Sequence record: LC819007.1
Reading direction: 5' to 3' (one strand)
Length of the DNA: 64,000 nt
The notes below the pieces were generated by a model. It saw nothing but the letters and a program-made list of their open reading frames with translations, made no database searches and was not told the origin of the DNA. Position numbers and translations under genes: made by a program. Below, piece by piece: positions 1 to 64,000 of the stretch. Each line of letters begins with the position of its first letter. Position 1 is the stretch's first letter.

Positions 1-15
1 CTCTATGCCGCTATG

Positions 16-2247
16 TCAGTAATAATCGCTGGCAAGCTCGCTGATCTTGTCATCCAGGCAGTAGTAGCCCAGCGTTTCGAGGATCAGGTAGAACACCGCC
101 GTACAATCGAGCACCGTACGACGCAAATCCATCGCTTGAACGATTTCCGTCGGCACACCGTGGACCGCGAGACGTTGTTGCGGCAGCAGGAAGGTCGAAA
201 TCGTCTTCTTGCCCGTCTCCTTGAAGTATTTGTCAAGTTCGGTCTTGATGTGCTTGTCTTCGATACCGTCAATCCACGCCGTGATCGAACGCTGGTTCGG
301 CAAATGCACCGGCACCTTGAACACAGCGTAAGGCGGCTCGTCCATGTGACCATATTTCTGGGCAAAGATGCGTTCCCAGAGCATGTAGTGCACATACGGC
401 GACTGTTCCGGCTCTTTCGTGTACGAACCCTTCGACTTGATCTGCTGCGAACGGAAGTAAGCGCTACCACCAGCAATCGCTTCGGTGATGATGTTGCGCT
501 CGATGGTCGCGACTTCTTCCAGCAGGTCGGCAATCGAGATCTTCTCACCACGTGCCGCCGTGTCCATGATGTTTTGCATCATTTTCTCGGCTTTCTTCAT
601 GATTGCAGCCGGCACATTCGACGACTTCAGGTGCACGCCCTTGATTTCCATGTCGTACTCGATGAAGAGGTTACCTTCCTGACAGCCGATATACGCAAAG
701 TAGTGCTTACCGACCTGCGTCGGCACAAAGACGTCGAACTTGAACTCATTCTTCATCGCCACCTGGTAGATGCGCTTCGTAATGATACCGAAGTTAGCCG
801 ACATCCGAGCCAGAATGTGGGTAATCGACTCTGCAGCCAGCCAGATCATCGTCGCAGCCACCGCATTCGTCTCATCGTCCACCAGCATCTTGCCCGTTTG
901 CCATTGCACCCAGTCCTGCACGGTGAAAATGGTCGAGTCTGTATCCGACGTCAGTGCTGCGCGACGAATCGAAGTCGGGAAGAACGCCAACGAGGCCGGC
1001 ACGTTCTGCGTCACCAGCAGTGTTTCGATCAAAGTACGGTGTTCGATCACCACACGGTGGATGTTGACACAGGTCGCAGCGACATGGCTCAGCTTGACAC
1101 GGTCCTTTTCCATGCGAATGGCTTCGGACTGCTTGAATGCCTCGATTTCCGCGTCAGTTGCCTTTTCACGGATCATCTTTTCCAGCATCTTCTCGTCGAG
1201 CTTCTCGGACAGCTTCTTCCAGTCCACGCCCTTCATCACTTCCGGCAACAATTGCACCGCCAACGGCACATACTCACCGCGCAGCTTCTTGATGATCTTC
1301 GACGGTTCCTCAAAGTCACCATAACACGGCGTTGCCAGTTCACCGATAAACTTACGCACCACACCGTCGTTGTACATCGCGACGTGGAACAAGTCACCGA
1401 TATAGACGAATGCTGCCCGCTCGATCGGGGTGAGCTTATCCAGCAGTTCCGCAATGATGCGTTCTTGCTTGGCGCTCTTCCAATAGAAGCGCGTCGAGAA
1501 CATCACGCACTGCATCGCTTCGTCGGTCGTCGGATAATGCAGCTTGTACTCGTCCATCAGCTTCTGCATCTGGGCGAGATCCGTGCGGTTAGCGATCGAC
1601 ACGATGTTGTTGATCACAATCGACGGATGGTGATAGTGCCGGTTACCCGACAGCATCTTCTCGTTGTTCGCGTTGCCGTACCCCGAGGTCGAGCGACAGT
1701 TCGAAGTCAGCGTCGAGTGCGAGGTTTTGTTGTGCAACGGAGTGGAAGTCGAGACGTGACCACCCGAGATGGCGTTGTTCGAGATCTTGGCGTTCGACTG
1801 CTCGGAATTCTTGAACGTTTCCAGATCCTTGTCACCTGCCATCTTCGCGGCGAACATGGCGTGCTTCGCTTTCGAGCGGATTGCCACGTTCTCGTCGACG
1901 AATTCCACGAGAATCGATTGCTTTTCGTCCGGATGCACGTACGTGGTAAGTGTCGGTGCGATCAGTTCACGGTTCTTTAAGGAATCGGTGAGGTAACCGA
2001 GGAGCGTGCCTTCCTTCTCGACTCGGTCTTCGTAGTTCTCCCGCTCCAGGTACGTCACTTTCGGGTCTTTGAACTCAAAGAGTCCACCCGGCTTCAGGTT
2101 AGCCTTGACGAATTCAGCGCACTTCTCGACTGGATCACCCGTCATGATCGACAGGAATTTCGAAACGTCTTCTACATAGTGCTTCAGCGGATTGATGTCG
2201 CGCTGATAGTCCGAACTCTCAAGAACGAATGGATTTTCGACTGTCAT
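16..2247 (-). CDS. Divergent family-B DNA polymerase subunit (phiKZ gp50/gp82-type split polymerase, catalytic half)
   Basis: Motif C-like TSDTDSTIF and motif B-like KISNNAISG; position downstream of PhuZ as in phiKZ-like phages; start moved to ATG 2247 (MTVENPF). Confidence 0.85.
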   Translation of the reverse strand: MTVENPFVLESSDYQRDINPLKHYVEDVSKFLSIMTGDPVEKCAEFVKANLKPGGLFEFKDPKVTYLERENYEDRVEKEGTLLGYLTDSLKNRELIAPTLTTYVHPDEKQSILVEFVDENVAIRSKAKHAMFAAKMAGDKDLETFKNSEQSNAKISNNAISGGHVSTSTPLHNKTSHSTLTSNCRSTSGYGNANNEKMLSGNRHYHHPSIVINNIVSIANRTDLAQMQKLMDEYKLHYPTTDEAMQCVMFSTRFYWKSAKQERIIAELLDKLTPIERAAFVYIGDLFHVAMYNDGVVRKFIGELATPCYGDFEEPSKIIKKLRGEYVPLAVQLLPEVMKGVDWKKLSEKLDEKMLEKMIREKATDAEIEAFKQSEAIRMEKDRVKLSHVAATCVNIHRVVIEHRTLIETLLVTQNVPASLAFFPTSIRRAALTSDTDSTIFTVQDWVQWQTGKMLVDDETNAVAATMIWLAAESITHILARMSANFGIITKRIYQVAMKNEFKFDVFVPTQVGKHYFAYIGCQEGNLFIEYDMEIKGVHLKSSNVPAAIMKKAEKMMQNIMDTAARGEKISIADLLEEVATIERNIITEAIAGGSAYFRSQQIKSKGSYTKEPEQSPYVHYMLWERIFAQKYGHMDEPPYAVFKVPVHLPNQRSITAWIDGIEDKHIKTELDKYFKETGKKTISTFLLPQQRLAVHGVPTEIVQAMDLRRTVLDCTAVFYLILETLGYYCLDDKISELASDYY

Positions 2248-2364
2248 TGTTGTTGCGTGTTGGTAAGTGGGTGGCATGGCTCGGTGCCTAGCAAAGTATG
2301 GGGACGAAAAATAAAAAAGGCATAAAGGCCGTGGCAGGCGACCGAAGTCGCCCACCACAGACCC

Positions 2365-2577
2365 TTAAACTTCCATGCCTTCTGAACGCATACTGTCTTC
2401 CACTTGCCAGCCGAGATTCCAGGCGGTTGCCTTGGCTTCCCAGTCAGTGCAGGTTTCTCCTGTAGCGGCCGGCATCATTTCCGGCTTGTAGTAAGGGTTG
2501 TCAATGAAACCACGTCCGAGCGCTCGTGCATTGGCGCCTTGCTTCTGGATATCGGGATGCTGCATAACCTCACTCAT
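2365..2577 (-). CDS. Small CrpP-related / Rmf-like protein
   Basis: DIQKQGANARALG..NPYY..MPAATGE..W..K..AWNLGW matches the CrpP-related pattern as I recall it; start overlaps the stop of the upstream gene. Confidence 0.6.
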   Translation of the reverse strand: MSEVMQHPDIQKQGANARALGRGFIDNPYYKPEMMPAATGETCTDWEAKATAWNLGWQVEDSMRSEGMEV

Positions 2578-3034
2578 TCGGTAATCGTTTCGGCAGCAGT
2601 AGTTGCCACCGGTCCTTGAGATAAACTAGAAGCGCCCGAAGCTTGGCCTGGAATCGGCCGTGTCGGAAGCGCTTCCGGATGTAGTGCGGGTGAACACGCA
2701 CGCTCTCCAGATTCATCCACCGAAGAATGTCAACGAGATCGTCCTGAGGATCTTCCGAACCACCGTTGGTGAATTTGATACGCAGACCGTACAGCAAATC
2801 ATCGCCCGCACATGAATAACGGATCTGTAGCCGCGCTTCGTTCGTCTGAGTGTCGTACTCGACGAGCGCTACGTGGATAAAGTCCTTGTCCACTGGGTAG
2901 ATGTAGAAGTAGTCCTTGTTGACGTCGTACTGTTGGAACTCCTTGCGTAAGTGATGGAGTACAACCGGATGGCTGATCCGGAAGAAGCCTTTCTCGCGTA
3001 GAATCGCGCGAACCTTTTCAATCGTGAGAGACAT
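2570..3034 (-). CDS. Hypothetical protein (154 aa)
   Basis: ORF with upstream AAAGGA RBS-like sequence, coupled to the next gene. Confidence 0.7.
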   Translation of the reverse strand: MSLTIEKVRAILREKGFFRISHPVVLHHLRKEFQQYDVNKDYFYIYPVDKDFIHVALVEYDTQTNEARLQIRYSCAGDDLLYGLRIKFTNGGSEDPQDDLVDILRWMNLESVRVHPHYIRKRFRHGRFQAKLRALLVYLKDRWQLLLPKRLPNE

Positions 3035-3460
3035 GGGTTAGTCCTTTATTAACGGCGGCATAAACCAGAGACAAACCCCGATGCACGCGAGGTTTATCCC
3101 TGGTTCAGAGGCTCCACAAGTACCACTCAACAATCGTTGTCGATAAATCTGTCATGCGCCCGCTTCGGAGAGTGCGAGACTCCGCGCTGGCTTTACATGG
3201 ATCTACCTAATCCCACACGGGACTTTTCCCTACGTGCTTCACCGCTCGTAGAGGTCAGCAGAGTATCTGAACGATCGTTAGTCCTAGGCTCCACCACAGA
3301 GCCGCTCGCTGCTATCTAAAGGAAGAAAACTTCACAGCGGGATCGAGGATGACCAGTTCCTCGGTCTTTGCATCAAATAGTATCTCGCCGTAAAAAATAA
3401 CCACGAGATACTATCTTTGCTCATTGCTACTAGGGTAATGTGTTGCTGAAAAGAACTACA

Positions 3461-5338
3461 TCAGAGCGAAGCGATCGATTGATCCACGTACTTGAACGCC
3501 GAGTACATCACGTCGCTCGCACGGTCTTCAATCCGCGAGAAGATCGTGGCGGACGTATCCTCGTGTGCGTAGATCATGCTGATCGCGTTCTGCTGCTCTT
3601 CGCTCATCATGTCCCACAAGTGACGCACCGGACGATCCCACTCGAACCAGGCGTCGACTTCGCCCAGTTCGTCGTCATTCAGCGCACCCTTCAACATCGG
3701 GAAACTGACGTCGACTTCGATATAGTCAAACAACACCTTGATGATGTCTTGCAGCTGTTTGACATCACGCACCTTGGCAACGGCAACCGGAATCGGCTTG
3801 AGATCGTAGTCAATGTCCAGGAATACGTGGCCGCGATGATTCACCTGCTTCGGATGTACCGGGTTACCGCCAATCCAGCCATCGTACTTGCCCGCTTCCT
3901 TCTCCATGAACTCCGCGAAGCCATTGCTGTCACGTACTCGTTCGGCATTGGCGACCAGTGGTTTCATAGCGTCGTCTAGAACCTCCTGGGGCAGATTGCC
4001 TTCGCGATCCATGGCGGCAGTCACAGTACGCTCGAACTTCTGCACCAGTGGGCCAGCAAGCCGGGCAAAGGCCTTGGCGTTCTTCGCCATTCGCTGGTTC
4101 ACACCCGAGGCTTCCTTGAACATCTTGGCAAGCGCCGAAGCGATCTCTTCTGGCCGTGGACTATGTCCGTTGATCGAGAGCTTCAGTCCGGAATCAGGCG
4201 TGAAGTCCTTCATCGTCAACTGGAATTGACTCGGATCAGCCATGAACTTGCTGCAGCGCTTCCAGGCTGACTGGACGTCAAAGCGTTCAATCGGTTGTGC
4301 CGTAGGACCGGTCTTTACCTTGCTGCGGAAGTAGTCTAGGAGACCTTCGTTTGCCGGTTGACGTGCCACGAGCTTCTTGTCGAACATCGCGATGTACATA
4401 CCGCAAATGATCGGACCGAGGTCGGTAGTGATCATTTGCGCCAGATCGAATACGTTGTCGTCGTTCTGGCTGGAGAACAATTGACGGAAGATCTCGTCGC
4501 CATTCTTCAGATTGTCGTACTCGATAGCGTCATCTAGACTGTCCCAGTACGGAATGTAGTTATCGCGCGCAAGCTTCTCAGCTTTCTGGGCAACTCCCAG
4601 CAACACACGAATTGCGTCGGCGTATTGCGTCGCTGTCGATTGAGTCGGTGCTTCGAATTCACCAGAGGTTTCGGTACGTGCAAACAACGAGAAAGAACTG
4701 TCCTTCGGCTCGCTGAAATTCACCGGCCACGTATTCTTCTTGCTGTCGAAACCCAATGCCGGGAATGGACGCTTGTACTTCTTACGGGCTCGGTCGACGG
4801 CCGACTCTTTCAGCTGATCTTCGTGCTTGTCCCAAAAACTATCGAGCTCCGCATTGTTCTTGATCGCTTCGGCCTGCTTGCACAGACGACGGCGCAGGTC
4901 TGTGTGAGGGCGCTCCGAGTGTGCGATATCTTCAACGACCGAGAGCATTGCTTCGGCGGCGCGCACGATATCCTGCGGTCGCTTGAGCGCTTGGCCGTTC
5001 ACGTTGGCATACTTCAGGCCAGGTACGTGGATATTCTCAGCGCTCTCTTCCAGATTGTTCTTGACCCAGCCCGGATTCTCGTAAGTGTTCTTGAGATCGT
5101 GGTCCAGGTCTTTGGCCACTAGGTCGATTTCATGCCAATCTTTGCCGTGGATCAGGGCCGCGCGTTCTTGTTGCCTGCTCTTATGGGCAAAGAGCTTCTT
5201 GATCGTATCAACGAAACCTTCGCAGGCGGGTCCGTACTCGCCGAGGTCGACTTCGTGATCTTCTCGCAGTTGCAGGATTTTCATGATCAGCTGATCAATT
5301 GCAGGTCGATGTTGTTGTAGCCGTTCTGCGTGAGACAC
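3461..5338 (-). CDS. Putative internal head (ejection) protein with two paralogous domains, each preceded by an A-x-E protease site
   Basis: ACEGFVDTIKKLF and ANEGLLDYFRSK fit the phiKZ-type prohead protease S/A/G-x-E consensus; internal similarity GLKYANVNG..RPQDI vs GLKLSING..RPEEI. Confidence 0.65.
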   Translation of the reverse strand: MSHAERLQQHRPAIDQLIMKILQLREDHEVDLGEYGPACEGFVDTIKKLFAHKSRQQERAALIHGKDWHEIDLVAKDLDHDLKNTYENPGWVKNNLEESAENIHVPGLKYANVNGQALKRPQDIVRAAEAMLSVVEDIAHSERPHTDLRRRLCKQAEAIKNNAELDSFWDKHEDQLKESAVDRARKKYKRPFPALGFDSKKNTWPVNFSEPKDSSFSLFARTETSGEFEAPTQSTATQYADAIRVLLGVAQKAEKLARDNYIPYWDSLDDAIEYDNLKNGDEIFRQLFSSQNDDNVFDLAQMITTDLGPIICGMYIAMFDKKLVARQPANEGLLDYFRSKVKTGPTAQPIERFDVQSAWKRCSKFMADPSQFQLTMKDFTPDSGLKLSINGHSPRPEEIASALAKMFKEASGVNQRMAKNAKAFARLAGPLVQKFERTVTAAMDREGNLPQEVLDDAMKPLVANAERVRDSNGFAEFMEKEAGKYDGWIGGNPVHPKQVNHRGHVFLDIDYDLKPIPVAVAKVRDVKQLQDIIKVLFDYIEVDVSFPMLKGALNDDELGEVDAWFEWDRPVRHLWDMMSEEQQNAISMIYAHEDTSATIFSRIEDRASDVMYSAFKYVDQSIASL

Positions 5339-5688
5339 ACGCGGATACGTTCCAGGTCTGCCGAACCCACACCGTCGATGATGGCTTGTACCTTGAGGGA
5401 CTCCACCAGTTCGACAGTCTCGTCGATGATCCAGGGCACCCCAACCACGGTCTGATCGCCACTGTCGGTGCGAATCAGCAGGTAGTCGAAGTCCTGGGGA
5501 CGGTTAGGCGTACCCGCGGGCAGATACGGGTAGACGTTGATGTGTAGCGCTTCGATATCAGCAAAGCCCAGGGCTGTGTTGTAATCGAGCTGCGCGAGCA
5601 CGGTAACTTTCTTGAACGACGTGCCGATAATAGCGCTCGGGTACACGTCGAACGAATAAACCTTGCGGTTGACGAATGCAGTAGTCAT
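5287..5688 (-). CDS. Conserved phiKZ-like hypothetical protein (133 aa)
   Basis: Clean ORF with phage codon usage; resembles small proteins I recall from jumbo-phage core blocks. Confidence 0.7.
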   Translation of the reverse strand: MTTAFVNRKVYSFDVYPSAIIGTSFKKVTVLAQLDYNTALGFADIEALHINVYPYLPAGTPNRPQDFDYLLIRTDSGDQTVVGVPWIIDETVELVESLKVQAIIDGVGSADLERIRVCLTQNGYNNIDLQLIS

Positions 5689-5760
5689 AGCGAAATGAGG
5701 GTCCGTGAGGGAAACATAAAATTACCCCACACTGCTACGACAAAAAAAAATAAAAGGCGA

Positions 5761-5801
5761 CATAGAGCGAGCGGGGCTTTCGCCTCGCTCGCCTTATGCC
5801 G
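5761..5801. terminator. Hairpin flanked by CATAG and TTATGCCG
   Basis: GAGCGAGCGGGG-CTTT-CGCCTCGCTC stem downstream of the HNH gene. Confidence 0.7.
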
Positions 5802-6404
5802 TCAATTGCCTGCGTCGATAGCTTCCTCAAAAGACATTCCCCGATTTAGTCTTGATGTCATGGTACTGTGGTTGAGGTTCAGTTCTCGACACCACTCAGC
5901 CAGCGTCTTGATCTCCCCGTCAAACTCTATTCTTCGACACATACTTCGGTTGTTGCTTTGTTCGAGTCGAGTTGCCCAACGACAGTTTCCTTTTGAGTAA
6001 CCAAGATCGTTATTATTTCGCTCGACAGTATGGTCAGGAGACGGGCGAGCACCCATGTCGTTGTAGAAAGTTTCGAAACTAAGCCACTCGTCGCTTACCA
6101 AAATTCCACGACCACCGTACTTCGGATAGTCTTTACTTTTCTTGTTGTAACAGCGTCCGAGCATACCCCACCAAACTCTAAATTCAGGAGTATCGCTCAT
6201 ACCGTGCGTGGTCTTGTGTGTTTTCTTCAGGCATCCGCAACTACGAGTGTTTCCATTACGCAAACTCACACCAAGCACAACTTTGGTGTTTCCACAATCG
6301 CAGAGACAATTCCAACTAACCTTCTTCTGCTTGTGCTCTCCAGGGTGTCTGGATTGAACTACAAGCAGGCCAAAACGCTGACCTATGATTTCGTTGATAG
6401 ACAT
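5802..6404 (-). mobile_element. Freestanding HNH homing endonuclease gene
   Basis: N-terminal WNCLCDCG..SCGC; HNH core HTVERNNNDLGYSKGNCRWAT; C-terminal helix-turn-helix-like KTLAEWCRELNL; about 43% GC in two 60-nt lines counted, against about 60% in a tail sheath line. Confidence 0.9.
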
Positions 6405-6420
6405 GATGGCAAAAATTTAG

Positions 6421-6460
6421 CAGCATAAGAGAGCGAGATGCCGTAGCATCTCGCGGGCTC
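6421..6460 (-). terminator. Hairpin plus TTATGCTG tail
   Basis: GCGAGATGC-CGTA-GCATCTCGC stem. Confidence 0.7.
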
Positions 6461-6839
6461 AGTAGAACAAAGCAGACTCACGGTTGACCTTTATCCGTTC
6501 ATAGCGTCGCTCGTAGAACACGTCGTAAATGCCACGGTCCATGAGGTATGCGTTGAAATCTCTTGCGAGATCTTCGAACACCTTGGCGATGTACTTCCTC
6601 GTAAAGGTGTCGTGGATATGTAACTCGTCGAGCAGGTCGTCACTGGGGAAGACCGATTCTTCGTTATCGAAGTACGTCAATTGCCGCCAGTGCTCGAACA
6701 TCCCCTCAACTATGCGGTTGAAGCATGATGCACTGATCGGCTTGGGCAGAATAATCCGCTCGATCGCGAGCTTGCACTTCCGGATAGGTATATGCAGGCC
6801 GAGCGACAGCGGTGTGGCGGATGGTTGATAGGTTAGCAT
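6459..6839 (-). CDS. Hypothetical protein
   Basis: ORF; start at ATG 6839 chosen by eye. Confidence 0.6.
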   Translation of the reverse strand: MLTYQPSATPLSLGLHIPIRKCKLAIERIILPKPISASCFNRIVEGMFEHWRQLTYFDNEESVFPSDDLLDELHIHDTFTRKYIAKVFEDLARDFNAYLMDRGIYDVFYERRYERIKVNRESALFY

Positions 6840-7350
6840 CGAAGACAAGTTTTGACATGAACAAGTATCTGCCTTGGTGCAGGCAGTAGAACTCATAAGG
6901 GAAGAGCTCTGCACTTGATTTCGTGTGAGTGTCAAAATATGCCAACAGGTGGTCGCAGATGCACTGAATGCCCTTGATCAGTGCATTGACCTCCCGGGTG
7001 CCGCTCTCAAGCGTGAAGGAAGTGTCGTCCAATGTCTGGGCGACCAGCTCCATACGGAACGCTTCACGGTTCAGATCGTAATTGCTGCGCGAGGAGATCA
7101 ACTCCAGCGCTTTCTGAATACACAACTCGTGGGGAGCTGCCAGTACACTCAACGTGTTGGTGTACATGTTCAGCCGCTGCAAGGGTTCCAGTAGATCCAA
7201 ACTCACAACGTTTGGGAGGACTGGGTTCGGGCAGTACCCGCCTACGAGGTCATCGCTTGCATTCAAGAGTGACTGCATGTCAAACGCCTCTTCTCGGTAA
7301 TCATAGACTCCGGAGATAAATAACTCGGCCGTCAAAAGAGTGGAATTCAT
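6706..7350 (-). CDS. Hypothetical protein (FPYEF motif near C-terminus)
   Basis: ORF; start uncertain (7350 or 7386); shares FPYEF with the neighbouring gene. Confidence 0.6.
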   Translation of the reverse strand: MNSTLLTAELFISGVYDYREEAFDMQSLLNASDDLVGGYCPNPVLPNVVSLDLLEPLQRLNMYTNTLSVLAAPHELCIQKALELISSRSNYDLNREAFRMELVAQTLDDTSFTLESGTREVNALIKGIQCICDHLLAYFDTHTKSSAELFPYEFYCLHQGRYLFMSKLVFDANLSTIRHTAVARPAYTYPEVQARDRADYSAQADQCIMLQPHS

Positions 7351-7684
7351 AGGGAAACTTCCCGTCTGCGTCGTAACGACCTCCATTCTGGAGCGTCGTG
7401 TGTAGGTATTCTGCAACGTTTTTTGTTCTTTCCGCGATTTCGTACATGACTTCGTTGGCTTCGATATTCTTCTCGGCCAGGCAGTGCTGATAATACTCGC
7501 CCTCAGTCATGTCAAATAGCAGATCGTTCAGATCCACAGAAAAAGCTTCATCGTACTTCAACGTGCCCACTAGATCGCTCATGAAGTAAAACTCAGGAGC
7601 TCCCACAGAATCTAGTAGTTCCATCAGTTTCTTTAATTCAGGTGCTCTCGGACCTGCATGAATGATGGCGTAATGTGGACCCAT
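7301..7684 (-). CDS. Hypothetical protein (FPYEF motif at C-terminus)
   Basis: ORF in a tightly packed minus-strand operon. Confidence 0.7.
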   Translation of the reverse strand: MGPHYAIIHAGPRAPELKKLMELLDSVGAPEFYFMSDLVGTLKYDEAFSVDLNDLLFDMTEGEYYQHCLAEKNIEANEVMYEIAERTKNVAEYLHTTLQNGGRYDADGKFPYEFHSFDGRVIYLRSL

Positions 7685-7693
7685 CTCACACCC

Positions 7694-8125
7694 CTACTTG
7701 AGAAGGAACGACCCTGAATCAAACCGGTTGTTCACCGCAATACACTTGACGTGCTGCAGCCCGGTATCCTCACCAAGGCGCTTAAGCGAAGTCTTAGCGA
7801 ATCGGTAGATGTCAAAGGTCCGCCGATAGAACTCGCGCTGTTCACGCTGATACATGTCCATCGTGGCTGTGTTCTCATCCAGCCGAATGCGGTAATAACT
7901 CTCAAACATCTCACCGACTTGCTCCTGGAAGCTCGTCAGATCGCCGTCCAGGACGTTCTGAAGTGCTACCCCGAAGACTGTACTCGCTCCACCATCAAAG
8001 CGACTGAAGAAGTCCCGTTGGTCACGCAGCGTGTAACGCCCCGCGTCACCGACCTGATTCGGGTAATTGACGACAATGGCGTTATGGGTAACCATGAATG
8101 TGGACCTCAAGAATGTTATCGGCAT
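7694..8125 (-). CDS. Hypothetical protein (143 aa)
   Basis: ORF in operon. Confidence 0.65.
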   Translation of the reverse strand: MPITFLRSTFMVTHNAIVVNYPNQVGDAGRYTLRDQRDFFSRFDGGASTVFGVALQNVLDGDLTSFQEQVGEMFESYYRIRLDENTATMDMYQREQREFYRRTFDIYRFAKTSLKRLGEDTGLQHVKCIAVNNRFDSGSFLLK

Positions 8126-8174
8126 AAAGAGGAGGCTCGGAGTAAAATCACTCCGAGCGATCCTGGATTGTTGC

Positions 8175-8597
8175 TTAGCCGAACACGCGACCGAACCAAT
8201 TGATCCAGCGCGGCACCGGCTTGACCACCGGCCGGCGATTCAGATTCGTACGGTTGACGATCAGGTTCAACTGGTCCAGCTTCTCCACTGGAATGCTGTT
8301 GTAGCTGATCTTGAACATCCCCGTTTGCTTGTCGATACCCATGGAAAGGAACTGACCCTTCCAATTGCACACGGTGAGTTGCGGCTGACCCGTCGGGAAA
8401 ATCGACTGCTCGTAGTGCGGGAAGAAGCCCGCCAAACGCATCATCCACGGCGACGCAAATTGCACGCTGTGGATCGAATCGGTCATGTCGAAGCGCTCGT
8501 GATCGTTCGCCTGCTGCTCGGTCAACGCCAGCAGGTTGCCCTCATACAGCTGTGAGCTGATGAGGTTGATCTTGATTTTAGTTTTAGAGGTGATCAT
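8175..8597 (-). CDS. Hypothetical protein (140 aa)
   Basis: ORF in operon. Confidence 0.7.
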   Translation of the reverse strand: MITSKTKIKINLISSQLYEGNLLALTEQQANDHERFDMTDSIHSVQFASPWMMRLAGFFPHYEQSIFPTGQPQLTVCNWKGQFLSMGIDKQTGMFKISYNSIPVEKLDQLNLIVNRTNLNRRPVVKPVPRWINWFGRVFG

Positions 8598-8600
8598 ACT

Positions 8601-9128
8601 TCAGGATGGAAAAAGGGTGGCCAGATGCTGCGGCAGAAAGCCGATGCAGCCGGTGATCACTGCCCGCCCATCCAACGGAACGAAGCCTGGGTAGACGACG
8701 CCTTGGAGGACCGGGGTGTAGACCACCAGTTCGCGGGTTGCGGGATAGAACTTGTACAAACACTCGTGCGGCCGATGACTGTACTGCTGGTTATCGGGCA
8801 ACACGATCGACAGCGCACGGTGCGTGATCGTATCCGCCATCGACCAGAAGATCTCGCCCAGCGCGTCAATTGCGTGAGAGAGCTCCAGCGGTCCCAGCGG
8901 AGCTTGTCCGCCGTTGGCGTTCTGAAACACCAACGTACGATCATGTTCCGTATAATGCGGCTTGGGTGTGAGGGCCAATTCACCGTAGAAGTAATCGGCC
9001 AACATCAACCGCACCGTTTCAGCAACATCGACCACCGTAGCGTCACCAATAAACTCAGCGAACTGGTGGTCGAGTTCTTGAAGCGTTAAGCGCTTCTCAT
9101 GGTACTGCGGAATGGCACTCGTGCTCAT
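8601..9128 (-). CDS. Hypothetical protein
   Basis: ATGA start/stop overlap with the upstream gene at 9125-9128. Confidence 0.75.
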   Translation of the reverse strand: MSTSAIPQYHEKRLTLQELDHQFAEFIGDATVVDVAETVRLMLADYFYGELALTPKPHYTEHDRTLVFQNANGGQAPLGPLELSHAIDALGEIFWSMADTITHRALSIVLPDNQQYSHRPHECLYKFYPATRELVVYTPVLQGVVYPGFVPLDGRAVITGCIGFLPQHLATLFPS

Positions 9129-10075
9129 TGACTCGCTTCCTGATTGAGCTCCCACTGCATGATGCGGTAGTCGCCCAGATGAAAGATGGAAACGCCCGGT
9201 CCGTGCGTGGGGAACGCGTAATACATGTCGTAACCCCGCGACGGATGCAGCGAACGTTCAGCCAGATCGCGCGTTTGCGGAAAGTGCGCCGTCATGATCC
9301 GCTCCAGGTGCATCGCCAGTTCGTTCAGAATACCCTGAACCGGCTTCTTGTCCCAGAACTCCTGACGAATGCGATTCTCACCTTCGATCGCACGGGCGTC
9401 GTAGCCCGCCATACCGTATTCGCGCGGCACGTCTTTGCCCTGCAGACGATACCGGGTCTGCTCGCCACCCACATCTTCGTACATCAGACGCAGATCGCCC
9501 GACAATTCTGGCAGCTCTTGTGCCACCAGCTTGTCCAGATCCAGATACTTCTGCAGGAAATGCTGCGTCGCCGGACGGTACAGCGTCGTCCACGACTGAT
9601 CGACGTTCAGCGACCACGTGAAGAAGTCCGCCACCAGATCACACAGGGCCGGGTTCGTCATGAAGTCGTACACGCGATCATTCCACACGTGCGAGATCTG
9701 CGGGTCACTGAAGAGCGGGTAGGTCCCGCCCACGCGATGGATGTCACCCGAGGGCAGATCTTCACCTGCAAACGGATTGAACGGCAGGATCGCGCCGTCG
9801 TGCACTGCCATGTACTGCCAGTCGTCACGGAAGAGCAAAGCGCCGCTCGGCGTCTTGATCACTTCCAGTCGCGGGTTGAAGGCCAACACGTTTTCCAAAC
9901 ACGTGGCGATCGGGTCAGCGACATTCATGAGGGAGGTGTAAGCTAGATTCGATCCGAACTTGTGCAACGCGCTAGCGCGGTGACAGTAGTATGCGATATC
10001 GATGAAGCTCAAGTCTCGATTCGAAAGCAAGGTCTGCGGAACCGAGGTAGGGGAAGAGTTTGTTTGATCCGACAT
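9125..10075 (-). CDS. Conserved hypothetical protein (about 316 aa)
   Basis: ORF with phage codon usage; start at ATG 10075. Confidence 0.75.
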   Translation of the reverse strand: MSDQTNSSPTSVPQTLLSNRDLSFIDIAYYCHRASALHKFGSNLAYTSLMNVADPIATCLENVLAFNPRLEVIKTPSGALLFRDDWQYMAVHDGAILPFNPFAGEDLPSGDIHRVGGTYPLFSDPQISHVWNDRVYDFMTNPALCDLVADFFTWSLNVDQSWTTLYRPATQHFLQKYLDLDKLVAQELPELSGDLRLMYEDVGGEQTRYRLQGKDVPREYGMAGYDARAIEGENRIRQEFWDKKPVQGILNELAMHLERIMTAHFPQTRDLAERSLHPSRGYDMYYAFPTHGPGVSIFHLGDYRIMQWELNQEASQ

Positions 10076-10331
10076 CTTCTTGAAGTGTGTAGGTTTCCTC
10101 GCCCTCAATGCGGCGATAGTTCGAGCGCACAAGTGTCGCAAGCGGTTCCATCCTCGGATCATACGGAGGGTCAAGGTCCACCAGCATCACATCTTCTATC
10201 GCTCGGGCGATGATATATGTCAGCCACTGTTCAAGTGGGATCGTGCTCGTATCCACACTGAAAAGAGATAGGTCTCGACAGATCTGCTCGATGATCTCTT
10301 TTGCAGTAAAGGCTATTCGGAGCTGAGACAT
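9972..10331 (-). CDS. Hypothetical protein
   Basis: ORF immediately downstream of PhuZ; overlaps the next gene by about 100 nt. Confidence 0.6.
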   Translation of the reverse strand: MSQLRIAFTAKEIIEQICRDLSLFSVDTSTIPLEQWLTYIIARAIEDVMLVDLDPPYDPRMEPLATLVRSNYRRIEGEETYTLQEDVGSNKLFPYLGSADLAFESRLELHRYRILLSPR

Positions 10332-10454
10332 CAGGGCTCTCCCTTTAGTCGTACATACAAAAGCCACGGCGATAAAAAACAACTTGCGGCATAGCGACCC
10401 CTCCCCGGACCGCGCGAGCGGCCTGGAGAGGGGTTTAAAGCCGCCTGAGGGCTA

Positions 10455-11474
10455 TTACTCGGCGAGGAACCCACCAACGAGTTCTTCGTCACCGTCCAGC
10501 ACTTCGCTCTGGGTGGTGAAAGCCGCTGCCGTCTTTTCCATTTCGGCGAGGATACCCTTCAGTCGCGCCGAGATGCCGTTGAACGGGAATGCTTTCGTCA
10601 CCAGATGGATCGGAGCCTGTTCCGTGATTTCCGTTTCGATGCCCGACGGCAGCACGCCGTAGCAGGTGTACGGAATCACGAAGTCGATGCCGCGCGCGTC
10701 CTTGTTCACGACTGCCGACGCTGCGGTGATCGTGTCCTTGTGCTCTTCGGCATCGAGCTTGCCCGCGAACGCTTCCAGACCGGCTGCATGTGCCTTGAAC
10801 GAGGTCATGCGGTCGAAGTTCAGGAAGTTGTACATGTCGCGGGTGTCCAGGCCTTCGTTCTGGCGCGAGAACAGCACGGAGATCGCAACCACCAGTTCGT
10901 TGATCTTCTGATCGACGGTCGACGGCGGCGTTTCCTTGTTGTTTTCGAAGTACGCGACCGAGATCGACTTCTTGTTCGCAGCGACCAGACCTTCGAACGT
11001 CTTGAACGTGGCGAGCGTGTTCTTGATCTCGGTGCCCGAGTCCAGCACGCCGACGGTGATGGCGATCACCAGTTCATCTTGCGCGAGCAGTTCGTTGATC
11101 ACTGCAGCTGCCATCGGCGAACCCGTGCCGCCCGATGCCGATGCGAGAACGATGTTGATGTAGCCGGGCTTGTGCTTTTGCAGCATGTCCTTCGCGTGCT
11201 TGAGCATCGCTTGCGAAAGGTGCTTGCGTTCCTTGCCCGCGCCGTCCGGCTCTTTGCCCGCCGGATCGGTCTTCGGCAGACGGTAGATCTTCTCAGCCGG
11301 CAGACTCGGCTTCAGGTTCGAGCCCGACGAGTCCATGTAGACGACATCGATCGTTGCCATGCCCGGCTCGACGTGGGTGCGGTAGTTCTCGAAGTTCGAG
11401 CCGATATTGATACCGGCACCACCGCAGGCATACAGCTTGATGCTGCCCAGTTCGGGGGCTTTGACTTGTTCCAT
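10455..11474 (-). CDS. phuZ: PhuZ tubulin/FtsZ-family GTPase (phage spindle)
   Basis: N-terminal ACGGAGINIG, tubulin signature SASGGTGS, T7-loop-like LDTRD, acidic C-terminal tail. Confidence 0.95.
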   Translation of the reverse strand: MEQVKAPELGSIKLYACGGAGINIGSNFENYRTHVEPGMATIDVVYMDSSGSNLKPSLPAEKIYRLPKTDPAGKEPDGAGKERKHLSQAMLKHAKDMLQKHKPGYINIVLASASGGTGSPMAAAVINELLAQDELVIAITVGVLDSGTEIKNTLATFKTFEGLVAANKKSISVAYFENNKETPPSTVDQKINELVVAISVLFSRQNEGLDTRDMYNFLNFDRMTSFKAHAAGLEAFAGKLDAEEHKDTITAASAVVNKDARGIDFVIPYTCYGVLPSGIETEITEQAPIHLVTKAFPFNGISARLKGILAEMEKTAAAFTTQSEVLDGDEELVGGFLAE

Positions 11475-11560
11475 GATGCTTTCCCTTTAAAGCGTGGTTA
11501 TAAAAAAGAAAAATGCCCGACTGTTCTCGTAGCACACAAGAACATGCCGGGCTGTAAAAC

Positions 11561-12514
11561 TTAATCGACCTTCGATGCAGGTGTGTCGACTTCCATCGGC
11601 TTGTCGTCCACGGCATTCACGACCACACCCTTCGAACCATCCGTGGAGTGTAGAACCAACGGAGCCGGTTTAGCGTCGCCCAGTATAGCGGCAACTTGAC
11701 CAGCCGGAATCCCGCCCTTAACGATGGACTGGCGTGCTTCGTCCAGGATCGCGTCGAACTTGTGGTCCGGACGATACAACGGAGGCATCGTGACGAAACC
11801 AGCCGCATCGGTCATGCGCGACAGACCACTTGCTTCACGACAGTTTTTCGTCAGTTCCGCATGATGGGCCGCGACTTCTTCAGCGCTACCGGCTAGAGGA
11901 ACCGGCGGAATCTGTTCGAACTGAAGCTTCATGCCTTCTGGAATCGGTGCACTCAAAACTTCATCCAGCGTTACGGGTTCGCCGATATCCGGAAACTTCT
12001 TGTAGTTGTGCACATCACCGTAGATGTTCAACGGAAAATCCGCGCGGGTCGGGACACCGTCTTCACCTACCAACGGATTGGCTTCGATCTTGACAGCCAG
12101 ATCCGAACCGAAATGCAAATCGCTCGATACGCTAAGCGACGCAATGTGTTCGTGATGCAACGCTTCACGAAGATCGTCGTCATGAATCAGTTCATGTCCG
12201 GCAGGGATACCGCCACCGAGCAGACCCATCAGTGCCGACACACCTTCGTTCACAACTTCCGGTGCTTGCGCTGCTGTCTTCACCGTTTCAGTGAGTTCTG
12301 CGGCCGCCTCTTCGCGCATCTGTTTCGAGCGCTTGTTGACCAGCTTGAAGTGAGCGTCACGACGCGCTTGATTGCGCGCAACCTTAGCCGCTTCTTTCTG
12401 ACGGCGCTTCTGTACGCCCTTGTTCGTGAACTTCGCGTGGGTCGCGCCAGCCGCGATAGCTTCGTCGATTTGACCCTTCGTGATCTTGACATTCAGGAGT
12501 TTAGCTTGCGTCAT
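11561..12514 (-). CDS. Hypothetical protein with Lys/Arg-rich N-terminus
   Basis: 317-aa ORF; CATATTAC motif about 90 nt upstream. Confidence 0.75.
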   Translation of the reverse strand: MTQAKLLNVKITKGQIDEAIAAGATHAKFTNKGVQKRRQKEAAKVARNQARRDAHFKLVNKRSKQMREEAAAELTETVKTAAQAPEVVNEGVSALMGLLGGGIPAGHELIHDDDLREALHHEHIASLSVSSDLHFGSDLAVKIEANPLVGEDGVPTRADFPLNIYGDVHNYKKFPDIGEPVTLDEVLSAPIPEGMKLQFEQIPPVPLAGSAEEVAAHHAELTKNCREASGLSRMTDAAGFVTMPPLYRPDHKFDAILDEARQSIVKGGIPAGQVAAILGDAKPAPLVLHSTDGSKGVVVNAVDDKPMEVDTPASKVD

Positions 12515-12605
12515 GATTTATTCCTTTTCGTGGTGTTTGGGACTTGCCCGATAAAATAGACCCATTGTGTAGAAAACAACCCACACGTTGCTTAGGTTCA
12601 GATAA

Positions 12606-12613
12606 GTAATATG
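12606..12613 (-). promoter_or_regulatory. CATATTAC putative early (vRNAP) promoter
   Basis: 7/8 match to the phiKZ early consensus TATATTAC; intergenic, facing gene 11561-12514. Confidence 0.55.
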
Positions 12614-12890
12614 TGGATAACATCAGCTTCATTTGAGCGATGGTTTTCTCTGAGCGTCGCGATCTCTATGGTCACGGCAGGTTACCAAAGTGATGCCTGG
12701 ATGGCACCGATTAACTTTTGGTTTTATGAAACTCACAACACTGCACGCCTATGGCTACCGTGTGTGAGTGAACCGGTTATCTGAAAGAAGTGATTGCCGA
12801 GTGAGTTCGCTCTCCTCGGAATCGCAATCTCCTTTCCTTCTCTGACCTGTTTGCTCCTCACGAGCACTACAACGCGAAAAGAGATTGAAC

Positions 12891-13700
12891 ATGAATGCCC
12901 TTCGCAAAGCGCTGGACGAAATCAAATTCGTTATCCCGCGCTCGATCCTCGATACTGTTTTCATCAAGCGCCACACCAACTTCCGGGTGGCTTTGGCACC
13001 GACGAGTCTGGATGACCAGATCCTCTCTGCCGTGATTCGTCCACGTGTCTATATCGACACCAACCTCGTGGGCGGTGCTGAAATCCTCGTCTCTCTGGAA
13101 GGTCTGGACGGCGATGAAGTCAACACCACCGACATGGTGTACCGTATCCCGAAGAACCGTACGCAGAATCGCTCCATCATGAGCGTGCTCAACGTGACTT
13201 ACGTCGATGCACAATCGATGGCGGCCGCTGGGCAGTACGCGTCTTGCGGGGTGTCGGCTGAGCAAAGCGTAGCACAGCAGCTGCTTGACGCTGTCTCGCC
13301 CCTGCCGCTGATCTCCACCGGCCGTATCACCTTGATCGGTGAGAACGTCGTGTTGATCCGTGACTCGATCCGCATTCCTTCCAACAGCTACCTGCGTTGT
13401 ATCATTGCGCACGATGAGGCGATGAGCCACATCCAGCCGCGAAGCTACAAGGCGTTCTGCAAGCTGGTGGAATACGCGGTCAAGTCTTACATCTACAACG
13501 AGTACATCGTTGAGATGGACATGGGTGAGCTGCGTGGTGGTCACAACCTCGGTAAGTTCAAGGACATCATCGAAGGTTACTCGGACGCCGAGGAACTTTA
13601 CGAGACGTACTTGGCTGAGAAGTGGCAGAAGATCGCCTTCCAGAATGACCGCGAGTCGCATGGTCGCTGGATGAAGCTGATCATCGGTGGCCCGCGCTAA
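12891..13700 (+). CDS. Conserved phiKZ-like virion structural protein (putative)
   Basis: Strong codon bias; long TATG-containing leader; position between PhuZ and terminase as in phiKZ-like phages. Confidence 0.7.
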   Translation: MNALRKALDEIKFVIPRSILDTVFIKRHTNFRVALAPTSLDDQILSAVIRPRVYIDTNLVGGAEILVSLEGLDGDEVNTTDMVYRIPKNRTQNRSIMSVLNVTYVDAQSMAAAGQYASCGVSAEQSVAQQLLDAVSPLPLISTGRITLIGENVVLIRDSIRIPSNSYLRCIIAHDEAMSHIQPRSYKAFCKLVEYAVKSYIYNEYIVEMDMGELRGGHNLGKFKDIIEGYSDAEELYETYLAEKWQKIAFQNDRESHGRWMKLIIGGPR

Positions 13701-13718
13701 GCAAAAAAAAAGAAGCAA

Positions 13719-13762
13719 CATAGAAGCGGAGTGGGCTTGCGCCCACTCCGCTCTTTATGCCG
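13719..13762. terminator. Bidirectional hairpin with TATG tails
   Basis: AGCGGAGTGGGC-TT-GC-GCCCACTCCGCT between convergent genes. Confidence 0.8.
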
Positions 13763-13981
13763 TATTACCACTGGTCTCGATAAACCCGACCGATATAACG
13801 ATGAAACACGGATCGCGCATGAGCCGGCCAGTTGTTCCGGTAACCCCACCAACTATCGGTATAAAGCGCGAGGAGAAGGCGCTCGTGTTCGACAGAATCA
13901 ATCCGGGAGTGATGTTCTTCTCCGTACTCATCAATGATGGTCACCATAGACGGCTCAAACACGATATGCATATCGTACTCC

Positions 13982-14554
13982 TTAGAGCTCTTCGACGGTT
14001 TCGTCTGCCATCAACCACGGCGGCAGCTTACCCAGGACGGCATGTTCTTCGAACTTGAACATGATGTACCCTTCCTGACTGGCGACCACGATCGTCACCG
14101 CACGATCCTTGCCGTAATACTTGCGCAAGTGCTGCACGTTAATAAACGCCTGATGCGGACCGCCTTCTGCACCACCCGACACACGTGCATCGGGAGTAGC
14201 CATCACCAGAGCTTTCTCGGTGCGGAGCGACCGATACTGCGTAAGCAGTTCCAGCAGGTTCTTGGTGCCCGCGCAGTAGATCTGGTTCTCGTCGTGCGTA
14301 CGGAACTGCGCGTGACCCAGACTGATGGCCGATTCATTGATCTCGTCGAGCGTGCTCTGCTTGACGAAAGACATGATCTGGCCATGCACGGCGTAGAACA
14401 CTCGGGCACTGAGGATGTCCGAGTGGGTTTCAGTCATGCGGTGAAAGGGCTTCAGCCGCTTGGTTAGATCGGTAACGATCTCGTTGGCCTGGTCATCCAG
14501 TTGGGAAGTGATGGGGTCAAGCGCCTGGGCTAGACGCTTCTGAATCGGTGTCAT
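13982..14554 (-). CDS. Hypothetical protein (190 aa)
   Basis: ORF overlapping the upstream stop by 4 nt. Confidence 0.7.
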   Translation of the reverse strand: MTPIQKRLAQALDPITSQLDDQANEIVTDLTKRLKPFHRMTETHSDILSARVFYAVHGQIMSFVKQSTLDEINESAISLGHAQFRTHDENQIYCAGTKNLLELLTQYRSLRTEKALVMATPDARVSGGAEGGPHQAFINVQHLRKYYGKDRAVTIVVASQEGYIMFKFEEHAVLGKLPPWLMADETVEEL

Positions 14555-15096
14555 GGTTTGTCTGTCTTAATCGAGAAGTAGCTTGTGACAACACAGTGAG
14601 GATCGCCCACTGGTCCAAACTCGTGTACGACAGCCAGCGAATGCGTGGTGGTCCCCTCGCAGGTGCATGGGCTGTAGTAGTACGAAATCTTGTCTGCCTT
14701 GATTCCACCTAAGGTGGAGAGAAGATCGAGCACAGTGTGCTCGCCGCCTTCGTCAAACGAGGCGTCCCGGACAGCCGGGAGAATCTCCTTCAAGGTAGTC
14801 TCCTTGTCACGCGTGCAGTGTGCGTGAACAAAGCGAAGACAAGGCCTTTCGTCCTTCGGGCTTTTGGAGTACGCGACCAGTCGCACATCACACGTGGACT
14901 GACGCTTACCCTTACCCATGTACACCTTCTTCGACTTGTACCGCACGATCGGAAGCATGAATGGTTCAGAAGGATCATTCAACACTTCCGGGGGTGGCTG
15001 CTCGTATGACTTGAAAACCTCCTTGAGAGAGACTGCGATGGCGGTGAAGCCTTTGTTGGCCTCCTTGGGAAAATCCTTGCTGATGGAAACTTTCAT
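14551..15096 (-). CDS. Hypothetical protein
   Basis: ORF; start at ATG 15096. Confidence 0.65.
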   Translation of the reverse strand: MKVSISKDFPKEANKGFTAIAVSLKEVFKSYEQPPPEVLNDPSEPFMLPIVRYKSKKVYMGKGKRQSTCDVRLVAYSKSPKDERPCLRFVHAHCTRDKETTLKEILPAVRDASFDEGGEHTVLDLLSTLGGIKADKISYYYSPCTCEGTTTHSLAVVHEFGPVGDPHCVVTSYFSIKTDKP

Positions 15097-15164
15097 GACA
15101 AAAATAAAAGAGGCAGGCCACAGCCAGCACACTCCCGAAGGAGTGGCTGGCATATGTTCAATTG

Positions 15165-15707
15165 TTATTTGAACAAGGAATTGATACCAGTCTTAGGTTT
15201 GACCAGGTCAACATCGTCAATCGTGATTTCCCAGCACAGCTGGTCTTCCACGTCAACGTCCTTGAGCTTCACATAGATGCCGAACACGTTCGTACCGCTG
15301 TTGTGGTTGCGGTAGATACCCGCGAACGTTTCAAGCGACTCCATGTGCTTGACGATAAAGTCGAGGATGGGCTTCATGAAGTCCTTGGTGAGGACTACCA
15401 CGTCGCCATGCGCCCAAGCCTTACCGCCGACAAAGCTTTGCTTCAGCATCGAAGCGAGTTGTGTCGCACGAACTTCACGCAGGGGTTCCTTGTTACGCAA
15501 GGTCTTGCCCTGCACCATTTCCGAGAGAGGAATGAAGTCCAGGTTGTAATTCAGATAGCCGTTGCGCGAGAAGAGCGCTTGGCGCTTGCTGTCCGCAAAG
15601 CCTTGTTCAAAACGGAAGTGTTCGCCGAACAGGTTCGCAGCTGCATACGCTGCGTGGTTAGCTTCCTTCGTAACGGCTTTGATTGCGGAGCGGGAAATTG
15701 TCTTCAT
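15165..15707 (-). CDS. Hypothetical protein
   Basis: ORF; start at ATG 15707. Confidence 0.7.
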   Translation of the reverse strand: MKTISRSAIKAVTKEANHAAYAAANLFGEHFRFEQGFADSKRQALFSRNGYLNYNLDFIPLSEMVQGKTLRNKEPLREVRATQLASMLKQSFVGGKAWAHGDVVVLTKDFMKPILDFIVKHMESLETFAGIYRNHNSGTNVFGIYVKLKDVDVEDQLCWEITIDDVDLVKPKTGINSLFK

Positions 15708-15956
15708 CTCGTTGCTTAATTTAGAGTTAGTGTACAGTGAGTCTACGCGTAGCATAGCTCAGATCGGTCATATGTGGTTGAAACTTTTTTCACTTCACAA
15801 CGACAAGGTACGGCCTACTGACTCTCAGATCAATCTGCAACAAAATAAAAAAAGCCTTAGCGGCACAAAAAAAAAATACTCCGACACTGGCGTCTTTCGA
15901 CGCCGAGTGTCGAGAGCTAAGGTACTACCTACAGCGAACGGGGGGGGGAGTACGTG

Positions 15957-16466
15957 CTATTCTTCAGTAAAGGTCAAGATGCAATTGAGCTTCACCGAGT
16001 TGAACTCGTCCATCACCGTGATGGCGCGCGTACCGTCGATGCCCACGTAATGGTAGTAACGTGTGTACGGCGGCAGGGTCGCTGCAAAGTTCGCAATCGC
16101 TCGGAGACGCCACGAGATCAACGGGCTTCCTTCGCTATTGGCCAACTGTTGCAGTTGCAGGATCGTAATCTCGCAGGCAGGATTCGAATCAGCTGCAAAC
16201 CACGGGTAGTCCAGGCAACCCACCGAAACGTCCAGCACCGATTGGCCTCGGTAGATGAACTTTTCATGGATGCCTTCTCCGTTGTAGGAGTCGACTGCGT
16301 TATTGAAAACGCGATAGAAGATCTCGGGGCTGTTCGCGTCGATCAGACCCAAGGCCATGTCACGATAGCGCGTGTACATGGAGAACGAGGTTTCCGGATT
16401 CACGCGCTGCGAGAATTGCGCGTTAGGGAACGGATTGAAAGCATTTGGAACTGTAGCGGTCAACAT
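15957..16466 (-). CDS. Hypothetical protein
   Basis: ORF with GAGGA RBS upstream of ATG 16466. Confidence 0.7.
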   Translation of the reverse strand: MLTATVPNAFNPFPNAQFSQRVNPETSFSMYTRYRDMALGLIDANSPEIFYRVFNNAVDSYNGEGIHEKFIYRGQSVLDVSVGCLDYPWFAADSNPACEITILQLQQLANSEGSPLISWRLRAIANFAATLPPYTRYYHYVGIDGTRAITVMDEFNSVKLNCILTFTEE

Positions 16467-17137
16467 GGTATTCCTCACCTGTGGTCGGTATGGTCAAGCG
16501 GTTTAAGGCTTTAGCCTCTTATTCCTGCTGCGCTATGGCCACGCACGCAGCTTCGCGGTCCTGACATACTTGCACTTCAAAGAACCCCAATTTCCCGTAC
16601 TCTACAATGAACCTGTGTGTTTAGGCACACGGCACTACGTCCTGGGTGGGCTAGCTGCTCCCGTAAGGTCTCGTACCAGGGTATCGTGCATTCACTGTCT
16701 TTCACCACTTTTATTGTCCAGCTTTATTGCTGACCTATGGTGTTACAAGAGCGGTACACTGTGCGAAGCTTAATTCTTCGCATTTGGGAGAATCGAAGGA
16801 TGGTTTCAATAGAGCGGTCTTATTGGTAAAATGTAATCATCGTAGCTCATCCTCAACTAGGTGAATCTACTGCGCTTTAGGGTTGGTTAGGGTTAAGGGA
16901 AGGTTCGTACTGTTTCGTGAAGGGCCCCAGGTGAAAGGTTAGACGGAAATTTTGCGCATAAAGCGAGGAAAAAGAGTGGTATCCATGAAGACACGCTACA
17001 AGGAAGAGCGGAGTTAATGGATACCACGAAGCCTGTTTGTCTTACTCAACATCGCAAAGCCAGCACCTCGCTTCATGCTCTGCAATGGATACATGGATGT
17101 AGTAAAAAAACTCTATTCGCCATGTCTACCGAGTATT

Positions 17138-17755
17138 TCAAACGATCACCCAGTCCAGACGGGTGTAATACGAGAGCACGCTCGGCGTAATCAACGCGAG
17201 CGAAATCACGATCCCACTCGGACCGTGAGAGCATGCAAAGGTATGCACGCGCACTGTGTTCTTGACGGCCTTCAGGAAAGCGATGATTTCAAGCAACACG
17301 GGCAGTGCATCCTGGCCAGACTTGAGTTTGGCACCTGCCCACTTGTGATTTTCGTTTTCCAGAGAGTCTTCCAGATATGCCACAACGTTTGCAACAGGCT
17401 GCGTGGTGTTGCTCGCTTCGTCCTGGAAACATTGCTGGAAGATCTTGCGCTCGTCAGCCGTGGTCGGCTGAACCGCGAAGTTAAAGCCCTGATCATCGTC
17501 GATGTCGCGCAGGCTTTCCTGAATGACGTAACGGTTGTTGGCTTTGCGCGTGTAGTGCGTCAGGTGGTATTCAAACACCCCTGGATCACACAACCGCGTA
17601 ATCTTGGCGCAAGCACGATGCAATTGCTTCGTAAGCTCCGCCATTGCCTTGGGATAAAAGCGTCGACCATAGCGTTCTACAAACGCTACATCCGAGTCTT
17701 CCATGACGCCACCGTATGGTTTAAACCACAGGTGCAAGGTATCATTCTCAGTCAT
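17138..17755 (-). CDS. Hypothetical protein
   Basis: ORF; start at ATG 17755. Confidence 0.65.
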   Translation of the reverse strand: MTENDTLHLWFKPYGGVMEDSDVAFVERYGRRFYPKAMAELTKQLHRACAKITRLCDPGVFEYHLTHYTRKANNRYVIQESLRDIDDDQGFNFAVQPTTADERKIFQQCFQDEASNTTQPVANVVAYLEDSLENENHKWAGAKLKSGQDALPVLLEIIAFLKAVKNTVRVHTFACSHGPSGIVISLALITPSVLSYYTRLDWVIV

Positions 17756-18351
17756 GATGTGTTGTTTCCAAAAAGTCGATTTCAATCTGGCACAAGCTGC
17801 CTCTCGCTTGCGGCTGATATTGTTTTCATAGTACCGAACGACCCTTATACTTGTTACCGTCGAAGTCCGTGCTAATGGACAGAAAAGACTCCTGCCTCAT
17901 AGAAGAACCGTAAAACACGTCGTAACGGCATAAAGGGGAGGTCTAGCCTCCCCAGAGTGTAGGTTAGATCAGCTAGAGTAGTTTTATACCCTATCTATTG
18001 ATCTTGTGTATGCTAAAACGCTACTTGTAAGCTTGGTGGGCCTTCGGCCCCACCTGCGCCTATGCTGGTATGTTGGATCACCTTCGATGATGAGACTATC
18101 ATCATGCTCACAGTCTGACGCACGTTGGCGTCAGCCTGGAATAGATAGTCATCTAACACTAAGTTATTTCTTCAACCCTAGCGCAGCTCACTTCTATCCC
18201 CTCAATCAGTGTATTCACTCCTGACCACACTGATCAAAACATAGGGGTAAGACTGTAAAAAAGTTAAAAGCCTTGAGTGAATCGTATGTCTGAGTCTTTT
18301 CCTTATGAGAGCGAGAAGCTCAATCGTACAACCAACTTGTGGTGAGTCATC

Positions 18352-18969
18352 ATGAAGAGTTTCATGTCTGCAGCTTTGCAGAACACCGAACCGACCCAGA
18401 GCGTGAAGAACGCTCCTGCTGCTGAATGCAGCGACTGTGGTAACACCAAAGCCACTGCCACCGCAGGGGGTCTGGAGTCGACCGAACAACAACCGGCTCA
18501 GCCGGATCAACAACAGCAGCAACAGAGTCAGGAGAATGCCGTCGTGGTCATGCAAGGTCCCCTGGGCACCGCTATCACGGAAGCCCTGAACAAGTCCCTC
18601 TCGAAGAAGAACATCGCGCAACCGGTACAAGTGCCGGGCGTCGGTACGGAGTCGCTCACGACCGAGTACGTGCAGGCCAATGGCCAGATCAACAACCCGA
18701 CGCAGCTCTTCTCGAAGATCAGCAAGGCAGTCGGCCTCGTGCCCGCTGTGGACAGCAAACCCACCGCGATCAACACGATGCTCGATGCAGCTAGCAAGGT
18801 CGACGACATCGACTTCATCATGGTCGAGCGCGTCGACGACGCCAGCCCCTCGTCTGCAGTCGTGCCGCAAAAGAGCGAAATGCAGATCATGTACCCGGGC
18901 AACGACGCATGCGAAGGCATTGCGATCGAGTCGGTGCAAATGGTCATCACGTATCGCCGCAAGGGATAA
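18352..18969 (+). CDS. Putative head protein with several S/A/G-x-E protease sites
   Basis: GLES, GTES, AIES motifs; Gln-rich linker; strong codon bias. Confidence 0.6.
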   Translation: MKSFMSAALQNTEPTQSVKNAPAAECSDCGNTKATATAGGLESTEQQPAQPDQQQQQQSQENAVVVMQGPLGTAITEALNKSLSKKNIAQPVQVPGVGTESLTTEYVQANGQINNPTQLFSKISKAVGLVPAVDSKPTAINTMLDAASKVDDIDFIMVERVDDASPSSAVVPQKSEMQIMYPGNDACEGIAIESVQMVITYRRKG

Positions 18970-19095
18970 CCTTGTAAGGCGTTTAGAGGCCCGCTACGCG
19001 CTTTCATCTAGATGGGGCAGCAATGTCCCGTCTATATGTCCGTGAAGCTGTTACAGGGCTTCTGAAGCCTTCCTACCTTACAAGGAAACTGATCC

Positions 19096-20331
19096 ATGGA
19101 CAAATACCGTAACGTACGGGACGTGTTCGAATCCGAAGCGAAGGATCTCGAATTCGACAAACGCTTGGCTGATGCGATTCATCGCTACAAGCAAGGCTTT
19201 ATCAACCGCAACAAAGAACACGCCGCGTTCTTCGGAGGTAACCTGTTGGGTGCCAACGTGGTGCGCTTTGTGGACTCGGACAAGGACAACTGGTTCGATA
19301 ACATCATCCAGGCTGACGAAGAGCTCCTGCGTGAACACCTGCACAACCTCGACGGCATCAACCCGGAATGGCACGTGTCGTCCAACGTGATGAACCTGTC
19401 ATGCGCTTACCTGGTGCACAAGTTCTTTCACTCGCCGTTGCCTGCTGCTGCCAAGATGCAGGCGATGACCGACGTATTGCTGGTGCTGCAGTTCAAGTAC
19501 ATCTCCTCGATCCTGTATCGGTTCTTCCCGTATCCGGCGCCGCGTGAAGTGGCAGAGGCGACGTACGCTGCGCTGAACATGAAGTTCATCCTGAAGGAGA
19601 AAGGATCGTGGCTTGGTTTGCTGCAACATCGCTGCGAAGAAATCCTCTCACGTCACTCGCCGCACTACAACGCTATCTCCTCGATGAACTCCGACAAGGA
19701 AGTCGTCGATATGCTCAACGCGATTCACGGGGCACTCAAGGGCTACGTGAAGAACATGCGCGAAGTGATGGAGCGCATTCGCTTGACGGGCGGCAAGGTC
19801 AGCTCGGTATCCTCAGTAGCTGGTGTGGATGGTGAAGAGATCCTGAAGGACAAGACGCGTGGTCCGATCGTCTACACCAACTACCTGAAGTCGATCCTCT
19901 CGGATAAGAACTCCTTTATCCGAGAAGAGCTATTGCTGGTGGTGACCAAGATCATGCCGTCGGCGAGCTACCGGCATCTGAAGTCGGCGCTCGAACATAT
20001 CTCGGGCAACTACTTCAAGAGCGATCACCAGAAGATCGAGAAGATCGTGAATCTGGCGATGGTGCATGCCTTTGCGTATCTGTCGGATAACCGTATCAGC
20101 CTGCGTTCGAACGTAGACTTGTCGGCAATGCTGATTCGACTGAAGGGCGCCTACACCTCCTCGCGTTCCACCGATCCGGATCTGCTGGATCTACGTACAC
20201 TCGTGGAAGAAGTGATCACACCGGCTGTGGATTCGCGGACTCCGGCTGTGGTGGCTTCGGTGCGTACGGGCGTGCTGTTGTATCTCGTCTCGCGTGCGTA
20301 CACCATGTCGTACTACTCGGGCAATCGCTAA
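19096..20331 (+). CDS. Conserved phiKZ-like virion structural protein (gp32-like by synteny)
   Basis: N-terminal EHAAFFGGNLLG segment as I recall from jumbo phages; converges on terminase. Confidence 0.7.
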   Translation: MDKYRNVRDVFESEAKDLEFDKRLADAIHRYKQGFINRNKEHAAFFGGNLLGANVVRFVDSDKDNWFDNIIQADEELLREHLHNLDGINPEWHVSSNVMNLSCAYLVHKFFHSPLPAAAKMQAMTDVLLVLQFKYISSILYRFFPYPAPREVAEATYAALNMKFILKEKGSWLGLLQHRCEEILSRHSPHYNAISSMNSDKEVVDMLNAIHGALKGYVKNMREVMERIRLTGGKVSSVSSVAGVDGEEILKDKTRGPIVYTNYLKSILSDKNSFIREELLLVVTKIMPSASYRHLKSALEHISGNYFKSDHQKIEKIVNLAMVHAFAYLSDNRISLRSNVDLSAMLIRLKGAYTSSRSTDPDLLDLRTLVEEVITPAVDSRTPAVVASVRTGVLLYLVSRAYTMSYYSGNR

Positions 20332-20335
20332 GCGA

Positions 20336-20371
20336 CATAGAGGCCGGGGTTTCCCCCGGCCTTTTATGCCG
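20336..20371. terminator. Bidirectional hairpin with TATG tails
   Basis: AGGCCGGGG-TTTC-CCCCGGCCT between convergent genes. Confidence 0.85.
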
Positions 20372-22615
20372 TTACATGCCGCCCCAGCGCCGCGGCGCGG
20401 AGCCATGACCATTCCAACTGCCACCTGCATTGCGGTTGTTCCAGCCATGACCCGTACTGCCCGAGACTTTCTCGGTGCGCTTCTTTTCCTTCGCTTCCTT
20501 GATCAGGTTATCGACGTTGAACATCTCCGCCTCTTCAACGATCACCTTGCTCGACAGGGCACGGATCTCTTGCTCAATCCGTGAAATGACAAACAGGTCA
20601 CGCGAGGCCGTGATCTTCTCAGCCAACTCCTTGATGCGTTCACGAATCATGCGTTGCTCGCGCTTCTCTTCAGCCAGCTGCGGGTCATTACCACCACCCG
20701 CATCTTGCAAGAGACTACCGACCAGCGACGGATCGATACCGTAGTAACGCAGGTTCTTCGCCTTCGTGATCATCCAGTGCGCCAAGAGCCACGCGATACA
20801 CATGTCGTCGTGCTCACCCGGGGCGTGGTCAATCCGACCGTTCTTGGTAATCAGGCCATTGATCTGGTCAGCCAGCACCTTGTCGTAGACGCGATCGCAG
20901 GCACGTTTGCCCGCCAACATCAGCGAGTCACTGTAGAGCGCACTCCGCGAAGTCGTACCGCCGCCCGAGGTCGTGAAGCCAAAGCACTTCTTAAAGCGCG
21001 TGTACTGTTCGTGGTTGTTGCTCCGAACCATCCGTTGCATTTCCTCGAACTGCACTTCATTGGCTTGCTTGTCCTGCACCACGGTGTTGTAGATGCGCTT
21101 GAACGGATTGATGCCCGCTGCCGACAACTCGATCATCAGGTAGTCGATAATGCCTTGACCCGACGAACGGTTTTCAGGAATGAAGGTGACAGTCGGCCAC
21201 TTGATCAGGAACGCCGCAATCCACTTGGACAAGTGAATCAGGTTGGTTTCATTGATCGTTGCACACGCCACCGTTTCCAGTGTTTGCGTATCCAGCACGT
21301 AGAAGCCGCAATCGTCCCCACCCGAAGCATTGGACGAGTCCATGCCCATCACATAGGTCGACTCGTACATGCGTCGATCGATGTCCGCTTCGCTCAGATA
21401 CCAGCGCATCGTGTACGAACCAATCCGACTGATGTCAGTGTGGTCGGCACCACGCACCGAATTCCGAATCGCATCCAGGATCGTCGTCGGCAACGGGTTG
21501 GTCTGGCTACCCGACGTCCACATGTTAAAGTAGTCGCGGTTTGCGTCGTCACCCGTCTGAACGGACTCTTCCAGTTTCTCCATCAGCCATTCGTCGGTCT
21601 TACCCAACTGGCGGTGGTTCAACGTGATGTTCACCCGCAGCTTACCACCGGACTTGCCGTTCTTGAGAATCTTGTTCCCGCCTGGGCTCGCCTTACGGAT
21701 GATCTCGTAGAGGTGTGTCTCGTCCACTGCGTCAAAGAACTTCTCGTTCCAGATGGCCGACTCGCTGACCATTTTGTAAATGAACGCGCCGTCCTTGTCG
21801 TCCTTCTTGCCTGCGGTCGTCGTCAGGATCGTACCGTAGTAGGAGCCTGCCTTCTTTGCACGGTCCACCGCTGCACCGGTAGCAGCAAGTGCTGCCGGAA
21901 GCGCGATGGCGATGTTCGGCTGGAAAGGACCTTCGTCGATGTGGAAGATACCCGAGGTCAAACCCCGGCCGAGGTTCAGTGCACGCTTCGGGGACGCCTG
22001 CGGCACGTGCGTCTTGTAACGGTTCTTCAGACGCACACGGGTGATTTCTTCCGTGTTGTTGGCGTCGTCCCGCGATTGCTGGTTCAGGTAACCCGGCAGT
22101 TCAGAAGCGATGTCCTTCAGTCGGTTGATGTTACCCCGACGCAGTGTGTCGTCCTTCGTGAGCAAGTTGATTTCCGTATCACGGCAACCAATGTTCATCA
22201 GGTACGTCATCAACGAGTCAGTGGAGAACGACTTACCTGTCTGACGGATCTGGATCAGGAAGGTCATCACGTGGTTGAAGAACAACCAGTACAAGGCAAT
22301 GTTGCCTCGGTTCGCTTCCTGCATCACCGCGTCACCACCACCGATTGCTGGCGCCTTCGCCACTTCACGGAAGTAGTACCACGGGTTCACGGCACACTCC
22401 AGCGCAATCAGCGCCTTCTGGTTTTCCGTGAGATATTTCGAGTGGGGGTCAACCCCCTTCAACGCCGGATTGACCAGCGCCAGAATAAAGGCGTGATTCT
22501 TCACACCGAGTGATCGGTACAGCAAAGCCAATCGGACGAACGACTTGTTCTTCGTGTCGATGTCAACGATGGCGGTCGGGTACTTAGCCCAGTCTTTCTG
22601 AAACAAGATTGGCAT
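20372..22615 (-). CDS. terL: Terminase large subunit
   Basis: Walker A QIRQTGKS, Walker B IFHIDEG, nuclease motifs MGMDSS..GGDD and EHDDMCIA. Confidence 0.93.
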   Translation of the reverse strand: MPILFQKDWAKYPTAIVDIDTKNKSFVRLALLYRSLGVKNHAFILALVNPALKGVDPHSKYLTENQKALIALECAVNPWYYFREVAKAPAIGGGDAVMQEANRGNIALYWLFFNHVMTFLIQIRQTGKSFSTDSLMTYLMNIGCRDTEINLLTKDDTLRRGNINRLKDIASELPGYLNQQSRDDANNTEEITRVRLKNRYKTHVPQASPKRALNLGRGLTSGIFHIDEGPFQPNIAIALPAALAATGAAVDRAKKAGSYYGTILTTTAGKKDDKDGAFIYKMVSESAIWNEKFFDAVDETHLYEIIRKASPGGNKILKNGKSGGKLRVNITLNHRQLGKTDEWLMEKLEESVQTGDDANRDYFNMWTSGSQTNPLPTTILDAIRNSVRGADHTDISRIGSYTMRWYLSEADIDRRMYESTYVMGMDSSNASGGDDCGFYVLDTQTLETVACATINETNLIHLSKWIAAFLIKWPTVTFIPENRSSGQGIIDYLMIELSAAGINPFKRIYNTVVQDKQANEVQFEEMQRMVRSNNHEQYTRFKKCFGFTTSGGGTTSRSALYSDSLMLAGKRACDRVYDKVLADQINGLITKNGRIDHAPGEHDDMCIAWLLAHWMITKAKNLRYYGIDPSLVGSLLQDAGGGNDPQLAEEKREQRMIRERIKELAEKITASRDLFVISRIEQEIRALSSKVIVEEAEMFNVDNLIKEAKEKKRTEKVSGSTGHGWNNRNAGGSWNGHGSAPRRWGGM

Positions 22616-22879
22616 GATAGGTCCTGCATGTGTCCTTAGGCTCTCCACAGCGGCTTACACTAACGAGTAGTGTAAGGGTCGCCACGAGCGTGAGAGGCGG
22701 TCCACATTAATAACGGCATAAATCCTTACCTCAGCTTACTTCTTATCTCTTATTCCATAAGAAGCAGAAGTCGTCGTCGCGTAAATTCCCTGCCAATCAT
22801 GAACAATTGATAAACGATTCACTCAGTAAAGACGACGATCCAACAACACTCTCTCTATACACACTTACGCACGCAATTA

Positions 22880-22922
22880 CGGCATAAAAAGCGAGGGGAT
22901 TACTCCCCTCGCCCTTATGTCG
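22880..22922. terminator. Hairpin with TATG tails on both sides
   Basis: GCGAGGGGA-TTAC-TCCCCTCGC. Confidence 0.75.
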
Positions 22923-22930
22923 CTGCAGAT

Positions 22931-24646
22931 TTACGGCAATGCTACCCCGCCGTTGTCCCACAGAATCATGCCCGACGTACCCAGCTCCAGATCGGTATCC
23001 GGCGTCTTGCGAATCCACTCGATGTAGACGTTGCCGTTGATCACCAGCCCGTTCAGGATCGAGAACACCTGGTTGAAGGTGTTGACGTCTTGCTCCAGCA
23101 CCTGGCTCGTACCCACCCGGATGCGGAAGTGCGTCGGCACCAGCGGACCGGTTTCCTTCAGCTCGTCGTAGATCGGACGCATCGGCGTGTACAGCTTCGC
23201 AAACCAGTCTTCCACCGTAGCACAACCGGCATCGACCTTCAGCTTGTAGAAGTTGTAGTTGATGAATTCCAGCACGCCATGCGAGCCGTTCACACCGTAA
23301 GCCGGGTTCTGGCCTTGCTCGAACACCACCTGCCAGTTGGTATCGGTGCGTTCCGTACCGTCGCGCCACAACACCACTTGCACGGTCTGCGCATGACGGA
23401 AGTCTTCGTACAGCGGGTTGACATCCTTCAGGTTGACCGAGACGTTGAGCAGCTGATTCACACCGTACAGCTTCGGCTGGAAGGCCGGGCTGTTGACCGA
23501 GAACTGCACGTACTGCGTGACGTCGTAACGCGCATTGCGCTCGGACGTGTAGAGGAACCAGCGCAACGAGTAACCGTTGAGCGGACCCACCCATTCCGGG
23601 AATGCGGTCAGGCGCACGTTGTACGCACCCTTGGCTTCCATCGTCTTGATGGTGTACGGTTGCGTGACGAAGATCAGCTCGCCGCGCGTCGCACCATAAA
23701 CCACTTCGTCCGAAGTCGGAGTGTAACGCAGCACGACCGGGATCTTCTGGTTGACCATCGTTGCCAGATAGCTTTCCATCCCGAGCATCGTGAAGCGCGT
23801 ACCGTCGACCGGCAGTTCCTTGAACGAGCCGTCGCTGTAGTGCACGCGACCCTTCAGGTACAGGCCCTGCAGCGGCACGTTCACCGGCAGCTGGACCAGC
23901 GTCGGATCGGTGTCGCTCATGAACGGCGAGACGAGCGAGATACCCGTCACGTAGCGCACAGCGTTGTTCATGTGGCGGATGAACGAGGTGTTCTGCACGA
24001 TCAGTTGCGTGATCGAAGCCGGATGACCTTCGTCGGTGTAGGCGATACAGCTCACCACTTCACCGTCGGGCAGGTCTTCCATGGTGTAACACACCGGCAC
24101 CGCGTATTCGCTCTTGTTCGTTTGCGCATTCACGCCCACCAGTTCGAGTGCGATCTCGTTGGTGATCAGGTTGCCCTGATTGTCGTAGTAGCCCGACACA
24201 GCCTTGAGATCCGTCGGACCCGTGTTCTGTTTCCAGATCTTGGCCTTGCGGCAGGTCGTGCCTTTGTACGACAGACGGTTCTCCACAGCCAGTACGTACG
24301 GCGTGACCGACTTGTCGAGGTAAGCGCGATAAGTCGCGTTGTTGGTGGTGCGACCCGGACCCGTGAGCACGTCATCGGTGTTGATCACCGAAGTCGGCAC
24401 ACCGCCCCAGGGTTGCAGCGTCGGCACGAGATCGACGTCCAATGCCGTGACGATCCACCATGCACTGACCGTCTTGTTCTGACGATCCGCTGCGAGGTCG
24501 CCCACGTTGGGGACGAACCGGCCCGTACCGACCGTATTGTCCCAGAGCTCATCGAGCCCGTAGATGGCCATGCGGCCTTCCGGGTTGATGATGGGCTGTA
24601 CGCCATCGGTCCCGGTTACTGCTGACTGATTGGTAATCGTTGTCAT
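22931..24646 (-). CDS. Virion structural protein, probably baseplate (phiKZ gp26-like)
   Basis: Beta-rich 571-aa ORF next to terminase; synteny. Confidence 0.7.
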   Translation of the reverse strand: MTTITNQSAVTGTDGVQPIINPEGRMAIYGLDELWDNTVGTGRFVPNVGDLAADRQNKTVSAWWIVTALDVDLVPTLQPWGGVPTSVINTDDVLTGPGRTTNNATYRAYLDKSVTPYVLAVENRLSYKGTTCRKAKIWKQNTGPTDLKAVSGYYDNQGNLITNEIALELVGVNAQTNKSEYAVPVCYTMEDLPDGEVVSCIAYTDEGHPASITQLIVQNTSFIRHMNNAVRYVTGISLVSPFMSDTDPTLVQLPVNVPLQGLYLKGRVHYSDGSFKELPVDGTRFTMLGMESYLATMVNQKIPVVLRYTPTSDEVVYGATRGELIFVTQPYTIKTMEAKGAYNVRLTAFPEWVGPLNGYSLRWFLYTSERNARYDVTQYVQFSVNSPAFQPKLYGVNQLLNVSVNLKDVNPLYEDFRHAQTVQVVLWRDGTERTDTNWQVVFEQGQNPAYGVNGSHGVLEFINYNFYKLKVDAGCATVEDWFAKLYTPMRPIYDELKETGPLVPTHFRIRVGTSQVLEQDVNTFNQVFSILNGLVINGNVYIEWIRKTPDTDLELGTSGMILWDNGGVALP

Positions 24647-24695
24647 GGGTGAAATCCTTGAAAGCAGCCGGAGGTCACCCTCCGGCCACTATGCC

Positions 24696-27293
24696 TTAGA
24701 ACGGAAGCACGTTGATCATCGACGAAATGTCCAGACCCGGCGCATAGATCGCAACCGTGCGCAGCATCACGCGATACTTGTACATGTCAAGCGACACGTA
24801 CGTGTCGTACGGATGGGGATGCACCACCACGTAACGACTATCGGGAATGTTGCCGCCACCAATCGGATCAAACGGCAAATACTTCTCGTACGCACTCAAA
24901 CGCGTACGCAGCCAGTCATCACCGAACTGCTCGTAGAACTTGTTGTCCCAGAGCACACCCGTTTGCAAGTCGTCGAGAATGCGCGACAGGAACGGGCTGT
25001 AGAGTTGGTAGCGCGCCGGAATCGCATTGGGCTGATCCGTCGGATCTTGCGGAATGAACCGCGTGAGGTAATCGCTCACCTCTTGATCGATCGCCTGCGA
25101 CGCAGCCCGGAACGTGTAGGTCTTATCCGTCACGCCATCTGCGTCGATGAGGTAGTTGTTCATAGGAACGACGATATCCCGGATCGCATACGGCGCACCA
25201 TTCAACGCATTCACCAGTCCCACGTCCACGCCGTTTTCAGCGAAGCGCAGGTCTTCCCGCAGACGTACCTTGCCACCGCAGACAATGCGCAGCACTTTGT
25301 CGTCACGGATATCGAAGCGGTTGTTGGCCGACAGATCGCCGTGATACACAAAGCCTACGTCCGGCGCATCCGTGCGGGACATGTCCTTGTTGCAGAAACC
25401 CGTGAAGCGAATCGTGAAGTTCTGCTGGGTCAGCGAGTCGTTCATGTACGCCTTGGTCGTCACGACCACCCGCGAGCCATTCACCCGATAGTCCAGCTTC
25501 TCGATACACGAGTTACCGTTCATGAACACGTCCAGCTCACCGAGCGGCATGTCCAGCTTCTGGTAGATCCCGTCCTTGAACCAGGTGATGTCGAACTCAA
25601 ACACCCCAGCAATCGGCGCCATCGAGAACGAGTACGCCAGATGCTTCTTGTTGGAAAGCACGCGGTTAAACGCTGCAGCCGAGCGCACCCAGGTGTAAGT
25701 CGAACCTTGCACTAGGTACACCGGGTCGCCGGTACGATCCGCCCAGTCACCCGTCTTCACGCCAGCCGTGGAAGGCGCCACGTAGAAGCGATAGTTCGCC
25801 GTCGGATCGATGGTCCCGGTATCGGTGTTGTCGATCACATCCAGCGATGTACCGCCCAGGCCGTGAATGATTTCCACGAACGCTGCGTCCGCCGCCTGGC
25901 AGGTGTAGGTGTTATCCACCGTACTGGTTGCATAGAACAGCAACTTGCCTGCCGCGTTGTATTCGTAGACGGTGCAGTTACCGCGCAGTCCTTCCGGAAT
26001 CGTCACGAGCTTCTGGCCGCTGGTCAACACCACCTTGGTCGGCGTATCACCCAGCAACTTCGACATGGCGTTGTAGCCATAGGCCGATTGCACCATGTCC
26101 CGTGTGATCGTGCCTTGCGGTGCGCGCATGATCGCAGCGTAGGCATTGGCTTCGAGATTCGCTGCCCGCCACACCGAGACCAGGGCGTCCTGACCCACCA
26201 TGGCACCCGCGATCTTGTCCTCGGGCAACTTGTACAACTCGAACAAGCGTGCGTTCTCGAACACGAGTGGGCGCTGGTAACCCGAATTGCGCACAGTCAG
26301 CCGCAGCTCCAGATCCTTACCGCCCAAGAACGTATTGGCCGCCTGCGTACCGTCGATCCGAATCGTCGGGACCGAATAGTCGCGGTGCGTGACCATGCGC
26401 ATCGTGCGGCTGTCGTTCTTGTGCAGATAGACGCCCTTCCAGCGATTGGTGTTCCAGGTGTAGCCCAGATACATGTCGACGTCGTCCTGATAGTCGATCA
26501 TGTCGTCCGGACCGGCATAATGCAGCAGGTACTTGTGCAGGCTGTCGAGCGTGGACTCGAACGGTGCCAGATCCCGTACCTTGAACACGACTTCGCGCTT
26601 GATCGACGCATCGAACACGTATTCGAGATAGTCACCCGCCTTGGCCGACACCAGGTCGATCTTGTCCACCCGACAACCATTGACCCAGAAGAACGTGCCG
26701 CCCCAGCTCGGGAGCAAAGCGATCTCGGCCTGGAAGTTGTTGATGGCGGTGATGTCGTCTGCCTTGATCGAATTGATCTTGATGCAGGGCTCGGCGTAGG
26801 TGTCGCGATAGCTGTTGAAGTACGCGTTGGAGTACAACCGCAAGAAAATCGGTTCGTTCTCCAGATCACAGTCGATCAGCTTGGCAGGTGCCGCACTCGG
26901 CTTCAGCACTGCCACGATCAGGTTGTTGTCGCCCGTGACCAGATACCACACGAGGCTGCGGGGGATCATCACGCCCTTGCCGACGTAGACGTCCAGCACA
27001 CAGCACTCTTCTTGCATCACGTCTGGTGCCGAGATCCAGACACCCGGCTTATCCAGCAAACCCAGCAAGGCAGGATGGACCTGACCGATCTGATAGACGT
27101 GAAAGCGATTGGCCGCACCCGACAGCGGCAACTGGATCTTGCGCCACTGATACGAGAACGAGGACCAGACTCCGTTCTCCGGCGTAATGCGAGCAGGCTG
27201 GATGATCGCCTGCTTGTCCTGCTCGGGGGTGCACCACACTTTGGTGTAGGCATCATTGAGCAGGAAGTCTTCTGAAACGAGGTAGCCGCTCAT
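24696..27293 (-). CDS. Virion structural protein, probably baseplate (phiKZ gp27-like)
   Basis: Large beta-rich ORF; synteny. Confidence 0.7.
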   Translation of the reverse strand: MSGYLVSEDFLLNDAYTKVWCTPEQDKQAIIQPARITPENGVWSSFSYQWRKIQLPLSGAANRFHVYQIGQVHPALLGLLDKPGVWISAPDVMQEECCVLDVYVGKGVMIPRSLVWYLVTGDNNLIVAVLKPSAAPAKLIDCDLENEPIFLRLYSNAYFNSYRDTYAEPCIKINSIKADDITAINNFQAEIALLPSWGGTFFWVNGCRVDKIDLVSAKAGDYLEYVFDASIKREVVFKVRDLAPFESTLDSLHKYLLHYAGPDDMIDYQDDVDMYLGYTWNTNRWKGVYLHKNDSRTMRMVTHRDYSVPTIRIDGTQAANTFLGGKDLELRLTVRNSGYQRPLVFENARLFELYKLPEDKIAGAMVGQDALVSVWRAANLEANAYAAIMRAPQGTITRDMVQSAYGYNAMSKLLGDTPTKVVLTSGQKLVTIPEGLRGNCTVYEYNAAGKLLFYATSTVDNTYTCQAADAAFVEIIHGLGGTSLDVIDNTDTGTIDPTANYRFYVAPSTAGVKTGDWADRTGDPVYLVQGSTYTWVRSAAAFNRVLSNKKHLAYSFSMAPIAGVFEFDITWFKDGIYQKLDMPLGELDVFMNGNSCIEKLDYRVNGSRVVVTTKAYMNDSLTQQNFTIRFTGFCNKDMSRTDAPDVGFVYHGDLSANNRFDIRDDKVLRIVCGGKVRLREDLRFAENGVDVGLVNALNGAPYAIRDIVVPMNNYLIDADGVTDKTYTFRAASQAIDQEVSDYLTRFIPQDPTDQPNAIPARYQLYSPFLSRILDDLQTGVLWDNKFYEQFGDDWLRTRLSAYEKYLPFDPIGGGNIPDSRYVVVHPHPYDTYVSLDMYKYRVMLRTVAIYAPGLDISSMINVLPF

Positions 27294-27373
27294 AGGAGCC
27301 CTTCCTTGCATGTGTGAATAAAAAGCGCTACCCACCGAAGTGAGTAGCGCTTTTACGAACAGGGTCGGCGCGC

Positions 27374-28294
27374 TTACCAGCTACGGGTGTTTTCGTCGGG
27401 CTGACCCAGGAAGGCCATGCTGCGTACGAAGTTCTCGTGATACTTCTTGTAGCTGTTGCGTTCGATGATCTGCGTGAGGTTGGCCTTCTTGAAGCCGCGG
27501 TTGGTCACGGCCTGGAAGAGCAGCGTCAGCCACACCGGCGGATATTCCAGCGCGATCGTGACGAGTTCCTTGCCGGCATTACCGAACCAGGAACCGCTGA
27601 CCGTACCGAAGAGCGTCGCCGGGTTGAAGTCTTCCAGTCGCACCGATTGCGTGAAGGACTTGATCGCATCGCACAGTTCTTCGACGTCACGGATGATCGG
27701 ATGCGTTTCCACCACATCCACCACGTCCGAGTGACGGTAGCCACAAGTCCGCGTGATCGCCGAGAGCAGGTAAGCGGTGTCTTCCGACGACGCTTCGGTC
27801 TTGTCCCAGAAGTTGTTCAGATAGAAGATCGCTGCGAACACCGAGACTTGCAGTTGCTGGCGCGCATCGATCGCAAAGCGACGGGCGATCGTCTCACCCA
27901 TCCAGTGCGAGAAGAGCATCAGCGGCAGAGGCGACATATCGCGCACTCGTGCCTGATAACCGTGGTGCCAGTCGAGCGCGAGCTGGGCCTGCACCGTGCG
28001 GGCCTGCAGTTCGATCTCATCGCGAACGCGCATGCCGCCCATCGAATCGGTGCCGACAAACGAGCGGGCATCGAAGAAAGCGACGTCTTCGTCCTTCATC
28101 TTGACGACCAGCGGGAAGTTGAAAGCCGGCACGCCAGCGACGCCGCCGTTCAGTCCTTCACGCACCATATGCACGTTTTCGCGCACTTGTTGTGTAGCGT
28201 TGTGGTAATAAGCCTCGGTAAGCGCGTGCTCCAATTTGCTGGTGTTATAGCCATGCGTCGCAGTGGTTGCGAAGGCCGAGTTGAAAATGGTCAT
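27374..28294 (-). CDS. Virion structural protein (phiKZ gp28-like)
   Basis: 306-aa ORF divergent from the tail sheath gene; synteny. Confidence 0.65.
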   Translation of the reverse strand: MTIFNSAFATTATHGYNTSKLEHALTEAYYHNATQQVRENVHMVREGLNGGVAGVPAFNFPLVVKMKDEDVAFFDARSFVGTDSMGGMRVRDEIELQARTVQAQLALDWHHGYQARVRDMSPLPLMLFSHWMGETIARRFAIDARQQLQVSVFAAIFYLNNFWDKTEASSEDTAYLLSAITRTCGYRHSDVVDVVETHPIIRDVEELCDAIKSFTQSVRLEDFNPATLFGTVSGSWFGNAGKELVTIALEYPPVWLTLLFQAVTNRGFKKANLTQIIERNSYKKYHENFVRSMAFLGQPDENTRSW

Positions 28295-28745
28295 GTTGGT
28301 GCTTCCGTCAAGTAAGAAAAATACCTGTTGATCTATGGCTGCGCAAGCATCATTTATTATGAGCGCGAGCCATTCCGTTATTGGCTTGCTTTTTTATTTC
28401 ATCGCGACTGAGCATGTAAAAACTTACTCGGTCTAGTCCGTCAAAGGAAAAGCGACGAAATGAAACCTGAAGAATCCTCCAGGATGTCATAAAACTACTG
28501 TGCTCTCACGGCTGTGCTCGCGCAGCGTCACATATGAAAATGGAGCAAAGTCCTCACCAAGGCTTTGGCGTGTGATTGAGATGCATATGCAAACACTACA
28601 TGTCCACCGTCCGACCGTGGTGTCGGGCAAATGATCGACGGGTCGTTCGGGCATGCAGGCAACTATTCAAGGGACTGACAGAACGTAGCGAATCCATAAG
28701 CCGCGACCTCGATGTTCATCGTTTCAATTCAATCGGAATCTCATC

Positions 28746-30833
28746 ATGGTGACTATCACTTCGGGTACGCCACGAATCTACCAGAACGGCATCACGGACA
28801 AGAGCCGTAAAACCGTTACGGCTGAGCGCGAGCAGATCCCCACCTTCTTGGCAAAAGTCTTCGGCTTCGCCAAGTCGGGTCCGACCGACCCGCAGTTGGT
28901 CGTGGGCAATTCCCGTACGCTCTTGTACGGTGCTGAATCGTTCGACGAGCGCGGCAAGTACGCCACGCACGCCACCGTGCTGTCCAACGCGCTCAACGCG
29001 AAGGCCAACACGCAGATGTTCCAACGCGTGGTTCCCGACGACGCAGGTCCGAAGGCCACGATCCGTTTGTCGTTCGATTTGCTGCCCACGCAAGTGCCGC
29101 AGTACGAACGTATGAGCGATGGTTCGATCGTCAAGACCGACGACGGCCTGCCGAAGCCGGTGACCGGCAACACGATGATCGCTGGTATCAAGGGTCGCTG
29201 GGTGGTCACGCAAGTCGCGGACGGCACGTTCGGCACAGCCACGAAGAAGCCGGGTTCGATGACCGACGGCGCGACGCAATCGCAGCTGTACCCGATCGGC
29301 GACTTCGAAGTCCCGTACTTCGGCGAAGACGGCAACAACGCAGGTCTGCGTCTGTGGGCACAATCGGCGCTCGGCCTGTCGCCCCTCGATGAGCGTCTGC
29401 TCACCGAAGGCAAGGTCTACCCGTTCCGCATGGCCTGCCTGAAGCGCGACGACGCGCTCTCGACCGGCCAGATCGTGCGCACGCAGAAAGACGAAACGTC
29501 GGTGCAAGTCACCTTCAAGCAAGGCGCGATCGATCGCAACACCGAAGCGCTGCTTGGCGTCGATGACGTGTTCATCCCGTCGTATCGCAACGTCGACGAT
29601 CTGACGCTGCCCCCGATCGAAGGTCCGTTCGGCACGGCGTTCATCTACGACAACTACGTCTCGGAAGTCCTGAAGGCGGTGTACGCTGCGGAAACGCCGT
29701 TCATCGACCAGTTCTCGGACATCACCGGTACGGACGCCGACGGCGAGCAATACCTGATCAACCTGATCGGTGGCTTCAGCTCGCAGAACGTGCCTTACCA
29801 GTCGCTCATCCTCGACACGACCGGCCCGAATACGGTGCGTCTGTCGGAAAACAGCGTGTTCTACGCTGTGGGTGGCTCGGACGGTACGATGAACGAAACG
29901 ACGTTCGCCAAGCTCGTGGAAACGCAGATGGCCGGCTACGCCGACCCGTCGAGCGAGCTGATGAACTCGATCGTGAACTGCGAATCGATCGTGATCGACT
30001 CGGGCTTCCCGCTCGAAACGAAATACGCGCTGATCAACGCCATCGCTATCCGTAAGGACATGGCGGTGCTGCTCTCGACGCACGACGTGCTGGGCGAAAC
30101 CCTCACGGCTGGCGAAGAAAGCTCGATCGCTATCGCGCTGCGTACGCGTCTGCAACTGTTCCCGGAATCGGACATCAATGGCACGTCTGTGTGCCGTGGT
30201 ATGGTGGTCGGTCATTCGGGCACGTTCCTCGACTCGACGTACTCGAAGCGTCTGCCGCTCACGCTCGAAATCGCGAAGAAGGCTGCTGATTACATGGGTG
30301 CCGCTAACGGCGCCTGGAAGGCCGGTCTGTCGTTCGACAGCGCGCCGCTGTCCGAAGTCACCAGCTTCAAGGACGTGAACGCCACGTTCAAGCCGGATAC
30401 GGTCCGCAACACGGACTGGAAGAACTGCCTGGTGTGGGTGCAGTCGTTCAAGCGCCGCTCGGTGTTCTTCCCGGCACTGAAGACGGTGTACGACGACGAC
30501 ACGTCGGTGCTGAACAGCTTCTTCACGATGATGGCCTGCGTGGAGCTGGAAAAGGTCGGCTACCGTGCGTGGCAGAACTTCACCGGTTCGGATCGTCGGA
30601 CCAACGCTGTCCTGAAGAAGGACGTCGAGAAGTTCATCAACGACGACGTGAAGGACCGTTTCGACGGCCGCTTCGTGATCATCCCCGAAGTGTACTTCAC
30701 CCAGGCGGACACGGATCGTGGTTACAGCTGGTCGACGCGCATCAAGTTGGGCGCAGCGAATATGAAGACGGTCAACACGTTTGACCTGGAAGCATATCGC
30801 ATCGACGACCTGGTCGCAGCCACGGGCAACTAA
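28746..30833 (+). CDS. Contractile tail sheath protein (phiKZ gp29-like)
   Basis: 695 aa; sheath-like C-terminus (DSGFPLETK, VWVQSF..FFPALKTVYDDDTSVLNS); very strong codon bias; followed by the tube gene. Confidence 0.88.
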   Translation: MVTITSGTPRIYQNGITDKSRKTVTAEREQIPTFLAKVFGFAKSGPTDPQLVVGNSRTLLYGAESFDERGKYATHATVLSNALNAKANTQMFQRVVPDDAGPKATIRLSFDLLPTQVPQYERMSDGSIVKTDDGLPKPVTGNTMIAGIKGRWVVTQVADGTFGTATKKPGSMTDGATQSQLYPIGDFEVPYFGEDGNNAGLRLWAQSALGLSPLDERLLTEGKVYPFRMACLKRDDALSTGQIVRTQKDETSVQVTFKQGAIDRNTEALLGVDDVFIPSYRNVDDLTLPPIEGPFGTAFIYDNYVSEVLKAVYAAETPFIDQFSDITGTDADGEQYLINLIGGFSSQNVPYQSLILDTTGPNTVRLSENSVFYAVGGSDGTMNETTFAKLVETQMAGYADPSSELMNSIVNCESIVIDSGFPLETKYALINAIAIRKDMAVLLSTHDVLGETLTAGEESSIAIALRTRLQLFPESDINGTSVCRGMVVGHSGTFLDSTYSKRLPLTLEIAKKAADYMGAANGAWKAGLSFDSAPLSEVTSFKDVNATFKPDTVRNTDWKNCLVWVQSFKRRSVFFPALKTVYDDDTSVLNSFFTMMACVELEKVGYRAWQNFTGSDRRTNAVLKKDVEKFINDDVKDRFDGRFVIIPEVYFTQADTDRGYSWSTRIKLGAANMKTVNTFDLEAYRIDDLVAATGN

Positions 30834-30906
30834 AACTGGCTACGGGAGGGATGCGTCGGCTTCGGTCGACGCGTCTCTTACAATCGTCATCTGAAAGAGA
30901 ACCACT

Positions 30907-31827
30907 ATGACACAACGCCTTACCGATGCGATCCTGGGCAAAGATATTGCTTACGCACAGGGTCGCCAGAACGCGATGCTGGATCTGCGCTACGGCGGCC
31001 AGATGGGCTACGCGCCGCAGCTCAACCAGATCATCTCCAACCAGCCGTATATCAGCCGTCCGCTGATCGCGCTGCTCATCGAAGCGCCGCTTGGCTTCAA
31101 TGACCTGCCGAATCCGGACTACTGGCTCGAATCGCTGCGCTCGCTCGTCGAGCTCCGCGCGCTGAAGATCACCGGTCTCGAATCGACGCTCGAAGTCACG
31201 ATCGAAGATACGTCGCCGGTCGGCGGTGCAGGTGAAATGCACCAGGACTTCACGAACGTGACGCGTGCACGTTCCAACCCGCAGTTCACCTGGCAGGAAA
31301 TGTATGGCCTGCCCGTGAAGTCGTTCCTCGAAGGCTGGGTCACCAACCTGATGATGGACCCGAATTCGAAGGTTGCGAACGTCGCGACGCTGGTGGACGC
31401 CGGTGCCCGCCCGAATGCAATGCTCGCCGACTACTACGGTATGTCGGTGGCGTTCATCGAGCCGGACCCGACGCACACGAAGGTCGTGCGCTCGTGGCTG
31501 TGCACGAACATGATGCCGACGGGCCGTATCGCTCAGGCAGAAGGTTCGCGCGATCTGACGCAAGCCGGTCAGCAACTGCAGTACGACGTGACGTTCTCGG
31601 CCATCACGCAAGTGGGCATGGGCGTCGACTACTACTGCCAGCAGCTGCTGAGCAACATCAACATCCTGGGTGCCAACCCGCTCGCGCGTCAGGCATTCAC
31701 GCAGTACGACACGAACAACGGCGGCCTGGGCAACGGCACGCTGGTCGAGCCGCGTCTGCAGGACGTTGGTTTCGGTTACAAGGATCTCACCGAGAGCCTG
31801 CCGAACAGCAACATCCAGCTGGGCTAA
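30907..31827 (+). CDS. Tail tube protein (phiKZ gp30-like)
   Basis: 306 aa directly after the sheath gene; T4 gp19-like size and pattern (AFIEPDPTH..VVRSWLCTNMMP). Confidence 0.82.
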   Translation: MTQRLTDAILGKDIAYAQGRQNAMLDLRYGGQMGYAPQLNQIISNQPYISRPLIALLIEAPLGFNDLPNPDYWLESLRSLVELRALKITGLESTLEVTIEDTSPVGGAGEMHQDFTNVTRARSNPQFTWQEMYGLPVKSFLEGWVTNLMMDPNSKVANVATLVDAGARPNAMLADYYGMSVAFIEPDPTHTKVVRSWLCTNMMPTGRIAQAEGSRDLTQAGQQLQYDVTFSAITQVGMGVDYYCQQLLSNINILGANPLARQAFTQYDTNNGGLGNGTLVEPRLQDVGFGYKDLTESLPNSNIQLG

Positions 31828-31844
31828 CCACTTCGGTGGTATTG

Positions 31845-31880
31845 AAAGTCGGGGCCTTCGGGCTCCGGCTTTTTCCTTTA
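31845..31880 (+). terminator. Intrinsic terminator after the tail tube gene
   Basis: AAAGTCGGGGCC-TTCG-GGCTCCGGCTTTTT. Confidence 0.85.
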
Positions 31881-31944
31881 TTTATTTTGGGTTTCCCATT
31901 TTCTGAAGGAAACCACAAATAAACTTGTTGCTCCCGGGGGAGAC

Positions 31945-32100
31945 ATGTATCACTTTAACAACATGCTGGCTCACGCTGTAACGTGGATGTGGTGGGGCTG
32001 TGGTCTGCGTATGCCGACCTATCAGGATTATTGGCAGGCAGGCTGCGAGCATCAACTGAAACAGCACGGTCACATACTGCCCAACATTCCGGGTTGTTGA
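31945..32100 (+). CDS. Small 51-aa Trp/Cys/His-rich protein, absent from the ORF track
   Basis: GGGGGAGAC-ATG RBS; translates MYHFNNMLAHAVTWMWWGCGLRMPTYQDYWQAGCEHQLKQHGHILPNIPGC; bounded by terminators on both sides. Confidence 0.45.
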   Translation: MYHFNNMLAHAVTWMWWGCGLRMPTYQDYWQAGCEHQLKQHGHILPNIPGC

Positions 32101-32121
32101 AACAAAAAAATAAAGGAAAGA

Positions 32122-32163
32122 GCATAGAGACGGGGTCTTCGGACCCCGTCTCTTTTATGCTGC
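32122..32163. terminator. Bidirectional hairpin with TATG tails
   Basis: AGAGACGGGGTC-TTCG-GACCCCGTCTCT. Confidence 0.85.
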
Positions 32164-32330
32164 TATTCGTGTTGCGTGCGGTGAGGTCCAACCGGAGTCG
32201 GGGTGACTGCCGAAGAGGAAGCTCCGCCCTGAGCACCGTAAGCTGGTACAGGGGGATCGTCTCCACCACCACAGGCCGCGAGGAAACACACCAGCGCAAG
32301 CGCCAGCAGGAACGTAAGGTAAGGTCGCAT
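32163..32330 (-). CDS. Small lipoprotein (55 aa)
   Basis: Signal peptide MRPYLTFLLALALVCFLAA-C with lipobox LAAC followed by GGG; terminators on both sides. Confidence 0.6.
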   Translation of the reverse strand: MRPYLTFLLALALVCFLAACGGGDDPPVPAYGAQGGASSSAVTPTPVGPHRTQHE

Positions 32331-32372
32331 CTTCTTGATTCTCCGAGGTGGGATGATTCGTAAGATGGACGC

Positions 32373-32420
32373 CAGCATAAGACGGGACCCGAAGGCCCCG
32401 TCTCGTTAAGCCGTTATGCT
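32373..32420. terminator. Hairpin with TATG tails
   Basis: GACGGG-ACCCGAAGG-CCCCGTC between the exported gene and the small lipoprotein gene. Confidence 0.75.
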
Positions 32421-32422
32421 AC

Positions 32423-34252
32423 TTACGGCGCAACCTGATAGCTCAATGCGGTCATCGCTGCACGCGTTGCTGTGGCCACCACATCAGTCACCGCAACATC
32501 GGAAAACTGCAGGGTAGTAACAGTCGGCGCCGGACGCATGTATCCCGCCATCAAGCGATTGAACTTCAGAGCAACCACGAGCGACCAGCCATTTTGAGCA
32601 GCAACCCCCGGCGCACCGATGAGAACCGAAGAATACGGAACACCCGGAGCAATGCTAGCCGGCACCGTGATCAGCATGACCTGATTATTGCGCGGATAGA
32701 TCGACCAGCTACCGTTCACCGGAAAACTGACCGGTGGCAGGTTAGTGTAGCTACATCCCGATTTGTTGCTCTTGTCGAACGAAACAACGTTGTTCGGCTT
32801 GACCGTCATGATAAAACAGCCAAAGCCGTCGACTACAGCAGATTGACCAACGGCGTCCAATACACTGGAGTGAGAAATCCCCGTTTGACCCAGCACGTTA
32901 ATGCTGCGACCATCGAGAAATTCAGAGGTGTAGGTCATCGAGTTGTTGATCCACGAAGGACCAAAACCAGCAGTGACGAGCAGTAGCTCATCATTCGCGT
33001 GCGAAACCGTTCCCAAATATCCAGTGGTGCCTTGCGGGAAGGCGCCGCGAATGTAGTCGGCCCACGAACTGATTCCAGTGTCACCAGCGATGGACAAAGA
33101 CAGTCCCGAAGCATCGAAAGTACGATACTTGATCGACAGATGATCATTGGTGTTGGTATCGTTCCCTTCCAGCGAAGAACCCACCGCCACTAGCTTCGTG
33201 TAATCGGGCCGCAGCTGCATGTAGCTCAGATAGTTCGTCCACGAGCCATCATCCTTCATCTCGTAGCCGCCATACGCAGTAATACCAACCCACGGATCAC
33301 TACCGAGCATCGTCGAAGGCGTAGCCGGCGGAACAACCGTCGACCAGGCACCGCCGGTTTGCATTTCCATCAACGTCGTAATCGTCTGCCAGCTCGACGG
33401 GCCACACAGTGCCGACCAGGCCAAAGTGTAAGTTTCGCGATACGGACGATTTTTGAAGTCGAGCATGTTGTTGCTACCGGTATATCCAGCCATACCGGTG
33501 AATGCATACAGTGGCTTAGCCAGCAGAGTCGATGCGTCTACGCTGGTACTGTAGGCCGGATCGTTGAGCATGGCGAGATAGTCGGGCGTCTGTACCGAGC
33601 TGAAATTCGGCGTCTGCGCGCTGTACGTAGTTCCCTTGGCAGCGAAAGTATTCATCGCCAGTTGAATCTGTTTCCAGGCAACGACGCCACCGACATGTAC
33701 CGCCGGTGCAAACAATCGCCCACCCGCCGACTGTATCTGTGTTCTGGTAGCGGGATCGAGTGAAACTTGGAAATCGTTGTAATCAACGTTCACATCGAAG
33801 TCCGGCACACCGGCGATCTGACGAGCAGCCGCGATTGCTTGATCCGTCGTTTTCCCTATCTGGGTTTGTGCAACCACCAGAGTCGTGTACGGCGTGATGT
33901 TCTGCACCGCACTGGAAACAACAGCTGCAAACGGAATGGTAACATCGTAGCTGGGACTTCCTACGACGCCACTGCTCGTGGTGATCGTTGCAAAGGCATT
34001 GATCTGACGACCAGCAACATCGCTCGAAAGACTGAGCGAGTAGTTACCAGAACTGTCGAGCTGAGCGCTCGGCAGCGTTGCGTCACATCCGCCAGCGCCA
34101 TCGTCGAAACAGACTTTCCCGCTGTTGGGATTTATTATTCCAACGAGATGGCCCGACAACGTTTGATCGACCACAGGGTTAGTTGTGGCCCAAGCCGGAG
34201 CCGTTGCGACAAGCGCAAAAGCAACCAGCCACTTCTTCAAAGACTTCAGCAT
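32423..34252 (-). CDS. Exported protein, paralog of the adjacent large lipoprotein
   Basis: Signal peptide MLKSLKKWLVAFALVATAPAWA; GAAGGAG RBS; shared blocks VCFDDGAGGCD..GNYSL and QNITPYTT. Confidence 0.75.
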   Translation of the reverse strand: MLKSLKKWLVAFALVATAPAWATTNPVVDQTLSGHLVGIINPNSGKVCFDDGAGGCDATLPSAQLDSSGNYSLSLSSDVAGRQINAFATITTSSGVVGSPSYDVTIPFAAVVSSAVQNITPYTTLVVAQTQIGKTTDQAIAAARQIAGVPDFDVNVDYNDFQVSLDPATRTQIQSAGGRLFAPAVHVGGVVAWKQIQLAMNTFAAKGTTYSAQTPNFSSVQTPDYLAMLNDPAYSTSVDASTLLAKPLYAFTGMAGYTGSNNMLDFKNRPYRETYTLAWSALCGPSSWQTITTLMEMQTGGAWSTVVPPATPSTMLGSDPWVGITAYGGYEMKDDGSWTNYLSYMQLRPDYTKLVAVGSSLEGNDTNTNDHLSIKYRTFDASGLSLSIAGDTGISSWADYIRGAFPQGTTGYLGTVSHANDELLLVTAGFGPSWINNSMTYTSEFLDGRSINVLGQTGISHSSVLDAVGQSAVVDGFGCFIMTVKPNNVVSFDKSNKSGCSYTNLPPVSFPVNGSWSIYPRNNQVMLITVPASIAPGVPYSSVLIGAPGVAAQNGWSLVVALKFNRLMAGYMRPAPTVTTLQFSDVAVTDVVATATRAAMTALSYQVAP

Positions 34253-34528
34253 TACTACTCCTTCTTTTTGTTGAGATACGATGCTGGGGTAAAACAGGGA
34301 ACCCCCGGGCTCCCTATAGGATTTCTTTCGTTTTGTAATAAAAAAAAATAAAGAGGTTATGGCATCGCCGCGTACCCTCCGGGGTACGCGGCTTATGCCG
34401 GTGTAAAAAGAGAGGATCGCTAAAATCCCGGTATGTCGCAATCCTCCAGAATAAAAAGCGGGTAGGACCCCAGGCCTACCCAAAACCTCCACGACGACCG
34501 TGTGGAGGATCTCCTCGGAGAGAAGAGT

Positions 34529-36208
34529 TCAGTACTGTACGTTCTGCTCAGCCGCGAACAGGTCGTTGAAACCCGCTTGATCGAAGTTGAGCACCGACTT
34601 GAGTGCCGGCGCCGCTTCGATGTGGATCTGCTCGATATGACCACCGTGCAGTGCCAGGCCCAGCTTGTGACCGTGGTAGACTTCGTTCGAGTACGGCACC
34701 GCAGCCGTGAGGAGCAGCTCGTTCGCAACGTTGAAGATGATCACGTTCGGGTTCTTCGCATGACGCGTCCAGGTGAACTGGCCCGGGCCTGCGATAACCT
34801 TGTTCGAGAACTTGTCGACCATCGTGCCCGTGCCATCCGCGTTGAGCGTCGTACGGACTTGACCGTTCAGGTCCACCGGCGTGCCGATGATCTGATTGAT
34901 CGACGTGTAGGTCGTGTCGTGATCGCCCACCCAGTTGCAGTGGGTGATGCCGTCTTCGGTCACCGTGAGAGTCGGGTTGGTGGTGAAGCAATTCCACTGG
35001 TCCAGATGCACCAGGTCATCGCTGCGCGTGCTGATCGTGACGTAGCCGACTTGGCCAGCCTTGAAACCTCCTTGCAGTTGCGTGCGGACATAGTCCTCGA
35101 TCCAGCCCGTCATCGCGTCAACGAACGTCTTGCCACCGACCACCACCTTGCGGAGTTCGATCTTGGTCGTGCCGCCCGTGATTGCGTCGGTCAACGTCAC
35201 CGTGTTACCCACAGCCGATTGCACCGTGGAGAACTTCTGCTGGTCAGCCACCGAAATCAGGTTCGACCAGTTGCCGTCAGCCTTCAGCTGATAGTTGCCG
35301 ATGTAGCTGCCGTAGCTGTTCGTATCCGGTTCCGTCCACTGACCGTTGACGTTGGCTTCGAGGGCATTGCGCACGCCGTCACCCGTCTGGATGAAGTGCT
35401 CGCGCATCAGCACGCGTTGCATGTTCATCGACAGGTATTCGTGGTGAGCGTAGAGGCCGCTTGCGAGCACCGTCTTGGCGTCCACGTCGGTCGAGAGCAC
35501 CGGCTTGGCAGCCAGCGCATCCACGTCAGCTTGCGTGACGTTGTCAATCCCGCCCTTGATCACCACAGCGTTCATCACGCCACGGACCACGTCCGCGTCA
35601 GCGTTGCCGTTCTTGGCGAACTCGGCAACCTTGTCGACCACCTTGGCCGCGAAGGCCGTGGTGTTGCTGTCGCCGTTGGCCACGTAGTCATCACGCAGAT
35701 TCACCGAACCACCCACGAACGAAACGACGGCAGCCGTCGCATCGTCCTTCGAGTAGCCGTTTTCCATCAGCGATTGCTGCATGGTGGTGAGCGGCGTGAC
35801 GTTCTGCGCCGTGTCGCCGTCGACCGAAGCGGTCAAGGCAAACGTGGCCGGGAACACGTAGTTCGGACGGTTCTGGTCGCGGGTGTTCGGATCAATCACG
35901 ACGAGCAGCTTCTTGCCAGTCAGGTCACCGCTGTACGCGATCGAGTAGTTGCCCTTGTCGTCGGTCTTCGCTGCCGGTTCGCCTGCATCGCACGCGCCGT
36001 TGTAGTTCAGGTCGACGCACACGGTGGCGTTCGACAGGTAGCCGTCGATGGCCTTGCCGGAGAGGGTCTTGCCCGTTGCGGGCTGGTCAGGCGCTGCGCC
36101 TGCGTTCGTGGTCGAACCATTCGAGCCACCACCTCCGCCGCCGCAGGCGGAGAGGACGATTGCCAGTGCGAGCGCACCGAACAGGGTTTTGACAGACTTG
36201 CGTTGCAT
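34529..36208 (-). CDS. Large bacterial-type lipoprotein
   Basis: Lipobox LSAC followed by GGGGGG; GKAIDGYLSNATVCVDLNYNGACDAGEP resembles a widespread proteobacterial lipoprotein N-domain; AAGGAG RBS. Confidence 0.8.
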   Translation of the reverse strand: MQRKSVKTLFGALALAIVLSACGGGGGGSNGSTTNAGAAPDQPATGKTLSGKAIDGYLSNATVCVDLNYNGACDAGEPAAKTDDKGNYSIAYSGDLTGKKLLVVIDPNTRDQNRPNYVFPATFALTASVDGDTAQNVTPLTTMQQSLMENGYSKDDATAAVVSFVGGSVNLRDDYVANGDSNTTAFAAKVVDKVAEFAKNGNADADVVRGVMNAVVIKGGIDNVTQADVDALAAKPVLSTDVDAKTVLASGLYAHHEYLSMNMQRVLMREHFIQTGDGVRNALEANVNGQWTEPDTNSYGSYIGNYQLKADGNWSNLISVADQQKFSTVQSAVGNTVTLTDAITGGTTKIELRKVVVGGKTFVDAMTGWIEDYVRTQLQGGFKAGQVGYVTISTRSDDLVHLDQWNCFTTNPTLTVTEDGITHCNWVGDHDTTYTSINQIIGTPVDLNGQVRTTLNADGTGTMVDKFSNKVIAGPGQFTWTRHAKNPNVIIFNVANELLLTAAVPYSNEVYHGHKLGLALHGGHIEQIHIEAAPALKSVLNFDQAGFNDLFAAEQNVQY

Positions 36209-36269
36209 GTACATCTCCTTGATGGAAACAAAGGGGGCGTTCAGTCTAAGGGGTAGACTGCTCAGGTTG

Positions 36270-36277
36270 GTAATATG
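36270..36277 (-). promoter_or_regulatory. CATATTAC putative early promoter of the lipoprotein gene
   Basis: Same 8-mer about 60 nt upstream of ATG 36208, overlapping the last part of the gap after gene 36298-37053. Confidence 0.55.
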
Positions 36278-36297
36278 AAGCTGTGAATCGTTTCGTT

Positions 36298-37053
36298 TCA
36301 ATAACCGCGCGTGTAGTACACCTCCCGCGGCGGATAGGGTTGCGGGCGTGCCGGGACGTAGGTGCGATAGCCATTAGCCAGCGGATACTGGCCATAACGG
36401 GGATCGTAACCAAAGCGTTGCGGCAGCACCACTCGCGGAGCAACATAAACAGCCGGCGGAGGCGCCGGCTGGTAGTAGTTGGGTTGTTGGACCGAGCGCG
36501 AGTACCCCCCGCACGAGTTGTAGTAGCACGTTTCCTGCGGACGCTGGTAGTCATTCAGACCACGCGTGGGCGGATACGCATTCGTGCGCACGACATCCGG
36601 CACCACGTACACCTGCGCCGGGCTGTCCTCTTCCGCATACTGCGGCTCGTCGTACTGGGGCTGCGCATACTGCGGTTGCGGCGGCGCAGCGTAATAGCGG
36701 GCCTGCGGATTAGCCGGGTAGTATTGCTGCGGCTGGGGTTGCGGAGCGCGGGCCGCTTGCTGGACCGTACCGTATTGCTGTTGCAGTTGCTGGGCTTGTG
36801 CCTGAGCCGCACGAGCATCGTCTTCAGCCTTCTGCAAATGCTTACCGCCGATCAAGCCATTGCGATAAGCACGCGCAGTCGTCGACATCGGTGCCTGCGG
36901 ATCTTCCAGCACGCCATCAGCATTGACCAAGCCATCTTGCTCGTCTTCGCTGAACGTGGGTTGCTGACCATAAGCGCGCACCGGACCATCGGCCCAGGCA
37001 GCGCTCGTGAGGGAAAGAAGGAATACTGCGATCAGGATGATTTGCTTTTTCAT
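36298..37053 (-). CDS. Exported Pro/Gln/Tyr-rich low-complexity protein
   Basis: Signal peptide MKKQIILIAVFLLSLTSAAWA; PQPQYAQPQY-type repeats. Confidence 0.65.
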   Translation of the reverse strand: MKKQIILIAVFLLSLTSAAWADGPVRAYGQQPTFSEDEQDGLVNADGVLEDPQAPMSTTARAYRNGLIGGKHLQKAEDDARAAQAQAQQLQQQYGTVQQAARAPQPQPQQYYPANPQARYYAAPPQPQYAQPQYDEPQYAEEDSPAQVYVVPDVVRTNAYPPTRGLNDYQRPQETCYYNSCGGYSRSVQQPNYYQPAPPPAVYVAPRVVLPQRFGYDPRYGQYPLANGYRTYVPARPQPYPPREVYYTRGY

Positions 37054-37078
37054 GGAGTGGTCTCCTTGCGCGACGGCT

Positions 37079-37822
37079 TTAGCCGCCCTTGTAGCCCATG
37101 TAATCGGCGTTCCACAGGTTGTATGGAACACCCGGTGCCCAGACGCTGGGCGGTGGTTCTTTGCCCTCCTTGAGAGCTTTCTCGATATCAGGGACTTGTG
37201 ATGCTACGTAATCCGACGGATCAAACATGTGTTCCGGAATGAACTCACACCCTCCAATCATGGCCATGCCACGTTCGTAATACTCGAAATTCATCATCAC
37301 GTCCGGGAACCGTTTGTGCAATTCACTGACGATCTTGAAGGGCGGTGACCAGGCGGTATCGAAATACACCGTCTTGTGGAGCGGGACGTAGATCGAATCG
37401 ATCGCATTCCACTTGGTGCCCCAGTTCGCCGTGCACCAGTGGTAGCCAAAGGCGTTGTAACCATCCACCGGCTTATCGCGCTTGTGACCGATAAAGTCGA
37501 CGAAGGCTTCCGGGTATTTCTTGCCATACTCTTCCGGCGACATCGTCTCGAAGTCCGCGTCCATTTGCCGGTAGAGCTCCGGATAAGGAATCAGACTGTT
37601 GAAATCCAGTGCGTCGGGCAGTAGGTGACTTTTCGCTTCGTAATAGCGACGGGTTTTGTGCTTGCGATCATCCGCACGCAAGTTCTGCACACGAGCCTGG
37701 AAGCGCTCGTTGGTCTCCCGAATGCAATCCAGGATCTGCTGGATGCGTACCGGCTCAGGGACCGAGTCCTCTTTCCAGTCCGAGACCCAGAAGTGGATCT
37801 CGTTGCGACAGTAATTCGGCAC
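37079..37822 (-). CDS. DUF1281/Api92(YubB)-like ferredoxin-fold protein
   Basis: GTG start after GGAGGAG; motifs PNYCRN, LDFNSLIP, NWGTKWNA, FDTAWSPP, EYYERGM. Confidence 0.75.
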   Translation of the reverse strand: MPNYCRNEIHFWVSDWKEDSVPEPVRIQQILDCIRETNERFQARVQNLRADDRKHKTRRYYEAKSHLLPDALDFNSLIPYPELYRQMDADFETMSPEEYGKKYPEAFVDFIGHKRDKPVDGYNAFGYHWCTANWGTKWNAIDSIYVPLHKTVYFDTAWSPPFKIVSELHKRFPDVMMNFEYYERGMAMIGGCEFIPEHMFDPSDYVASQVPDIEKALKEGKEPPPSVWAPGVPYNLWNADYMGYKGG

Positions 37823-37914
37823 TACTCCTCCGAACAAAAAAGAAAGATCAGCATAAAAGCGGGAACCCGCAGGTCCCCGCTTTCGATTGTAGAACCGCCG
37901 GCCGGAGCCAGTGA

Positions 37915-38412
37915 TTACAGTTCAGCTGCTTCGGCGAGCGCCTTCATGTTGTTCTTGATCGCGGCCCATTCGGTCTGGGTGCGCGAGCTGACGACATTGA
38001 TGCGGCCGACGCCGATCGAGCCGACGTAGTTCGAGACTTCGCCGGTGCGCACGTTGCGCGACTGGCCTTGACGCTTGAACACGCCTTCGTACGCGTCCTT
38101 CTTGTGGATCGGCGCGTGGAAGGTGACCTGCTGCAGGTCCTTGTTGTCCTTGAACAGGCCGACCGCGAGTTCCGAGCCGAGCTTGGTGAGCGCGTTGGAC
38201 TGCAGGTCCATGAACTTCTTGTGCGCTTCGTACGAGGCTTCCGTGATGCCTTCCGGTGCGTTCTCGAAGATCACGCCAGCCGGCAGCACGAGCGTGCCAG
38301 CAGCGGCGTCCGAGACGACGTGTGCGCGCAGCTTGGTTTCAGCTTCGAGCAGGTCGTCCTTGAACTTGATTTCGACGTCAGCGGATGCGGTGTTGTTGGT
38401 AGCTTCGGACAT
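37915..38412 (-). CDS. Hypothetical protein, probably highly expressed
   Basis: Extreme codon bias; AAAGGA RBS. Confidence 0.8.
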   Translation of the reverse strand: MSEATNNTASADVEIKFKDDLLEAETKLRAHVVSDAAAGTLVLPAGVIFENAPEGITEASYEAHKKFMDLQSNALTKLGSELAVGLFKDNKDLQQVTFHAPIHKKDAYEGVFKRQGQSRNVRTGEVSNYVGSIGVGRINVVSSRTQTEWAAIKNNMKALAEAAEL

Positions 38413-38564
38413 GATGTTTCCTTTACGGATTGGGTTAGTGATGAAAGGTGCTGCAAAGGGGTACTGCAAAAACTTGTGGCTCAGTTAGAGTCCCAAGCGA
38501 AGACTGTTGAAACGTGTGCTATTCGACATCGAATACTCAGCACGTGGTAAATTCGTGCCGTGTT

Positions 38565-39233
38565 TTACGAGGCCTGGGTTGCGTAACCCTCGACTTCGAC
38601 GAGGTAAATGAAGCCCTCGACGGTCTGGTAGAAGCGCGCGTGCTTGGCGAGCTCGTTGGGCTCGTCGTACAGATAACGCGGCTCGCCGCGCAACTGCGTG
38701 ATCACGCCCGGCATCACCTTGTCGGGATTGAAGTGATCGTCCAGCGTTTCAGGCTCGGCGACCGCTTTCAATGCACCTTCGGCGATGTCGTTCTGTTTCA
38801 TCAGGCGGGCAAAGGTCTTGCTCACGCCGATCGTGAAGCCCACGAGCATGTAGCCCTTATGGCCTTCTGGCATGCCCTTCGAGAAGAGCACGTCGTTGTA
38901 GAGCGGTTGCGTCGGAATGCGCACACGCACCTTGCACAGAAACTCGTCGGCTTCTGCGGTGACGCGAACCACGTCCACCAGTTCGTAGTGGAAGTGATCG
39001 ATGATCTCGACCAGTCGCTCGAAAGCACCGTGCTGCGAGGACAGGTTGACATATACGCTGCGGGCCTTGCGGCTGCCTTGCTGGCGCAGGATCTTGAAAA
39101 GCTGGTCGCGGTAGAGCCGCGTGAAAGTGTCGAGTTCAGACTGACGACGTTCAAACGCCGTCCTGGGCGTGACGCCCATCGGTGTAAGTCGAGCAGGCGA
39201 GTGACTGCCCACGTAACGAAACTGCTCAATCAT
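38565..39233 (-). CDS. Hypothetical protein
   Basis: GGAGG RBS before ATG 39233; CATATTAC motif upstream. Confidence 0.7.
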   Translation of the reverse strand: MIEQFRYVGSHSPARLTPMGVTPRTAFERRQSELDTFTRLYRDQLFKILRQQGSRKARSVYVNLSSQHGAFERLVEIIDHFHYELVDVVRVTAEADEFLCKVRVRIPTQPLYNDVLFSKGMPEGHKGYMLVGFTIGVSKTFARLMKQNDIAEGALKAVAEPETLDDHFNPDKVMPGVITQLRGEPRYLYDEPNELAKHARFYQTVEGFIYLVEVEGYATQAS

Positions 39234-39345
39234 GAGTGTCCTCCTAAACTGGATGCGCGAGAGCCTCCGTGTGGGAGATCTTCTCATGGAAAATATACGA
39301 TAAAAGTTAAATCGTGCTAGCCAACGATGCATCATTCTCACCTTA

Positions 39346-39353
39346 GTAATATG
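39346..39353 (-). promoter_or_regulatory. CATATTAC putative early promoter
   Basis: Same 8-mer just past the protease-operon terminator, facing gene 38565-39233. Confidence 0.55.
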
Positions 39354-39390
39354 TATTTGAGATTTCTTTGGATTCAATTCCGCATAACTA

Positions 39391-39443
39391 CGGCATAAGA
39401 GGCCACTGGAAGCCTTCAGAGGGCCTCCAGTGGCTTTATGACA
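39391..39443. terminator. Hairpin with TATG tails after the prohead protease gene
   Basis: GCCACTGGA..TCCAGTGGC. Confidence 0.75.
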
Positions 39444-39462
39444 GCTTGTGGGTGTCTACCCC

Positions 39463-40236
39463 TTACCAGCCAGTCCAGACGGCCTTCGAACGCGCCTTAG
39501 CGACCGAGGGCAATTGCCAGCCGAGCGAGTCCATCAGCTCGTGGACGTTGAGCTGCACGCTCTCGTTGCCCACACCTGCGGTTTCGATCAGCGTACGCGT
39601 ACCCGCTTCGACCTGACCGCGGGTAAAGGACACGTCTTCCAGACCTTCGAGTGCCGGGCTGTTGTACTTCTCAGCCACCGACATGCCCGGTTCGTTCACA
39701 TAGTCAAACGTGACGATGGTCTTGATGTACCGGTTTATCACGCCGTTGACCATCTTGTCATCAGTGAACGAGCGGATCGAGAAGCAGACGTTTTCGGCCG
39801 GATTCTGCAACTGCTTTTCCAGCACATAGCCCAGCGGGCCATTCGGCGCCACTTCGGCAATGATCGCTACGATCGGACGGCCTTGGTCGTCCTTGTAGTT
39901 ATCGAAGTCGAGCGACACCGAAGCAAAGTGGCAGCACACCTTGTCTTCGTGAATCTGCAGTAGTCGAGCGTAGTAAGCCTGCATCGACATGTTGGCGTCA
40001 CGGCGGGGATGCCCGTATTCGCCACGAAGCGCGCCACGCTTGACGCGGCGCATGAACGAGCTGGATTCCTCGAAGAATTCCCGAGCTGCGTCCGCACGGT
40101 AATACATCCCGGCGCTGTTGAACATGTTCAACGCCCCGATGACCATCACGTAGTAGCCGCGCTCGTTCTTCTTCAGTTCTCCCACCTTGTTCGTCCCGTT
40201 GAGTCGGGTACAGGTGAAGGAAACGTTGTTGAGCAT
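39463..40236 (-). CDS. Prohead protease (phiKZ gp175 / SPN3US gp245 family)
   Basis: GEYGHP (His), FSIRS (Ser), TFDYVNEPG; C-terminal self-cleavage sites ALEGLE and GNE. Confidence 0.88.
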   Translation of the reverse strand: MLNNVSFTCTRLNGTNKVGELKKNERGYYVMVIGALNMFNSAGMYYRADAAREFFEESSSFMRRVKRGALRGEYGHPRRDANMSMQAYYARLLQIHEDKVCCHFASVSLDFDNYKDDQGRPIVAIIAEVAPNGPLGYVLEKQLQNPAENVCFSIRSFTDDKMVNGVINRYIKTIVTFDYVNEPGMSVAEKYNSPALEGLEDVSFTRGQVEAGTRTLIETAGVGNESVQLNVHELMDSLGWQLPSVAKARSKAVWTGW

Positions 40237-40242
40237 GATTTC

Positions 40243-40965
40243 TTAGCTGAAGAGAATCTCCTCCAGGCGCTCGGTGCGCTCGGACGGAGAATTGATTGCC
40301 GAGACCGTACCGTTTCGGAAATACCCACCACCGAGTTTGTTCACGGCGTTGGTCGCGGACAGGGTCACGTCCTTCAGAGACGCGTAGTACGGCGGGTTCG
40401 TCGCGATGTCGTTTTCCGACTCGATCACCTGGCGGTAATACTGCACACGGTTCTTCGGGTTACGGGCCGAGATCGAAATCAAGAGCTCCGTGACTTCCTT
40501 GTTGCCCCCGATATTCGCGCCTGCATGCAGACGGGCCGTGTCGAAGATCTTCGCCAGATCGAAATAATTCAGATACCAGGGCACGCGTGCCTTGGCAATG
40601 ATCTCGTCGTAGATTTTGTACGTGAGCGTGTCGGTCTTGACCAGCTTCAGGTTCGCAATCACAACACTACCGGGATAGAAGACGAATTCGAGATACTCAT
40701 CCTCACCCACCTGCACCCGGTTAATCTCAGCCGGGTCCAGCCGCATCATGGCGTTGACCATCATGATGCCGTACTGATCCCCCACCACGATCGCGCAGAT
40801 CCCGATGATGTACGTTTCCGCCCCCAGAGAGGCCAGACCTCGCTCTGCAAAACGAGAAGGAACGTACACCTTGCAACCCGTTGAGGTTACCAAGGTGTCG
40901 TCCTCCATTTCGTGCAGCGTAGCGAGGACACTCTTCGGGTTGCGAACCAACTTTGAAGTGTCCAT
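40243..40965 (-). CDS. rpoC: Virion RNA polymerase beta' C-terminal subunit (phiKZ gp176 / SPN3US gp244-like)
   Basis: C-terminal ELLISISAR..SATNAVNKLGGGYF..ERLEEIL aligns by eye with the beta' C-terminus; synteny. Confidence 0.65.
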   Translation of the reverse strand: MDTSKLVRNPKSVLATLHEMEDDTLVTSTGCKVYVPSRFAERGLASLGAETYIIGICAIVVGDQYGIMMVNAMMRLDPAEINRVQVGEDEYLEFVFYPGSVVIANLKLVKTDTLTYKIYDEIIAKARVPWYLNYFDLAKIFDTARLHAGANIGGNKEVTELLISISARNPKNRVQYYRQVIESENDIATNPPYYASLKDVTLSATNAVNKLGGGYFRNGTVSAINSPSERTERLEEILFS

Positions 40966-40975
40966 GCGCTACTCC

Positions 40976-42454
40976 TTAGCCGAGCTGGTTGTCTTTGGCC
41001 GAGAAGACCTGAACCTGGTTAGCTGCGACCGGGTCCAGTTGCGCGCCAATCCAGCGGCAGACGTATTCCGTCACCGAGATATTGGCTGCTTCTTGCGCCG
41101 AGATGCCGGGGTTGGTTTCCCGGGCTCGCGCCATGCCGCCGAGGATCTGCTTGGCGTCGGTCTTGAAGAAGCGCGCATCGCAGGCGAGGCACAGCGCGAG
41201 ACCGTTGAGGTCGTCGAAGTCCTTCGGCGTGAGCGTGTTCGACAGACGCAGCACCAGAGCACGCGAGGTTGCCCGTTCTTCGATCGGGAAGTCTTCCGCC
41301 GAGTATTCCTTGGCGAGGTATTCCCATTCGCAGACGACCGCTTCGCGCATCTGCAGCAAACGCTTCTGGTCGTAGAACGCCTTGTTCATGGCGTACTGGC
41401 GATTCCACGAAGCTTCGAGCAGATCCTTCTTGGCGATCAGTGCATCCAGGCGCGTTTCCTTCTGCGCTTGCAGCAGGTTGCCGAGCAGCACTTCGTTCGT
41501 GCCACCGTTCTTGAGGAAGTCGCGATACACCGAGGCGTTGACCGTGACCTTGATCTGGCCACCGGGCACTTGTTCCGTACCGATAACGAGAATGCCGGCT
41601 TGGCTATCGCGATCGAGGCGTTCGAGTTCGTGGCACAGACGCAGACCCGCTTGCGAACGCAGCGACACCATCGCGCTTTCGTAGGCAGCCGACGACATGT
41701 TCACGCCTTCGAGCGGCGCATTCCAGATACGTCGCGCGATCAGGAACACCATCAGCGCGCTGTCGACGTTTTCACGTCCAGCGATATAGGCATCGAAACC
41801 ATCGACCGGTACAGCAGCCGTAGCAGGCACGCAAAACATCGACTTCCAGCGTGCAGCGAGCCAGCCTTCGGGCTTCTTCGCGAAGTATTCAGTGACAGCC
41901 GCGTCGACTGCAGCCGAACCCGTCGTCATCAACGAACGGATCTGGTTATCGTCGAGTTCCGGGAAACCGGAGAGCAGCTGCACGCGGGTGAACACCGCTT
42001 CCTTGTTCAGCTCGATCGACTGCACGAGGCCCGGTTCCGAGAGCGGACCCGGTTGCGTGTGCAGCACGACTTCGACGCCGTTGTCGGGGTTCGAGCCGAC
42101 CAGCTCCATCGCCTGTTGCAGACGACCTGCATACGCGTCGACGAACGGTGCAACGACCGTGCGAGCATAGAACAGGTGCTTCTGCAGCTTTTCAGCGAGG
42201 AAGTCCGAGATTTCGTCCATCCGCGCGCTGTGCTCCGAATAACCGGTGGCTTGACAAGCCTGGTCGGTCATCGCGCACATCGCATTCAGATCGTGGTAAT
42301 ACTCACCACCTTGCTGCGCCGGATCGTAGTTGATGTAGGTTGCAGCAACCAGAGTGGCAAGCAGACTGCCAGGTTTTGCAACCAGTGCGATACCTTTTTC
42401 ATCGAGGTTCTTCGTGGTAACGTAGGTGCTTTCGGCCGCTTGAAGAGACAGCAT
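40976..42454 (-). CDS. Virion head protein (phiKZ gp177-like)
   Basis: 492 aa between vRNAP subunit genes; N-terminal AAE site. Confidence 0.65.
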   Translation of the reverse strand: MLSLQAAESTYVTTKNLDEKGIALVAKPGSLLATLVAATYINYDPAQQGGEYYHDLNAMCAMTDQACQATGYSEHSARMDEISDFLAEKLQKHLFYARTVVAPFVDAYAGRLQQAMELVGSNPDNGVEVVLHTQPGPLSEPGLVQSIELNKEAVFTRVQLLSGFPELDDNQIRSLMTTGSAAVDAAVTEYFAKKPEGWLAARWKSMFCVPATAAVPVDGFDAYIAGRENVDSALMVFLIARRIWNAPLEGVNMSSAAYESAMVSLRSQAGLRLCHELERLDRDSQAGILVIGTEQVPGGQIKVTVNASVYRDFLKNGGTNEVLLGNLLQAQKETRLDALIAKKDLLEASWNRQYAMNKAFYDQKRLLQMREAVVCEWEYLAKEYSAEDFPIEERATSRALVLRLSNTLTPKDFDDLNGLALCLACDARFFKTDAKQILGGMARARETNPGISAQEAANISVTEYVCRWIGAQLDPVAANQVQVFSAKDNQLG

Positions 42455-42457
42455 GAT

Positions 42458-42655
42458 TTATTGGCCTCCGAGCTTCTTGGTGATTTCCTGCTGGAAGATC
42501 ACCTGGGCGGTGTTGTAGGTCGTCGTGCGCGAGAGCTCAGTGCCTTGCAGCGAGCGGCTGATCGCGTCCGTGTTGAGCTTTTCGATCGTCCGGGCAGCGA
42601 GCTCGGCCGCATTGGCGAGCACCGCTCCGGTCATGACTGATTGTCGATTTTTCAT
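42458..42655 (-). CDS. Small helical protein (65 aa) in the vRNAP operon
   Basis: Stop lies 3 nt from the next start; synteny with SPN3US gp242. Confidence 0.6.
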   Translation of the reverse strand: MKNRQSVMTGAVLANAAELAARTIEKLNTDAISRSLQGTELSRTTTYNTAQVIFQQEITKKLGGQ

Positions 42656-42749
42656 AAGACTGTACGTCCGCTGATGTTTGGTGAAGAAAAATCCGCGTAT
42701 AGCGTGACACATGAAAGAGGCTACGGGGCCGAAACCCTGTAGCCGTCCT

Positions 42750-45700
42750 TTATGCCTTGCCTTCGCGGTAAGCCTTGATCACCCGTTTCGCTGCCACCAT
42801 CAGCAGCGTCGTGGTAGTTCCGATGATGTACGGCGAGGTCACAATACGAGCAGCAAGTGAGTTAGCCCCGAAGACCGCGTCGATCTCGACACCGGACTCC
42901 GTACGGATGTTATCGTTAAACACCCGGCCGAACACGGTCTTCAGCTGGTTGCCGAAGACGCCCTTGTCACCCACACCAGCCGACACTCGTGTGCTGATGT
43001 ACACCCGGATACATGCGGTATCCATCAACAACGGGTCGGTGCCGATGCGGAACTCATCCGACACCTGGCCCGTGTAGGCCCGACGTCCGATTGCCACATT
43101 GCGCCCAGCGATCCGCTTGTCCGACCATTGAGCCAGTCCTCGCAGACTGTTCGACATGTCTTCCAGATCGCCGTTGTAGTAGACCTCGATGCGCTCGATC
43201 TTGCCCTTGACCTTGGCCTGGGGCGTCTGGGCCTGCAGCACGCGCAGGGTGTCCAGCGTTTCCTCGTCCAGGAAGTGATTCCGGGCTGATTGCGCATCTT
43301 CAATGATGCATAACATACTTTCGGGCTCTACCGCGTCGTGCTCCTTGACCATGCGGTGAATCTCCTGGTCAAAGTTCACCACGATGTCCTTGATCTTCAC
43401 CTGTTCAGAGATGAGTTTCTTGGTCAGTCGGGTGGAGATAGCAGACGAGTCTTCCAGCGTGTCAGGCGACTCCATCAGCACCACCTTAGCAAGCGTGGCG
43501 GACTTCCAGATGATCTGCTTCGGGTTGAGCATGTCGCGCTCGAAGAAGCCGGTGTTGTAAGCGATCGGCTCACCCACTGCAAACACCTGCCCCTCGACCA
43601 GGTCCGTCTTGATGGTGTGCGGAATCGTGAGACCTGCAGCGTTGCCGTAGCGACGACCGAGAATCACACCCTTCTGCTCACCGTCATCGAACTGCACCAC
43701 GATACCGTCGGGTTTCACCGACAGCACCTTACCGGGCTTCTTGGCCGTGACCGCAAACATGTCACCCACGCGGTGCGGGATCACTTGTTCATAGCCCGTA
43801 CGCACCATCGCTTGGCGGTAACCTTCACAGGACACCACGTGACGATTTTGAATGCCGATAAAGTTCACCCGCTTTGGATCGTCCTTGGTCGAGCCTGGCG
43901 ACACCAGGGCCGAGGTCGACAGCAACGAAGTCGGACCGTGCGCTGCCGCATCATACGGACGCGACGTGCCACGCAGCGAATCAAACTGCGGGTTGGCCGA
44001 AGTAAAGACGTTGATGGCCACGTCCGAGGAGTCCACCGTCGACTCCGAGATCACCCCCATGTCGTTGCGGTGGTAGATCCGGGTAGACTTCACCATCGAG
44101 CGGGAGTTACGACCACCCGTACCCGAATACGTGACTGCCTCGTTTTCCTTCAAGTTCTGGATCGGGTTGATTTCCGAGACCTGATCTTTGGCCGGATCTT
44201 GCTGAATCGCAATCCACACCGCGTACGGATTCACTTCCAGCCCGTAACGATGCTTGCCCGGTCGACCGCTGTGCACCCGTGCCGACTTGACCAGCTCCGC
44301 GTACACCGCACCCGAGAACCGCTCGTAGCCCTTGATCCGCATATACCGCGTATCCTGGCTGTCCGGGTGTTGGTCGTCCGTGAGCATTTCCGAGGCACGA
44401 ATCAGAAGCTTCGTGAACACGGTCGGCTCTTTCATCTCGATCAGCAGATCGCGGGTGATCGGGTCGACGAACATCTGCTCCAGCAAGTCGAGCTCGCGCA
44501 GATACTTGACACCCAGCTTCTTCTCTTCGAACAGATTGAAGTAGACATCTTTCTTGCTGAACTCCTCGGTCGGGAACCGCGAAGTCGTCTCGTAGAAGTC
44601 ACGCCAGCCACCGAGCACCATCGTCGCCAGCTTGTCCTTCCGGGAGAACACGTACGTGCGGTCGTCGAAGTTGATCGACCACTCATCTTCCACCAGATTC
44701 GCCCGCTTACCCACCGGCAGCACGCGCATCGAGGTCGGCTGCACCAGCTGCAGCACCGCATCCCAACCCAGCAGATAACCCAACACCACGCCCACCGGAA
44801 TCATCTTGCCGAAGACTTTCAGCTCCGCAAACTCCAGCGGGGCCTTGCGGCTGTCCAGACCCAGGATCGATTCGATCGACGGTGCAGGCCGCATGCCAGC
44901 TTCGTCGTGGATGTACAGGTTCTCGTCGAACCCAGCCAACAGCTCGCCTTTGCCTTCCACGGCGCGACCCATCACGATAAACCCAGGGCTCATCCGCAGA
45001 CCGAGGATAGTCGCCATGTCGAAGTGGCACTTGTACGGCTTGCCCTCGACCATCAGCGTGAATTCACGAAAGCCCATGGCAATCGCCGAGATCAAACGCG
45101 GTGTCTTGCGACCCTTATCGAATCCCGAGCCCGGCACCATGTTCGTGACCGTCTGATCACTGACGCTCAAACCGCGCGCCATGATTGCCTGACGAATCCA
45201 CTTACCCCAGTCATTCACCCGACGCTGGCTACGCTCAGCAAACACCTTGCCGTAGTAGCTGGTCAGTGCAACCTGATCCGGCGCGATCTTGCGGATGGGC
45301 ATGTCGCCACGTTGCATCCGCATGCGGTAGTTCACCCCGTTGATCTTGAAGTTGCCTTCATCGTCAACCTTCGGGATCTTCATCTTGATCGTCGACGGCG
45401 CGCCTTCGATCGGTTTCAGCTGCACCGTGTACTCGTGATGCGTACCGGTGATGTCTTCTACTTCTTCGACATCGAAGTTGTTGATCATCACCCCCGCCGA
45501 CTGCAGCGAGGAGACCATCGAGGAGATGTCGCGCTGCATGATCTCACGCGAATAGCGCTCGTTCCAGTTCAACAGCGTCGACTGCAGCATCGTCTTGTCG
45601 ATGATCGTCGGCTGATCCGGAATGGCCGGAGGCGTCTCGATCTTGAGCTTCTCGGGCGGGACCTTGACAAAGTCCTTCATCGTGCCTTCATGACCCAGCG

Positions 45701-47150
45701 GTGCAGGCAACGAATTGAAACGCTCACTCGCTTCCAGCAAACGCCGATACTCAGCCGCGGTGATCGCGCCCGAGTCAGCCGCTTTGGCCAGTTGGTGCTG
45801 GAATGCTTCCTGGTGATCGACCGGGAAGAACTTCGGTTGCTTAGCCGATGCCGCAGGACCACCTGCTGTAGCCACACCGTCATCCGAGACAGCCAGCTCA
45901 GGCGTTTCCGCATGGGCATCTTCCGTCTCGTCGTCATCTGCATCCGGAGGCGGCGGAGCGTCGTCTTCCGACACCGAGGTGATTTCCAGCGCTTCGAGGT
46001 CCTTGTCGATTTCCGCCATGAAGTTGGCGTGATCGGTTTCGGCATCGTACCCGGCGTAAGCTTGTGCCTCCGTCACTTCGTCATCGTTGGTCGACGACTT
46101 GGTGTTGGGCGAGCCACTGGCCGCGTCCATGCCTTCGGTCTCGGTCGGGTCCACAGCGTCCGGTGTTTCCGGCTGGCCCTTGTCCGGACCTTCCGGCAGA
46201 TCATCGGTCACCGGCTTGCCTTCCTCGTCACCGAGGTTCTCCGGCATATCGACGCTACGGACTTCGGTGACAGCCATCAGCATACGCAGGAACATTTTCT
46301 GCATCACCGACGGGTCCCACGAACCCTTCTTGAGCGGCTCGATCTCCGGGTTCTCCTGCTTCGCTTCTTCGTGCGCCCGGATCGTCGCCTGGTCAGGCTT
46401 GCGCCATTCTTCCAGCAACGCGAGATCCACCACACAGAAGCGATCCGCTTCACGCAGAATCAGCTTGACGTTCGAGACGTCCGGGATGTACTTGTGGATC
46501 AGCGACTTCTCGGCGCGATGCTCGCCCAGCCAGGTCCACAGGTGATGCAAGAGGATCAACTCGTACGAATTGAAGATCCCCATGTTCTTCGTGGTCCAGC
46601 CCTGCACCGAACGATCCAGCACGGTCCGCGCGGGCAACTGTTGTGGCAGCTGCAGCTCGATGTACTGGTGATAACCCGTGTGCACATTCTGGCCAATCGA
46701 CTGGAACAGCGTCGCGAAGATGTTGTACCAGCGGTTGTGGAACGTGAACAGGTTGCGCTGGTACTTGTAACGCCCCAGCAGCAGCCCGTAATTGTGCGTG
46801 ACGATCACGCGGTTATCGCGCTTCATCGCCTCGATATCAATCGAAGCCCGGAAACGCGGATGGGCGGTGCGGAACTGACGGATCTTGGTGTTGATATCCC
46901 CCGGGATAGGCCGGGGGTTGCCCTTCATCTCCACCAGCGTCGTGTGATGCGTGATCCGCAACGGCTTGGTATTCTTCTGGTAAAACAGCATGTCTTCGCT
47001 CGGCCACGGATTCGTGACCGACGGCGAGACATAGTGCACCATCGCCATGGCCGGCAGTTCAAACCGCGTCACCAAGGGCAGCGGTGGCGAAGTGAACTGG
47101 CCGGTACGGCGCAGCACAAAGTTGCGAAAGAAAAACTGGTATTGAATCAT
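42750..47150 (-). CDS. rpoB: Virion RNA polymerase beta subunit, N-terminal part (phiKZ gp178-like)
   Basis: FKINGVNYR..QRGD, ESTVDSSDVAIN, DDPKRVNFIGIQNRH, KVVLME..EDSSAIS, GVGDKGVFGNQLKTV are beta conserved regions. Confidence 0.92.
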   Translation of the reverse strand: MIQYQFFFRNFVLRRTGQFTSPPLPLVTRFELPAMAMVHYVSPSVTNPWPSEDMLFYQKNTKPLRITHHTTLVEMKGNPRPIPGDINTKIRQFRTAHPRFRASIDIEAMKRDNRVIVTHNYGLLLGRYKYQRNLFTFHNRWYNIFATLFQSIGQNVHTGYHQYIELQLPQQLPARTVLDRSVQGWTTKNMGIFNSYELILLHHLWTWLGEHRAEKSLIHKYIPDVSNVKLILREADRFCVVDLALLEEWRKPDQATIRAHEEAKQENPEIEPLKKGSWDPSVMQKMFLRMLMAVTEVRSVDMPENLGDEEGKPVTDDLPEGPDKGQPETPDAVDPTETEGMDAASGSPNTKSSTNDDEVTEAQAYAGYDAETDHANFMAEIDKDLEALEITSVSEDDAPPPPDADDDETEDAHAETPELAVSDDGVATAGGPAASAKQPKFFPVDHQEAFQHQLAKAADSGAITAAEYRRLLEASERFNSLPAPLGHEGTMKDFVKVPPEKLKIETPPAIPDQPTIIDKTMLQSTLLNWNERYSREIMQRDISSMVSSLQSAGVMINNFDVEEVEDITGTHHEYTVQLKPIEGAPSTIKMKIPKVDDEGNFKINGVNYRMRMQRGDMPIRKIAPDQVALTSYYGKVFAERSQRRVNDWGKWIRQAIMARGLSVSDQTVTNMVPGSGFDKGRKTPRLISAIAMGFREFTLMVEGKPYKCHFDMATILGLRMSPGFIVMGRAVEGKGELLAGFDENLYIHDEAGMRPAPSIESILGLDSRKAPLEFAELKVFGKMIPVGVVLGYLLGWDAVLQLVQPTSMRVLPVGKRANLVEDEWSINFDDRTYVFSRKDKLATMVLGGWRDFYETTSRFPTEEFSKKDVYFNLFEEKKLGVKYLRELDLLEQMFVDPITRDLLIEMKEPTVFTKLLIRASEMLTDDQHPDSQDTRYMRIKGYERFSGAVYAELVKSARVHSGRPGKHRYGLEVNPYAVWIAIQQDPAKDQVSEINPIQNLKENEAVTYSGTGGRNSRSMVKSTRIYHRNDMGVISESTVDSSDVAINVFTSANPQFDSLRGTSRPYDAAAHGPTSLLSTSALVSPGSTKDDPKRVNFIGIQNRHVVSCEGYRQAMVRTGYEQVIPHRVGDMFAVTAKKPGKVLSVKPDGIVVQFDDGEQKGVILGRRYGNAAGLTIPHTIKTDLVEGQVFAVGEPIAYNTGFFERDMLNPKQIIWKSATLAKVVLMESPDTLEDSSAISTRLTKKLISEQVKIKDIVVNFDQEIHRMVKEHDAVEPESMLCIIEDAQSARNHFLDEETLDTLRVLQAQTPQAKVKGKIERIEVYYNGDLEDMSNSLRGLAQWSDKRIAGRNVAIGRRAYTGQVSDEFRIGTDPLLMDTACIRVYISTRVSAGVGDKGVFGNQLKTVFGRVFNDNIRTESGVEIDAVFGANSLAARIVTSPYIIGTTTTLLMVAAKRVIKAYREGKA

Positions 47151-47152
47151 GG

Positions 47153-49177
47153 TTAATCCACTCGTGCGATGTCAAGCATGCTGTGGTCAATAAACTTGAC
47201 CATCACTTCCTTTTCACCGCTATCGTAAAGTTTGCGCAAACGATGGTTGCCGTCGAGAATGTAGATCTTCCCCTTCTCGCGAATACCGATCAGCGGCACA
47301 CTCGGGTCAGCCTTTTCCAGTCGGTCCTTGTCGAGGTCCTCGTCACCCTTGACGTTCCACGCCACATCCTTCATCTTGACACTCACCGCTTCGATGTTCT
47401 CAGCGATGTCGAAAATGTCGTTGATGTAGTAGTGCACGCCCCAATGGGTGAACGTGTCGGACTTGTGCTCCTGATAGACTTCGACAGCCGCGCCGGTGTC
47501 TTCCAGCGCTGAGGTAAGCGACCACTCTTCCATCGCGGGCTGCTTCGCCACGACGGGCTCACCCGTCAGGTTCCAGAGCACCAGCTCGACGGTAGCCACT
47601 GCACAGCTATAGAGCAGCTCACCGTTGGAGCCGATATACGCTTTGCGGGTCTTGAAGAACGCTTCGGCTTCCGCGATCGCTTCATCCGAATAGGCGATGT
47701 TCGCCGAGGAGGTGTCACCGTCGAAGTCAGCCGTCAGACGTTGCAGGTGGCTGGAGTGCGGAATCAGCGAATTCACAAACGCCGAGTCCTGGCGCGGGAA
47801 CTCATACGCCACGTACGCGTCACCCGCATCAATCCAGGCATCATCCAGCATGCGTCGCTCGTCGTGCGCCACCGTCACCCGCAGGTGCGTCTTGCTCGGA
47901 TAGATCGAACCGATCCCCGCCACCGGATAGCGCGTCAGGAAGAGCGGGTATTTACCGAAGTGGCGATACACGGACAAATAAAAGAGATCCGTCAGTGTGA
48001 GCGGGCGAACATGCTCACGACTGCGCGTCGGCGGCAACTGCGTGATGTCGTTGAAGACCTTGAACGTGCCATCCGGCCCCAGATACAGCAGGCCCAGATA
48101 GTAACCGTCGATCAAGAGCGGCTGGTTACGGATGTCTTCTTCGCGGAACGAGGCGATGATCTTCTCGATCCCTTCCTGCGTCGCCCACTTGTCATAGTAG
48201 CGCACATGCAGGAAGACGTCGCGAGGACGCCAGGTCTTCGGGTCCACCAAAATAGCGGCCGAGTTGACATCCGGGAACATCTTCGAGAGGAAGTCGCGCA
48301 CCTGGGCAGCGGACACCGGCAAAGTCGCCTGGAGATATTGGTATAGACCCAGGATGGTACTATTGAAGTCGGGGGTGCCTTTTTTGCCCAGCACCGTCAC
48401 GGCCGTGTTCATAGCCGTGATGACGTTCCGCGTACCATTGAAGATCCGACGCGAGGCAACCTTGCCGAGGAAGAGCTTCTTCTTGCCCTTGATCAGCGCC
48501 TCGATCATGTCGTAGAGCGCGACAAAGTTCAGCTGCATATCGAAACGCGGCTTGTCGATCACTTCGGCGTTCGTGCCGAGGCTCGATTCGACGATCACGT
48601 TCGAGAGCGCAATGAACTTGCGGTACAGCGTGTTGATCTCGTCCTCGCTCTTGCGATTGAGTTCGTCGATCTCGATGTCCCGCAGACCCGCAGGCATCAC
48701 CACGACATAACGGGTGAGCGCGGTTTCCTTGTGGGCTTCCACGAGCTTGATGTACTCGGCCCGGATGTTGGAGGTGCCCTGCTCGTAGTTGATCTCTTTC
48801 CAGTGTTCGAGGAAAAAGGCGTAACCGGTACGGGCTCCGTCCGAGGGCTTGCCCTTGACGAAGTCTTTCTGGCTGTCGTCCCACAGCGCCCAGGCTTTAC
48901 CAGCCATGATGTCGCCATAGAAGCGCTTGAGCTTCGTGATCGCCATGAAAATGAGCGGGTGGAAGATCGGTGCCTTGATGTCGATATAACCAAACAGCAG
49001 GCTACGACGTTCATCACCCACCCGACCGAAGATGTCTGTGGAGAACAGACCTTCGGGGTGGAAGTTGGTGGTCGCGCCGTCGAAGATATCGAGGGCCTTG
49101 ACCTGTTTGACGCTTTTCAGTTTTTCCGGTGTGAGATTCAGCAGCCCAATGTTAAAGGGCACAGACATTTTTTGCAT
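47153..49177 (-). CDS. rpoC: Virion RNA polymerase beta' catalytic (middle) subunit (phiKZ gp180-like) with C-terminal ParB/Srx-like extension
   Basis: GLFSTDIFG, RRIFNGTRNVI, TRYPVAG, catalytic ADFDGD; C-terminal PLIGIREKGKIYILDGNHRL. Confidence 0.92.
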   Translation of the reverse strand: MQKMSVPFNIGLLNLTPEKLKSVKQVKALDIFDGATTNFHPEGLFSTDIFGRVGDERRSLLFGYIDIKAPIFHPLIFMAITKLKRFYGDIMAGKAWALWDDSQKDFVKGKPSDGARTGYAFFLEHWKEINYEQGTSNIRAEYIKLVEAHKETALTRYVVVMPAGLRDIEIDELNRKSEDEINTLYRKFIALSNVIVESSLGTNAEVIDKPRFDMQLNFVALYDMIEALIKGKKKLFLGKVASRRIFNGTRNVITAMNTAVTVLGKKGTPDFNSTILGLYQYLQATLPVSAAQVRDFLSKMFPDVNSAAILVDPKTWRPRDVFLHVRYYDKWATQEGIEKIIASFREEDIRNQPLLIDGYYLGLLYLGPDGTFKVFNDITQLPPTRSREHVRPLTLTDLFYLSVYRHFGKYPLFLTRYPVAGIGSIYPSKTHLRVTVAHDERRMLDDAWIDAGDAYVAYEFPRQDSAFVNSLIPHSSHLQRLTADFDGDTSSANIAYSDEAIAEAEAFFKTRKAYIGSNGELLYSCAVATVELVLWNLTGEPVVAKQPAMEEWSLTSALEDTGAAVEVYQEHKSDTFTHWGVHYYINDIFDIAENIEAVSVKMKDVAWNVKGDEDLDKDRLEKADPSVPLIGIREKGKIYILDGNHRLRKLYDSGEKEVMVKFIDHSMLDIARVD

Positions 49178-49292
49178 CTTGAACTCGTTTGAATGTTATG
49201 CAGTGCGGCATGGACTGCTGCATAAATCACGCAGTCGCTGCATCACCAGTGAGGTGGTGCCGGCGGCTGCATGGATTATTAGGAGCTTGTAA

Positions 49293-52200
49293 ATGGCCAG
49301 TCTGTTTAAGGCCAGTGACGTCAACATGAACGACGATCTTGATTTCAATTTCGACGACTTCAATTTTGACGTTCCTGAGCCCAAAGATAATCGCCATCCG
49401 ATTGTCAAAGCCTTAGCCCCGATTGGACGGGGCGCTAAAGATTACGTTACCAGCGGAAGCAACATCGAGAAGTTCCTGAAGGCAGCGATGCCCAAGGGCT
49501 ACGGCCAGGCTTATGACCTCTTCCAAGAGGGTAAGTCGGAGATGAAGCAGCTATATCATAGCGTTGGGGAGGAGATCAAGCCGGCGAAGGATTCGGCTAA
49601 GTCCCTCTTTCGCAAAACGTTGCCTTCGCTCGATGGCAAGATCCCCAAGGGTCTGCAGAAGAAGCTGGAGGAGATGGTCAAGGAAGAACAGCAATGGCAA
49701 TCCAGCCAGGGCGACCATCGTGAAGCACAACTCGGCTCGCTGCTCGAAAGCATTTTCCAGCAAAAGGCCACTGATGAAGTACGCAATCGCGAGGAGACGA
49801 ATACTCGCGAGAAGATCCGTGAAGGCTTTGAGCAGATCCGTCACAAGGACTCGATGAGCCAGCTCGACGCAATTCGCGTCGCAGTGCAGCAGCAGGCGGC
49901 TTACCAGAACAAGATCGAGTACGCGGTCCAGAAGAAGCAACTGGAGTTGCAATACCGGATGTTCTGGGCACTGGCGGATCTGAACAAGGAGCAGAAGAAG
50001 AGCAATGCTTACATTCTCTCCAACCTGAAGGCCATCACGATCAACACCGGGATTCCGGACTTCTCCAAGATCAGTACGCATGAGAGCTTCAAGCAGATCA
50101 TGCGCAACAAGTTCCTGGAAAATGCCCGTGAGGGGATGTTCGGTGGGGCGCAGGACTACTTCCGCAAGTTCGCACGCAACATCAAAGACCAGGTTACCAA
50201 CCGGGTTCGCGATTATGTCTCGCCACTGGAGACGCTGACGTCGACTGCGGATGGCATGGCAGACACCATGTCGGGCATGGAAGGCGTACCGGGCTTCAGC
50301 GCGCGGGACGAGATGATCTCGCAAGGGATGTCGCTTCCGCTTGACTGGGTCTCGAACCGTGCCAGCCAGATGCTTGCCAAGCGACTGGCCAAGAACCGCA
50401 AGCTGCGTCGCGGTGGGGTGAAGGCGGAACACTTCGTCAACACCTTTGGCGATCGCGTGCACGAGCAGCTCACCCGTAGCGACAAGAGCTGGGGTAGCCT
50501 CGAAGGCATTCGTGAATTCCTGGCGAGTGCTGCTCCCTCGAAGCTGCCGGACTCGAAGATGGAAGTCGACCGGCTGGATCGCATGCACGAGCCGAAGCCG
50601 TTCTCGCGCTCGAACAGCAAGAGCCTGGATGAAATCATTCCGGGTTTGCTGGCACGCATCCATCGTGAAATCAAAATCCTGCGCACGGGTGACGAAAGCA
50701 CCCCGCTCACGGTCTACGACTACACGAAGAACAAGTTCTCGACCGAGAAACAGATGGGCTCGGACCTGCGTAAAGCCATCGCAGGGAACTCCACCAAGCA
50801 CGCCAACAACCAAGCGAACAAGATCATCAACAAGATCGATCGCGGTGGCAAGCTGACCCCGGAGCAACGTGAGAAGCTGCGTCAACAACTGATCAAGCGT
50901 GCCGTCAATGGCGAGAACGTAGACATCAGCACGGCGCACATGGCTCACCAGTGGGGCGGTGGGGACGACGGTATGGCTATCGCGGGTGCTTTCAGTAAGT
51001 ACCTGCGGGCAGACGGTGACGGCAAGCTCGGTAACAACGAGCAAGCCTACAAGCGCCAGATCGAATTGCTGCAGGATCATCGCGGTATCGTGGGTGGGAT
51101 TGGCGACCCGCGGGTGCTCTTGCAGATGATGACTAACCAAGGCCAGCTTCAGCAGTTGAAGGAGCTGGGGATTCTGGACGAACGCAACACGGTCAACCGG
51201 GATCTCTACGCCAAGTGGTTGATGGACCCTGAGTCGGTCGCAGCGCCTGCGGGTGCACCGAGCACGACGGGTGCGACACCACGTGGGCTGCGGGCGAACC
51301 AGCCGGGCAAGTTCCGGAAGCGTTCAACAGGCAGCGGTCTTTCCAGTCTTGCTGTGCCGGGTGGTGCAACCGCTTCGTCGGATGTCTCGGCGGAACTGAA
51401 AGCCCTCACCGATTCGCTCAACAGTCGCCAGTCTTCGGGCAGCACTGTTGAGAAGAACGTGCAACACATCGCCGATCTGCTCGAAGGGCTGGATGCGAAG
51501 TACATGCACGCGACAGACTCCAACCACGCGGTACTGGGTGCGATGCTGCAGCAGTTGCAGGTCATTGCCATGGGTGGTGTGGGTGCGGTGGGTAGCACGT
51601 CCCTGGGTGGTGGTGCACCGGGTGCTTTTGTGGGTCCGATGCCGCAAGGTACGAAGTCCTACACTTCGCTCTGGGAACACGTCAAGGGTGTGGGTGGTGA
51701 GCAAGCCTCGCGGGCTAAGGATGCGGCCAAAGCTGCAGCGTCCAAAGCTCATGGCATCTGGTCGAAGTACGCGCCCAAGGCACGTAACGTACTGGGTTCG
51801 GGTTGGAACAAGACCAAGACAGCGACGCTGAACACCGCTGGCAAGCTGAAGGACTACTACGGCGACGTGGTGGTCTCGGGTGAAGTCTTCCCGCGTCTGC
51901 GTGCCCAGCTGTTGAAGGCGGGCGAGTATCGTGACAAGGCCACGGGTCGGGTCATTACCTCGCTGGATGAAATCACGGGTGACGTGGTGGACTCTGCCGG
52001 TAACCTGGTGATTACGCTCGATGAGTTCTACGACTCGTATATCACCGGCAGCATCAACAAGAAGGTCAAGGACCTGTTCGGTGGTCTGGCCGATAAGGTC
52101 AAGAACGGGTATCATCGCTTGGCGAACTGGATGCCGGGGAAGATCTCGGCGCTGAAGAACCTGGTGATGGGCGGGATTGAAAAAGCTCGCAATATGCTGC

Positions 52201-55200
52201 CGCCCTACGACGTGTATGTCAAGAACGACATGCAACGTCCGCTGCTCTACGCGAACCTGATGAAGTTCAACGAATACTACTCGGTGAAAACGGACAAGGT
52301 GTTGACTCACCCCCGCTTTATCGATGGTCCGGTGCGTGACTCCAAGGGTAATATCGTGGTCAGCGAGGATCACCTGAAGATCGGTCTGTGTGACGTTCAG
52401 GGTGACCCGGTGGGTGGGGTGCGTTGGCCGATCAAGACGATCCGCAAGGCGCAAGCCGTGTGGGAGCAGTTGCGTAATGCCACCGCTGGGATCTTTGCTG
52501 CAGTAGGCAAGGGACTGGGTAACGCCAGCGAGTATTTCAAGAACTTCTTCACCCCGTTCGCGGACATGATCACCAACTCCAAAAAGACGGTGAACTTGCT
52601 CGAAGAGATCCGGGACATTCTTGACGCGCGCATGCCGGGCAAGAAGGTTCGTGGGGATTCGGACGGCGATGGTATTCGTGACGGTTCGCTGGAAGATCAG
52701 CATCGTCACAAGGCCAAAGACAAGGAAGAGAAGGAACACGAAGAGGAACGCGAAGGCGGTGGTGGTGGCGGTAGGATGAAGTCGCTCCTGGCTGCAATTG
52801 GCGGTCTCTTCGGTGGCAAGAAAAAGAAGGGCGAAGACGACGAGCACGAAGAGCATGAGGATCACGAATCCCTGCTCGACGAAGTCCATGACGCAGCCGA
52901 CATCTACGACGACGTGCGTGGGGGCGGTAGCGACAAGAGCGCCCGTCGTAAGGCCGCTAAGGCGCGTCTGAAGCGCATGAAGGCAGCCAAGGCTAAGCCT
53001 GGGTTCCTGAAGCGCTTGTTCAGTCGTGGTGGTAAAGCAGGCAAGGCCAGCAAGCTCGGTCGTCTGGGTCGCTTTGCACGGGCTGGGATGTTTAACACCA
53101 GGGGTGTGCGTGCAGCAGGTAGTGCAGCCGGTGGGATTGGCTCAGCTGCGCTGCGCGGCGGTCTGTGGGGCGCAGGTAAGGCAGGTAAGGGCGCGTTGGG
53201 TCTGGGTCGCTGGGCAACCGGTGGCTCGAAGCTTGCCAAGCTTGCTCGCTGGGGGATGTTCAATACGGACCTGGTGGGTGGAGCTGCGAAGGGTATCGGC
53301 TTCCTCGGTCGCAATGCTGGTTTGCTGGGTCGCGGTCTGGGCTTGGCAGGCACAGCGATGTCGGCGTACAGCATGGCCAACAACCTGAGTCAAGGTAACT
53401 ACGGCGCAGCTGCGGGTGACGCAGCGATGGGCGTGGGTGGCTTGGCCATTTCAGGTCTCGGTGTGGGCGGTACGTTGGGTGCAATTGGTACGGGCTTGGG
53501 TGCGGTACTGGCCTCGCCGTTTCTGTTGCCCGCCCTGGGTGCTGCAGCAGTCGTGGGTGGTCTCGGCATGATGGGCTACGCGGCCTATAAGTACATGAAG
53601 AAGACCAAGCTCACGAACCTCTCGAAACTGCGTCTGGCACAGTACGGTTTCTCGTCGGATGACGAGGACTCGATGGCGAAGATCTTCCAGCTCGAACAGA
53701 CGCTGGAACCGCTTGTGACAATCAAGGAAGATGGCAACATGTACCTTGATGAGAAGAAGCTGGATCTGAAGGGTATCGCTGAGTCGTTCGATATCCACGC
53801 CCAGAAGGACATGGAACTTTTCAACATGTGGTACAAGCGGCGCTTCGTGCCGGTGTATCGCACCTGGATGCAAGAGATGCGCAAGCGTGCTCCGGACGGC
53901 AAGATCGCCAAGATCGAAGACGTCATCCCGGGTAAGGAGAAGCTGCAGGTAGCGACTTCGGCGGTTGAGAAGAACGTGGACTCGTACTCGCATATGGTCG
54001 GCTGGAACATGAACCAGCTGCATCTGGCCTACGACTACGACGGCGTGAAGGGCGTGCTGGATTCGATCCGCATGGATCTGGAGAAGGAACGCGAAAGCGA
54101 CGGCGGGGCCAAAGCGGAAGCTGTGCAGCAGGATGGCACGTCGAGCACCCGCAGTGCGGCAGGGCTGGCAGCATTGGCGCTGAAAGACTCGGGTCGTTAC
54201 GAAGCCAAGGACAAAGACGGTAACTCAGTCGATGTCACCGGTATGGACGTGGGTGATCTGACCGAGAAGATCAAGAAGGGCGAGATCACGGTAAGCGTAG
54301 CAGTGGCACTGCCCGCGAGTCTGGTACACACAGACAAGAACCGTGTCGATGCACTGGCCAGTATCCGTTATAAGGCCTACGGTCTGAAGTACATGACCGC
54401 CGACAAGGTGCGCATGCTGGGGTCGCTGGAATTGTACATGGGGGATCACCTCACGGACGATCCGGATAATCCCAAGCTGACCACTACGACGGACCAGGTG
54501 ATGAAGGCGGCAGCAGATGTCTTCGGTGTTCCGAACATGACGGGTGAACACGCGCAACGCTGGAAGGTGTGGTTCAACGGTCGTTTCCTGCCAGTGTTCC
54601 TGCTTTGGGCAGGGGCGATGCGCAAGAAGACCGGGAAGACCAAACTCCAGGAAGCAAGTGACGCCTTCAAGATTCAGGACCAGTTGACGACGGCGCGCGC
54701 GATTATCGGTGCGCAAGGGATGGACACGAGCGGCGCGAAAACGTCGATCTGGAACATCACTGCCAATCCGTTCTCGGATACCAGTTTTGAGATGAACACG
54801 GACTCGGACTCGACAGCAAGCAACCTTGAAGCAATCCGGTTGCTGGCAGATAAGGTCCGGCTGGGTGAAGTCTCGGCCACCACCAAGACCGATTCGAATG
54901 GCACCGCAAGTAAAGGGTTCTTCAATTCGCTCAAGGACGGCTACAAAGAGGGCGGCTTGATCAGCGCACTCAAGGCTGGTAAAGACTCCATCATGGGTGG
55001 CCACACCTCCGCTACACAGGCTAATGGCGAGACGGTGCTGAACAAGGATGCCAAGCCGATGACCGGGATGGGCGACCCGGTGAAGATGACGGGAGAGGGC
55101 GGCGGTAACTACGCTCAGCTTCCGAAGTCTAACGGTAAGGGTTGGGCGGCGAACAAAGATCTTATCCTGGCCGCTGCAAAGATGGCCGGTGTTGATCCGA

Positions 55201-56861
55201 AGGCGCTGATCACGACCATTGCGATCGAGTCGGGTTTTGATCCGGACGCAGGCGCTGGGACTTCTTCGGCTAAGGGGTTTGGTCAGTTCATCGACTCCAC
55301 CTGGCTGAGTACGCTGCAAAGCTACGGGAAGAAGTTCGGTATCCCTAACGGTACGAGCCAAGGTGATCCGCGTGCAAATGCGCTGATGACGGCGATGTAC
55401 CTGAAGTCCAACGCGACGGAGCTGCAAAAGAGCATTGGTCGCGCACCCACGATGACCGATCTGTATCTGGCTCACTTCCTGGGTCCGCAAGGTGCGAAGG
55501 ATTTCTTGAAGGCTCCTGATTCGGCTGTTGCTGCTGAGCTGTTCCCGAAGGCAGCACGAGCGAACAAGAATATCTTCTACGACGGTGCTCGCGCACTGAC
55601 GGTTAAAGAGATCTACAACAAACTGGCGGGCATGGTTGCCAAGAAGCCGGCTCAGTTTAACATCACTGAGTCGGACATGAAGGGCAGTGACTCAGGTCCG
55701 ACGCCTGGTGCGCCCAGCACCGGTGGCGCTAGCAGCGATAGCACGGCGGCTTCTCCGCCGACAGCAGGTGGTGGCGCTGGACAAGCTGCACAGTCCGGCC
55801 CGGCTCCGCGTGGTAGTGGCGGCTTTCCGTCCACGACCTCTGCGAACGGTACACCGACTGCAGGCTCGGCACGGCTGAGCAATCCGGTGGTGATGGAAGA
55901 CGGCAAGTCCGCTACGATGGGGACGGGTCCGGCTATCGTCAAGAACCCCAACGCCAAGTACGAACTGATCCTTCAACGGGAAGAATCCGAAGATGACGGT
56001 ACGTACGGCACGTTGAAGCTGCCGGATGGCACGACGTTGAATACGCTGGAGTTGCCGTGGCGTAACAACGACCCGCAGACTTCCTGTATCCCGCCGGGTA
56101 GTTACAAGTGTAAGAAGCGTCCTTCTGAACACTTTGGCGCGGCGTACGAAGTCGGTGGGGTGCAGGGTCGCTCGGCTATCCTGATCCATGCCGGTAACAC
56201 GGCTGGGTCGGTGGACAAGGGCATGAAGGCTGACAGCAAGGGTTGTATCTTGCTGGGTATGGATCGAGGTCGTCAGGGTAACCAGAAGGTGATCACCGCA
56301 TCGAAAGCTGCGATGAAACTCTTCTACGACAAGATGCAAGACCAAGACTTCACGCTCACGATCCGTCCGGGTAAGGGTGGCTTGGGCACGGGTGACAGCA
56401 AGTCGGGGGTGAGTTTCGACCCGGTGCGCGGTCCGAGTGCTGCAGCAACAGCAGCTACCCCTGTCGCGCCTCAGGCAGGTACGGGTTCGTTCACGCCGAG
56501 TGGTCCTCGCGGTAGTGGCGGTGCAGCTCCGGTGGCGTCTTCGTCGGATCTGCCGCGCTACAACACGACGGTCACGGGGATTAACCCGGGTGCTCCGACC
56601 AAGGCAGACATGCAAGGTCGGGACGCAGCCATGTCGGACTCGGTAGCACCGAAGCTGGACAACATCGCTAACACGCTGTTGAAGAGCTTGGATGCACAAT
56701 CGGGTATGGCTAACACGCTGACACAGATGTTGAAACTCATGCAGGCCAATGGCGGAAACGTCGCTGCTGCGAGTGACGACAAAGTGAAGCTGGGTAACGC
56801 CAAAGTGAAGCCAGTCTCGGATGTTTCGGTGCCGGTGCCACAACGTCGCACCACGATGTAA
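49293..56861 (+). CDS. Tail tape-measure / lytic transglycosylase protein (phiKZ gp181-like) with an added DUF5675-like domain
   Basis: 2522 aa; coiled-coil N-terminus; Gly/Ala hydrophobic segment; SLT motifs AIESGFDP, SAKGFGQFIDSTW, YLAHFLGPQG; C-terminal TLELPWRNN..SCIPPGSY..ILIHAGN..SKGCILLG. Confidence 0.9.
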   Translation: MASLFKASDVNMNDDLDFNFDDFNFDVPEPKDNRHPIVKALAPIGRGAKDYVTSGSNIEKFLKAAMPKGYGQAYDLFQEGKSEMKQLYHSVGEEIKPAKDSAKSLFRKTLPSLDGKIPKGLQKKLEEMVKEEQQWQSSQGDHREAQLGSLLESIFQQKATDEVRNREETNTREKIREGFEQIRHKDSMSQLDAIRVAVQQQAAYQNKIEYAVQKKQLELQYRMFWALADLNKEQKKSNAYILSNLKAITINTGIPDFSKISTHESFKQIMRNKFLENAREGMFGGAQDYFRKFARNIKDQVTNRVRDYVSPLETLTSTADGMADTMSGMEGVPGFSARDEMISQGMSLPLDWVSNRASQMLAKRLAKNRKLRRGGVKAEHFVNTFGDRVHEQLTRSDKSWGSLEGIREFLASAAPSKLPDSKMEVDRLDRMHEPKPFSRSNSKSLDEIIPGLLARIHREIKILRTGDESTPLTVYDYTKNKFSTEKQMGSDLRKAIAGNSTKHANNQANKIINKIDRGGKLTPEQREKLRQQLIKRAVNGENVDISTAHMAHQWGGGDDGMAIAGAFSKYLRADGDGKLGNNEQAYKRQIELLQDHRGIVGGIGDPRVLLQMMTNQGQLQQLKELGILDERNTVNRDLYAKWLMDPESVAAPAGAPSTTGATPRGLRANQPGKFRKRSTGSGLSSLAVPGGATASSDVSAELKALTDSLNSRQSSGSTVEKNVQHIADLLEGLDAKYMHATDSNHAVLGAMLQQLQVIAMGGVGAVGSTSLGGGAPGAFVGPMPQGTKSYTSLWEHVKGVGGEQASRAKDAAKAAASKAHGIWSKYAPKARNVLGSGWNKTKTATLNTAGKLKDYYGDVVVSGEVFPRLRAQLLKAGEYRDKATGRVITSLDEITGDVVDSAGNLVITLDEFYDSYITGSINKKVKDLFGGLADKVKNGYHRLANWMPGKISALKNLVMGGIEKARNMLPPYDVYVKNDMQRPLLYANLMKFNEYYSVKTDKVLTHPRFIDGPVRDSKGNIVVSEDHLKIGLCDVQGDPVGGVRWPIKTIRKAQAVWEQLRNATAGIFAAVGKGLGNASEYFKNFFTPFADMITNSKKTVNLLEEIRDILDARMPGKKVRGDSDGDGIRDGSLEDQHRHKAKDKEEKEHEEEREGGGGGGRMKSLLAAIGGLFGGKKKKGEDDEHEEHEDHESLLDEVHDAADIYDDVRGGGSDKSARRKAAKARLKRMKAAKAKPGFLKRLFSRGGKAGKASKLGRLGRFARAGMFNTRGVRAAGSAAGGIGSAALRGGLWGAGKAGKGALGLGRWATGGSKLAKLARWGMFNTDLVGGAAKGIGFLGRNAGLLGRGLGLAGTAMSAYSMANNLSQGNYGAAAGDAAMGVGGLAISGLGVGGTLGAIGTGLGAVLASPFLLPALGAAAVVGGLGMMGYAAYKYMKKTKLTNLSKLRLAQYGFSSDDEDSMAKIFQLEQTLEPLVTIKEDGNMYLDEKKLDLKGIAESFDIHAQKDMELFNMWYKRRFVPVYRTWMQEMRKRAPDGKIAKIEDVIPGKEKLQVATSAVEKNVDSYSHMVGWNMNQLHLAYDYDGVKGVLDSIRMDLEKERESDGGAKAEAVQQDGTSSTRSAAGLAALALKDSGRYEAKDKDGNSVDVTGMDVGDLTEKIKKGEITVSVAVALPASLVHTDKNRVDALASIRYKAYGLKYMTADKVRMLGSLELYMGDHLTDDPDNPKLTTTTDQVMKAAADVFGVPNMTGEHAQRWKVWFNGRFLPVFLLWAGAMRKKTGKTKLQEASDAFKIQDQLTTARAIIGAQGMDTSGAKTSIWNITANPFSDTSFEMNTDSDSTASNLEAIRLLADKVRLGEVSATTKTDSNGTASKGFFNSLKDGYKEGGLISALKAGKDSIMGGHTSATQANGETVLNKDAKPMTGMGDPVKMTGEGGGNYAQLPKSNGKGWAANKDLILAAAKMAGVDPKALITTIAIESGFDPDAGAGTSSAKGFGQFIDSTWLSTLQSYGKKFGIPNGTSQGDPRANALMTAMYLKSNATELQKSIGRAPTMTDLYLAHFLGPQGAKDFLKAPDSAVAAELFPKAARANKNIFYDGARALTVKEIYNKLAGMVAKKPAQFNITESDMKGSDSGPTPGAPSTGGASSDSTAASPPTAGGGAGQAAQSGPAPRGSGGFPSTTSANGTPTAGSARLSNPVVMEDGKSATMGTGPAIVKNPNAKYELILQREESEDDGTYGTLKLPDGTTLNTLELPWRNNDPQTSCIPPGSYKCKKRPSEHFGAAYEVGGVQGRSAILIHAGNTAGSVDKGMKADSKGCILLGMDRGRQGNQKVITASKAAMKLFYDKMQDQDFTLTIRPGKGGLGTGDSKSGVSFDPVRGPSAAATAATPVAPQAGTGSFTPSGPRGSGGAAPVASSSDLPRYNTTVTGINPGAPTKADMQGRDAAMSDSVAPKLDNIANTLLKSLDAQSGMANTLTQMLKLMQANGGNVAAASDDKVKLGNAKVKPVSDVSVPVPQRRTTM

Positions 56862-56870
56862 AGACTCGTT

Positions 56871-56915
56871 GCATAGGAGACGGCGGGGGTTGCCCTGCCG
56901 TCTCCTTTATTTTTT
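56871..56915 (+). terminator. Hairpin after the tape-measure gene
   Basis: GGAGACGGCGGG-GGTTG-CCCTGCCGTCTCC followed by TTTATTTTTT. Confidence 0.75.
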
Positions 56916-56950
56916 GAGTCTTTATCCTTTCCTTTCTTTCATCTACGACT

Positions 56951-59086
56951 ATGAGCGATTTGAATCTTAAGCGGCTGACGGATCATGATTGGCTGCGCCA
57001 GTCGTTTATGATCATGCACGGCACGCAAGCTACAAGCAGCGGCGACCCCTCCGCTGACGACATGAAAGTTCGCGCTCGGTTCTTTACGACCGCTGACTTC
57101 AAGTTTGCCGATACCCGCCTGGGTGGCAACCTCGTGATCAATCCTGCGCCGCAGTTCACCCGCTACGCCGATCCGCGCGTTCGGGGGCTGTATCGCAACA
57201 GTAACGGCATGGGTCGTTACTACTCGGAAGCCATCGACGACAACAAGCGCGTCATCACGATGACTTTCGGAGTGCCGCAGTTTAACTCTCTGACCACTTT
57301 CTATCGGGGCTTCTACGATCACAACGCAGCGACTGTCGCGCGTACCGGTCGGGCTCCGTCCATCTTCTACACCGCAGGCCAGGTGATTGGCTTTGTGGCT
57401 GGTTTCCTCTCGCCTTGGCTGGTGCTGTATTCGCTGGGCTCCGCGTTTATCAAGAGCGCAATGAACCAGCCGTCGTCCAAGTATTACTTCTTCAAGCCCT
57501 CGATGGCAACCTACTGGAACGTGACGTCTGGTGTGGCCAACGATCTGGCGGTGAAGACGCAGCTGATCTCACGCTCGTTCGGTGATCCGCAACGTACGCC
57601 AGGCGACACGCGTGGCTCGCAATTGACGGCTGATGACACGGCGGAGATCAACTCGTACCTGTACGACGTGATCGACAGCTACGACGAAAACACCGGACAA
57701 GGTAACGGCATCAACGTGTATGCCGTGGCAACGCGTTACACCCGGATTCAGCGAGCGGCTTTCAAGACGCTTGAAGCCTACTACAAGGCGCGCAGTGTGC
57801 CGGATGACTTCTCAGCGACGGTCGACTCGGAAGGCAATGCCCTGATCCAGCAGGTGACGGACGCCATCAACCGACAAGAGTTGCGTCGCCCCAAAACTTC
57901 GTTTGCGGATTACATGCAACGTTGGACGGACGGCGGCTCCCCAGGTGCGTTTGCTGGCACGGGCGATAACAAGCTCTCTGACACGCTCACGCTGAGCCCG
58001 GATAGCTCAGGAGTCAATGGCGCTAACACAGGCTCAGCGACCCCTGCAGCGGGCTCTACGGCGACGCCTGCGGCTGGTGATGCAGCGGCACCGCAAGGTA
58101 CAACCGATCTGTTGACAGAAAAGTCGATTACTGAAGCCAGTTCGTCGGATCAAGACGCCTGGTACAAGTTCCTCGTGGCTGAACTCGATGACGGTGCGCA
58201 GTACGTATCGTTCCGGGTGGAGAACACAGGTACGGCCGATGAGTCTTTCAGCAGCACGGTAGGTGAGTCGGAAATCTCCTCGAAGATCAACTCGATCTCG
58301 GGCTCGGCTCGGCAGACACGCTTCTCGGCCGCTGACGGTAACATCGGTGGTGGGCTGGCTGGTTCGTTTGTGCAGGGCGTGCTGGGCAGTGTGAAAGACG
58401 TGGCGATGGGTGCAGCAAACTCACTCGGTATCGACGGGATTGCAGCGCTGGGCGGGAATGCGTTTGCCGACATTCCGAAGTTCTGGAACAACTCCAGCGC
58501 CTCTGTGCCGCGGATGAATTACCGGGTCAAGCTGATTTCGCCGTACGGTAACCGCTACTCGCGCTTTATCAACATCTGGTTGCCGTTCTCGATGTTGCTG
58601 GCCGGTGCACTCCCGCTCTCTGCAGGTCCGCACTCGTACACGTCGCCCTTCCTCTGTCAGCTGTATGACCGGGGTCGTGCACAGACGCGTCTGGGAATGA
58701 TCACCTCGTTGTCGGTCACGCGTGGTGGTGGCAACCTGGCGTTCAACAAAATCGGTGAGCCGATGGCGGTGGAAGTCTCGTTCACGGTGGAGGAACTCTC
58801 CAACATCGTGCACATGCCGATCATGAAGTCGTTCAACCCGATTACGTCTTTGTCGGTGTCGTCGATCTTCGATAACGAGTCGCTGTACCACGACTACATG
58901 GCTACCCTCTCGTCGCTCTCGTTGGCTGAGCAGATCTACGTGGGTGAGCGTCTGAAGCTGGGCGTGACTAAGTACCTGAAGAACCTCGATTCGTGGTTCA
59001 GTGTCCCGCACGCGATGAATGCGCTGGGTGACATGGCGCCGGTGCGTCTGTTCTCGGTATTCTTCGCTGGTGTGGCCAACCGGTAA
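56951..59086 (+). CDS. Tail tip / baseplate hub protein (phiKZ gp182-like)
   Basis: 711 aa directly after the tape-measure gene; synteny. Confidence 0.75.
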   Translation: MSDLNLKRLTDHDWLRQSFMIMHGTQATSSGDPSADDMKVRARFFTTADFKFADTRLGGNLVINPAPQFTRYADPRVRGLYRNSNGMGRYYSEAIDDNKRVITMTFGVPQFNSLTTFYRGFYDHNAATVARTGRAPSIFYTAGQVIGFVAGFLSPWLVLYSLGSAFIKSAMNQPSSKYYFFKPSMATYWNVTSGVANDLAVKTQLISRSFGDPQRTPGDTRGSQLTADDTAEINSYLYDVIDSYDENTGQGNGINVYAVATRYTRIQRAAFKTLEAYYKARSVPDDFSATVDSEGNALIQQVTDAINRQELRRPKTSFADYMQRWTDGGSPGAFAGTGDNKLSDTLTLSPDSSGVNGANTGSATPAAGSTATPAAGDAAAPQGTTDLLTEKSITEASSSDQDAWYKFLVAELDDGAQYVSFRVENTGTADESFSSTVGESEISSKINSISGSARQTRFSAADGNIGGGLAGSFVQGVLGSVKDVAMGAANSLGIDGIAALGGNAFADIPKFWNNSSASVPRMNYRVKLISPYGNRYSRFINIWLPFSMLLAGALPLSAGPHSYTSPFLCQLYDRGRAQTRLGMITSLSVTRGGGNLAFNKIGEPMAVEVSFTVEELSNIVHMPIMKSFNPITSLSVSSIFDNESLYHDYMATLSSLSLAEQIYVGERLKLGVTKYLKNLDSWFSVPHAMNALGDMAPVRLFSVFFAGVANR

Positions 59087-59106
59087 AACGACGGCAAAAA
59101 AAAAAG

Positions 59107-59144
59107 AAGAGAGGGGCCTTGCGGCTCCTCTCCCTTTTATGCCG
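59107..59144. terminator. Bidirectional terminator between the tail-tip gene and gene 59154-60383
   Basis: GAGAGGGGCC-TTGC-GGCTCCTCTC followed by TTTTATGCCG; A-run on the other side. Confidence 0.8.
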
Positions 59145-59153
59145 CTAAGAAAC

Positions 59154-60383
59154 TTACAGTCCGAGCAATGCTGCCAACGAGCCCTTGACCAAACGCGGGT
59201 CAATGGTGTTGTTATTGTTCAGCGACCGTGAGCCAGCCGTGTTACCGTCCGACTTGGGCAGTTGATCGTTGTACTGACTCAACAGCGCCACAGCCGGGAA
59301 GTCGCGTTTGATCGCGTCACCCACCGTTACCTCACGATACACCGAAGCAAGCCCGTAGACGGGCTGTACGCGCACCGGAGGGGTGTTACCGCGCGATTGT
59401 TCGGTGGCCCAGTACTTCACCCCTGTCATCAACAGGTTAGAGAAGTCGTTTGAGCCGCCTACCAGCGCCAACAGGTTCACCGCGGAGTTACCGTCGCTGC
59501 CGCGTTGCAACTGATCCCAGGTCGAATCCACATTCTCGAAGGAATGGAAGATGTCTTCGAAGCTGGTGAGTGTCTGACCACGATCACCCCGATACACGAA
59601 CGCCTTCGAGAAGCTTTGCGTGAAGCCCGGCGAGAAGACGTTGATCAGTTTGCCCGCGTTAGACGAAGACAGTTCCCGCAACATCTTGGTGTCGCTGTTG
59701 CGTAGCGCGATCGGCAGGACCGCTCGCGTCACCCGGCCCAGGATACCATTGTCATTCACCGTCTGAGCAATCGAGGTGAAGGCGCCCGAGATCCCCAGAT
59801 CGGAAGCCGTGGTGATCACCGAACCAAGCAGACCCGAAATAGCACCGGAGTCCTTGCCGGAGAAGATCGGCGAGCCCGTGTACTTGTTGATGAAGTTGCC
59901 CAGTGCGCGGATGTCACCAATCTTGGCCGAATTGACCATCGAGGTGGTGTCCTTGACGGTACAGATCAGTGATGCCGCTTTCTTCTGCGCGTACGTCTTG
60001 AGCATCGCGCCTTGCTTGAGCTTGTCGTTCAGGCCATTGTACATGTCCCGGAACTCGCTGTTGGTGCCGAGCAAGCGGTCCGTGAGCGTCTTCGCGTCAA
60101 ATGCCAGATCGTTACCGACCTTCTTCAGGAAGTCCGCTGCATCACCCGCAGCCAACTTCACATCCAGGAGCTTTTCGTTGATGGACAGTTCCAGATCCTG
60201 GATCGAGGTGATCACCGTGTCCTGTGCGCCATCAATCGCACTGGTGATCTTGTAAATATCCGCTGCCGCGACATCGTCGCTCGCCCCGCCCGAGAAGGTG
60301 CCTTGCGCCAATGTCGGGATAGTCGGGATGTTCGGTGTCGGGAGATTCGGAATTCCAAACGAGGGAAGCGATGGGAGATCCAT
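59154..60383 (-). CDS. Putative virion structural protein (409 aa)
   Basis: ORF converging on the tail-tip gene. Confidence 0.65.
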   Translation of the reverse strand: MDLPSLPSFGIPNLPTPNIPTIPTLAQGTFSGGASDDVAAADIYKITSAIDGAQDTVITSIQDLELSINEKLLDVKLAAGDAADFLKKVGNDLAFDAKTLTDRLLGTNSEFRDMYNGLNDKLKQGAMLKTYAQKKAASLICTVKDTTSMVNSAKIGDIRALGNFINKYTGSPIFSGKDSGAISGLLGSVITTASDLGISGAFTSIAQTVNDNGILGRVTRAVLPIALRNSDTKMLRELSSSNAGKLINVFSPGFTQSFSKAFVYRGDRGQTLTSFEDIFHSFENVDSTWDQLQRGSDGNSAVNLLALVGGSNDFSNLLMTGVKYWATEQSRGNTPPVRVQPVYGLASVYREVTVGDAIKRDFPAVALLSQYNDQLPKSDGNTAGSRSLNNNNTIDPRLVKGSLAALLGL

Positions 60384-60485
60384 AATCAGCCTATGAAAAC
60401 AAAAAAGAAATGCGGGAATATAAAGACCCTGCCCGCCTCCACCGCCACATGGGCAGGGAAGCAGGCAGGGTCTCAGGGCGGGGAG

Positions 60486-61034
60486 TTATTTCTTCAGGTA
60501 ACGTTTCTCGGCATCCAACCACACCGAAGGCACCACGCCTTCCTTGAGTGCAGTACGAATGTCTTCGAACCCTTGGATAAGCCAGCCGGCGTCCTTGGGT
60601 GTTACATGGAGACTGTTGGGGCCGAACGTGTAGTAGTGATCAAACGGCAGTTCGGACTCGATAATCAACTCCAGAATCCGCTCATGCTGAATGATCTTTT
60701 GGTAGTTCGCAGCGACGATGTCCTGTTTGAACTCCTCATACCACTTGTACCCCATCGTACGTCCCACTTGTTTCGCCCGAAAGCCGCTCAGATAACGCAG
60801 TCGGTCTTCGGTGAAGCCCGAGCGCGCCCAATACCATAAACCTTCCATAGAATAGAAAGGTCCGAAGTACGGATGCGTAAAGGGCGAGTGGGCAAAGTGA
60901 GACAGCAACCGCCCTAGCTCGGTGCGGCCCATCGAATGGATGTTGATGTGATCCACCCCATCCTTATCAACGGAAAAGCCGGCCTCGCTCTTGATGCCTT
61001 GATGGTACTTCGACTTTGCGTCTTTACGGTTCAT
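60486..61034 (-). CDS. NADAR-superfamily-like protein (T4 gp30.3-type)
   Basis: LSHFAHSPF..F.SMEGLWYW and LSGFRAKQVGR align by eye with NADAR SNF..PF..(T/S)xEH and A..GR motifs. Confidence 0.55.
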   Translation of the reverse strand: MNRKDAKSKYHQGIKSEAGFSVDKDGVDHINIHSMGRTELGRLLSHFAHSPFTHPYFGPFYSMEGLWYWARSGFTEDRLRYLSGFRAKQVGRTMGYKWYEEFKQDIVAANYQKIIQHERILELIIESELPFDHYYTFGPNSLHVTPKDAGWLIQGFEDIRTALKEGVVPSVWLDAEKRYLKK

Positions 61035-61057
61035 GATGGTAAGTCTCTGAGTATGCG

Positions 61058-61897
61058 TCATTTGCGGGGAGCAAAGTTGATAGGCGTTTCGCACTCGGAA
61101 ATGGTGCCATCTTCCCGATACGCCGTGATGTGGATCGTAAAGTTCGCGACCTGCAGAAACCTCAGCCCCTTGCAAAATACTTTCCACGTCATCTTGGAAA
61201 GACGAAACTCCTTGTTGAGATTACCCCGCACGCTTTGACGCTTCTCCGCCGTCAGCTGTCCCTCTGTGGCGTCGATAAAAGTCGTCAGCATCTGATTCCA
61301 CTGGATCTGCGAAAACCCTTTCCCATCCGTCATGCTCAGGCAGATGAGATTAAAGAGCCGCGCCAGCACACCGCTTGCACCACTGCTGTAAGTGCGATGC
61401 GCTGCACGTCGACCCTTCGTGTCATTGCGATGGACCGCAGGCCCCATCGGCAACTCTTTCGGGAACAGCGGTTCGAACTTGCTGTTGGGCACAAAGCTCA
61501 CGCTCGTGAACGAGTTGAACTCGCGCCCGTCTTTCAGTTCACCGTAGATCGACACCGTGAAGGCTTCGAACTTGAGGAACTTCAGCCCCTTTTCGATCAA
61601 GACGTTCCACGTCATTGACGGCCGACGTAGTTCCTTGTTCACATTCCCGCGAATGCTGGAGCGATCCATCGTGGTGTTGCTCTCGACCACCTTGCGGATG
61701 TAGTCGATCATCAGTTTGTTCCACTGGATCGGAGAAATTCCACGACCCCCAGTGACGTCCAAACAGATGGTGTTGAAAAGGCGTGTAAGAACACCCTCGA
61801 CACCGCCAGCGATGCGAAATCCCTGTGTTATCTGCTTTTCGCTCAACGGCATACCCGGTATGATCCGGACAGCGGTTGAACGTTGCTTCGTTTCCAT
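61058..61897 (-). CDS. Hypothetical protein with two tandem copies of a roughly 100-aa domain
   Basis: GVLTRLFNTICL..RGNVNKELRRPSMTW vs GVLARLFNLICL..RGNLNKEFRLSKMTW. Confidence 0.8.
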   Translation of the reverse strand: METKQRSTAVRIIPGMPLSEKQITQGFRIAGGVEGVLTRLFNTICLDVTGGRGISPIQWNKLMIDYIRKVVESNTTMDRSSIRGNVNKELRRPSMTWNVLIEKGLKFLKFEAFTVSIYGELKDGREFNSFTSVSFVPNSKFEPLFPKELPMGPAVHRNDTKGRRAAHRTYSSGASGVLARLFNLICLSMTDGKGFSQIQWNQMLTTFIDATEGQLTAEKRQSVRGNLNKEFRLSKMTWKVFCKGLRFLQVANFTIHITAYREDGTISECETPINFAPRK

Positions 61898-61965
61898 AGC
61901 TCTATTCCTTTCCGGAAAAGCATGTGATTATCTGACACGGTCTACTCCCCGCGTCTAGTTAAGAG

Positions 61966-62469
61966 TCAGTGACTCGCCGCCTCCACCGCCTTACAGACGT
62001 TCTGGATGCTGGTGAAACACTTCCCCATCAGGCGAACCGAGTAATCGATTCCCTGAGCCTTGCGCTCCTGCGCGCGAGCGATGGCTGTGAAAAGCCTGCG
62101 ACACCCTTCGACGAATTTGTCAAACTCGTCAAGCGGAATGTACATGCCTTCCTCGTCGGTGAAGAACTGGTCCAGCGTGATGTCCTTCACTTCTGCGAAA
62201 CAGTCCTTGGGCGCCAGCCCTTCGTCCAGTTCCAGCATGCTCGCGTAATGATTGATGCGCTCGTTAAACGACAGCACATCGGTATTCACGCACTGCAGAT
62301 ACACGCCCGAGGCTCGCACCGGGTTAAAGGGCATGCGGTTATCGATCTTGATCGCGACCTGTTCGACGAGCGCACTCGCCTGATCCTGCTTGGACAGGTT
62401 CTCGACCTTCGCCTGTTCATCGTTGCGGCTCTTGCTTTGCATAAAGCCGCTCAAAAGTTGCCTAAGCAT
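61966..62469 (-). CDS. Conserved hypothetical protein
   Basis: ORF in operon. Confidence 0.7.
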   Translation of the reverse strand: MLRQLLSGFMQSKSRNDEQAKVENLSKQDQASALVEQVAIKIDNRMPFNPVRASGVYLQCVNTDVLSFNERINHYASMLELDEGLAPKDCFAEVKDITLDQFFTDEEGMYIPLDEFDKFVEGCRRLFTAIARAQERKAQGIDYSVRLMGKCFTSIQNVCKAVEAASH

Positions 62470-62549
62470 GGGTTAGCCTGAGAGAGTGGTGAGAGAGATT
62501 GCGCATACCAGTGATATGCAAACGATAATCCCCATAGGTAAATTCTGAC

Positions 62550-62954
62550 TCAGTGATACTCGCCGGAGGGTGTGGGTGGTGTGATGGCTGGATTGAATGC
62601 AACGATCCCGCCGGGCATCGGCACCATAGCTTTCTCGCCATACCGCTCGACGTACTCGTTGGTATCCAGTTCTTCGAGCCGCACAATGGCACCCGCTTTT
62701 TCCAGCATCCCCATCGCCAGGTTCACTTTGTGATTGACGAGGGTGCGCAGGTACTGGTCGCGCGATTCGGGTGATTCGCTGTAACGCCGGTTCACCTCGA
62801 TCAGTGCTTCACGGATGATGAGCTGTAGCGATTCCATGGGCATGGTGAAATGCTTCATGGCGTAAAACATCATGGAGTCGATTTGTCCGCTCGCGTCGAT
62901 GGGGTACACGCGGACGAACTCCTCAACAATGGGAAATTGCGTATCGATTGTCAT
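62550..62954 (-). CDS. Hypothetical protein (134 aa)
   Basis: ORF; CATATTAC motif about 65 nt upstream. Confidence 0.7.
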   Translation of the reverse strand: MTIDTQFPIVEEFVRVYPIDASGQIDSMMFYAMKHFTMPMESLQLIIREALIEVNRRYSESPESRDQYLRTLVNHKVNLAMGMLEKAGAIVRLEELDTNEYVERYGEKAMVPMPGGIVAFNPAITPPTPSGEYH

Positions 62955-63018
62955 AGGCGCATAAAAGGTATTATTTGAAGACTACACACGGGACAGTTCT
63001 GAAACTGCTCTCCTGTAG

Positions 63019-63026
63019 GTAATATG
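63019..63026 (-). promoter_or_regulatory. CATATTAC putative early promoter
   Basis: Same 8-mer in a divergent intergenic region, facing gene 62550-62954. Confidence 0.55.
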
Positions 63027-63056
63027 TGCTCAGCAGATTATACGTTCGAGGCGAAC

Positions 63057-63584
63057 ATGAGTGAGATCCAAACCGTGCCCGATACGGCACAAACGGGGCA
63101 ACCTGCCCCGCTGAATGACGATGACGTCCTGGCCTATACCCGAGGTATCCGGGTCAAGATCGTGAAGACGATTACCGAGAATCAGGAAACCAAAGGCATG
63201 CCCGTGGATAACGGACAAGCCAACCTGCTCGTGAATATGCTCAACGGTCTGGACAGCCAGGCGATGGGCAACAAGAAGCTGGCCCAGGAACAACGCAACA
63301 ACGACAACACTGCAGCAGTGGTGGCCGAGCTCTTGCGCAGTATCGACAAGAACAAGGCCTTCCAGTTGACCCCGGGTTCGAACGATGAGGTTATCGACGT
63401 CGAATCCCGGGTGGTGCCGCTCGATGCAATGCCGGTGACGTCCCTGCCGGGTGAGATGGACGTCGCCCCGCCGCAGCTGGACTACGCGAGCTTTGTCCGT
63501 TCACAGGGCAAGGACGTGGATGCACTGGGCCGCAACGCCAAGCACGACGAAGCAGATGATGACGAAGACGACGGCATGCCTTAA
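63057..63584 (+). CDS. Hypothetical protein with acidic C-terminus
   Basis: GAGG RBS before ATG 63057. Confidence 0.7.
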   Translation: MSEIQTVPDTAQTGQPAPLNDDDVLAYTRGIRVKIVKTITENQETKGMPVDNGQANLLVNMLNGLDSQAMGNKKLAQEQRNNDNTAAVVAELLRSIDKNKAFQLTPGSNDEVIDVESRVVPLDAMPVTSLPGEMDVAPPQLDYASFVRSQGKDVDALGRNAKHDEADDDEDDGMP

Positions 63585-64000
63585 AGCAAGTCGTAGGCTT
63601 CACTCAGATCCACTTGAGGCAACGGGTTTTCTCGCACAAGCTCCGCTCCAGGGTGGTGCTTGTCGAGAAACTCTTTTATGTCGCTTTCCGTCACCTCGAC
63701 CCGTTTGACCATCTCGGCCGCCGAGTGCTTGTTGATGGCTTCGTGAATAGAGAACAGTGACACCGGCATGTGTTTCAGCCGGAACAACGACGCGACAGCC
63801 TGCTCGGTCATCCTGAACGGGTTCTGCTTCTTCAGATCCAACTGGTCGATGTCGTCTTGCGTTGGCATCTGCACGAAGATCTCCGGCACCACCAATGTGA
63901 CAGTGGGAATGCCGCGCAGCTCGAAGAACGTCTTGTGCTTGTCCAGCCAGTCGATCCATTCATACCGGATCATGATCTGGTAGTTCCGCACGCAGTATTC
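63581..64000 (-). CDS. Conserved jumbo-phage protein, 3' part (gene begins beyond the window)
   Basis: Frame is open to the window edge; stop overlaps the stop of the convergent gene. Confidence 0.65.
   Translation of the reverse strand, partial: EYCVRNYQIMIRYEWIDWLDKHKTFFELRGIPTVTLVVPEIFVQMPTQDDIDQLDLKKQNPFRMTEQAVASLFRLKHMPVSLFSIHEAINKHSAAEMVKRVEVTESDIKEFLDKHHPGAELVRENPLPQVDLSEAYDLL

Follow-up and report, generated by a model that had tools for sequence, protein, structure and literature searches.

The gp43 gene of FLC4-3B, a giant phage of the plant-wilt bacterium Ralstonia, joins, in a single open reading frame (ORF), the catalytic beta'N subunit of a virion RNA polymerase (RNAP), a linker, and a C-terminal module that, as judged by structure modelling, has the ParB/sulfiredoxin (ParB/Srx) fold. 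The window, i.e. the whole stretch of 64,000 nucleotides analysed here, is identical to bases 1-64000 of the record LC819007.1, and all features given below lie on its minus strand. On balance, we favour the explanation that beta'N carries a mobile ParB/Srx module which is packaged, probably cut free at the linker, and delivered early in infection; the virion RNAP probably serves to bring into the capsid an additional protein for early infection. In phiKZ-type jumbo phages the naked genome is protected and expressed during the first minutes by capsid-delivered proteins alone, and both the roster of these proteins and their route into the head are poorly known. The present fusion points to the multi-subunit virion RNAP as a carrier or scaffold for an additional conserved, enzyme-like module.

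The gp43 reading frame and its polymerase part

The gp43 frame (47153..49177) runs uninterrupted from 49177 to 47153 and encodes 674 amino acids (aa; ~76 kDa), with the stop codon at 47153-47155; the start used in GenBank lies three codons downstream of that of the 674-aa ORF. All peptide strings quoted in the initial annotation were recovered in the translation, and the segment to which it drew attention (47153-47536) comprises the stop codon and residues 548-674. Residues 1-538 (47564..49177) matched positions 1-538 of the RNAP family phrog_2986 (539 positions) with an E-value of 1.5e-205. This part contains the Mg-binding catalytic motif DFDGD at aa 484-488 (47714..47728), which was invariant in the alignment of relatives and is the universal catalytic motif of gp180 (PMC10612078). 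The region is syntenic with 201phi2-1 gp276/275/273-274, the products of which have been found in virions by mass spectrometry, and gp43 is accompanied by a beta subunit and a cell-puncturing protein, as in chimallivirus-type virion RNAP. The beta gene, gp42 (42750..47150; phiKZ gp178 type; phrog_3148, E 0), starts 2 nt past the gp43 stop codon. The first 538 residues are thus orthologous to phiKZ gp180 and 201phi2-1 gp275, sharing with them the DFDGD motif, the gene order and, as judged from the RP31 homologue, a virion product (PMC10612078), and constitute a gp180-type catalytic beta'N subunit, in agreement with the catalytic beta' identity first proposed from the sequence. In contrast to gp43, phiKZ gp180 and 201phi2-1 gp275 end about 55-60 aa past DFDGD without an appended domain, and unfused orthologues stop a few residues past an L-T-G-[DE] motif. 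The end of the RNAP homology had also been placed correctly, as the PHROG 2986 match stops at aa 538 and unfused orthologues end nearby. Relatives whose polymerase part is 81-86% identical lack the module, which is therefore an accessory element outside the catalytic core.

The prohead protease that the initial annotation had invoked does have a gene in the same cluster: gp38 (39463..40236), located 7 kb downstream of gp43, matched phrog_3014 ('head maturation protease') with an E-value of 6e-94 and is a candidate for cutting the linker. In relatives, the locus is crowded with homing endonuclease ORFs and group I introns. A scan for sigma-70 promoters and terminators gave signals at background level only.

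A tblastn search with the RNAP part of gp43 gave matches in about 300 jumbo-phage records, among which the fused form was confined to five Ralstonia records. The fused ORF is present in four isolates (FLC4-3B, FLC1-1B, RP12 and RP31). Among the 120 nearest clusters of metagenomic proteins, 30 have it as well, and it has been kept there across protein identities from 89% down to 46%. With regard to cargo on homologues, the C-terminal module is thus carried by these Ralstonia phages and these 30 clusters, phiKZ and most other relatives being without it. A missed stop codon or a frameshift, introduced by sequencing or annotation and joining two genes, has practically no probability left: the identical open frame recurs in four isolates that were sequenced independently of one another as well as in the 30 metagenomic clusters, which derive from many samples, so that the distribution of the fusion refutes an artefact, and the RP31 homologue has been detected at a mass corresponding to the fused protein (see below). 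Separate translation of the module from an internal start at Met549 was also considered and rejected, since a convincing ribosome-binding site is lacking and relatives do not conserve this Met.

Fold, family and distribution of the C-terminal module

The module comprises aa 567-674 (108 aa; 47156..47479) and matched positions 3-106 of phrog_17560, a family of unknown function with 119 positions (E 6.6e-16). Its AlphaFold model was predicted with a pLDDT of 88 and a pTM of 0.79, and when this model was compared with the PDB using Foldseek all 50 of the 50 top matches belonged to the ParB/Srx superfamily (Srx, 1vk1, ParB, Noc, SbnI, SerK, PadC, KorB and Atu1540). The probabilities were mostly about 1.0, with TM values of about 0.3-0.5 and E-values of 1.5e-3 or weaker. 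The names of the matches in BFVD were ParB/Sulfiredoxin, and the phrog_17560 family profile matched SbnI in the PDB (E 4e-7). The family profile and the structure model thus bear out the C-terminal ParB/Srx domain that had been proposed, and on the strength of the model we assign the module to this fold, the alpha/beta core of which is common to the ParB N-domain, sulfiredoxin and SerK/SbnI. The sequence D-G-N-H-R at aa 642-646 (47240..47254) occupies the place of nucleotide-phosphate binding in the superfamily; in the family it reads D-G-x-H-R, with D, G, H and R invariant across 95 members, and it aligns with DGVHR of SbnI. In addition, the family has an N-terminal hairpin of its own (Y-x-E ... 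F-x-H-x-G). The dN/dS ratio was 0.12 for the module as compared to 0.08 for the RNAP part and 0.41 for the linker, and the module is under purifying selection.

Searches with single sequences and curated models were far less informative. The Pfam model ParBc_2 (PF08857) scored 20.6-21.1 bits against the module, below its gathering threshold of 23.6, and matched just one of the 95 family members; no Pfam ParB model exceeded its threshold for the module or for these 95 proteins, and no match to a DdrB-type ParB model was obtained (E <= 1 for gp43, E <= 0.01 for the 95 members). NCBIfam and PADLOC gave no meaningful match either (the NCBIfam SbnI model scored 12-22 bits, with a cut-off of 350), and the module therefore has no link to known defence systems. 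In the PDB, phmmer returned only spurious matches for the module alone (designed coiled coils and armadillo repeats) and nothing useful for full-length gp43. When the single module was used as query, one protein was recovered by a word-indexed search for homologues, whereas the proteins recovered by an alignment-based search all had the name 'hypothetical protein'.

The nearest sequence and fold relatives are SbnI/SerK and sulfiredoxin, all of which differ from the module at decisive positions. SbnI shares D-G-x-H-R, but the Glu of its L-H-E segment in the first strand-loop, which we take to be the catalytic residue of SbnI/SerK, aligns with a conserved Trp of the family, and the C-terminal substrate-binding domain of SbnI/SerK is absent. 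The catalytic Cys in the G-C-H-R of sulfiredoxin is replaced by Asn in gp43 and varies across the family. Canonical ParB contains a GERRxRA box, a helix-turn-helix (HTH) and a C-terminal dimerisation domain, whereas the module has DGNHRLRK and ends, together with the protein, after 108 aa. These missing features exclude the canonical roles of ParB, Srx and SerK. A canonical ParB, acting as a CTP-dependent DNA clamp in partition of the phage genome or organisation of its nucleoid, would agree with the fold matches to the N-terminal domains of ParB and Noc and with the 'ParB' annotation carried by homologues in Erwinia phages. Nevertheless, we consider it highly improbable: the missing domains largely refute it, the closest sequence relatives are the SbnI/SerK kinases, and every Pfam ParB model stayed below threshold. 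The DNA clamping suggested in the initial annotation is unlikely for the same reasons, i.e. the lack of the HTH, the dimerisation domain and the GERR box.

The phrog_17560 profile was searched against 1.8 billion proteins and gave 400 representatives at 50% identity (E <= 1e-3), most of them stand-alone proteins of 105-150 aa; about 20 long proteins in which only residues ~91-119 were matched, in 5-10 repeats, were taken as repeat-protein noise and left out. These about 400 clusters define a large ParB/Srx family that is still unnamed. The module is usually a stand-alone phage protein of ~115 aa, as exemplified by ORF075 of phage EL, and a homologue in PA5oct is a virion protein by mass spectrometry. 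In fused form it is found at the C-terminus of the portal protein Xoo-sp14 gp126 (phiKZ gp129 / SPN3US gp81 family), on an unrelated portal together with an InPase domain (P0116), on a MuF protein (P0052), an ART-PolyVal protein (P0061) and a T7 gp0.7-like kinase protein (P0127); in MuF proteins it is recurrently paired with a LigD-type 3'-phosphoesterase. It is also inserted internally in the virion RNAP subunits beta'C (P0027) and beta (P0111), which together with the C-terminus of beta'N makes three separate graft sites on this enzyme (the gene context around P0027 and P0002 covers a short stretch only). The fusions to portals, MuF proteins, polyvalent effectors and RNAP subunits mark phrog_17560 as a recurrent capsid-cargo module. 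Free proteins, C-terminal fusions with protease motifs and internal insertions without them form a natural series that may inform on how cargo is loaded and released.

The linker and its candidate protease sites

The two parts of gp43 are connected by a 28-aa linker (aa 539-566; 47480..47563) that is predicted to be disordered, the pLDDT of the full-length AlphaFold model being 35-42 over aa 511-567, and that varies in length and sequence among relatives. It contains three candidate prohead-protease sites, A-M-E at aa 548-550 (47528..47536), A-L-E at aa 557-559 (47501..47509) and A-V-E at aa 564-566 (47480..47488), the last of which marks the module boundary one residue before the conserved Y-x-E. 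Two sites had been described initially; both motifs (AME and ALE) are present, but the count was one short as AVE had been overlooked. The motifs agree with the cleavage specificity determined for gp245, the homologous protease of SPN3US, which cuts after A-x-E (PMC10052503).

Three of the four A-x-E motifs of gp43 fall within the linker, for which a raw Poisson estimate gives p ~4e-4; this value exaggerates the enrichment, the linker having a high content of Ala and Glu, and shuffling of its own composition gives p about 0.02. A pattern that is position-specific and extends over several lineages is a stronger argument than the statistic of a single protein. The linkers of the 30 fused clusters contain 34 A-x-E motifs in a total of 795 aa as compared to 68 in 19,322 aa in the remainder of these proteins, a 12-fold difference, although the fused lineages share ancestry so that the counts are not independent events. 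Composition-preserving shuffles predicted 10.0 +/- 2.8 motifs, and none of 5000 shuffles reached 34. Furthermore, 27 of the 30 fused relatives have [SAG]-x-E at most 16 aa from the end of the RNAP part; three divergent fused clusters are without the motif. Where the Y-x-E start of the module is kept, [SAG]-x-E is found at the junction in 16 of ~17 fused relatives versus 3 of 79 stand-alone homologues, the Glu of this motif being partly intrinsic to the domain as it occurs in 58 of 87 stand-alone proteins. The closest stand-alone proteins start three residues before the conserved Y. In RP12 and RP31, which have a linker shorter by 10 aa, the corresponding A-L-E takes the place of the junction site, one residue ahead of Y-Q-E. 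The beta'N of L016 carries two copies of the module and a third domain, with A-x-E at every boundary. No A-x-E was found at the flanks of the internal insertions in beta'C and beta.

Probable fate of the module and comparison with known systems

We infer the cleavage, the ejection of the module and its chemistry as follows. The beta'N protein of gp43 would have gained the mobile, single-domain phrog_17560 module at its C-terminus via the flexible linker. The polymerase is incorporated during prohead assembly and leaves the head together with the DNA, and the fusion would therefore guarantee packaging and early delivery of the module, in few copies per virion and at the very start of infection. 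During head maturation the module would most likely be detached by the prohead protease at A-x-E and travel as a free internal head protein of ~12.6-14 kDa. Its DGxHR pocket may bind a nucleotide, leading to phosphotransfer, hydrolysis or nicking, and its target may be the incoming genome or something near it, or else a target in host takeover or defence.

The virion presence assumed initially has been confirmed for the RP31 homologue and is presumed for FLC4-3B: mass spectrometry of RP31 virions recovered 26 unique peptides of ORF39, which cover 41% of the protein (PMC5468394, Table S3). ORF39 is listed there at 74 kDa, the theoretical mass of the full-length protein being 75.2 kDa, whereas we compute about 62 kDa for a trimmed RNAP part. 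We initially took this table as a strong case against cleavage and have since downgraded it. In it, two further proteins appear near their precursor masses, the portal (102.7 -> 100 kDa) and also the major capsid protein (76.8 -> 75 kDa) (PMC5468394), and homologues of these two are trimmed in all three characterised relatives; the table is therefore a coarse and weak witness on cleavage.

The full-length mass of RP31 ORF39 (PMC5468394) would nonetheless suit a less likely but serious alternative, namely a module that stays permanently attached to the virion RNAP, uncleaved, as an accessory domain acting in cis. Such a domain could sense or handle nucleotides for early transcription, keep the polymerase at the end of the genome or anchored to internal head structures so that ejection is ordered, or act on template DNA. 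The virion RNAP subunits of SPN3US are likewise uncleaved (PMC10052503), and the internal insertions in beta'C and beta, whose flanks lack protease motifs, indicate that the module can also work tethered to the polymerase. What speaks against permanent attachment is the conservation and position-specificity of A-x-E in linkers that are otherwise variable, the absence of the module from the relatives with 81-86% identical polymerase as well as from phiKZ and most others, and the fact that most family members are free-standing or reside on portals or MuF proteins. A neutral accident appears improbable, in which a small mobile phage gene inserted itself after the beta'N gene and ahead of the beta gene, the start of the newcomer and the stop upstream of it were lost, and the fusion persists with no functional tie to the polymerase or to packaging: insertions are common at a locus with homing endonuclease ORFs and group I introns, and the module is present or absent even among close relatives, but the dN/dS of 0.12, the retention of the fusion from 89% to 46% protein identity, the repeated fusion to other capsid-internal proteins and the non-random linker motifs all argue against such an accident.

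It is also conceivable, but in our opinion rather unlikely, that the module is not generic cargo but a dedicated partner of the jumbo-phage virion RNAP, grafted onto it at three places (the C-terminus of beta'N, a loop of beta'C and the interior of beta). Its nucleotide-dependent activity would then be needed at the site of first contact between the ejected polymerase and the genome, and it might prepare or protect the DNA end or early transcripts, or aid early transcription independent of the host RNAP; kinase-like end-healing is a related idea that comes from the recurrent pairing with the LigD-type 3'-phosphoesterase in MuF proteins. RP12 and RP31 replicate under rifampicin and RSL2 and RSF1 do not, and Matsui et al. 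invoke 'factors present in RP12/RP31 but absent in RSL2/RSF1' for host-independent transcription (PMC5468394). The module is present in RP12 and RP31 and absent from RSL2 and RSF1, and is thus a candidate among these factors, a link that is speculative since phiKZ manages without the module.

Returning to the packaged and probably released module, the principle that effectors are fused to capsid-entering proteins is known (Iyer et al. 2017, PMC5512222); these authors list ParB/Srx domains among the effectors and assign the role of a hub to the N4-type virion RNAP, which is a single-subunit enzyme. Like the effectors on polyvalent, MuF, portal and N4 virion RNAP proteins, gp43 places an enzymatic type of domain on a protein destined for the capsid, from where it would be injected with the DNA (PMC5512222), and phrog_17560 members share the hallmark polyvalent partners ART-PolyVal, InPase, MuF and portal. 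However, the carrier here belongs, as one of several subunits, to the split beta/beta' virion RNAP found in phiKZ-like jumbo phages, an enzyme that PMC5512222 does not mention; the module falls outside the DdrB-like ParB family of that study, as it has no such Pfam match; and gp43 has two domains only. The initial annotation knew of no description of the beta'N-ParB/Srx fusion, and we found none in the published literature; the fusion is a variant of the polyvalent/cargo-fusion theme.

In the passages of PMC5512222 that deal with phage P1, the DdrB and Dar head proteins resemble our model for gp43 in that a ParB/Srx-type domain is packaged in the head after proteolysis and is presumed to act at infection. 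According to the same passages, P1 DdrB is thought to be processed by its own C-terminal metallopeptidase domain, whereas gp43 has the prohead protease as candidate cutter and an RNAP subunit as carrier, and its module belongs to a different sequence family. With the known prohead-protease substrates of phiKZ-like phages gp43 shares a protease of the same family encoded in the same gene cluster and the same A-x-E or S/A/G-x-E motif (PMC10052503), and the propeptide of the 201phi2-1 RNAP beta subunit, which is trimmed by the protease, provides a precedent for a trimmed virion RNAP subunit (PMC5694885). In those substrates, as exemplified by the sites of SPN3US gp245 and phiKZ gp175, the pieces removed are N-terminal propeptides that are then lost (PMC10052503, PMC5694885), and 13 of 14 sites mapped in SPN3US take off N-terminal rather than C-terminal pieces (PMC10052503). 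In gp43, by contrast, the piece is C-terminal, consists of a conserved folded domain and would itself be the functional product.

The carrier subunit and the upkeep of the fusion

Ralstonia phage FLC4-3B is of the jumbo type and has R. pseudosolanacearum as its isolation host (PMC11530567); the window equals bases 1-64000 of its 291-kb genome (LC819007.1). The 674-aa ORF gp43 (47153-49177, minus strand) is followed 2 nt past its stop by the start of gp42 (42750-47150), encoding the large RNAP beta subunit (phrog_3148), and a giant cell-puncturing protein is encoded upstream in divergent orientation. 201phi2-1 has the same gene order (gp276, gp275, gp273-274); mass spectrometry detected these products in its virions, and their annotation notes similarity to phiKZ gp180 and gp178. 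phiKZ gp180 is a virion RNAP subunit with DFDGD, present in about 10 copies per virion (PMC10612078). Given this synteny, the match of gp43 aa 1-538 to phrog_2986 (E 1e-205) and a DFDGD motif at aa 484-488, this part of gp43 is the virion RNAP beta'N subunit. Two starts are possible, ATG 49177 (MQKM...) or the annotated ATG 49168, and the longer N-terminus is conserved among relatives. A 1272-aa ORF antisense to gp42 (43338-47156, plus strand) was rejected as a shadow ORF of the GC-rich RNAP beta gene.

All peptide strings cited in the initial annotation were found in the gp43 translation, and the RNAP homology ends as described there, at aa 538, where unfused orthologues also terminate (FLC9 gp41, 201phi2-1 gp275 and most metagenomic relatives, ~540 aa). 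A missed stop or sequencing artefact, raised as a possible objection, is countered by the same fusion in the Ralstonia phages FLC1-1B, RP12 and RP31 and in 30 metagenomic clusters. The proposed survey of gp180-type homologues for C-terminal cargo gave a divided answer: of the 120 nearest clusters (at 90% identity), 30 have the module fused (46-89% identical to gp43, several on 188-298 kb contigs), but the orthologues just named carry none. Comparing FLC4-3B with RP12 gave dN/dS values of 0.08 in the RNAP part, 0.41 in the linker and 0.12 in the module. The fusion is genuine and has been maintained.

Relatives with an 81-86% identical RNAP part have a short conserved tail instead of the module, which is thus accessory, gained and lost, and lies outside the catalytic core. 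In one of these relatives (P0261, L020:5001-6692) beta'N ends in a tail that resembles the linker, with two [SA]-x-E and no module, the beta gene beginning 6 nt after it; this looks like module loss with the linker left behind. Intron-bearing relatives were read one exon at a time, as found. A group I intron (Rfam RF00028) splits the beta'N gene once in each of two metagenomic relatives, L015 (57.6 bits, above the gathering score) and L016 (39.4 bits, the match being broken off at the contig end), and the downstream exon holds the module in both. HNH homing-endonuclease ORFs adjoin the module gene or virion RNAP genes in L014, L016 and L024. This locus seems to be a hotspot of mobile insertion; that may be how the module came to move between sites.

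Fold and family of the module

The last ~108 aa of gp43 matched phrog_17560, a 119-position phage family of uncharacterised function (E 7e-16), and Pfam ParBc_2 stayed below threshold against this region. An exhaustive HMMER search gave 400 family representatives at 50% identity, mostly free-standing proteins of 105-150 aa. In an alignment of 95 representatives, P and D-G-x-H-R are invariant and Y, E, Y, W, R, D and K nearly so. The family profile hit SbnI, a ParB/Srx-fold kinase (E 4e-7), with ParB and sulfiredoxin next as weak matches. The AlphaFold model built on the 95-member alignment (pLDDT 88, pTM 0.79) gave top Foldseek PDB matches that were all ParB/Srx (sulfiredoxin, 1vk1, ParB-CDP, Noc, SbnI, SerK, PadC and KorB), and the best BFVD matches were the RP31 homologue and phage proteins named 'ParB/Sulfiredoxin domain-containing' by UniProt. 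These results together make the ParB/Srx fold, as initially proposed, a firm assignment.

No functional subfamily is firmly assigned. DNA clamping, previously listed among the possible activities, is unlikely, because the module has no HTH, dimerisation domain or GERR box and is hence no ParB clamp. Sulfiredoxin was ruled out because the motif lacks Cys, and a SerK-type kinase because the SbnI Glu, which we take to be the catalytic residue, aligns with the conserved Trp of the family.

Possible release from the polymerase or permanent tethering

The gene for the head-maturation protease (39463-40236; phrog_3014, E 6e-94) lies in the same cluster as gp43. The homologous SPN3US protease cuts after A-x-E, S/A/G-x-E is the cleavage motif in phiKZ and 201phi2-1, and the virion RNAP beta of 201phi2-1 is trimmed (PMC10052503, PMC5694885). 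Protease sites had been claimed behind the RNAP part, and A-x-E motifs are indeed present in the 28-aa linker, predicted to be disordered, but it holds three (AME, ALE, AVE; four in all of gp43) and not two. Linkers of the 30 fused clusters are 8-49 aa long and variable in sequence; [SAG]-x-E occurs within 16 aa of the RNAP end in 27, and one residue ahead of Y-x-E in 16 of the ~17 that retain this start. These linkers contain 34 A-x-E compared to 10.0 ± 2.8 after composition-preserving shuffling (34 or more in 0 of 5000 rounds), at 12 times the density in the rest of the same proteins; since the fused lineages are related to each other, the motif counts are not independent events. The junction motif is present in 3 of 79 stand-alone homologues, and the nearest of these homologues start just 3 residues ahead of the junction Tyr. 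In L016, where the beta'N extension comprises two module copies and a third domain, every one of the three module boundaries has one A-x-E.

In two proteins of uncultured jumbo phages the module is internal: in P0027 (L013:383-2017) it replaces an 18-aa loop of virion RNAP beta'C, and in P0111 (L024:5748-9359) it lies within virion RNAP beta. No [SAG]-x-E was found at the flanks of either insertion. This motif pattern is as would be expected if terminal copies are released and internal ones are not.

We propose the virion RNAP subunit as the vehicle by which a ParB/Srx-fold module, probably nucleotide-dependent, is loaded to act early in infection. Packaging of the module is well supported, and its liberation at the A-x-E motifs is plausible. 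The main rival is that the module stays attached to the polymerase for good, as an accessory domain, and the insertions in beta'C and beta keep this reading viable. The junction-motif Glu, being partly intrinsic to the module domain, also counts against cleavage. Tethering is further supported by the gp43 homologue RP31 ORF39, listed at 74 kDa versus a theoretical 75.2 kDa (26 peptides, 41% coverage; Matsui et al., PMC5468394 Table S3). This table is given limited weight, because its values for the portal homologue ORF85 (102.7 to 100 kDa) and for the major capsid protein ORF90 (76.8 to 75 kDa) also lie near precursor size, although phiKZ, 201phi2-1 and SPN3US trim their counterparts of both. 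Either maturation takes another course in Ripduovirus or the 'observed mass' entries are nominal values. Altogether, the chances for and against linker cleavage are roughly even. The loaded module might act by phosphotransfer or hydrolysis in its DGxHR pocket; nicking, an activity reported for other solo ParB-like domains (PMC5512222), is a further candidate.

Other carriers and known cargo systems

In PA5oct, ESI-MS/MS detected a 249-aa virion protein whose C-terminal half is the module. In the Xanthomonas phage Xoo-sp14 it ends gp126 (L006:2190-5321), a 1044-aa portal homologue of phrog_3004, a family tied here, together with PMC5694885, to the portal phiKZ gp129/SPN3US gp81; a long acidic linker precedes this copy, whose motif is DGMKR and not DGxHR. 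Metagenomic fusion partners include an unrelated portal with InPase, MuF, ART-PolyVal, a T7 gp0.7-like kinase and, repeatedly, a LigD-type 3'-phosphoesterase. In five proteins (P0083, P0114, P0123, P0137 and P0052) this phosphoesterase is followed by the module and a C-terminal region, identified as MuF in P0052; such a pairing is suggestive of a role in processing nucleic-acid ends. A module-bearing protein of Pseudomonas phage PAC2 (L004:4596-5345) has no RNAP homology, and its name was probably transferred from the Ralstonia fusion proteins via the shared module.

The initial annotation knew of no earlier account of the fusion, and our literature search likewise found no description of it or of a phrog_17560 function. 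The partners are the signature of the polyvalent-protein, or capsid-cargo, theme described by Iyer et al. in 2017 (PMC5512222). Fusions to MuF, to portals and to the N4-type virion RNAP are treated in that paper, as are ParB-type effectors; the multi-subunit RNAPs of jumbo phages, the carriers here, are not. The principle of cargo fused to a capsid-entering protein is thus known, whereas the multi-subunit virion RNAP as carrier, the module family phrog_17560, and the contrast of C-terminal fusions with protease motifs to internal insertions without them are new.
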